Shown: positions 1 to 32,000, counted from the first letter of the stretch. The stretch: 32,000 nucleotides of DNA from Candidatus Poseidoniaceae archaeon (GCA_943789275.1 CALSTM010000003.1:60001-92000); one strand, 5' to 3'. The notes: a model not told the origin generated them from the sequence alone. Numbers and translations are program-made.

Positions 1-460
1 GATTTTTACCGTTCAAGAAATAGATGTAATAACCGTCTGTTTTTACAAAGTCTGCTTCATCTACACCTTGCTCCTGATTGTTTGTACCGGAATAATCGGT
101 ACCTTCTGTGCGACGCGTTGTAGGTGCCGAGTTTCCACCTCCGTCAGCCGATTCGGCCATGACCATGTCATCATCCATCCACATGCCGCCGCCATAGTAG
201 TATTCATCTTTAACCGCTTGAAGAAGTTGAACTCTATACTCTTCTGCTATTGATGATTTAATTGAGTCTTCCAAATCCTCGCAGCTGTCATAGTGTGAAA
301 GGGTTGGGCTTGCAGCAGTTCTTTGAACAACTGTCGACCAATCATCGGGCAGCGTCACATCAGGTACTTCGACCTCTGCCTCGGGATTGACCATACCCAA
401 GCATCCTGAAAAAAGAAACAGGGAAACTAAAGAGAGAGCAAGTGCTTTATGTCCTTTCAT
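1..460 (-). CDS. Secreted beta-propeller-domain protein, N-terminal part only (gene runs off the left edge)
   Basis: Absent from the ORF track because it is open at the window edge. The reverse complement of 1..460 reads without stops from the ATG at 460..458: MKGHKALALSLVSLFLFSGCLGMVNPEAEV...RRTEGTDYSGTNNQEQGVDEADFVKTDGYYIYFLNGKN. It has a signal peptide with a lipobox-like SGC. The TN.Q..GVDEAD.VKTDG.YIY block matches my recollection of how the COG4880 'secreted beta-propeller' family begins. Confidence 0.7.
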   Translation of the reverse strand, partial: MKGHKALALSLVSLFLFSGCLGMVNPEAEVEVPDVTLPDDWSTVVQRTAASPTLSHYDSCEDLEDSIKSSIAEEYRVQLLQAVKDEYYYGGGMWMDDDMVMAESADGGGNSAPTTRRTEGTDYSGTNNQEQGVDEADFVKTDGYYIYFLNGKN

Positions 461-512
461 GGAGATACTATGGAACGCTTGCCTATGAAGGAATTGGTAA
501 ACTGGTTTTACA

Positions 513-1313
513 TTAAGCGATGTTTCGTTGAACGAGAATCTCTTGCCCATTCGTTGTTAATACCCAAGGCGATCGTCTTTTCGGCAGAACCTTCTCGATG
601 AACGATTCTTCACTTAGAGATTTGATATGGTACGACAGGAGTTGACGGGATAATTGAAGTTGCACAGCTATTTGAGCATTGGAAAGTCCGAGTTGTCCTG
701 CTTGAGAAAGCGTTTCCAATATAGCGAGGCGGGTGCCAATGACTGGGTGGGCCACCGCTGCTCTTTGCTCGTTCGAAAGATGTGCTGCAGCGTATCGTCG
801 GAGTTTACCGTCGCGCCATGAAATAATTTTGTTTTGTGCTTCCAACATTTGCAAATGATGTGCAGTTACTCCATTCGCCAGCTGTAACCCATCACGCAAC
901 GCTGAAAAATGAATGCCTGCGTTACCTTCAACAAAACCGAGAATTCTTCCCTTATTGAGTTCATCATTCCTTGTTTTTTTACTAATGAGTGGTGTAAATA
1001 AAGCCATCAATACGGCGACTTTTACGACCTCAATGATGCCCGTCCCTAGGAACAAAACAGCGAGAATCCCACTCCCTAAACCAATGAAAAGGCTTGACTC
1101 ACTCCCCCGTTCGTCCTGTCTTTCGCTGTACCTTTGTTCAAAGTCATCCTCAGAGGTGGAATCTGCCGCTTCTTCGAAACTTGCTTCTGGATACGGTTCC
1201 GCATCTCCGGTTAAGCCATCGGAAAGAGCAGATGGTTCGTCCATTGAAATTCCGAACATCAACGAAGCGATGGCGGCAATGAGGAAGAAACGTACAACCC
1301 AACTCCCGTTCAT
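513..1313 (-). CDS. Membrane-anchored transcriptional regulator with two winged-helix (ArsR/MarR-like) domains
   Basis: 266-aa ORF. N-terminal hydrophobic segment (VVRFFLIAAIASLMFGI), an acidic linker, and a second TM (IGLGSGILAVLFLGTGIIEVVKVAVLMALF). Two wHTH-like units follow: ILGFVEGNAGIHFSALRDGLQLANGVTAHHLQMLEAQNKIISWRDGKLRRY and TRLAILETLSQAGQLGLSNAQIAVQLQLSRQLLSYHIKSLSEESFIEKV. Confidence 0.65.
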   Translation of the reverse strand: MNGSWVVRFFLIAAIASLMFGISMDEPSALSDGLTGDAEPYPEASFEEAADSTSEDDFEQRYSERQDERGSESSLFIGLGSGILAVLFLGTGIIEVVKVAVLMALFTPLISKKTRNDELNKGRILGFVEGNAGIHFSALRDGLQLANGVTAHHLQMLEAQNKIISWRDGKLRRYAAAHLSNEQRAAVAHPVIGTRLAILETLSQAGQLGLSNAQIAVQLQLSRQLLSYHIKSLSEESFIEKVLPKRRSPWVLTTNGQEILVQRNIA

Positions 1314-1442
1314 ACGCTTGCATCCACCGCGGGCTTTTCAAGAACTTGGTTCATTGATTTGACAAAAAAGGCGTTCATTTGACGTTCGGTGAGACTAAGA
1401 CCGGTCGGACATTAGCGTATACGACGGTCGAGAGGGGTTTAT

Positions 1443-2009
1443 GTGCCGAGCCATTTAGAGATTGAACGACGATTCTTCTTGGACGAGGGTGCCACAAAGC
1501 CGTGGAAAATGGATGCTACCGCATCCAAAATACGCCAATACTATCTCCACAGTCCGGATATCAGTTTGGAAGAATTCTCCCTCTTCTATAAAAGTCACAA
1601 ACTGCTAAGCAACATCACTCCTGAACAAAAAATCATCTTCGAAGCAGCCAATGATTGGACCTCGCGGATTCGGTTTCGGGATGAGCATGCAACGCTCACT
1701 TTGAAAGGCAAGAGGACGCATTCATCTGCCGTTGAACTCGAATGGGCAATCGATGTTGCTGTTGCTGAACACCTCCTCGAGCAAATGGAGTGTCCGGCCG
1801 TGATCAAAACCAGATATCTGTGGACGGGGAGTGACGGCCTCGTGTGGGAGATTGACGTATTTGAGGGCGAGTTGCTCAACCTCATTATAGCAGAAGTAGA
1901 ATTGCCAAGCGAAGAGTTCCCAGTGGCCATCCCTTCATGGATTGGTGAAGAAATAACGGGCCATCATCAATGGTCGAACTCGAGTCTTGCTCGTAATGGC
2001 TGGCCGTGA
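1443..2009 (+). CDS. CYTH-domain protein (triphosphate tunnel metalloenzyme family)
   Basis: N-terminal EIERRF (ExExK-like signature with K replaced by R). Also RIRFRDEHATLTLKGKR and WEIDVFEGELLNLIIAEVELPSEE, the usual CYTH basic and acidic strands. GTG start. A GCGTATAC TATA-like element lies about 25 nt upstream. Confidence 0.8.
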   Translation: MPSHLEIERRFFLDEGATKPWKMDATASKIRQYYLHSPDISLEEFSLFYKSHKLLSNITPEQKIIFEAANDWTSRIRFRDEHATLTLKGKRTHSSAVELEWAIDVAVAEHLLEQMECPAVIKTRYLWTGSDGLVWEIDVFEGELLNLIIAEVELPSEEFPVAIPSWIGEEITGHHQWSNSSLARNGWP

Positions 2010-2010
2010 T

Positions 2011-3111
2011 TCACCGGTAATCCAATAATGCTTCAATGATCTGTTGTTGCTCATCTGCAGTCAATTCATGCATGACAGGTATGGCTACCAGTGAGGCGGC
2101 GGCGCGCTCGGTGATGTGGAGTTCAGTGTTGAATTGATGATGGGTGTTGTACACTTGTTGTCGATGACAGGGTACTGTGTAATAGCGTCGGGCGTCGATG
2201 CCTCGTTCATCCAAATGAGCAATCAGTTGGGTAGGGTTTTCTGTTTGAACACAATACTGGTGCCAGGCGTGTTGAGAACCCGGGCGGACTCTGGGGGCGT
2301 TGATGAGAGGTTGATTTACCAATGCCTCTGAATACCGTTCGGCATGTTGTCTACGACGGGCAACCCAGCGGTCAAGATGACGCAGTTGGGCCCTCCCAAT
2401 TGCAGCAGATACTTCCGACATCCGAAGATTGCTTCCAAGTTGAATCGCCTCGAGGTCTGGGCTTCTACCGTGATTGGTAATGCCAATTATTCGGTCTTGG
2501 AATTGAGTTTGTGTTGTGGTGAGCATTCCCCCTTCTCCCCCTACGGCCATGTTTTTTGAAGGGAAAAAAGAGAAGCAGCCAATATCGCCCATCGCTCCCG
2601 CCGTATGTGTGCTTCCATCTGCATATGTTTGGGCAGCACCGTGCGCCTGCGCAGCATCCTCAATCAATATTAGATTTTCTTTTCTGCATAATTCAACCAA
2701 TTCTGAACCATAAACTTGGCCAAATAAATGAACGCCGATGACCGCTTTTGTCTTCGGCGTTATTGCTTGCCGGACTTGCTCAACATCAAGGCAATAGTAG
2801 TCCGGCTCGATATCAACGAAAACGGGCGTTGCACCAACCAGTAGAACGCATGTGGTTGATGAAATAAACGTGAAAGAAGGGACTATTACTTCGTCACCTG
2901 GGCCAATTTCAGCGATCCGTAACGCTGCCCACAACGCAGATGAACCGTTTTGACACGGCATTGCCGTTAATGCTCCACAATGTTCTGCAAACTCCGTCCC
3001 AAATGCTGAACCTTGGGCTCCTTTGACCCATTGCTTCGAATCAAGCGTCGCTAACGCTGCAGAACGCATGTCACTGTCCCAAGTTGGGCGGGCCATCGGA
3101 ATGCGCTCCAT
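2011..3111 (-). CDS. DegT/DnrJ/EryC1/StrS-family PLP-dependent sugar aminotransferase
   Basis: Family-typical blocks: IPMARPTWD start, CQNGSSALWAAL, IEDAAQAHGA, and GCFSFFPSKNMAVGGEGGML containing the PLP lysine. The ORF track extends to 3219. I prefer the ATG at 3111 (MERIPMARP) because it gives the usual ~366-aa length and removes the overlap with the divergent gene. Confidence 0.85.
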   Translation of the reverse strand: MERIPMARPTWDSDMRSAALATLDSKQWVKGAQGSAFGTEFAEHCGALTAMPCQNGSSALWAALRIAEIGPGDEVIVPSFTFISSTTCVLLVGATPVFVDIEPDYYCLDVEQVRQAITPKTKAVIGVHLFGQVYGSELVELCRKENLILIEDAAQAHGAAQTYADGSTHTAGAMGDIGCFSFFPSKNMAVGGEGGMLTTTQTQFQDRIIGITNHGRSPDLEAIQLGSNLRMSEVSAAIGRAQLRHLDRWVARRRQHAERYSEALVNQPLINAPRVRPGSQHAWHQYCVQTENPTQLIAHLDERGIDARRYYTVPCHRQQVYNTHHQFNTELHITERAAASLVAIPVMHELTADEQQQIIEALLDYR

Positions 3112-3202
3112 GCTTCGGCCAATCCGCCGACCCCCTTGAGTCTGCTTCTCAAACGCCACAAGGAGCGCGCCCTTCAAGACCTGCAACTGGTTTGCCCCTC
3201 TC

Positions 3203-5647
3203 ATGGTGTCTGAGAACAACGGGTTCGATGAAGGCCCCGAGTCTTCAGAAGAACGCAGTTTGGCTGAGTTGGTTGGAGATATTCTTTCTCCAGACGTTGT
3301 TGAGAATGCCGAGGTCTCTGAATCGATTCAACCCCGCAAAAAAAGATTCAAGCCCCGGGGAATGTACTTGGGTAACCGAAGAGATACTGGAGAGCCCATA
3401 GACATCAAACCAATGGTGCTTGCACGGCACGCTGCCATGCTTGGTTCAACGGGTTCAGGGAAAACGGTGATGGCCAAGGCGCTCATTGAAGAAGCTGCTT
3501 TGGCAAAAATTCCGTCGCTCATTATTGACCCTCAGGGGGATTTGGCACGACTCGCTCTTGGCATTGAGCCCAGTGAATTGGAAGCGCAAGACGGGGATGT
3601 GGCTCGTGCAAAAAAATTACTCGATATGTGTGAGGTGAGAATTTGGACGCCGTTGAGGAGCAAGGGGCTGCCGCTCTGTATCGACCCGTTTCGAGCTCCC
3701 CCTGCCGACCTTGATGCAGAAGAAGCGATTACTGCATGGGATATGGTTGCTGCGGGATTCACGAGCCTCGCCGGCTATGATGTTGAGAAAGCTCAAGGGA
3801 AAGTCGTCAAGCCTTTCCTGTACGAAATACTCGTTGAGGGGACGAAGCATGGGCTCAATGTTGGTGACTTTCAGGCTTTGGCGCGGGTTGTTCGCGAACC
3901 AAATCAAGAGTTTACTCGTCAACTGTACCCCGAATGTTTCTATGAAGTTGAAGAGGGTGAAGAAAAGCCCGATGTTCCGACTTGGGACGAAGTGATGATG
4001 GAACACCGTCTTACTGATTTTGAAGAGCGGTTACCAAAGACGACTCGCAATGACCTTGCAAGAAGATTGTCTGCTTATTCCTCTGGAGTCAATCAGTTGC
4101 TTTTTTCCAACGGCGTACCAATCGATATCGATGCTTTCGTAGAGCCGGCAATTCCTGGGAAGATTCCGCTCAACATCGTCTATCTCAATACCATTCAGGA
4201 TGAGGCGCAAAAGCAGTATTTCGTACAAGAACTGTCTCGAGAGTTGTACGACTGGATGTTAACGCAACAACCTGCGGATGGAGAAATCAAACTGTTGTTT
4301 TTCATGGATGAAGTTGCTCCTTATCTGCCACCTCATCCACGCAACCCTCCGGCTAAAGATTTGATTAAATTGATTTTCAAACAGGCTCGAAAATACGGTG
4401 TAGCGTGTGTTTTAGCAACACAAAACGTCAGCGATGTGGATTACAAAATCCTCGCGCAAGCAAACACCACATTCATTGGTAGGTTTACGCAACCGCAAGA
4501 TGTAGAGAAGGTTCGTCACCTGCTCAAAGAAAGCGGTGGCGACCAAGATTTGGTCGCACAACTTCCTACACTTGGCCCAGGGCAATTCCAAATGGTAGCG
4601 CCGGATGTTGACCCTGCACCGGTCCCAATACAGTGCAGATGGCTCTACACCGACCACGGAGCGCCGTTGAATGAGGATCAAGTGGAAGATATCATTTCAG
4701 ATGAAATACGCGCTTGGGCAAAAACAAGGTCGTCCGGGAATACGAAAAACAGGGGTGCTGGAGCGGCACATGCAGCCAGCCGAGGCTCATCATGGAACAC
4801 CCAAGGTCTCGATGATGAATGGGCGGTTGGGAAAGCGGAGAGTATCGTTGAAAATGCTCGAATCAAAGCCGTTGGCGGTATGACGGCCGCTGCGCACGGC
4901 CTCATCGATGACTCTGCATTTGAAATCCGCCTCATGGGTGGATTTGCAGTATTGAAAGACGGTCGAGACCCATTGTATACGATGCAAGCGGCAGCGAATA
5001 TGGCTTCAGTGGTCGTCCTAGCGTGGACTATGGTCGCCCTGATGTTTGCTTGGAGAGACGGGAGTATTGATTGGTGGTGGTTGTTGCTCAGCATGGGGCT
5101 TTCCGGGGTAACCGGGCTGGTCATTACTTTGGAAACGCTCTTGTCACATGATGCCGAACTTTTGCATCGTCTCACTCGGTTTGCACGTACGTTTCAAATC
5201 GTACTGATTGGATGGTTGTGGGGCTTACTGGTGTGGAGTTCGTTCGGATCGCTCGATTTACGAGGTGCAGGGCCTTTACTCGAAATTGTCGTCGTATGGG
5301 TTACTACGTTCACTCTTATCGAGGTCGCACACCGATTCAGACTCGGGCGCATACGATGGAACGGAGGGTCGGCATTAGACAAACTCAAGGGAATGACTGC
5401 TGTTCTAACCGAAGTAGAAATTACTGAAATGAAGGCCAATTCGTCGCAAATAATGTCCGGGGTTCGATGGGGTCTTCACGGCATTACTATGCTTTGGTTG
5501 TGCATGTTGCTGATCTTGGGGCAGGGGACAATTCCTGCCGACACTGCGGACCAATGGGGGCGCCCTACGCTGTGGCTCGCCTCATTGTACGCACTCATGT
5601 TTGGCAGCGAAACATGGTTGCGGATGCGTGGGCGAATGCCCCAGTAG
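3203..5647 (+). CDS. HerA/DUF87-like P-loop ATPase fused to a C-terminal six-helix membrane domain
   Basis: Walker A GSTGSGKT (3443..3466) is followed by LIIDPQGDL, which resembles the DPHGEY motif of HerA/DUF87. Walker B KLLFFMDE (4292..4312). RKYGVACVLATQNVSDVD...ANTTFIGRF. From aa 594 (nt 4982) I count six hydrophobic helices, e.g. AANMASVVVLAWTMVALMFAW, WWWLLLSMGLSGVTGLVITL and FQIVLIGWLWGLLVWSSF. Confidence 0.75.
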   Translation: MVSENNGFDEGPESSEERSLAELVGDILSPDVVENAEVSESIQPRKKRFKPRGMYLGNRRDTGEPIDIKPMVLARHAAMLGSTGSGKTVMAKALIEEAALAKIPSLIIDPQGDLARLALGIEPSELEAQDGDVARAKKLLDMCEVRIWTPLRSKGLPLCIDPFRAPPADLDAEEAITAWDMVAAGFTSLAGYDVEKAQGKVVKPFLYEILVEGTKHGLNVGDFQALARVVREPNQEFTRQLYPECFYEVEEGEEKPDVPTWDEVMMEHRLTDFEERLPKTTRNDLARRLSAYSSGVNQLLFSNGVPIDIDAFVEPAIPGKIPLNIVYLNTIQDEAQKQYFVQELSRELYDWMLTQQPADGEIKLLFFMDEVAPYLPPHPRNPPAKDLIKLIFKQARKYGVACVLATQNVSDVDYKILAQANTTFIGRFTQPQDVEKVRHLLKESGGDQDLVAQLPTLGPGQFQMVAPDVDPAPVPIQCRWLYTDHGAPLNEDQVEDIISDEIRAWAKTRSSGNTKNRGAGAAHAASRGSSWNTQGLDDEWAVGKAESIVENARIKAVGGMTAAAHGLIDDSAFEIRLMGGFAVLKDGRDPLYTMQAAANMASVVVLAWTMVALMFAWRDGSIDWWWLLLSMGLSGVTGLVITLETLLSHDAELLHRLTRFARTFQIVLIGWLWGLLVWSSFGSLDLRGAGPLLEIVVVWVTTFTLIEVAHRFRLGRIRWNGGSALDKLKGMTAVLTEVEITEMKANSSQIMSGVRWGLHGITMLWLCMLLILGQGTIPADTADQWGRPTLWLASLYALMFGSETWLRMRGRMPQ

Positions 5648-5768
5648 CTGTTATCCAAATCGGTTTGTACGCCGTTATGATTTCTCGTTGGGGGTATGGC
5701 TTGTACGGGTGGCTCTCGGAATCAAACACTGTAATCACACCTCGCTTGCTTTGGGTTAAGTCGCGGAA

Positions 5769-5776
5769 TTGATATA
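5769..5776 (+). promoter_or_regulatory. TATA-box-like element (TTGATATA) for the tRNA-Leu gene
   Basis: TTGATATA ends 24 nt before tRNA position 1, so its centre is near -28. That is archaeal promoter geometry. The same octamer recurs at 5911..5918 and on the minus strand at 14875..14882. Confidence 0.55.
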
Positions 5777-5800
5777 CGCGCGTTCTAACGGTCGGTTCAA

Positions 5801-5887
5801 GCAGGGGTTGCCAAGCTTGGTCAACGGCGCTGGGATGAGGTCCCAGTCTCTATGAGTTCGCAGGTTCGAATCCTGCCCTCTGCACCA
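5801..5887 (+). tRNA. tRNA-Leu (anticodon GAG), type II with long variable arm, genomically encoded CCA
   Basis: Folded by hand. Acceptor stem GCAGGGG/CCTCTGC: 7 bp with one G-U. D stem of 3 bp (GCC/GGC) with GG in the loop. Anticodon stem CTGGG/CCCAG with loop A-T-GAG-G-T. Variable arm CTC-TAT-GAG. T arm GCAGG-TTCGAAT-CCTGC. Discriminator A followed by CCA. Confidence 0.9.
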
Positions 5888-5907
5888 TTCAAAACGATGT
5901 GAACGAC

Positions 5908-5912
5908 TTTTT
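5908..5912 (+). terminator. Oligo-T tract downstream of the tRNA (archaeal-type terminator candidate)
   Basis: A TTTTT run lies 21 nt after the tRNA 3' end. It overlaps the next TTGATATA box (5911..5918). Confidence 0.35.
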
Positions 5913-5918
5913 GATATA
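5911..5918 (+). promoter_or_regulatory. TATA-box-like element (TTGATATA) upstream of the TPM-domain gene
   Basis: Second copy of the octamer seen at the tRNA promoter. It sits about 80 nt upstream of the ATG at 5994, which implies a leader of roughly 50 nt if it is used. Confidence 0.35.
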
Positions 5919-5993
5919 TGAAAAAGAAGATTTCATCGGAAAAAACGACCCAACATTAAACCATTAAGCGACATAGGACGGTTTGGTGAACAT

Positions 5994-6599
5994 ATGCTGA
6001 GCGTGTGGAGATATTCCTTACCTTTACTGATTGTCGCACTCCTAAGTGCAAGTGTACTTGCGCCTGAGGCCCGTTCTGAGGTTACATATCCTGAAGATTC
6101 GAACATCTTCATTGTCGATGATGTTGACGCACTTACCTTGGATGAAAAACGCGACATAAACCAAGTTTGTGACGACCTTGAATACGATACTGGGACGGTA
6201 CTCGTGGCCATAATTATCAATTCAACAGCCGACTACACTTCTGGAAACGACTCAAACATGTCACTGGGTGAATTCAGTGAAGGCTTATTTGACGAATGGA
6301 AAATAGGAGATCAAGATTATCGCGACGGTTTGTTACTGGTGATTGCAACCAACCAGTCAGGAGACGGTTATGACTGGGTATATACCGGTGGCGACCATTG
6401 GTTGGAGTACTGGTATGTTCTCGAAGAGTGGGATGAAGACTTACCCGATTCGGTTTTTACGGACCTCAATAATTCCAACTGGTCCAGCGCAATAATGCCG
6501 ATGGTTACTTCGCTGTCCGACGATGTCGAAGAGTTCTGGTTCGAAAATCCCGGAATTGAACCCTTCGGTGATGAATTGGCAGAGCACACCAACTCTTGA
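5994..6599 (+). CDS. TPM-domain (TLP18.3/Psb32/MOLO-1 family) secreted protein, TPM part only
   Basis: Signal peptide MLSVWRYSLPLLIVALLSASVLAPEA. TPM-like blocks IFIVDDVDALTLDEKRDINQVCDDLEYDTGTVLVAIIINS and RDGLLLVIATNQSGDGY. The ORF stops at 6597..6599 before the TM helix and Gly-rich tail this family normally carries. Those elements are found downstream in other frames. Confidence 0.75.
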   Translation: MLSVWRYSLPLLIVALLSASVLAPEARSEVTYPEDSNIFIVDDVDALTLDEKRDINQVCDDLEYDTGTVLVAIIINSTADYTSGNDSNMSLGEFSEGLFDEWKIGDQDYRDGLLLVIATNQSGDGYDWVYTGGDHWLEYWYVLEEWDEDLPDSVFTDLNNSNWSSAIMPMVTSLSDDVEEFWFENPGIEPFGDELAEHTNS

Positions 6600-6889
6600 T
6601 GGGGGCGATGGGGGTGGAGAGGCTTCTTCTGACCTTGGCGATAGCCTTGTTGGAATCGTTGGTTGTCTTGGATGCCTCGGTGTTTTCGGTGCGGTTGGGT
6701 TTTTCATTGTTCGAGGTTCAGGCGGTGGATCGTCTGGAGTTGGTATGAGGCAAAACTACGGAAATAACCGTGGATGGCAACAACAACAACGGCTACTACC
6801 CAGGCGGCCAAGGTGGTTATCAGCAAAACAACTACTACATGGGCGGTAGCAACTCCAATTCAAACAGTCCACCTCCAAGCGGAAGCAGT

Positions 6890-7036
6890 GGTTCAAGCCG
6901 TGGTGGTGGCGGTTCAAGCCGTGGTGGCGGTGGTTCAAGCCGTGGTGGCGGTGGTTCAAGCCGTGGTGGCGGTGGTTCAAGCCGTGGTGGCGGTGGTTCA
7001 AGCCGCGGTGGCGGTGGTTCAAGCCGCGGTGGCGGT
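6890..7036 (+). repeat. Tandem repeat, 21-bp unit GGTTCAAGCCGTGGTGGCGGT x7, encoding (GSSRGGG)n
   Basis: Copies start at 6890, 6911, 6932, 6953, 6974, 6995 and 7016. Copies 2-5 are identical. Copy 1 has GGTGGC in place of GGCGGT. Copies 6-7 have CGC in place of CGT, which is synonymous. Confidence 0.95.
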
Positions 7037-7083
7037 GGTGGGCGACGAAGTGGTGGCGGCCGTAGAGGCCGATGAAATCCGCC

Positions 7084-7683
7084 TCAGCCTTCGTCTTCGA
7101 TCTTGATTTCTCGTGCACGTTGCATGGCTTCATCGGTTGTGAACCAGAACGTCGGAGTTTCACCTAAATCTTTGTCCCATTGTTGGACTGCTCGAGCGAA
7201 CATTTCTCCTTCCGTGTATGATTCGCACCATTTGAGATACCAGTCTGCTTGCTTAACCATATCTTCATCATCTGGAGAAGTTCTTTTCAGAATTTCAGCC
7301 TGTAGAGCAAACGTCATGACCCATACTGGAGCAAGTGCGTATGTGGCGTATGGGTTTCTTTCCATGTCAACGCTGCGCCATTCTGTCCACAGTGAAAACA
7401 CCTGGTCGTAAAGAAAACCAACGGCAAGGACGCCGAACATAACGGAAAAGAAAATCGCTATGAGGGCTATGTATGTGCTTGAAATAGGGCCAAATTCTAC
7501 TGGAAAACAGACGCCTGAGTTGCATGAAGATGTAAATCGCCAATCGATCAACGGCCAAACAAGGAGCGTTATTGTGGTCCCCCAAAGAATCAAACTGACG
7601 ACTGCTTGTGACTGCTGCATACGCCAGTATTGACGCATGACCCACTTGCGAAGGAAGGATTTGTTGTCAGGTGTTTCGGACAT
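7084..7683 (-). CDS. Hypothetical integral membrane protein (about 3 TM helices)
   Basis: Long ORF. Hydrophobic helices AVVSLILWGTTITLLVWPLI, YIALIAIFFSVMFGVLAVGFLY and YALAPVWVMTFALQA, followed by an acidic soluble C-terminus. The track starts at a GTG (7725). I prefer the ATG at 7683 (MSETPDNK). No family recognised. Confidence 0.55.
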   Translation of the reverse strand: MSETPDNKSFLRKWVMRQYWRMQQSQAVVSLILWGTTITLLVWPLIDWRFTSSCNSGVCFPVEFGPISSTYIALIAIFFSVMFGVLAVGFLYDQVFSLWTEWRSVDMERNPYATYALAPVWVMTFALQAEILKRTSPDDEDMVKQADWYLKWCESYTEGEMFARAVQQWDKDLGETPTFWFTTDEAMQRAREIKIEDEG

Positions 7684-7828
7684 CGTATCATATGTCTCCA
7701 GAGGCCGCCCCCTCAAGAACTCCACCTACAATATGGACTGATTCTTCGAATTGGGAGGGGCTGAATCGTGCTGCAATCCATGCATCTATGTTTGAAAGGT
7801 TCTTGTGTGAATTGGTAATGCATTTGAC

Positions 7829-8506
7829 ATGGGCGTCGCAGTAGTAACGGGAGCAAACAGAGGATTAGGTGCAGAATGGGTCAGTCAACTCCTGGAAGAG
7901 GGTTGGCAAGTGTACGCCGGTTATCGGAATGAACTTGGGCGCTTAGCCACCTTTACTAATGAAAAACTTACAACGCATGTGCTGGATGTACAATCCAATG
8001 AATCCGTTGAATTATTCGCTCACAACGCTCCTCAAAAGATTGACCTCCTCATCAACAATGCCGGAGTAGCCGATGGGCGTTGGAGGAACTTGGCTGAAAT
8101 CGACGATAAGTGGGCTTTAGAAGTCATCGACATTAACGCACTGGGGCCGGTACGGGTTGTCAAATCATTGTATGGGAAAATGCAGCATGACTCACTAACC
8201 AACATCGCGATGATCAGTAGCCTCATGGCCTCAATCGATGATTGCCATATGGGGCGTTCATATGCATACAGAGCAAGTAAAACTGCACTTAATATGTTCA
8301 CCGTTTCCATGAAAAAGGAAGCAGTTGAGGACAACATTGCCTTCGTCATTCTCCATCCAGGGTGGGTAAAAACAGACATGGGCGGCGATAGAGCACCTGT
8401 CGAAATTCCAGATAGTGTTTCCGGAATGCGTCGCGTATTGGCATCCCGTACACTGGATAACACGGGTGAATTTGTTCAATACGATGGTCAGATTCTACCT
8501 TGGTGA
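7829..8506 (+). CDS. Short-chain dehydrogenase/reductase (SDR) family oxidoreductase
   Basis: VVTGANRGLG (TGxxxGxG), LINNAGV (NNAG), the catalytic YRASKTAL (YxxxK), and HPGWVKTDM. Confidence 0.85.
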   Translation: MGVAVVTGANRGLGAEWVSQLLEEGWQVYAGYRNELGRLATFTNEKLTTHVLDVQSNESVELFAHNAPQKIDLLINNAGVADGRWRNLAEIDDKWALEVIDINALGPVRVVKSLYGKMQHDSLTNIAMISSLMASIDDCHMGRSYAYRASKTALNMFTVSMKKEAVEDNIAFVILHPGWVKTDMGGDRAPVEIPDSVSGMRRVLASRTLDNTGEFVQYDGQILPW

Positions 8507-8548
8507 AGATTTGGTTAGGGTTATGTCCAAGTGTGAAGTGCCAAAGGC

Positions 8549-8947
8549 ATGGCAGAGGATTCTCCGAAGTTCACCATGGTGAAGTCGCAAGAAATTGGTG
8601 ATGTTCCGGCGGACCTATCCGAAAAGTCGCAAGGCCTTTTGAACACGCTTTCGATGTTGTGTTCGTTTCATAGTTCAGGAGATTTGGCGAGTTTTCTCCA
8701 TTCTGAAATGTTCAATGGTTTAACCCGTCAAGGAGAAGTCTGGATTGGTTTTGAAATAGGGCTATATGTGGACCATACTAAGACTTTTGACGTATTTCCC
8801 TCACAAAAAGAGCTTGTTTTCGCTGATCATTCGGCAACTGGTGCGTTTTCAGAAAACCTCTACCGTTGTACTGACGAAGAAAAAACCGCAGAACAACTCG
8901 AGCGGTGGTTTTCGTTGGTCCATTCTCCTGATGCCCGATTTAAATAA
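8549..8947 (+). CDS. Hypothetical protein (132 aa)
   Basis: ORF fills the gap between neighbouring genes and has protein-like composition. No motif recognised. Confidence 0.45.
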   Translation: MAEDSPKFTMVKSQEIGDVPADLSEKSQGLLNTLSMLCSFHSSGDLASFLHSEMFNGLTRQGEVWIGFEIGLYVDHTKTFDVFPSQKELVFADHSATGAFSENLYRCTDEEKTAEQLERWFSLVHSPDARFK

Positions 8948-9757
8948 TCAGAAAAACAGGGAACAGCACGTCAAAGAACCGTCTGCTTCACGGATTTCGC
9001 TCATGTCAAGAACCACAGGCTCAAGCCCAAGGTCAACAATCGCCTGCAATACATGAGGGTATCCTTCAGCGAGCAACACTTTGCCGTTCGGAAGGCCGAT
9101 GGTATTGCAGCCGTAGACTTCCTCTGCTGGCATCCATAACACTTCACAACCCGCTGGTAATTCGCCGAAAGCATCTTTCGGAAGGAATCCTTCTGGAGCG
9201 AGGATCACCGAGTCGGTTGGTGTTGAACTGATACTGGTGAGATGCAGTGCATGCTCTGGAATATCAATGACTCGAAGTTCGTGGCCTAAGTGGGTCAGCA
9301 AGTCGCGCAACTCTTCGATTCCTGCATCGTTTGTACGGGATGACCGTCCAACAAAGAAAAGGTCGCCAAGGCGTAAAATGTCCCCTCCATCCATGCGTGC
9401 ATCCCCGTGCATTCTGCAAATTTTCGTACCGGATAGTTGTCGGGTAATGAATTCTGCAATCGGCGGTTGTTCATTGACACGTGAGGGGTGTCCGGGAACT
9501 GGAAGAAGGACATGGCCGTCGATGACGACTGCTTGATCTTCAACGAATGTGCAGTCTGGATGGTTTGCATCCGAAGGGAGGATGGTTACTTCAATTCCTT
9601 CATCGAGCATTGCTTGCCTGTAGGCTCTATGTTGCTTCTTTGCGAGCTCGATATCGGTCGGACCGGTTCCAAAGAAGTTGGATAAAGCACGGTCAAACGT
9701 GATAGGAATTGCTCGGGTAAGCGCCCGGCTTTTCTGGTCCAACCGAACCGTTGCCAT
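8948..9757 (-). CDS. Dimethylarginine dimethylaminohydrolase / amidinotransferase-superfamily (guanidino-group modifying) enzyme
   Basis: 269 aa. PDCTFVEDQAVV, ARMDGGDILRLGDLFFVGRSSRTN, and a C-terminal GSLTCCSLFF carrying the catalytic Cys typical of DDAH/arginine-deiminase-fold enzymes. Confidence 0.75.
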   Translation of the reverse strand: MATVRLDQKSRALTRAIPITFDRALSNFFGTGPTDIELAKKQHRAYRQAMLDEGIEVTILPSDANHPDCTFVEDQAVVIDGHVLLPVPGHPSRVNEQPPIAEFITRQLSGTKICRMHGDARMDGGDILRLGDLFFVGRSSRTNDAGIEELRDLLTHLGHELRVIDIPEHALHLTSISSTPTDSVILAPEGFLPKDAFGELPAGCEVLWMPAEEVYGCNTIGLPNGKVLLAEGYPHVLQAIVDLGLEPVVLDMSEIREADGSLTCCSLFF

Positions 9758-9879
9758 GTGTAAATCGGCCGCTCAACCGCACTTAACGCTTCGCCCTTTA
9801 TTGGAAGCGGGTTTCCGGAGTACGGAAGTTTGGTTGCGGGAACCGTTGGATTCAACAACACCAGCGGGTTGGGCAGTTC

Positions 9880-11475
9880 ATGCACTCGGGCTATTCGCGG
9901 GCAACATTGCTGATTCTGTTGATTTTTTCTGCAACCTTTTCCGGTTGTTTTGGAGAAAACGAAAATCGAATGCCTGGAGCATCAGACCTTGTCGTTGAAG
10001 AGGCCGATGCGCTCCAAGGAGGGGCGTGGCAATCCATCACGCTACGAGCTGAAGTTGACCTCTCTGTCTTCATCCCTTACTTCATTCAAGATATGGGGTC
10101 AATGAGGGCGCAAAATGGAACGGTGTTCGATATTCAGGCTGGACAATCCCAAACAGTCAATATTTTGTTCCCCCCCCGTAATCCTGACATCGTACTGCTC
10201 ATTGGAGAGTACGCTCGTTCGGACTGGCCAATACGAGCGGCTGACGAATCCTGGATGGATTGGATGCTCGACGATTCAAAGGGTTCCAGCATAACAATCG
10301 TTCCGAATGAAGATGATGGTGGGATGTGGCCATGGGTCGTTCCAGGGGTTTCCTCCGGTGGTGATGTTTCAGTATTGCAATTGTCAACAGAACGCCCACA
10401 GCGTGCAGACCTTACCGAGGAAAACGGTGTAGGTGCGAGCGGTGGATGGTTGAATGGTAGAGACGTGTACGAATGGGTTGATTTCATCACGGATGAAACC
10501 CCAGATCCTCTCGACTTAGCTGATGGTGCGGTTGGTTATCTTGACCGATGGATTGGTAACGGAAACCCCGCCTATGAAGACGCTATCACGTACTTTGAAG
10601 GAGTTATGATTGGATACGGTCTTGATGTCAAGGTTCACAGATTTCAGTCCGGCACATTGTGGGCTGTGAACATTTGCGGATACAAAACTGGAACCGTCTA
10701 TCCTGACGAATGGTTGGTTTTTGGTGCTCACTTTGACATTGCTCCAATCGCAACACCGACCTCTTTCGTACCGGGCCTTGAGCAGACAGGATATGGGACA
10801 AGAACGGGTGCATACGACAACTCTGCTGGTACATCCATGGTGCTTACCACAGCGAGTGTTTTGGCTGATTTCGATGCACGTAGAACAATGGTGTTTTGCT
10901 TGTGGTCCTCTGAAGAAGAAGGGTTGTGGGGTTCAAGCGCATTTGCAGGCGACCTACCTGATGGAGTCACCGTCAGCAATTACCTCAATCTCGATATGGC
11001 TGGAATAAATTATCCCGGTGATTTCGCACTTTCAGTGTACCTTGGTCCAGACGGAACTGGAGATGTCATCGATCAATCGGGCATGTACCACCTTGCAGAA
11101 TGGATTGGCGCTGATGCTTTTGACCTCTCATACCAAATGGAGCGGGGTCGGGCTGAATGGGCTGCTGGAGGCGAGGAGCCACTTTGGCAGAACAATTACC
11201 AGGATGTTGTTGCGATTTACGAAAGTCCAACTGCTCGAAGTGACCATCAGCCTTTCCAAGACATAGGCGTCGCTACACTTGGATGGAACGGTGTTGTCGA
11301 TGGATATCCTTGTTACCACAAAATCTGTGATAAGTTGCCTGAAATGGAAGAATACATGACTACTGAGAATGCAACGGGTGAAGCGAACCTTGTTCACTCG
11401 TGGGACATCGTAACATGGTGGGCCGTATACGCCTTCTTGCACATGGACCAAACGCCAGTTCCGAATGAATTGTGA
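9880..11475 (+). CDS. Secreted M28-family metallopeptidase (aminopeptidase-like), paralog 1
   Basis: Signal with lipobox-like LLILLIFSATFSGCFGEN. AHFDIAP, GAYDNSAGTSMVL, CLWSSEEEGLWGS, LNLDMAG and SDHQPF are the Zn-ligand and catalytic blocks of M28 peptidases. Collinear similarity to 15064..16830. Confidence 0.8.
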   Translation: MHSGYSRATLLILLIFSATFSGCFGENENRMPGASDLVVEEADALQGGAWQSITLRAEVDLSVFIPYFIQDMGSMRAQNGTVFDIQAGQSQTVNILFPPRNPDIVLLIGEYARSDWPIRAADESWMDWMLDDSKGSSITIVPNEDDGGMWPWVVPGVSSGGDVSVLQLSTERPQRADLTEENGVGASGGWLNGRDVYEWVDFITDETPDPLDLADGAVGYLDRWIGNGNPAYEDAITYFEGVMIGYGLDVKVHRFQSGTLWAVNICGYKTGTVYPDEWLVFGAHFDIAPIATPTSFVPGLEQTGYGTRTGAYDNSAGTSMVLTTASVLADFDARRTMVFCLWSSEEEGLWGSSAFAGDLPDGVTVSNYLNLDMAGINYPGDFALSVYLGPDGTGDVIDQSGMYHLAEWIGADAFDLSYQMERGRAEWAAGGEEPLWQNNYQDVVAIYESPTARSDHQPFQDIGVATLGWNGVVDGYPCYHKICDKLPEMEEYMTTENATGEANLVHSWDIVTWWAVYAFLHMDQTPVPNEL

Positions 11476-11477
11476 GT

Positions 11478-12152
11478 TCAGTCGGCTTCTGCTAGGAGTG
11501 TTCGAACATCAGCAAGGACAAGGTCAGTAATCCAATCGTTGTCCCCCCACCAAATTCTCTGCATGCCGTTTGAATCGACCAGAACCGTCCCGGTCGAATG
11601 GTTAACGCTGTAAGCGTCGGGATGATGGCGCGCAGTTGTAGAATTATTTCCGGTCTGCTCCAACTCCTGTTCTTCAATGGAAAGTCCTACGGCGAAGTTT
11701 TTCCAAACCGATTGAATCGTTTGGAATTGTGGAGCGTTCTCTTCGGTTGAATTGGCTGTAACATGGGGCCAAGAGACGTTTCGATAATACTGCCATTCAA
11801 ACAGAGCGGGTACGTCGTCTCTCCATGGGTCAACAGTGATGGTCAAAAACTGGGTATTGTTGTGTTCATCGGGTGAAAGTTGGGAATGAACCCAGCGTAA
11901 ATTCTCGGTAACAATTGGACAAATATCAATGCAGTTGGTGAATAAAAAAGCAATGACAACGACTTTGTCTTCGGTCTCAATGGCAAAATTCCATACTTCA
12001 CCATCTCCATTCACTAACGTGAAATCTTCAACCAATACATTTGGTGTAATATCTTCTCCATGGAAATTTGAAACATCACTTCCTGTTCCCGTACATCCAG
12101 CCATGAGAAGTATGCTCGCAATCAATGGTGCTAATACTTGTTTCGAATTCAA
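11478..12152 (-). CDS. SCO1/SenC-family thioredoxin-fold copper chaperone, lipobox-type signal
   Basis: MNSKQVLAPLIASILLMAGCTG signal. VVVIAFLFTNCIDICPIV (CxxxC). The distal conserved His lies in VNHSTGTVLVDSNG. Starts 9 nt after the stop of the upstream LVIVD gene, so it is probably co-transcribed. Confidence 0.75.
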   Translation of the reverse strand: MNSKQVLAPLIASILLMAGCTGTGSDVSNFHGEDITPNVLVEDFTLVNGDGEVWNFAIETEDKVVVIAFLFTNCIDICPIVTENLRWVHSQLSPDEHNNTQFLTITVDPWRDDVPALFEWQYYRNVSWPHVTANSTEENAPQFQTIQSVWKNFAVGLSIEEQELEQTGNNSTTARHHPDAYSVNHSTGTVLVDSNGMQRIWWGDNDWITDLVLADVRTLLAEAD

Positions 12153-12161
12153 ATTAACACC

Positions 12162-13967
12162 TCAAATAGGTTGGCCAAGGTAAGCAATGTCGGTCTCGAG
12201 TTGAACAATATACAGTCCCGTGGAGATGCACGATGCGTAGGTCAGCCCGTTATGGTGCTCAACGGCCCACAAGAACGGAACCCACCCGAAATCATAGAAA
12301 CTGGAATCAAGAGGCGTTCCATCTTCACCATGGGGTAAATACCATCCAACCGTTGCCTCGAAATGAGTCGCTATACGGTCATCTGGATTCGTTGGAGAGA
12401 CCAATGTTTCAACATCAATAACCCACAATCCTGCATGGTAATGTGAAATGTAGAGGCGCCCGTCCCAGCCACCTCCATGGCTCTGGTCGGTGGATTCATC
12501 GGTCTCAAAATACGCACTATCGAGATTGTGTGGTGAGAAGAGGAGCCATTCCTCGTCGTTCGGGTGGGCTTCACAGTCTGCACCGTAACAGTGCTCGCTT
12601 GCCCATGGTATCTCCCAATCTCGAATCAGTTTTGGTTGGAATTTAAGTTGCCCATCGACCATGGTATAGTCTGTGGTGTCAATAAGGTAGATGATACCGG
12701 TTCCCACATTGGTAGACAAAACTTCAACAGCAGCGGTCACAAGATGGACGGGTTCGTCAGAATATCCGACGTGAGAAAGATCAACCATGTTCGGGAACGG
12801 TTCAGCATAATGGATGTAAGACACACGGCCTCCGTTTTCATTGCCGTTGGTTCCACTGTCGGGTTTTCCATCTTCATCTAAATCAAGGAATTCCATCCAC
12901 TGGCCAACTTCTTCGGCCCTCCAACGACATTGGAGAGGGTTGCCAACGCCAGCCTTGCAAAGGGTTGCGTGAAGGGTGTATTCTTCGGGAGAATTCACCG
13001 GGTGAGGTACATCGGTGACATCTGCAATTCGTAGGCCTGCTTCCCAATAGCTTCCATAAATGAACGTGTGACCGTAACGTGGGTCGTTTGGATCTTCTCC
13101 TGGCCATAATTGCACAGTCATATCATGAATGTAAATCCAACCTCCGTTGGTTGCTTCCCAAGCAACTTCGTATTCTCCAACTTTAATAATCGTATGACCA
13201 ATACCCGATGCTGGAACGCCTGGAAGGTTTCGAGATGCAGAACCATCGAGATTGAGATGGGCAATGGTTACTCCACCACATGCCTCACCAATAGCGTCGT
13301 TGCATTGCTCATAATCCGGGTTGGCGATAAACACATACCACTCGCCATCAATCATCTGCGTGTATATGTTGTGTGGGCCGCTTGGATGGTCAACATCGTA
13401 CCACGAATCAATCCAAGTTGGGTTTGTTTTGTCAGTTACATCGATGAGGGTGACTGAAACTTGGGCCGGGTCACTCCACTGGCCTACATTAGGGTCTGCA
13501 TTTCCGGGGTCAATGAGTTGATTTTGCTGTAAGATGTACTCACGGCCATTGTATTCGAGGTATTTTACATCGAGCACTTGCGTGTTCGGGTCGTTGTAGA
13601 CTCCAGTCACCGTCGTGTTGTTTGGGTCGGTGACGTCGACGATGTGCATATCGTTCCATCCAGCAAGGTATGCGTATGTTTCACCGTCAGGGGTTGTAGC
13701 CACTTGAATTTCGGCATTCCCTGTGGTCGTAAGTGAATTGTAGTCCATCAGTGCCATGTTATCGGTCCCCGCAATGTGTTGCGACGCATTGGAGTGGTCG
13801 TGACCTTCGCCTTGGAAAAGTGGGTCGTCTGAAATTGAGATACGCTCTGGAGAATTATCTGTGGAAATTGAAGAACCAAACGTCAACAACGATGCTGATC
13901 CAAGAAGAAGAACGATGAAAACGCCGAGTCCGACCTCTTTCATCCCGATGCCATTGCCCTCTGCCAT
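12162..13967 (-). CDS. Secreted LVIVD-repeat beta-propeller protein
   Basis: Repeated LVIVD-type strands: MHIVDVTDPNN, VTLIDVTDKTNP, LRIADVTDVPHP, IIYLIDTTD and LWVIDVETLVSP. N-terminal TM/signal VGLGVFIVLLLGSASLLTF. The start could be the ATG at 13943 instead. Confidence 0.75.
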   Translation of the reverse strand: MAEGNGIGMKEVGLGVFIVLLLGSASLLTFGSSISTDNSPERISISDDPLFQGEGHDHSNASQHIAGTDNMALMDYNSLTTTGNAEIQVATTPDGETYAYLAGWNDMHIVDVTDPNNTTVTGVYNDPNTQVLDVKYLEYNGREYILQQNQLIDPGNADPNVGQWSDPAQVSVTLIDVTDKTNPTWIDSWYDVDHPSGPHNIYTQMIDGEWYVFIANPDYEQCNDAIGEACGGVTIAHLNLDGSASRNLPGVPASGIGHTIIKVGEYEVAWEATNGGWIYIHDMTVQLWPGEDPNDPRYGHTFIYGSYWEAGLRIADVTDVPHPVNSPEEYTLHATLCKAGVGNPLQCRWRAEEVGQWMEFLDLDEDGKPDSGTNGNENGGRVSYIHYAEPFPNMVDLSHVGYSDEPVHLVTAAVEVLSTNVGTGIIYLIDTTDYTMVDGQLKFQPKLIRDWEIPWASEHCYGADCEAHPNDEEWLLFSPHNLDSAYFETDESTDQSHGGGWDGRLYISHYHAGLWVIDVETLVSPTNPDDRIATHFEATVGWYLPHGEDGTPLDSSFYDFGWVPFLWAVEHHNGLTYASCISTGLYIVQLETDIAYLGQPI

Positions 13968-14024
13968 GGTTAGGGCGATACACTACTCCGTTTTGTCTTT
14001 ATGTAAGGTTGTGAAGCGACCGAT

Positions 14025-14690
14025 ATGACGCGAGGAGGGTGGTTCAGGTTGCTCATGGCGTTTCTCAGCCTATTGCTCCTCTCGCCGACCGCTGTTGGCC
14101 ATGAACAGGAAACGTTGAACGTTATTATCGTCGATGATGAAGCCCGTCCTGGAAACGTCACTGATTCTGCTTTCGTTGAAGGAAATAACATCGTGTTCCG
14201 AATGCGAGACAACACTGAAAACGTTTCAATGCGTATTTCTATTGACAACAATCAAGATGGTAATTTCTCAAGTCCCGGCGACAATGTTTCCAGTTGGTTG
14301 ACGCGCACTTGTCAGCTTGATGAGAACGGAAGTCTCGTCGATGAGGCCTGTGCAGTATCGTATGAGCGCACGTTCAACACGACATCACAAGGAACGTATC
14401 ATTATCAAGTTGAGCGAAGAATAAATGAGACGCTGGTTGAAACTTGGCAGTACGCCATTACTGTGCACCCTGACGTTCATACCGAGCCAGGACAACCATC
14501 AATCGGAGACTGTTTTGGAGCGGACTGTGATGAAGATGTTTCGGCTGATACGAGTAGTGAATCCGATAATGACACAGAAAATATATTGATTGCTGTCATG
14601 ATCTTCGCTGCTGTCGGTGCCGTCATGCTCATCCTTAGCATCCGTAAAGAGCGGCTTGTGGCTGAATCCGAGTTTTTAGAATCGGAGTAA
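14025..14690 (+). CDS. Hypothetical secreted protein with C-terminal membrane anchor
   Basis: Signal MTRGGWFRLLMAFLSLLLLSPTAVG followed by HEQ. Beta-rich ectodomain, an acidic linker (DEDVSADTSSESDNDTE), then the TM ILIAVMIFAAVGAVMLILSI and RKE. No family recognised. Confidence 0.6.
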   Translation: MTRGGWFRLLMAFLSLLLLSPTAVGHEQETLNVIIVDDEARPGNVTDSAFVEGNNIVFRMRDNTENVSMRISIDNNQDGNFSSPGDNVSSWLTRTCQLDENGSLVDEACAVSYERTFNTTSQGTYHYQVERRINETLVETWQYAITVHPDVHTEPGQPSIGDCFGADCDEDVSADTSSESDNDTENILIAVMIFAAVGAVMLILSIRKERLVAESEFLESE

Positions 14691-14846
14691 CTAACCCTCG
14701 ATTGTTGGACAGCGTTCATCTTCGTCGTCAATGATGATGATGTTGGCCCACAAGTAAGTGGTTCGTACAGGTTTCTTTATCGGCCAATGTTTCTTCATCT
14801 TCGTGATGAAGTTCACATCGAATGAATACGTTTCATCTCTCGTCAT
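14691..14846 (-). CDS. Candidate small protein (51 aa), below the ORF-track size cut-off
   Basis: The reverse complement reads ATG...TAG: MTRDETYSFDVNFITKMKKHWPIKKPVRTTYLWANIIIIDDEDERCPTIEG. A TTGATATA box on the same strand (14875..14882) is centred about 32 nt upstream of the ATG, consistent with a near-leaderless transcript. There is no homology evidence. Confidence 0.3.
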   Translation of the reverse strand: MTRDETYSFDVNFITKMKKHWPIKKPVRTTYLWANIIIIDDEDERCPTIEG

Positions 14847-14874
14847 GTTATCAAGTGACTATTGCCATGCTACC

Positions 14875-14882
14875 TATATCAA
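14875..14882 (-). promoter_or_regulatory. TATA-box-like element (TTGATATA on the minus strand) upstream of the 51-aa ORF
   Basis: The plus strand reads TATATCAA. It is the same octamer as at the tRNA promoter. A second copy of the CCTATATC core (the 8 nt shared by the two sites) lies at 14890..14897. Confidence 0.35.
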
Positions 14883-15063
14883 ACAATGGCCTATATCCTT
14901 TGGGAAAAGATTGTTTATTTCCGTAATGCGGTAAATGTTTTCTTAAATGCGTATAATCACTTCATAAAATCGGTTTTTGGAGTGGTAAAAAAGATATGTT
15001 GTTTTGTTGGTATTAACCGCAGGTATGCGTAGGTTTGAGAAGGGTATGCCCTAAGCCATAGAC

Positions 15064-16830
15064 ATGGCCGGGTCAAATGGAGCGCAGGCTTTGCTCCTCG
15101 TTCTGATAATGAGTCTTGCACCTCTCTCTGGGTGTTTTGGAGAAAATATGAGTTCTCGCGTGAACTCTGAGAGTGATGTTGTTGTGACGCCTGAAACGCT
15201 TTCGGGTGGAGTCTTCCAAGGGATGACGATTGCTGCTGAAAAAGACCTCTCAGCATTTATTCCTTACCTGATCTTGAATGAAGATTCTGGTTATGTTCAA
15301 AATTCGACCGTTATCGATTTAGAGGCAGGAGAGTCTGTATTACTGAATGTGTTGGCTCCACCGAGAACCGATACTGCTGTTGTTTTGATTGGAGATTTTG
15401 GGCGTGACACATGGCCAATTCGGTCCATTGATGAGTCGTGGAAAACGTGGTATGAGCGCGGCGGCCACCAATCGAATAACAACCCTGGAATTGTGAGGGT
15501 AGCGGGAGTAAATGGTTCCCTTGATACGGTGGAAAACCTCAACGGTAGCGCTGATTCAGCAATTGCAATCACTCTTGAAGTGAAGAGGCAAATGGCTGCA
15601 GCATACAGTGAAGCTGATGGTGGGCGGCATTCCACTGGAATCGTTGACGGTCGAACGACGTTCAACTACCTCTCGATGTTATCTGATGAGTCCTCGGACC
15701 CCACAGATGCTGCTGACGGCGCTATTGGTTACCTCGACCGGTGGGCGGGGCAAGGAAACGCTGCATACGAAGACGCTGCACAATATCTCATTCAAACACT
15801 CGAAAGTTTTGGTTTAGAAGTCATCACCCAGAGGTTCACCTATGATTCATTGATGACGGGCGCTCAAAATCCTGAAGCATACAATATTTGTGGCTACAGA
15901 TTTGGCGACGTTGATCCGGACAAGTGGATGGTGTTTGGGGCACACTTCGATATTGCACCGCCAGTTAATGGTGGTATGTTGGACCCACACTTCTTCGGGC
16001 GAACATATGGAACACGGGTTGGGGCCTACGACAATACTGCTGGAACAAGTATGGTTTTGACTGTGGCTGAAGCAATGGCTGGGTACAATACTCGTAACAC
16101 AATGGTGTTCTGTTTATGGTCGGGAGAAGAAGGTGGAAAGCGCGGCAGTGATTTTTGGACTGATTACTGGGTAAAGGAAGAGAACCCGAATGTTGAAGTT
16201 ACCAATTATGTGAATTTGGATATGGCTGGCGTGAACTGGCCTGGTGGCGGTGGCGCACCTTGTGGCAACGGACACGGCGGCGGTGCTGCAGGATGCGACC
16301 CTGAGCCAGAAGTCGACCCAGATGGATATCCAAAAGATTCTGAAGTATGGCCAATGCGTGTGTATATTGGCCCAAGTCTTGACCACGATGTGATGAATCA
16401 ACCTGGTATGGTTGGTCTCGCGATGTGGATTGGTTCTGATGCTATTGGTGTTGAAGAGCAAATGGCCCCACTTGTTGGCGAAGGATACGATGCAGAAACT
16501 TGGAAGGTTGATGATTGGATGGCAAAAGACCGACCTGAAATCATCGTCTACGAGGATACAACTGCGCGTTCTGACCACGCAACTTTCCAAGATAATTTAG
16601 GAACGGTTACAATGGGCTTTGGAGGCCTTGTCGATGGATATTGGTGTTATCACCAAACGTGTGATACGGTTGATGAGATGGTCGATTGGATGGACACCAC
16701 GGGTAAAGACTACGGAGATGAACAATCTGGAACAAGTAACCTTGTTGATGCACTTGATACGATTACTTGGTGGGCGACCTACTCGTTTTTCCACCTTGAT
16801 GAAACACCGGTTCGCAACGCCTACCTCTAA
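15064..16830 (+). CDS. Secreted M28-family metallopeptidase, paralog 2 (with Gly/Cys-rich insertion)
   Basis: Signal LVLIMSLAPLSGCFGEN. AHFDIAP, GAYDNTAGTSMVL, CLWSGEEGGKRGS, VNLDMAG and SDHATF. Aligns along its whole length with 9880..11475 but carries the extra segment GGGGAPCGNGHGGGAAGCDPEPEVDPDGYPKDSE. Confidence 0.8.
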   Translation: MAGSNGAQALLLVLIMSLAPLSGCFGENMSSRVNSESDVVVTPETLSGGVFQGMTIAAEKDLSAFIPYLILNEDSGYVQNSTVIDLEAGESVLLNVLAPPRTDTAVVLIGDFGRDTWPIRSIDESWKTWYERGGHQSNNNPGIVRVAGVNGSLDTVENLNGSADSAIAITLEVKRQMAAAYSEADGGRHSTGIVDGRTTFNYLSMLSDESSDPTDAADGAIGYLDRWAGQGNAAYEDAAQYLIQTLESFGLEVITQRFTYDSLMTGAQNPEAYNICGYRFGDVDPDKWMVFGAHFDIAPPVNGGMLDPHFFGRTYGTRVGAYDNTAGTSMVLTVAEAMAGYNTRNTMVFCLWSGEEGGKRGSDFWTDYWVKEENPNVEVTNYVNLDMAGVNWPGGGGAPCGNGHGGGAAGCDPEPEVDPDGYPKDSEVWPMRVYIGPSLDHDVMNQPGMVGLAMWIGSDAIGVEEQMAPLVGEGYDAETWKVDDWMAKDRPEIIVYEDTTARSDHATFQDNLGTVTMGFGGLVDGYWCYHQTCDTVDEMVDWMDTTGKDYGDEQSGTSNLVDALDTITWWATYSFFHLDETPVRNAYL

Positions 16831-19800
16831 TCCCTGCGGGTGAATTCTCTCTGATCAATTGGTATTGTTTCATCGATGTCTTCGCTGCTATCATAGCCGG
16901 CTCGATGCATTGTATAGCGAATGAAGCCCCAAGCAACTTGGAGTGCGTATTTCTTTTGTTCGGGCGTAAGGCCTCCACCAATTTGTTTCCGGCCAAGGAA
17001 ATAGAAGTGGTCTTTGGAAAAGTTGTTCGGTGGATTGCTAAAATCTGCGGGGGAGAATATGTTCTTTTCTTTGAATAAATAATCGACTGGGTCCATCATT
17101 AGGCGGAAGAAATCACGGAGTTGTTCGTTGTTTGACATTAGAGAGCTTAGCGTAAGGGTAGAATCGCCGTTCTGTTCGATATCTTCGACGAGGGTATCCA
17201 TGAATTCATCAAAAGAATTCGTTTGTTCATTTCCGATTTTCATCATTTCAAACAACACCCGCCAATCCAGTTGATGATCTTCTAAGCGTGTTTCCTTTGT
17301 AATTCCGGGTGTACGAAGTATCGAAAGAGCAAGTGTTCGCCCGGGTGAGGATTTCATTGAAGTGTGGGGTACAGGGGATGTTTTGCTATCAAAGCGGTTC
17401 GCCATAGCATAACAGATATGATGGATAATTCGCTTCCTGTTTCGACTGTTTGCTCCACCAATCGCTTTTGATAGGCCGTTGAGATTGTTGATAATCCATT
17501 TTTTACGTGGATCCTCGGCGCCTCTTGATGAAAGTGCAGGTGGATATGCGATGTCGAATGCCGACATGCGTGGTTGGTGTATGCCAGAGTTCTGGTCTGG
17601 TAATTGGCGAACGGTTGTTGTACCGTCTTCATTTGTCGTCTCGATTGAAGAACGATAGTAAAACGGTACAAAATTAACAGATGTGCGAATTCTTTGAATT
17701 GTCTTTTCCGGTAATCCAAACTGTTCAGCAAGTTGCTTTGTAGTGCGTCCACTCGAGGAAATTAACTCGGCGTCTCGACCAGAAATGCCTCTGTGTTTTT
17801 GGAATCGGTAAGCAGGATGAAAGCGCATAGGGTTCACATTTCTCGCTTCTTCAAAGCCTTCAGGCGTGACATCTAATCCATCGACAAGTCCTGTTAAAGC
17901 TCCGATAAAGAAGGCGGTTCTGGAATTGATGTTGAAATGCGACTCGACACGGGTTAAAATTCCTATTTTTTGCAGTTCTTCACCTTTTTCAGGAGTCCAA
18001 TCGTTCGGAGGAATGTACTCTCCACAATTCACCATGGAGAAGAATATTTGTAAAAACCTGAGCGGGGAGCACTTTCGGAAGTGGTGTTCGAAATAACTTT
18101 TCAGGGAGTCAACCACCTTTTTTCCCCCTTGAGGTGAAACGAATGTCTCGTGTTCAACTTCTACAGATGCTGCGTTACCACCCAGAGAGAATTGGTGCTC
18201 TAATGCTCCATACAGCAAAATCGCCAACCATGCTGACCACGCCTCATCGACTCGCTCTTCGTTGGTGAAAGGTATGCGTGTCGTGAGAACATTGTCGGGG
18301 TTGGTTAAATCTTCGGTAAGATGAGCGAAATGTTCGGAAAAATCCTTTTTCCGCTTCTTTTCCTCATCAGTTCTGCCGCTTAATTCTGCAAATATCTTCG
18401 GTGCAACGTCATTGACGCTTTGGTAAATTCGATTGTAAAAACCACGCTCACTCGTGAGTATTCGCTCACCGTCTGTATTTGATGCCGTGTATTGAAGAAC
18501 AATTTGGAATAAGAAATGAAGTCGTTCTTCGATGAATTGTGGGTCGAGTCGATACGACATATCTCGGGCATTGGTCGTGAATACCTCGCCAAGTTTACTC
18601 GCTTGCCCCGAATCGACATGGTGTTGTTCAGCTTTGAGGGTTAGCCTCGGACCTGCTATTAGATCGATCATTAGGGTACTAAACATTTGTTCAGCGCGTT
18701 TACTTCGTCGTAAAACCCCTCCTTGGTCAAACTCGTCAAGAAGGTCGTTCATAAGACCTGAATTTTGGACAAGTGCCTGGGATGGGAAATTCATGAACAG
18801 CATGAGGTCGATGGCGAGTTGTTTCGATTTGCGCCAAGTTTGTACCTTTGAGAGGGATTTGCCAATCAGAGAGAGATAATCGAAAAAGGCGGATGAGGAG
18901 GATGGTGGTCGGATTCCTTCAACATTGAAATACCATGTCAACCAAAGGGATTTGCCATCGTTCGAAAGGGGTTTTGGTGGACTTGAAGCCAGGCCGTCAA
19001 GGGTGTTTGAGACAACTGCGGACCAGAATTTCGCATTGTTAAACAACCGACGCATAGGGAGTTCCGGGTCTTCACCCCCGAACTCAATAAATTGGACATC
19101 AAGGATATCCACAAAAAACTCTTCAAGAGACGGGTGGCTTTTCCTCGCAAAATGATTGAGGAGATGCGGTTTCTCAGCATGGAAAAAGAAATTCTTCACC
19201 ATCGCTAAACTGGTCTCCTCGGGCCATCTCATGGCCGGTGTGTTTTCTGTAGACAGTGCCCAAATCATCTGGATTGTGTGCCTCAATTCTTGGCGTTTTA
19301 TCGATGCACTCAGTAGATCGTTTATGGCGCCAGGAGCCTCAACAATTGATTCCCAATCTGGATAGGAATGCGCCATCTCAACCCAGAATGGGGATTGATT
19401 TGGAGCATTAAGGATTTTTTCTATCTCGTCACGTGATGAAGGTGCTAGAGAAAATGTGTCTGGTGAAAGTATATGTTCGAACACCGAATGGTCTATCTGT
19501 TCAAAGATATGCAGTAAAATTTTGTCGAGGGTGTGGGCTTTAGCATCTAAAATGACATTTTTACCACTCATTCGCTCTACAGTTTGAACAAGTGAGGGTT
19601 TGGTAAAGTGAGGTTTGAATTGAGCATTGAATGAAAGATTGTCATCGATGATGACGCCTTCTCCTTTTTTCAGTTTGTATTCATCAAAATGTATTCCGAG
19701 AATGTCTTTACCGATGAGGTGGAGAATATACGGATGGTGTTCTGCGCACATCGATGCGTCTTGTAACACATATTCAAGGAAGGGTTCAAGTAAATCTCCA

Positions 19801-22800
19801 AGTGAATAATAGGTCTCAATAGGAAGGGTTCCGTCAAAACACCCTTTCGACAAGGACGTCAAAAATATCTCAATGACTCCGGACGACGACTGGTCGGAAA
19901 GCTCACCCCACCCCGGAGTGGTGCTGTACTGTTTTCTAAAGGCTGTGAGGGCGGTTGGGAGTCGAACTTGATTGCCGATGAATGTGTCTGCCTCTGCATT
20001 GCTGGTTCCTGAAAGAAGGAGGGTTGAAAATACGGGTATTGGCGCTGATTGAGATTTGATCAAATCACTGTTTTTTACTGCAAGTAAGTTGCTCCACGAT
20101 TGCCTTTCATTTGCAAAGTTGTTGATTTGCGACTCATCAAGAACCCATCGGAGATAATCGTTGATGCTGTATCCTTCAACGTTGCTTTCCCTACGTAGAG
20201 CGTCTGAGATAAATTGGTCGAGATTTATCTTTGCCTGGCTCATATCAAGCATTTGAATTTCGAGTTCTGAAACTGTTTGCTCAGAAAGGGTTGGTAGGCT
20301 GAAGACAATGGATTCAGGTGCGTCAAAATAGGTGTTAATTCTCAACGCATGCTCAGCCTTTGCTGTTTGTGGAAAAGGTTCGCGAGTAACAAGAAGGAGG
20401 CGGAATTCAGGGCGAGAAAGGAGCACATTCATTCGAGTCATGATGTTTTGATACAATTGTAGAAAGTTCTTCACCGATTGTTTGGACGGTTCGGAATCTC
20501 TTTTCATCCATGTGCGAATTCGTTCTTCAATACTGGATTTGTTCAATCCTTTGTTTAAATTCCCTTCCGCATCGGAATAAAACATCTCATAGGGGTTGAA
20601 GATGACAACACCGGAAAATTCCAGCCCTTTGACCGTCTCGCCGTTGTAAGTTGTAAAATTTCCAACCGATTCCAAATCCTTTCCAAGAGTTGATTCGTAA
20701 GGAGTAATGATGGAAGTCTTCGAAGTGACAGATATTTCTCGGGCGTTGCGGTGAAGTGAGTCAATAACATGTCGAACATGCTCATCGGTAGGTGCAGATA
20801 TGATTGATATTTTACAATCGGCGTTCTTTTCATTTGCCATATCGCTGATTTTGAGGAAGTCGCGTGGGTAATTTGGCATCGTTTCTGTTGGGTATTGATC
20901 TGCAAAAGTGCTACGGAAAGTGTCGTTAAGTACTGCAATGTTCGGGGCATTGCGGTAAACTTGTTTCAGCGTCTGTAAATCTGAATCAATGTTTTGAGAG
21001 ATCCCGAAAGAAAGGAGGCGGTCGAGTTCGGAGTGGGCTCGCTCTTCAGTCCATGTCAAAATTTCAATGGTTTTTTGGCAGAAATCAAACCATGCAAAAC
21101 CGCTCCTGTTCACCGTTTGCAAATCGTCTCCGGCAACCAAAATCGATTGAGAAGAAAACCCTGGTTTGAGAAGGAGGAGAAGCAGTGCCATCGTTGAAGG
21201 GGTTATGTCTTGAACTTCGTCGATCATCAACATGTCAAACCGGTGCTCAGACTTCCCACGGTTACGCGTCAGTTGTTTTCGAGCGAGGAACGACGCGTGA
21301 GGGTAAATCTTCCACTTGCTGTCAAGCGTGTAAAAACAAAATTGAGCGAAGAGTTCCCTTTGAGTTCTGGTTCCTGTGACCGAGCGGCCTTCGTGTTCTT
21401 CGTAAGCTGTTTCATCATCAATTGTCTTGTTCACAGCACCACTTGAATGGTGAAAAAGGGTGGTGAAATCAGACCATGCATCTGTGTAGGACGGAGGTGG
21501 CGTTGTACCTTGGCCCTTCTTTTCAAACCAGAGATCAAGTGCTTGTTTGAAGCGAGAATAGTCGAGAAGTTTGACGGAGTGAAGCATCGAATCTTCCGAT
21601 TCCCGCAACACCCCCAAAATGATGTTGGCAACGCTTCGTGCACCAGAACCAGTTTTCTCCATGCCCATAATTCCGCTGTTTTGAGGGCGGCTTGCTCGGT
21701 CAGACCATTGAGCGACGACGCTGTCAACGAGTGGTTTGTTAAGGGTAACATAACGCCACAGCATCTTCTTCGAAGTCGTCTTGAGGTGTTCGACGATGAA
21801 GTTGAGGCAGAAGTATGTTTTCCCAGTCCCTGGTGCCCCACGTAAAAAGAGTGCAGCGTCGTTGTCTGAATCCATGTAATCGCGAAGAATGATGTTTTTC
21901 TCGTTCATTTCATTCTCTTCGGTATCGGAAAGAATATTCAGTTTGTAGGCTTCTTCAATCCAAAGATTCCAATCTGCATTTTCTGCACCACCAATCTCTG
22001 GGTGATAGCTCAAAGCGGCCCCTGTCCAATGAACACGGGCTTTCTCAGCCTCTCTGCGTAGGAGGTCTTTTCCACTTCCTGGTGGGAGTTTACGGAGCGC
22101 AACCGATGGGAATTGGAAGGTTGTTACTTGATTGGAAGTTTGACTGAAAAGTGTTTCCTCAAACAACAACTGATGTGAAAATTCAAACCACTCGTCTGTG
22201 CTTTTTAAGAGGCCGAAACGCATACAGGCGTCGAAGAAAAGGGTTACGTTTTCGTTGTTTAAAGATCGTTTCGATAGTACTTCGTCGCGTAATGGTAAGA
22301 AGGTTTGGAGTTCTTCAGTGTAAGCACTGTTTGGATCGATGGTTGATGAAGCGCCCAGTTTAGTAATTTCTTCAGATAACTCATTTCGATATTTTTTGAG
22401 TTGGGTTGCACTTTTCTTGAGTTGAGTTGAACAGTTCATAACAAACTCTGAAATGAATGCTTCCAGTGAATCCTTAGAATCTCCGCTAAAGGAGGTGGTA
22501 TAATCAGATGCTGAAAAGCGTAGTCGGTGTGTTCGCGACCTTCGAGTAAGCCCCATGATGTGTTTCTCGAAATGAGTTTGAAGCTTTGTTACTCCTGATG
22601 TGTTCATCGTTGAATTTGCTAGAAGATGAATCTGAATCTTAGACCATAAAGAGCGGTAGTAAAGGGTTGAAGGGAGTTCAAGGGTCTGCGTTCCAAGTGG
22701 ACTTGTCCAAACCAAATCCATATGCTCGCCAAGTTGTTGAAAGAACTCGTGTGAGAGTTCGATGTCTTGGGTGCTTTTTACAGTCCACCTGCTTGCGAAA

Positions 22801-23540
22801 AGCGGCATGTATGCTTGGAGATGAGTGGTCCAATTCCTCCATCGTTCATCGTCCAGTTGACTGGGGTTTGGAAACGGGGTACAATGGGTGCTTTCAAGTG
22901 GAGGGAGTTCGATATCCATTGTCCTCTTCAAAATTTTCGTGGGTAATTTTTCTTTGAAATAATTCCACTCATAAGGCCTGCACGTCCAAAATACAGAGAC
23001 GCCCTGTGTTGAGGCTTCGATGAGAAATTCATTCCATTTATCCATGGTGTTCGCCGTACCCGCAGCCTCATCCAAAAGAAGAATGTCAAGTGTGTCAAGC
23101 ACAATGAGTGGTGTTCTGCCTGCCTCCTGTGCAGATTTGGCAAAGTTTTCGAGTGCGTTTTCGTGTTCGGGTGCGTCTTCGTAAAGCAGCGACCCCGTAC
23201 GTATATTTTCCCACATTGACTGGTCTTGGGAAGATTCGGCACGTTGAAACTCAGAATACATCAGTTGGAAGTGTTGTTTAAATTTCTTCATCCCACACAG
23301 AAGTCGGGTGAGATTACGTAATTCTGTGGTCTTACCTAAGGATGGATGTCCGTAGAGCATGAGGTTGAGGGTATGACCTGGGGATGATTTCGAAAGATCT
23401 TTCAGAATACGTTTTCCGATGTAGTTTTGAAAATTACTTGTCACAATAGACCCGTTGGCAAGAAACCGGTCTATGCGTGGGATGAGGTTTCCTTCTTGAG
23501 AGAGTTTTTGAGAAATCTTAGTAAAGATGTCAGAATCCAT
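16827..23540 (-). CDS. Giant (2,237 aa) multidomain protein: N-terminal NACHT/STAND-like NTPase, SF1 UvrD-like helicase, ~1,190-aa uncharacterised C-terminal region with an HTH-like segment
   Basis: Uninterrupted 6.7-kb ORF. P-loop 1: GHPSLGKT (23328..23351), LIVLDTLDILLLDE (23067..23108), FWTCRP (TCRP at 22974..22985). P-loop 2 and helicase motifs: GAPGTGKT (21816..21839), LMIDEVQD (21207..21230), LVAGDDLQTV, QVYRNAP, VKGLEFSGVVIF (20598..20633). HTH-like GRTTKQLAEQFGLPEKTIQRIRTS lies within 17679..17780. GGTGAGGTGAG sits 3 nt upstream of the ATG. Confidence 0.85.
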   Translation of the reverse strand: MDSDIFTKISQKLSQEGNLIPRIDRFLANGSIVTSNFQNYIGKRILKDLSKSSPGHTLNLMLYGHPSLGKTTELRNLTRLLCGMKKFKQHFQLMYSEFQRAESSQDQSMWENIRTGSLLYEDAPEHENALENFAKSAQEAGRTPLIVLDTLDILLLDEAAGTANTMDKWNEFLIEASTQGVSVFWTCRPYEWNYFKEKLPTKILKRTMDIELPPLESTHCTPFPNPSQLDDERWRNWTTHLQAYMPLFASRWTVKSTQDIELSHEFFQQLGEHMDLVWTSPLGTQTLELPSTLYYRSLWSKIQIHLLANSTMNTSGVTKLQTHFEKHIMGLTRRSRTHRLRFSASDYTTSFSGDSKDSLEAFISEFVMNCSTQLKKSATQLKKYRNELSEEITKLGASSTIDPNSAYTEELQTFLPLRDEVLSKRSLNNENVTLFFDACMRFGLLKSTDEWFEFSHQLLFEETLFSQTSNQVTTFQFPSVALRKLPPGSGKDLLRREAEKARVHWTGAALSYHPEIGGAENADWNLWIEEAYKLNILSDTEENEMNEKNIILRDYMDSDNDAALFLRGAPGTGKTYFCLNFIVEHLKTTSKKMLWRYVTLNKPLVDSVVAQWSDRASRPQNSGIMGMEKTGSGARSVANIILGVLRESEDSMLHSVKLLDYSRFKQALDLWFEKKGQGTTPPPSYTDAWSDFTTLFHHSSGAVNKTIDDETAYEEHEGRSVTGTRTQRELFAQFCFYTLDSKWKIYPHASFLARKQLTRNRGKSEHRFDMLMIDEVQDITPSTMALLLLLLKPGFSSQSILVAGDDLQTVNRSGFAWFDFCQKTIEILTWTEERAHSELDRLLSFGISQNIDSDLQTLKQVYRNAPNIAVLNDTFRSTFADQYPTETMPNYPRDFLKISDMANEKNADCKISIISAPTDEHVRHVIDSLHRNAREISVTSKTSIITPYESTLGKDLESVGNFTTYNGETVKGLEFSGVVIFNPYEMFYSDAEGNLNKGLNKSSIEERIRTWMKRDSEPSKQSVKNFLQLYQNIMTRMNVLLSRPEFRLLLVTREPFPQTAKAEHALRINTYFDAPESIVFSLPTLSEQTVSELEIQMLDMSQAKINLDQFISDALRRESNVEGYSINDYLRWVLDESQINNFANERQSWSNLLAVKNSDLIKSQSAPIPVFSTLLLSGTSNAEADTFIGNQVRLPTALTAFRKQYSTTPGWGELSDQSSSGVIEIFLTSLSKGCFDGTLPIETYYSLGDLLEPFLEYVLQDASMCAEHHPYILHLIGKDILGIHFDEYKLKKGEGVIIDDNLSFNAQFKPHFTKPSLVQTVERMSGKNVILDAKAHTLDKILLHIFEQIDHSVFEHILSPDTFSLAPSSRDEIEKILNAPNQSPFWVEMAHSYPDWESIVEAPGAINDLLSASIKRQELRHTIQMIWALSTENTPAMRWPEETSLAMVKNFFFHAEKPHLLNHFARKSHPSLEEFFVDILDVQFIEFGGEDPELPMRRLFNNAKFWSAVVSNTLDGLASSPPKPLSNDGKSLWLTWYFNVEGIRPPSSSSAFFDYLSLIGKSLSKVQTWRKSKQLAIDLMLFMNFPSQALVQNSGLMNDLLDEFDQGGVLRRSKRAEQMFSTLMIDLIAGPRLTLKAEQHHVDSGQASKLGEVFTTNARDMSYRLDPQFIEERLHFLFQIVLQYTASNTDGERILTSERGFYNRIYQSVNDVAPKIFAELSGRTDEEKKRKKDFSEHFAHLTEDLTNPDNVLTTRIPFTNEERVDEAWSAWLAILLYGALEHQFSLGGNAASVEVEHETFVSPQGGKKVVDSLKSYFEHHFRKCSPLRFLQIFFSMVNCGEYIPPNDWTPEKGEELQKIGILTRVESHFNINSRTAFFIGALTGLVDGLDVTPEGFEEARNVNPMRFHPAYRFQKHRGISGRDAELISSSGRTTKQLAEQFGLPEKTIQRIRTSVNFVPFYYRSSIETTNEDGTTTVRQLPDQNSGIHQPRMSAFDIAYPPALSSRGAEDPRKKWIINNLNGLSKAIGGANSRNRKRIIHHICYAMANRFDSKTSPVPHTSMKSSPGRTLALSILRTPGITKETRLEDHQLDWRVLFEMMKIGNEQTNSFDEFMDTLVEDIEQNGDSTLTLSSLMSNNEQLRDFFRLMMDPVDYLFKEKNIFSPADFSNPPNNFSKDHFYFLGRKQIGGGLTPEQKKYALQVAWGFIRYTMHRAGYDSSEDIDETIPIDQREFTRRD

Positions 23541-23594
23541 AATCTCACCTCACCGCATAAAGCAGTACTGCCTGTAAACGTGTTCGCTTTGACG

Positions 23595-23605
23595 TTATAT
23601 AAAAA
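23595..23605 (-). promoter_or_regulatory. TATA-box-like element (TTTTTATATAA on the minus strand) upstream of the giant ORF
   Basis: Lies in the 80-bp gap between the M50 protease stop (23621) and the giant ORF ATG (23540), about 55-65 nt upstream of the ATG. An RBS-like GGTGAGGTGAG follows at 23544..23554. Confidence 0.45.
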
Positions 23606-23620
23606 GAGAAGGAAATGAGA

Positions 23621-24556
23621 CTAGAACAGCAGTGCGATTGTCTTGAGGAGTGCGGTCGGGGACCAAAGTCCAAGCGGGAAGGCGGAAAGGGCAAGAATTG
23701 CAAAAATAGAGATGGTTATGTAAAAGGCGTTCTCGCTCCAATCCTTCACTTTCAAACCATCGAGAGGGCCCCATGGAATCATGTTAAACAATCCTAATGC
23801 AAGATTTGCACCAATCCAGTATCTGCCAGCATCAATGAGCATTTTCTGCCAAACCAGTTGCCCACCAACCAAATAGAGGGATCCTGAAATATCAGCTTCA
23901 AAGGCCCCGGTTAGACCGAGTATGATGCCCCAAATCGGTATTCCAATCAGGAAAAGACCGAAATTAACGGCGGGGCCGGCCAAAGCGATGTGTCCGTTTT
24001 GACGGCGGGTAACGAGTCCTGCCACCATGACTGCGCCTGGAGCCATGAACAAAATCCCAATAAAAAAGGAAAGAAGAATACCGAATCTTAAGCCCTTGGG
24101 ATCGGCACGAAATTCAGCCCAACAGCCGTTTTTCTTCGCTACGATTTTATGTCCAATTTCATGAAAGAGGAAGGCAGGACCGATGGCGAGAAGAAGAACT
24201 GGCATAGAAAGAAGGAATTGGACGGTCCAAGTGGAAGTCCCTAGCGTACCAGTGCCCCAAATCCCGCCAACCGACATAAACCCCAACGCAATGGTGAATG
24301 CTGCCATTGCAAGTCCAAGATGTCGTTTTTCTTCACTGCTGAAGTGCCATATTCCGCCTTCGTGTAACTTCGCAGGTTGACTTTGGGACATGCCCATGAG
24401 TTGTGCGAAAAGGGGGTTTGCTTTCGCAGTCGAGCCGGTATCAAAGTGAATGGTGCCGTCATGGGAGCGGCGTGCGTGAACGCGATGTATACGTGGATTT
24501 TGGCGGCGGAAGGGGTCGTCTTCCAGAATATCAGCTCGTGAATCCCTCCCTGCCAT
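23621..24556 (-). CDS. M50-family site-2 protease (intramembrane zinc metalloprotease)
   Basis: HEIGHKIV (HExxH) within a TM helix, and the second motif NLALGLFNMIPWGPLDGLKV (NxxPxxxLDG). Multiple TM helices. Confidence 0.8.
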   Translation of the reverse strand: MAGRDSRADILEDDPFRRQNPRIHRVHARRSHDGTIHFDTGSTAKANPLFAQLMGMSQSQPAKLHEGGIWHFSSEEKRHLGLAMAAFTIALGFMSVGGIWGTGTLGTSTWTVQFLLSMPVLLLAIGPAFLFHEIGHKIVAKKNGCWAEFRADPKGLRFGILLSFFIGILFMAPGAVMVAGLVTRRQNGHIALAGPAVNFGLFLIGIPIWGIILGLTGAFEADISGSLYLVGGQLVWQKMLIDAGRYWIGANLALGLFNMIPWGPLDGLKVKDWSENAFYITISIFAILALSAFPLGLWSPTALLKTIALLF

Positions 24557-24574
24557 GTCCTCTTCTCTCGACAG

Positions 24575-25330
24575 ATGGATTTGAAGCCTCGCATCCGAAG
24601 TTTGATGCCCAATGGATGCACCAGCAGGCTTGAGTCTGCCATGTCAATGCCCCGTCGCGCGATGAAAGAAATGGGGTTCCAAGCCTGTTGTCTTCGTTGT
24701 GATGCTGAAGATGTTGTGGCTTCAAACCGATGTAAGAAATGTATCTCCAAGCATGCTGTAATACGCGATACGTTGGCGAATACCTCTCATGACGACCCGT
24801 TTTCCCAGTTTGCCAAGGAGATGTTGATGATGGCGAGTGAACCTCACCGATACGACCATGATGAGGTCCATGGAACGGTGCTCATTGAACAACAGAAACT
24901 TGCTGCAGGATTATCAACACCCGTACGACAACGGACGTTGGACGATGTTGTTTCAGTATTCGATAACCAAAAAGAACGTAGGAAAGCAAATGTTTTGAGG
25001 GACGTGGCAAATCAAAACGAATGGAAGGACCGTCCGCCGACCCTTGAACAACGAGAAGAAATTCTCGAGGTATTTGGTGATGAAGATCATTCTGATTACG
25101 GGGCGCGAACCATTCCGTCAAAATCAATTGTACAAGTCGACCGAAGTGAACGTATCGGGGAAGATGTTGCGTTAACGGACCGTTTAGAGGCTGCTAAAAA
25201 CGCCCAAAAAGCGCCTCTCCTGTCAAAAGAGACCGTCGAAAAGGAAATTTTCGAGGAATTGCAAAACCAAAGAAAGGAGTGGAAAAAGGTTCTTTCTGAA
25301 GTCGGTGATTTGCTTGATGATGATAATTAA
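24575..25330 (+). CDS. Hypothetical zinc-ribbon protein with charged helical C-terminal region
   Basis: CCLRCDAEDVVASNRCKKC (CxxC...CxxC) near the N-terminus, followed by a K/E/D-rich tail. The true start is uncertain. In-frame ATGs at 24641, 24647, 24662 and 24671 would leave more room for the divergent promoter. Confidence 0.5.
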   Translation: MDLKPRIRSLMPNGCTSRLESAMSMPRRAMKEMGFQACCLRCDAEDVVASNRCKKCISKHAVIRDTLANTSHDDPFSQFAKEMLMMASEPHRYDHDEVHGTVLIEQQKLAAGLSTPVRQRTLDDVVSVFDNQKERRKANVLRDVANQNEWKDRPPTLEQREEILEVFGDEDHSDYGARTIPSKSIVQVDRSERIGEDVALTDRLEAAKNAQKAPLLSKETVEKEIFEELQNQRKEWKKVLSEVGDLLDDDN

Positions 25331-25401
25331 TGAATAATATTTAATTATTTTATGAGTTGTAAAAAATATAAAAAGATTATTATCTTGGTTGCTGCTTTTT
25401 G

Positions 25402-26169
25402 TCAAAGTAATTTACTGCTTGGATTGGCGGTAAGTTCTGGAATGTGCAGTTCATAGGTTATTCTCTGTGTGCCTTTACCCTTGGATTTTTTACCAGTGAT
25501 TTCAATATGGCCAATTTCTCCAAGTTGTCCTACGTGCGTGCCTGCACAAGGGCATAAGTCGAGGTTATCACCGATTTTTACAACCCTCAGTTCTTTCACA
25601 GATGAAGGAAGGAGGTCCATGTTTGTCCGTTCGGGTGGCATCTCAGAATTGACTTCTGACCTGGTCATCGTAGAATCCGTTACAGGATGGTTTGCATCGA
25701 TGAGGAGGTTGACTTGTGTGGTGATTTCTTCAAGCATCTCAGGTGTAAATGAAATCGGGTTAAAATCGATTCGAGAGCGGTCATCGTGGATTTGATTTCC
25801 AACGGTCCGAGCGCCGTTAAAACATTCGTAAACGACGCCTGATACGAGGTGTTGTGCGGTGTGCATGCGCATGTGAGCATGCCTTCTTTGCCAGTCAACA
25901 GAGCCATGGATTTCATCACCTACTGAAAATTGGTGATCCTTTCCAACAGAATGGTATATTTCATTTCGGCCGCGAACCTCTTGGACAGCAACTGCCCCGT
26001 TTGGACCGTTTATGGTGCCAGTATCCCAATTTTGGCCACCTCCAAGAGGATAGAAAAGTGTTCGGTCAAGAGCAATTTTATCGTCCATTACGGCTGTTAC
26101 TTCTGCATTAAATTCGGTAAAGTACCCCGATTCAATGCTGTTGAGATACAATCGTTCAGTCGCCGCCAT
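25402..26169 (-). CDS. alaX: AlaX-type alanyl-tRNA editing protein (AlaRS second-additional-domain family)
   Basis: 255 aa. HMRMHTAQHL (HxxxH) and CPCAGTHV (CxxxH) are the zinc-binding editing-site motifs of AlaX/AlaRS/ThrRS editing domains. The N-terminal beta-barrel-like region is typical of the ~250-aa AlaX-M form. Confidence 0.8.
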   Translation of the reverse strand: MAATERLYLNSIESGYFTEFNAEVTAVMDDKIALDRTLFYPLGGGQNWDTGTINGPNGAVAVQEVRGRNEIYHSVGKDHQFSVGDEIHGSVDWQRRHAHMRMHTAQHLVSGVVYECFNGARTVGNQIHDDRSRIDFNPISFTPEMLEEITTQVNLLIDANHPVTDSTMTRSEVNSEMPPERTNMDLLPSSVKELRVVKIGDNLDLCPCAGTHVGQLGEIGHIEITGKKSKGKGTQRITYELHIPELTANPSSKLL

Positions 26170-26203
26170 GGACGTGCCTGGGGGTTTGCCTTTGAAGAGG
26201 TTT

Positions 26204-27262
26204 TCAGGCTTCGAGCGGGTCGTTTAGTTCTCCTTTTTCATCCAAGATAAGGGAGGGGGTTTTCCATGCATGGTGGAGAGATACGGTTGATTGCCATAAA
26301 GCTCGGAAGAAACCGAGTTCTTCATACTTCCATCCTCGTTCTTCCGCATATTCTTTCACGAGCGGTGCTGCTTTTGGTAGGTTAAAATGCGACATAGCCG
26401 GAAGGAGGTGATGTTCAATTTGATAATCAAGACCAACGAAGAAGAACGACCCGATACGTCCGAGTTTAATTCGACGCGCTGTTTCAATTTGTAAGCGCCA
26501 GTTTTGGTCGTACTCTGTAATGATTGGTCGTCCAGCGTGACCCACAATGAAAATTGCTGTAAGGCATGTACCAACCAAACTCCACAACAGAACATAAAAT
26601 CCGAAAGTAACTTGCCACGATAGCCCAAGTAATATTGGTAAAGCCAACCACAAAGTAAAGTGGACAAGGATGAGTGCGGTATCAAGAAGCCAAATTTTCG
26701 TAATTCTCTTTTTCTTGGATTTGAAAGGTTTGGTAGCGATGTATTTCAATCCATCAAAACGCATGAGATGTCCAACAAGTAGTGATATCGGCCAGAACGT
26801 CCAACCTTGAAGGTGGCGTTGGAAGAACCTTCGTATTGGACCGCTTGTTTTGTATTCTTCCTGGCTGAAAGTAAAGGGCCATGAGTGAATATCTGGATCA
26901 ACATTGACAACGTTAGGGTGCGCGTGGTGTTTGACGTTGTGTTTCTCTCGCCAATATTCCATAGAGAATCCTGCAAAAAGAGGGAAGATAATGGCTGCAA
27001 GTGATGTGTTCCCGGCCTTGGATTGGCAAGCAGAGGAGTGAACGCCTTCATGTCCAGTCATTGCCAACGTTGTTGAAAAGAGAGCTGTAATCGGTATAAG
27101 CATTAAACCGAACTTCAACGGGAGGTAAATATGGGCGCTGTACAGCGAACAAACCACAACCAGTAGAAGGATTGCTTTGAACCAAGACTTCATTGTTGGT
27201 TTAACGAGAAGATTTGCTTCTTTCAGTTTTTTTCGTAAATCAGCCATTGGATGTTCTGCCAT
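26204..27262 (-). CDS. Membrane fatty-acid/acyl-lipid desaturase, front-end (Q-x2-HH) type
   Basis: Three His boxes: HEGVHS, HNVKHHAHPN and QIEHHLLP, with four or more TM segments. I prefer the ATG at 27262 (MAEHPMADLRKK, preceded by GGGGGT) over the track start at 27346, which would overlap the upstream gene. Confidence 0.85.
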   Translation of the reverse strand: MAEHPMADLRKKLKEANLLVKPTMKSWFKAILLLVVVCSLYSAHIYLPLKFGLMLIPITALFSTTLAMTGHEGVHSSACQSKAGNTSLAAIIFPLFAGFSMEYWREKHNVKHHAHPNVVNVDPDIHSWPFTFSQEEYKTSGPIRRFFQRHLQGWTFWPISLLVGHLMRFDGLKYIATKPFKSKKKRITKIWLLDTALILVHFTLWLALPILLGLSWQVTFGFYVLLWSLVGTCLTAIFIVGHAGRPIITEYDQNWRLQIETARRIKLGRIGSFFFVGLDYQIEHHLLPAMSHFNLPKAAPLVKEYAEERGWKYEELGFFRALWQSTVSLHHAWKTPSLILDEKGELNDPLEA

Positions 27263-27338
27263 TTTGATACCCCCTGAGCAGTGCTCTGCAATCTTGTGGC
27301 GGGGGCGGGGGGTTTTAAGGTGGTGTGTTTGGTAACAC

Positions 27339-28067
27339 CTAATCACTGTTGTTTATTCGGTTCACCACGCGACGGCCTTCGAGAATCTGGGCGTCAATAG
27401 TGCGGTTTTCGATTGATTTAGGAAGAAAACAGGTGATGGTTTCAATCCAGCCTCTCTTTGGAAACCAAACGGGTGATTCTTGCCAAACTTCGGTGAGACC
27501 TTCATGCCGTTGTAGAGAATAGATGTTTTCTGGGAGGTTCGAACAATCGCTGAGAAGTGATGTACCTCCGTGCATGTGTATAAATTCCCCAAAATCAGGA
27601 GTGTGAATTACGTCTAAAGTGCCGAGATTATGACTTTTAGAACCTGGTGCACTGTACGTCCATTGACGATCATCGACAACATAGTTGCATTCGATTTGCC
27701 CCGAATCTTTGGAACCAGCCCCGATGTATTCTACAGTGACCGTATCACCCAAAACGAAGCATTCAGTGATTCGGGTTCGGGTAAGAATGTTGACGTCTTT
27801 GTGAGCTGCTATCGAGCCAAGGTGTTTCAAGACCCATTCTGAACGAAGTGTATATCCTCTTGTGAGAGGGTATGGTTGTAAAAATTCCATTTGGCTCGAA
27901 TCAAGATATGATTTGAGTAAATCGAGATTTTGAATGTGTCCAGGTGCTGTGCATGGCAACCCTATCTCAGCGTTTAATTCAATGACGGTAACAACATATT
28001 CACTGCTCATTTCTATGGCTGATATCATGTTTGATATCGTTCCACCAACAAAAACGACCGATTTCAT
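27339..28067 (-). CDS. Hypothetical protein with degenerate N-terminal Rossmann-like (FAD/NAD-type) fold signature
   Basis: MKSVVFVGGTISNMISAIEMSSEYVVTVIE resembles a beta-alpha-beta dinucleotide-binding start, but the GxGxxG is degenerate (GGTISN). The ATG at 28067 overlaps the ferredoxin stop as ATGA. Function not established. Confidence 0.5.
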   Translation of the reverse strand: MKSVVFVGGTISNMISAIEMSSEYVVTVIELNAEIGLPCTAPGHIQNLDLLKSYLDSSQMEFLQPYPLTRGYTLRSEWVLKHLGSIAAHKDVNILTRTRITECFVLGDTVTVEYIGAGSKDSGQIECNYVVDDRQWTYSAPGSKSHNLGTLDVIHTPDFGEFIHMHGGTSLLSDCSNLPENIYSLQRHEGLTEVWQESPVWFPKRGWIETITCFLPKSIENRTIDAQILEGRRVVNRINNSD

Positions 28068-28273
28068 TTTTCCACCTTTTGAGATACAATATCGAGGGCG
28101 AAAACAGGGCATGATGGTATGCAGAGTTCACAATGAGTACAGTTCTCTTCATCAACAACCGCAAGGCGATCAATGAGAGTAAGGACATTGACTGGGCATA
28201 ATGCAATGCATGCTGCACATCCAAAACATCGGTCTTCATCGACAACAAAGTTGTGATGAAGTTGTCTTGTCAT
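28064..28273 (-). CDS. 2x[4Fe-4S] ferredoxin
   Basis: 69 aa with two cluster motifs, CFGCAACIALCP and CTHCELCIPSCP (CxxCxxCxxxCP twice). Confidence 0.85.
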   Translation of the reverse strand: MTRQLHHNFVVDEDRCFGCAACIALCPVNVLTLIDRLAVVDEENCTHCELCIPSCPVFALDIVSQKVEK

Positions 28274-28703
28274 GATGTTTGGATGGCGGTCTGGTTCATG
28301 TCTTCTTCGCTTGAATCGAAAGGAATTACAAGTTCCAGTGGATTTAGGGTTCTTCCGAGAAAGATTTTTTTGAAAAAGAGAGAAGTGTATTCTTCTTTAT
28401 TTTACAAGATAAAATTTGGATAGGAAATGAAATTGATAAAATGAACGATGAAAAAGAGTTGTATCCTAACACCCCTTCGTTTCCGGTGGAGTGATAAAGA
28501 TTGACAGATGTGAGTATGACGTAGAAAGGGATGGAAGAAAACGAGAGTATGCCCCGTAGAATATGGTCGCGACAAGCACTTAACCTAACCCCTTAACAAC
28601 CTATGAAATTTTGAACGAACCCTTCCGAACTGACTCCAATGGAAACTGAGGGGTGGGTGTACAAAATAGAATCAACTTCAAGTCATGTAGCGTAGACCGA
28701 AGT

Positions 28704-30047
28704 ATGATTCACATGGTTTTCTATTCACCAGGTCGGACGAGTTCCTACCCAACAGAGCATCCAGAAAAAGGAATACGCTATCATTATCTTGGTGGCGGTG
28801 ATGAAGTCGGTAACGTTGGAATTATGCTTGAAGATTCAAAACAAACACGATTACTCTTGGACTACGGTTTAGCCCCGACCACTCCACCTCGATATCCTTC
28901 AGAAGCTCCAGAAGTTCGGGACGCTGTCATCACCCATTCTCACGTTGATCACCTCGGAATGGCTCCTTGGTTGTGTGCCAACCATAGAACTCGTTTGCAC
29001 GGTACCGCATTAACTGCACAAATTTCTGAATTAATGTGGTATGACTGTCATAAAGTAAGTTCAATTGAAAAATATCCGCTTGCTTGGGATAAACGCGATA
29101 TTGACACAGCATTAGATTCATGGAATATACATGCTTTTAACGAACCTTGGATGAAAGAGGAATGGAAATTAGAACTGCACAAAGCAGGACATATACCGGG
29201 TGCAGCGATGCTTCATATCGAAACTCCAGAACGAAAAATACTGTTGTCCGGTGATTTTGATACTCGAGATTCACCTCTTACAAGCGGCGCCAAACCCGTC
29301 AAGACCGATACACTGTTCGTAGAAGGTACATACGGTGGCCGTAACCACCCACCTCTTCAGGAAGAAGAGCTACGATTCATCAATCACGTTCAACGCGTCA
29401 TCGACCGCGGAGGTAAAGTGTTGATACCGGCTTTTGCAAACGGACGAACCCAAGACGTTGTCATGCGCCTGTACAAACACCTACCCCACCTCAACGTTCA
29501 CGTTGATGGTATGGGAAAACGAATCGCTAAAATGCAAATGAATCATCCTGAAACCCTCCGTGATCCTGAAGCAATGAAAACAGCATGGTCGTGGTGTCGG
29601 AGAGTTTCAAGTAAATCGGATCGGAAGAAAGCACTTGAGGCAGACGTTATTGTTTCAACATCCGGAATGCTTCAGGGTGGCCCTTCGATATGGTATCTCA
29701 ATCGTTTACGCCAGGACAATAAAAATGCGATTTTATTCACGGGTTATCAAGCGTCAAATACCGGTGGTCGTAAATTACAAAACGAAGGAAAAATAAATAT
29801 TTTTGGAAACGAGACCGATATTTCACTTGAATGGGAATCCTATTCCTTTTCCACCCATGCTGGACAAAAAGAAATTGTAGATTTCGCTGCAGCTTGTGAG
29901 GCGAAGGAAGTGGTTGTGTACCACACTGACCCATCACATGCTCGACCTCCACTTGTTGAAGAACTGGAAAAGAACGGACATATCGTTCACAATCCCGTGA
30001 ACGGGATTTCAGAATATCTCGGTGAAGAATTTAGCCGAAGTAATTGA
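28704..30047 (+). CDS. Metallo-beta-lactamase / beta-CASP family ribonuclease (KH-less; aCPSF2- or RNase J-like)
   Basis: GGGDEVGNVG, VITHSHVDHLG (HxHxDH), AGHIPGAAM, LLSGDFD, FVEGTYGG, and C-terminal FSTHAG and VVYHTD (beta-CASP motifs B and C). ATG at 28704 is preferred. The ORF track starts at a GTG at 28653. Confidence 0.8.
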   Translation: MIHMVFYSPGRTSSYPTEHPEKGIRYHYLGGGDEVGNVGIMLEDSKQTRLLLDYGLAPTTPPRYPSEAPEVRDAVITHSHVDHLGMAPWLCANHRTRLHGTALTAQISELMWYDCHKVSSIEKYPLAWDKRDIDTALDSWNIHAFNEPWMKEEWKLELHKAGHIPGAAMLHIETPERKILLSGDFDTRDSPLTSGAKPVKTDTLFVEGTYGGRNHPPLQEEELRFINHVQRVIDRGGKVLIPAFANGRTQDVVMRLYKHLPHLNVHVDGMGKRIAKMQMNHPETLRDPEAMKTAWSWCRRVSSKSDRKKALEADVIVSTSGMLQGGPSIWYLNRLRQDNKNAILFTGYQASNTGGRKLQNEGKINIFGNETDISLEWESYSFSTHAGQKEIVDFAAACEAKEVVVYHTDPSHARPPLVEELEKNGHIVHNPVNGISEYLGEEFSRSN

Positions 30048-30078
30048 ATACAACGATGCCAAGCGGTAGTTGATACCC

Positions 30079-30372
30079 ATGGCGGCAAAGGCACCTAAAG
30101 GCTCCCAGCCCAAGAAGAGAAAGCGGAGAATGCGCCTCTCTTTGAAACAAAAGAAAATGAACGTCAAGGCTGACAAATACACAGATTCTCTTGGATGGTC
30201 TCAAGATGTTGGGCGCACTCTTGGTGATGCACCGAAAGCTGCTGCACCTGAAACGCTCAAAGTCCAATGCGACATGTGCGGTTCAATGCTAAAAATTCCA
30301 AAACCAAAGAAATCTCGTTACACCGTAACTTGTGCATACGCAGAGTGCGGCCACACAATGAACTTCGACTGA
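30079..30372 (+). CDS. Small basic zinc-ribbon protein
   Basis: MAAKAPKGSQPKKRKRRMRLSLKQKK basic N-terminus, and C-terminal CDMCGSML...TVTCAYAECGH (CxxC...Cx5C). Starts 32 nt after the beta-CASP stop. ATG at 30079 is preferred over the TTG at 30070. Confidence 0.55.
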   Translation: MAAKAPKGSQPKKRKRRMRLSLKQKKMNVKADKYTDSLGWSQDVGRTLGDAPKAAAPETLKVQCDMCGSMLKIPKPKKSRYTVTCAYAECGHTMNFD

Positions 30373-30381
30373 GGCCAGAGG

Positions 30382-31146
30382 ATGGAACAGGGTTTTGCCC
30401 TCCTTGCTCTTTGCATCGGCCTTTTCTTCATTTCTATACTGTATTCGAGCGTTGGTCACGGTGGAGCTTCTGGCTATCTTGCTGTTCTTTCACTGACGAC
30501 GTACAGCCAAATGGACAGCGCATGGTTGAAACAACACGCCTGGGTCCTCAACCTCGCTGTGGCCGGCATAGCATTCTACCACTATTCTCAATCAGGTCAC
30601 CACACAGTCTCCAAATCTTTACCGTTCATTGTAGCCAGTATTCCCTTTGCTTTCATCGGAGGATATCTCAAGGTTGATGGAGCAGTCTACGACACCCTCC
30701 TTTCCCTCACCCTTCTTTATGCTGCGTTACGCCTACTGCTCAATGAAGAAAACTCCACAACTCAAGTCTTCGAACCAAAACCGATTCAAGCGTATTCTTT
30801 TGGTGGGGGAATTGGATTTTTGAGTGGGATCATCGGTGTCGGCGGGGGAATTTTCCTCTCTCCAATATTACTCTTGAAAAAATGGGCTACACCGAAATCT
30901 GCTGCTGCAACAGCAGCCTTGTTTATCTGGGTGAATTCTGCAGCGGGACTTCTTGGGGCTACAGCCTCTGGGCAACTCACCCTTGAGATGTCCACCCTCC
31001 TACCGTTTCTCTTCGCCGTAGGCATCGGTGGGTTGCTTGGCTCAAAGTATGGTTCACAACGGGCGAGACCGAAAACCGTACAAAACATACTGATTGCAGT
31101 GTTACTCATTGCTTCTGTGAAGCGAATAACAGAACTTTTTGTTTAA
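30382..31146 (+). CDS. TauE/SafE (TSUP, DUF81) family anion/sulfite exporter-like permease
   Basis: 254 aa with about 8 TM helices. Duplicated glycine-rich motifs, SSVGHGGASGYLAVL and GFLSGIIGVGGGIFLSPILLL, are characteristic of TSUP proteins. Confidence 0.8.
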   Translation: MEQGFALLALCIGLFFISILYSSVGHGGASGYLAVLSLTTYSQMDSAWLKQHAWVLNLAVAGIAFYHYSQSGHHTVSKSLPFIVASIPFAFIGGYLKVDGAVYDTLLSLTLLYAALRLLLNEENSTTQVFEPKPIQAYSFGGGIGFLSGIIGVGGGIFLSPILLLKKWATPKSAAATAALFIWVNSAAGLLGATASGQLTLEMSTLLPFLFAVGIGGLLGSKYGSQRARPKTVQNILIAVLLIASVKRITELFV

Positions 31147-31191
31147 TTTCATTACCGTGAAAGTCAAACACACCAACCACTTGGAATGTCC

Positions 31192-32000
31192 ATGTCCGAG
31201 GTCCCATACTTTGTTTCGTATGATGAGGCTTTGACCATTCTTCGACAACATACACTCAACATTGGAACAGAAACCATTGCCTTGGACCATCTCTACAACA
31301 GAATTCTTGCCGAAGACATTCAATCGACCGTTGACGACCCCCGATTCGATAATTCAGCAATGGATGGTTTTGCATTTCAATACAGCGATTCCACCCAACC
31401 TCCTGCCGTTTTATCCATCAAACAAACTCTACAAGCAGGTACCGATGAACAACTCACAACCATTGAACCAGGCCAAGCTGTTCGAATCATGACCGGTGCA
31501 CCAATCCCAAACGGTGCAGACGCCATCCTTCCCATCGAACGTTGTTCAATCAGCGATGACGGTTCAGAAGTTACACTGCATGACGAGGGGAAAAAGCACT
31601 TCATCCGAAAGCAAGGGGAGAACCTCAAACGCGGCCAAACCGCACTTACCAAAGGCACACTTTTCTCACCGTCATCTGTCGGTCTTTGTGCTACAATGGG
31701 GCACGCTTCTGCGAAAGTATTCAAGAAAGCAACCATCGGTATTCTCCCTACTGGTGATGAATTGCAGTTACCCGGTGAGGAATTATCTGACAACTCAATT
31801 TATGAATCCAATTCTTTTGGCCTAACCTCACTTGTTCGCATGACTGGACACAACCCAATTCGATACACTTCAGTTTCGGATTCTATGGACGCTTTACGGC
31901 AACAACTGGATGCGGCAGCAGCAGAATGCGATTTCATCCTCACTTCAGGTGGTGTATCGATGGGGGAATGGGATTTGGTGCGTAGGATCATGGAAGAAGA
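31192..32000 (+). CDS. moeA: Molybdopterin molybdenumtransferase MoeA, N-terminal ~270 aa (gene runs off the right edge)
   Basis: Absent from the ORF track because it is open at the window edge. My translation: MSEVPYFVSYDEALTILRQH...PRFDNSAMDGFAF...VRIMTGAPIPNGADAILPIE...IRKQGENLKRG...LPTGDEL...IYESNSFGL...ILTSGGVSMGEWDLV. These are the canonical MoeA blocks. An alternative ATG lies at 31186. Confidence 0.9.
   Translation, partial: MSEVPYFVSYDEALTILRQHTLNIGTETIALDHLYNRILAEDIQSTVDDPRFDNSAMDGFAFQYSDSTQPPAVLSIKQTLQAGTDEQLTTIEPGQAVRIMTGAPIPNGADAILPIERCSISDDGSEVTLHDEGKKHFIRKQGENLKRGQTALTKGTLFSPSSVGLCATMGHASAKVFKKATIGILPTGDELQLPGEELSDNSIYESNSFGLTSLVRMTGHNPIRYTSVSDSMDALRQQLDAAAAECDFILTSGGVSMGEWDLVRRIMEE

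Follow-up and report, generated by a model that had tools for sequence, protein, structure and literature searches.

A giant protein joining a NACHT-type STAND module to an SF1 helicase at a strain-variable site in Poseidoniaceae archaea: a possible single-gene conflict protein

In the bacterial NACHT protein bNACHT01 the engine is conserved and the C-terminus diversifies, and the strict Walker-B signature of NACHT domains is D[GAS]hDE (Kibby et al., bioRxiv 10.1101/2022.07.19.500537). The word helicase is absent from that paper, which mentions no helicase fusion, and in the paper on Avs proteins (PMC13581612) helicase features solely as a phage target. Kaur, Burroughs, Iyer and Aravind (2020, PMC7159879) noted SF1 helicase modules among the effector domains of NTP-dependent conflict systems. 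Here we analyse a giant gene within a window of 32,000 nucleotides from a Candidatus Poseidoniaceae archaeon (GCA_943789275.1 CALSTM010000003.1:60001-92000). The source is an uncultured marine archaeon, the Poseidoniaceae being Marine Group II archaea; the assignment of the window to this family follows from the neighbouring genes. The encoded protein consists of a NACHT-like module, a helicase and a long C-terminal tail. A sequence-only reading of the window knew of no described family with this fusion, and our searches of PADLOC, NCBIfam, the PDB and the literature agree. The architecture is covered by no PADLOC, Pfam or PDB entry and is not described in the literature searched. The known-system models of PADLOC were unmatched by the giant protein (only GajB/AbiO fragments at E~1e-3), NCBIfam gave no family match (helicase IV, 14.8 bits against a cut-off of 543), and a PDB sequence search with the N-terminal half returned P-loop-level matches only.

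The ORF list and the translation showed one intact, complete gene at 16827..23540 (minus strand), encoding a protein of 2,237 aa; full-length homologs and dN/dS support its completeness. The two P-loop modules proposed from the sequence are real, and every motif quoted for them was found at its residues. Upstream, the core gene for an M50-family peptidase (23621..24556, minus strand, Pfam) borders the insertion site and lies outside the inserted unit. Downstream, the convergent gene for an M28-family peptidase (15064..16830, plus strand, Pfam) has a stop codon that overlaps the stop codon of the giant gene. The genes around are ordinary metabolic and secretome genes. A TATA-box-like element, TTTTTATATAA (23595..23605, minus strand), is located approximately 55-65 nt upstream of the giant-gene ATG, inside an 80-nt spacer that is missing in empty-site genomes; read from the sequence, it may serve as an archaeal promoter. 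A Shine-Dalgarno-like site, GGTGAGGTGA (23545..23554, minus strand), likewise read from the sequence, lies 4 nt before the ATG and is a candidate ribosome-binding site. The gene thus stands alone with its own candidate promoter, as the sequence-only reading had proposed, and the inserted unit is a single gene. No known defence gene adjoins it; the nearest PADLOC match, at a distance of 11 kb, is a HerA-like ATPase that is conserved.

The N-terminal module is a NACHT-type STAND module composed of a nucleotide-binding domain, a helical domain and a winged helix with the ADP-contacting His (aa ~46-470 as a whole). The P-loop nucleotide-binding domain (aa ~46-230; 22851..23405, minus strand) was recognised by Pfam, invariant residues and Foldseek. 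Its motifs are GHPSLGKT (64-71), LIVLDTLDILLLDE (145-158) and FWTCRP (184-189). Pfam NACHT (PF05729) matched aa 61-202 of the giant protein with 30.8 bits against a cut-off of 26.7; AAA_22 was above its own cut-off and AAA_16 just below. At the level of the family, profile support for NACHT is marginal, since the match is weak or unrecorded in many homologs. Residue invariance was counted in 71 full-length relatives wherever the module aligned, which for the NACHT positions means 61-66 sequences, and K70, D149, D152, R188 and H456 are invariant in all of these. GHPSLGKT satisfies the Walker A consensus GxxxxGK[ST], with K70 invariant in 61 of 61. In the clade of the giant protein Walker B reads D149-T-L-D152-I (DTLDI), where T stands at the G/A/S position and the second acidic residue is missing; DSLDE occurs only in the deepest relatives (P0061, P0063, P0068, P0076 and P0101). 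Sensor 1, sought as an arginine in an hhhT/SxRP strand approximately 30 residues after Walker B, is R188 of the TCRP in FWTCRP (invariant in the 66 relatives aligned there). The helical and winged-helix domains (aa 231-470; 22131..22850, minus strand) were delimited by AlphaFold2 (AF2) and conservation. One helical insert within them (aa ~350-440) shows poor conservation, and AF2 predicts helices followed by a beta-hairpin at 445-454. The winged-helix motif FEFSHQLLFEE (aa 452-462, nt 22155-22187) is invariant and fits the FxHxxxQE type; its His, H456, is retained in all 66 relatives with this domain aligned. Foldseek matched the AF2 model to NLRP9, NLRC4 and NLRP7 (E 7e-6 to 4e-5). Profile, motif conservation and predicted fold agree on the class first proposed for this module, with DTLDI as the Walker B of the clade. 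Approximately 45 residues precede the nucleotide-binding domain, and the helicase follows the NACHT module. The tripartite order of N-terminal effector, NACHT and C-terminal sensor does not apply to the giant protein because the N-terminal effector is missing. Pfam and PADLOC searches detected no effector domain (nuclease, protease, TIR, SIR2 or other) anywhere in the protein.

The two NTPase modules are joined by a highly conserved linker, defined by conservation and AF2 (aa 471-555; 21876..22130, minus strand), with a majority fraction of 0.81-0.84 across 12 sequences and low AF2 confidence (pLDDT <50 for aa 467-541). The second module (aa 556-1050; 20391..21875, minus strand) is a complete UvrD-like SF1 motor by Pfam, PHROG, Foldseek, motifs and dN/dS, and helicase activity is predicted for it. 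The motifs quoted in the sequence-only reading are GAPGTGKT (568-575), LMIDEVQD (771-778), LVAGDDLQTV (801-810), QVYRNAP (860-866) and VKGLEFSGVVIF (970-981). The ordered SF1 set is complete: I GAPGTGKT (568-575), Ia VTLNKP (598-603), II DEVQD (774-778), III GDDLQTV (804-810), IV YRNAP (862-866), V VKGLEF (970-975) and VI NIMTRMNV (1032-1039). Motifs I-IV are invariant in 71 of 71 relatives (K574, DEQD 774-778, GD..Q 804-808 and R863) and motif V in 67, all those aligned there (KGxE 971-974). In motif VI, the clades of the giant protein retain R1036; this position is R/H/Q/A/F in more distant members. Pfam AAA_19 (PF13245) matched aa 563-810 (34.3 bits, cut-off 25.1), UvrD-helicase stayed under its cut-off of 23 (21.2 bits) and UvrD_C gave no match in the Pfam search of the giant protein; PF00580 matches are recorded for some relatives. 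A PHROG DNA helicase matched the core at 7e-9. The AF2 model of aa 1-1100 (pLDDT 72.5) resembles UvrD, PcrA, HelD, SETX and Nsp13, and Foldseek matched HelD, UvrD and PcrA at E 1e-8 to 1e-6 (UvrD 2is6/2is4 and PcrA 1qhg/1pjr at E 4e-8 to 1e-6, with target-normalised TM 0.39-0.47). Here motif conservation and predicted fold converge on the proposed UvrD-like SF1 class, with AAA_19 as the profile above its cut-off.

The C-terminal tail (aa 1051-2237, ~1,190 aa; 16830..20390, minus strand) was characterised by AF2, fold and sequence searches and divergence. Its model is mostly alpha-helical (pLDDT 64). The tail found no match in the PDB sequence search and no fold in the PDB or BFVD at E<1e-3, where only weak HEAT/ARM-type solenoids appeared; among relatives no catalytic motif is conserved in it. 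Profile searches with the tail retrieve family members only, and by these comparisons it is unique to the giant-protein family. It is the fastest-diverging part of the protein (25-38% identity where the helicase has 62-76%), and all 15 of the 15 nonsynonymous differences to the closest allele fall within it. A segment at aa ~1917-1952 (...TTKQLAEQFGLPEKTIQRIR...; 17685..17792, minus strand), picked out by weak Pfam matches and the model, which has short helices there, is suggestive of a helix-turn-helix (HTH). Pfam matches are weak in the giant protein (Xre-like-HTH 0.09, HTH_23 0.26) and reach 1.3e-3 for HTH_23 and 2.9e-5 for GerE in homologs.

More than 70 full-length relatives (1,970-2,416 aa) keep both P-loop modules, and dozens of independent contigs, drawn from assemblies of JGI, ENA, NCBI, Logan and Tara, show this architecture at full length. 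This excludes an assembly join of two adjacent genes, a concern raised along with the original proposal; the unusual size of the ORF is all that speaks for such a chimera, whose probability is negligible.

We surveyed the M50-peptidase/M28-peptidase junction in 80 related metagenome loci. The M50 gene was present in all 80, with or without the giant gene, which occupied the junction in 11; at least 45 were empty and approximately 10 carried other cargo (an MFS-like transporter, secreted proteins) unrelated to defence. In empty-site genomes the M28 gene is 20-50 nt from the M50 stop, and these genomes show that the inserted unit is exactly the giant gene plus the 80-nt spacer. Between loci L020 and L012 the flanks are 91-93% identical in nucleotides and the M50 peptidases 98% in amino acids, but the giant proteins only 60%; between L031 and L037 the values are 92% for M50 and 57% for the giant protein. 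Insertion of the giant gene varies among strains, and its alleles diverge deeply. Synteny is conserved, as a housekeeping family might show, yet presence is polymorphic; together with allele divergence this is what an accessory conflict gene shows and a housekeeping gene does not. The refuting condition set in the sequence-only reading came out in favour of its proposal. Presence/absence and allele replacement would also be expected of a gene left behind or carried by a mobile or selfish element, for example a replication initiator-helicase (Orc/Cdc6-like AAA+, winged helix, helicase and HTH) or an addiction module spreading through homologous recombination at the hotspot. The combination of an AAA+ with winged helix, a helicase and an HTH does resemble replication proteins, with weak Orc1/Cdc6 matches, and distant relatives occur within clusters of unannotated ORFs. 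However, the Orc/Cdc6 matches extend over aa 542-592 alone, the P-loop of the helicase, the motifs of sensor 1 and the winged helix are of STAND/NACHT type, the IMG/VR viral contigs searched gave no match, and the one-gene unit is accompanied by no integrase, flanking repeat, tRNA target or other element gene. We regard such an element as very unlikely.

In the clade of the giant protein, alleles are 45-100% identical, intact and under purifying selection. Giant-gene dN/dS was 0.07-0.11, indicating that the gene is functional, with the lowest values in the helicase core (0.03-0.05) and no region with dN/dS >1. Strong purifying selection acts on both NTP sites. Purifying selection throughout the gene would fit a strain-variable, non-immune nucleic-acid transaction factor, such as a HelD-like remover of stalled RNA polymerase or a repair or recombination helicase, in which the STAND module would serve for regulatory switching and DNA would be targeted through the HTH tail. 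RNA-polymerase-bound HelD and UvrD are the best fold matches, and the weak NCBIfam helicase IV match, the HTH, the ordinary neighbours and the non-defence cargo at the hotspot point the same way. Such a factor is possible but doubtful: the gene is missing at the site in most related genomes, alleles differ by 40% where flanks are >90% identical, NACHT-type switches, where studied, are overwhelmingly immune or cell-death regulators, and the HelD matches have low TM-scores and a poor sequence E-value (both given below).

The proposal that the gene works as a single-gene system held for its own clade, where no partner-type gene was found within 20 kb of flank, but not for the distant loci. In each of the nine distant loci examined, a closely coupled upstream ORF (485-630 aa) stands directly before the giant gene, overlapping it in eight and separated by 9 bp in L098. 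At L098 and L100 a Metallophos phosphoesterase gene is also present, along with two small ORFs, and Group 2 loci share 553-, 525- and 375-aa neighbours. These linkages suggest that the giant protein might be the surviving core of a multi-gene system with its partners lost or relocated, so that alone it would not be the functional unit. Such a reading is unlikely: in its own clade the gene stays intact, under purifying selection, with no partner of this kind nearby, and the upstream ORFs of the distant loci cannot be aligned between groups.

We give an about even chance to the giant protein being an NLR-like, single-gene conflict or defence protein of Poseidoniaceae with a helicase motor as its output. 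Site polymorphism and divergent alleles suggest an undescribed antiviral sensor; the case for defence is circumstantial, and the conflict would probably be antiviral. At rest, the NACHT module would hold ADP, with tail and linker keeping the protein closed. The fast-evolving tail, possibly together with a nucleic-acid-scanning helicase, would recognise a protein derived from an invader, or DNA/RNA of aberrant structure. The NACHT module would then exchange its nucleotide and drive oligomerisation, which would switch on or concentrate the helicase motors. On the invading genome these could unwind or strip complexes of replication or transcription; alternatively, they could burn NTPs. The motors would be the effector because the protein has no other effector domain. 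An output of this kind is reported for the UvrD-like GajB; we know of no experimental precedent for a helicase as the sole effector of a STAND protein. Several observations run against a defence role: no adjoining defence gene, non-defence cargo at the hotspot, no match to PADLOC models of known systems, no region with dN/dS >1, the missing N-terminal effector and the DTLDI Walker B.

Among helicases, the giant protein is closest in predicted fold to HelD/helicase IV (8qn8_H, 8qu6_H and 6yxu_H, the top Foldseek matches, E ~1e-8), whose UvrD-like 1A/2A cores have idiosyncratic insertions. The likeness is at the fold level only, and we did not assign the protein to that family: TM-scores are 0.32-0.36, by sequence HelD was matched in the PDB at E=0.45, a STAND module is missing from HelD, and the N-terminal RNAP-inserting arm of HelD was not recognised in the giant protein. 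With GajB (Gabija) and Nhi it shares an SF1 UvrD-type motor and a possible motor or NTP-consuming output, but it lacks a nuclease domain and a GajA/OLD partner, and its motor shares one polypeptide with a STAND module and the ~1,190-aa tail. Membership of Gabija was rejected: GajB HMMs gave partial stretches at E 8e-4 to 6e-3, far below significance, and in place of an adjacent GajA (OLD-family ATPase-TOPRIM nuclease) the neighbours are peptidases, with no OLD/TOPRIM gene beside the giant gene.

Avs proteins (PMC13581612) likewise combine a STAND switch with a large helical C-terminal sensor, and their shape-based recognition of invader proteins would suit the fast-evolving tail; they differ in carrying nuclease, protease or other N-terminal effectors, and no Avs model matches the giant protein. 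To bNACHT (Kibby et al., bioRxiv 10.1101/2022.07.19.500537) the likeness extends to Walker A, the Walker-B acidic pair, sensor-1 TxRP, the winged-helix His, a conserved NTPase against a fast-diversifying C-terminal region, and a single-gene, strain-variable locus. The giant protein differs in its archaeal host, the DTLDI of its clade, the lack of an N-terminal effector, a full SF1 helicase separating NACHT module from C-terminal region, and in the latter a unique helical domain instead of LRR, TPR, WD40 or a short NCH. The systems of multicellular bacteria described in PMC7159879 share with our proposal the concept of an SF1 helicase as the output of a STAND/NTPase-centred conflict system; in those the helicase typically occurs with a PIN nuclease and is linked via effector-associated adaptor domains, whereas in these planktonic archaea it comes without PIN and is fused directly to the STAND module.

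At 16827..23540 in the window, the sequence-only reading had described a giant gene as a fusion of a NACHT/STAND-like NTPase with an SF1 UvrD-like helicase. A single uninterrupted ORF of 2,237 codons was confirmed there on the minus strand, and each motif quoted in that reading was found at its residue number. The possibility that the ORF is an assembly artefact joining two genes was excluded, as the giant gene was found on independent assemblies. The G+C content of the giant gene is 0.42-0.47, that of the window overall runs from 0.42 to 0.53 and the nearest flanks lie mostly at 0.44-0.50; any AT enrichment of the gene over its surroundings is slight.

Pfam searches of the NACHT-like module (aa 46-202) matched NACHT PF05729 (30.8 bits, cut-off 26.7) and AAA_22 (31.5 bits, over its cut-off), with AAA_16 just under its cut-off (32.3 vs. 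32.6 bits). In the helicase module, AAA_19 was matched at aa 563-810 (34.3 bits, cut-off 25.1) and UvrD-helicase, below threshold, at aa 762-810. Conservation was analysed in an alignment of 23 full-length homologs (alignment A1) and in an hmmalign alignment of 71 family members (1,900 aa or longer). In the latter, the helicase was aligned up to R863 in 71/71 members, KGxE in 67 and the NACHT-module positions in 61-66, as alignment at this module failed for the most divergent members. Wherever aligned, the Walker A K70, the Walker B D149 and D152, the sensor-1 R188 in TCRP and the winged-helix H456 in FEFSHQLLFEE did not vary, and neither did the helicase residues K574, DEQD 774-778, GD..Q 804-808, R863 and KGxE 971-974. 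VTLNKP 598-603 (motif Ia) and NIMTRMNV 1032-1039 (motif VI) complete the ordered SF1 set; T1035 and R1036 of motif VI are conserved in the window's clades and variable in more distant members.

The AlphaFold2 model of aa 1-1100, built from 11 sequences, had a pLDDT of 72.5. Foldseek comparison of this model with the PDB retrieved the SF1 helicases HelD, UvrD, PcrA, SETX, Nsp13 and SLFN11 (E 9e-9 to 1e-5) and the NLRs NLRP9, NLRC4 and NLRP7 (E 7e-6 to 4e-5). Profile matches, conserved motifs and the predicted fold thus all support both halves of the proposed fusion. The strict NACHT Walker B signature is D[GAS]hDE (Kibby et al., bioRxiv 10.1101/2022.07.19.500537). This motif reads DTLDI in the window clade and DSLDE in the most divergent members (P0061, P0063, P0068, P0076 and P0101), which argues that the family probably descends from a canonical NACHT, with the window clade as a derived form. 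The 85-residue linker between the NACHT module and the helicase (aa 471-555, window 21876-22130) is among the best-conserved stretches (majority fraction 0.81-0.84), but its AlphaFold pLDDT is below 50 despite this conservation; it may serve in interaction or autoinhibition.

The tail (aa 1051-2237) matched no Pfam domain beyond weak HTH matches around aa 1917-1952 (Xre-like-HTH 0.09 and HTH_23 0.26 in the window protein; HTH_23 as low as 1.3e-3 and GerE 2.9e-5 in homologs). The tail profile found no match among PDB sequences and, among 5.8 billion proteins, nothing outside the giant-protein family. Its AlphaFold2 model (pLDDT 64, best part aa ~1220-1840) consists mostly of helices and retrieved only weak HEAT/ARM solenoids from the PDB and BFVD, with no match at E<1e-3. 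Scattered tail residues are invariant across the family in alignment A1 (five Pro, four Trp, three Leu, two Arg and one each of Asn, Ser, Gly, Glu and Tyr), and a conserved catalytic constellation is absent from the same alignment. The two NTPase sites are the sole conserved enzymatic centres of the giant protein. At the 45% identity level, the helicase retains 62-76% identity and the part of the tail beyond aa 1400 only 25-38%.

In Poseidoniaceae loci, the giant gene is invariably flanked by the M50 peptidase gene (23621..24556, minus strand) and the convergent M28 peptidase gene M28b (15064..16830, plus strand), in the wider order AlaX, hypothetical, M50, giant gene, M28b, hypothetical, LVIVD, SCO1. 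Taken alone, this synteny looks like that of a housekeeping gene. The M50/M28b junction was surveyed in 80 metagenome loci anchored on M50 (60-100% identical to that of the window). The giant gene was present in 11 of them; at least 45 were empty, with the M28b stop 20-50 nt beyond the M50 stop, and about 10 harboured unrelated cargo. In L052 and L059 this cargo was an MFS-like 511-aa transporter, in L041 and L042 a secreted protein of 972 aa, in L056 and L057 a secreted protein of 1,029 aa together with a GAF-like one of 150 aa, and in L080, L087 and L089 a 164-aa protein together with a lipoprotein-like protein of ~320 aa. M28b identity to the window is 91-96% in some genomes with an empty site, and occupied and empty loci are intermixed along the M50 identity scale. 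The junction (16830/23621 in the window; loci L021-L096) is a general flexible hotspot.

The empty-site junctions revealed a clean single-gene indel: the insertion unit is exactly the giant gene plus its 80-nt upstream spacer, in which a putative TATA-like element (TTTTTATATAA) and a putative ribosome-binding-like element (GGTGAGGTGA) were read from the sequence. Around the giant gene there were no meaningful flanking direct or inverted repeats, integrase or tRNA target. The only tRNA gene of the window, tRNA-Leu(GAG) (5801-5887, plus strand), is 11 kb away and unassociated with the insertion site. The absence of element signatures speaks against the giant protein being mobile-element cargo or a replication protein, which we consider very improbable.

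Other variation was observed in the same region. M28b is mosaic, ranging from 65% to 100% amino acid identity independently of M50 identity, and the second M28 peptidase gene, M28a (9880-11475), is absent between SCO1 and DDAH in two related loci (L001 and L010), which is another indel polymorphism. At 3203-5647 (plus strand), an 814-aa HerA/DUF87-like ATPase matched the PADLOC models HerA (3e-21) and mad8 (9e-19). Its gene, conserved in L001 (93%), overlaps a divergent DegT aminotransferase gene at the start of the latter; this ATPase may be a housekeeping HerA or a member of a defence pair.

Alleles of the giant gene were compared between pairs of loci against their genomic background. L020 and L012 have flanks 91-93% identical in nucleotides and M50 proteins 98% identical, and their giant proteins are 60% identical (97% over the last ~37 aa). 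Giant-protein identity was 57% between L031 and L037 (M50 92%) and 68% between L044 and L047 (M50 84%). An intragenic breakpoint ~1 kb into the gene, indicated by a blastn HSP between L020 and L012, was dropped, as the proteins diverge from the first 100 residues. The dS of the giant gene against its closest distinct allele (L008, 88% amino acid identity) was 0.93, inside the flank range (0.5-1.2), and its dN against L012 and L005 was 0.32, compared to 0.03-0.24 in the flanks. A dN exceeding that of the flanks implies that the allele would be an older lineage brought in by recombination.

The dN/dS was 0.07-0.11 for the whole giant gene, 0.03-0.05 for the helicase (0 in the two closest pairs), 0.08-0.13 for the NBD/WHD (0 in the closest pair) and 0.04-0.33 for the tail. 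Between the window and the contig L017 (dS 0.03), all 15 nonsynonymous changes were in the tail and none in residues 1-1,050. Positive selection was not demonstrable: the measurable dN/dS was 0.03-0.33, and most allele pairs are saturated at synonymous sites. The low dN/dS shows the gene to be functional, with conserved engines and a C-terminus that diverges fast. The same pattern of conserved engine and diverging C-terminus is found in bNACHT01 (Kibby et al., bioRxiv 10.1101/2022.07.19.500537).

The new information is this population-genetic evidence. The patchy distribution anticipated for a defence gene was borne out at the M50-anchored loci: the giant gene is an accessory gene that is inserted at a fixed hotspot and swaps alleles there. 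Such a population pattern argues against a non-immune, strain-variable DNA/RNA transaction factor, for instance a HelD-like protein, which the fold ranking and the non-defence cargo at the hotspot would favour; we regard this explanation as unlikely.

The remaining genes of the window include those for an HVO_0163-type HTH protein, AlaX, SCO1, an LVIVD protein, the M28 and M50 peptidases, a fatty-acid desaturase, a beta-CASP nuclease and the HerA-like ATPase. The MAG labels of close homologs are Poseidoniales, Poseidoniaceae or Euryarchaeota. The M50 protein encoded on L017, the 103-kb JGI contig Ga0213869_10000033, is the same as that of the window, and the giant gene there is 99% identical (dS 0.03); this contig is therefore either the source or a very close relative. 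An exhaustive HMMER search with the aa 1-1100 profile against 1.84 billion cluster representatives gave 271 proteins at E<1e-3, ~35 of which were clusters of 2,000-2,400-aa proteins matching both modules in one stretch. All of these family clusters come from environmental metagenome assemblies, one with a Tara Oceans label and few with names; two homologs are automatically named 'NACHT domain-containing protein' by NCBI. A Cdc48 gene adjoining a group-2 member (one of the distant relatives) is closest to Euryarchaeota and Poseidoniaceae MAG proteins (58-60% identity). The family appears to be confined to Poseidoniales-like planktonic archaea. A viral origin was rejected: no family member was found among IMG/VR viral contigs, and the PHROGs match was to a generic DNA helicase only.

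Two MAGs showed peculiarities. The Poseidoniaceae MAG CTOTU8138 has two contigs (L009 and L011) with a common upstream flank (beta-CASP...AlaX, M50, giant gene) and different giant alleles (79% and 45% identical to the window's); this bin is probably a mix of two populations. In MAG ARS60 (L013, 9992-17192), the giant gene is broken into ORFs of 455 and 1,924 aa, either a frameshifted pseudogene or an assembly error.

The proposal of a single-gene system held for the window clade, where the unit is one gene and its spacer, but not for distant relatives. An unannotated 485-630-aa ORF lies directly upstream of the giant gene in all nine distant loci examined (L004, L007, L014, L016, L097, L098, L100 and those of P0027 and P0040), overlapping its start by 4-41 nt in eight and ending 9 nt before it in L098. 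These upstream ORFs were not alignable between groups; blastp, phmmer and tblastn against each other, the window and the tail gave no between-group similarity, and they have no Pfam domain. L098 and L100 also have an upstream Metallophos phosphoesterase gene and genes of 108 and ~150 aa, with 320-aa and 640-aa genes nearby. Group-2 loci have in common neighbours of 553 aa (C-terminal wHTH-like), 525 aa (Zn-ribbon-rich) and 375 aa. These listed neighbour ORFs have no Pfam domain and no homolog in the window. Distant relatives are not single-gene units, which qualifies the verdict. The upstream ORF, the Metallophos gene and the group-2 neighbours would suit a giant gene that is the surviving core of a multi-gene system, an explanation overlapping with our best one, but with no homolog of these neighbours in the window we judge it improbable.

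Genes of ubiquitin-like machinery were observed near some distant giant genes. A ThiF-Cdc48-ThiF trio lies a few kb from those of group 2 (L004 13722-18148; P0027 and P0040 loci), and a JAB-domain gene and a gene for a 1,188-aa SAP-domain protein lie near that of L098 (17633-18718). They may be linked to the giant gene or may just be part of the lineage backbone.

The finding is real, and its interpretation as a surveillance or defence protein is a well-supported candidate. Domain order, active-site conservation and accessory and allelic behaviour were demonstrated; no effector domain was recognisable in the giant protein. We propose that the NACHT module would act as an ADP/ATP switch controlling oligomerisation, that the tail, perhaps with the helicase, would recognise an invader-derived molecule and that the helicase motors would be the output, acting on invading nucleic acid or on replication/transcription complexes, or depleting NTPs. 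We give this arrangement of switch, sensing tail and helicase output an even chance. More tentatively, and with lower probability, the family might be an undescribed type of NLR-like immune receptor native to planktonic archaea, in which the STAND switch gates a helicase directly, without a nuclease or toxic effector, for mechanical attack on or immobilisation of invading nucleic acid; specificity would come from the family-specific helical tail, swapped between strains by hotspot recombination.

Innate immunity in animals, plants, fungi and bacteria has STAND/NACHT receptors as its common backbone. If a NACHT switch in archaea is wired to a helicase in place of a toxin domain, this class would gain a new type of output. 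Literature searches found no paper linking Poseidoniales with NACHT or tying Marine Group II archaea to a specific innate-immunity gene; if the immune reading is true, the giant gene would be the first candidate of this kind for these archaea and their magroviruses. Should the giant protein prove non-immune, it would remain a regulated helicase of an unusual kind, with a 1,190-aa domain of unmatched fold. The hotspot pattern (presence/absence and alleles 45-100% identical in near-identical backgrounds) is useful for ocean virus-host metagenomics. The architecture and the host are notable; the function is predicted, the host archaea are uncultured and work in the native organism would be hard. 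A NACHT switch wired to a helicase would also provide a concrete, synthesisable candidate for the study of NLR-like switches controlling motors.

The sequence-only reading knew of no described family with this architecture, and PADLOC, NCBIfam and literature searches gave no match to it. PADLOC matches were fragments at E~1e-3 only, discarding a known defence system; no NCBIfam model came near its cut-off; and literature queries (NACHT/UvrD/antiphage and STAND/UvrD-like/effector) returned no description of a NACHT-SF1 fusion. We therefore class the giant protein among STAND/NACHT conflict proteins, as one whose architecture and predicted output are both new. Its motor is UvrD-like, as in Gabija GajB, Nhi and HelD, yet it belongs to none of them by any profile test. 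In NTP-dependent conflict systems, SF1 helicases have been noted among the effector domains, usually alongside a PIN domain (PMC7159879); for a helicase output this would be a conceptual precedent only. Because it has no N-terminal effector, the giant protein falls outside the tripartite definition of NLR/bNACHT/Avs-type STAND receptors, but in its predicted working it is like them.
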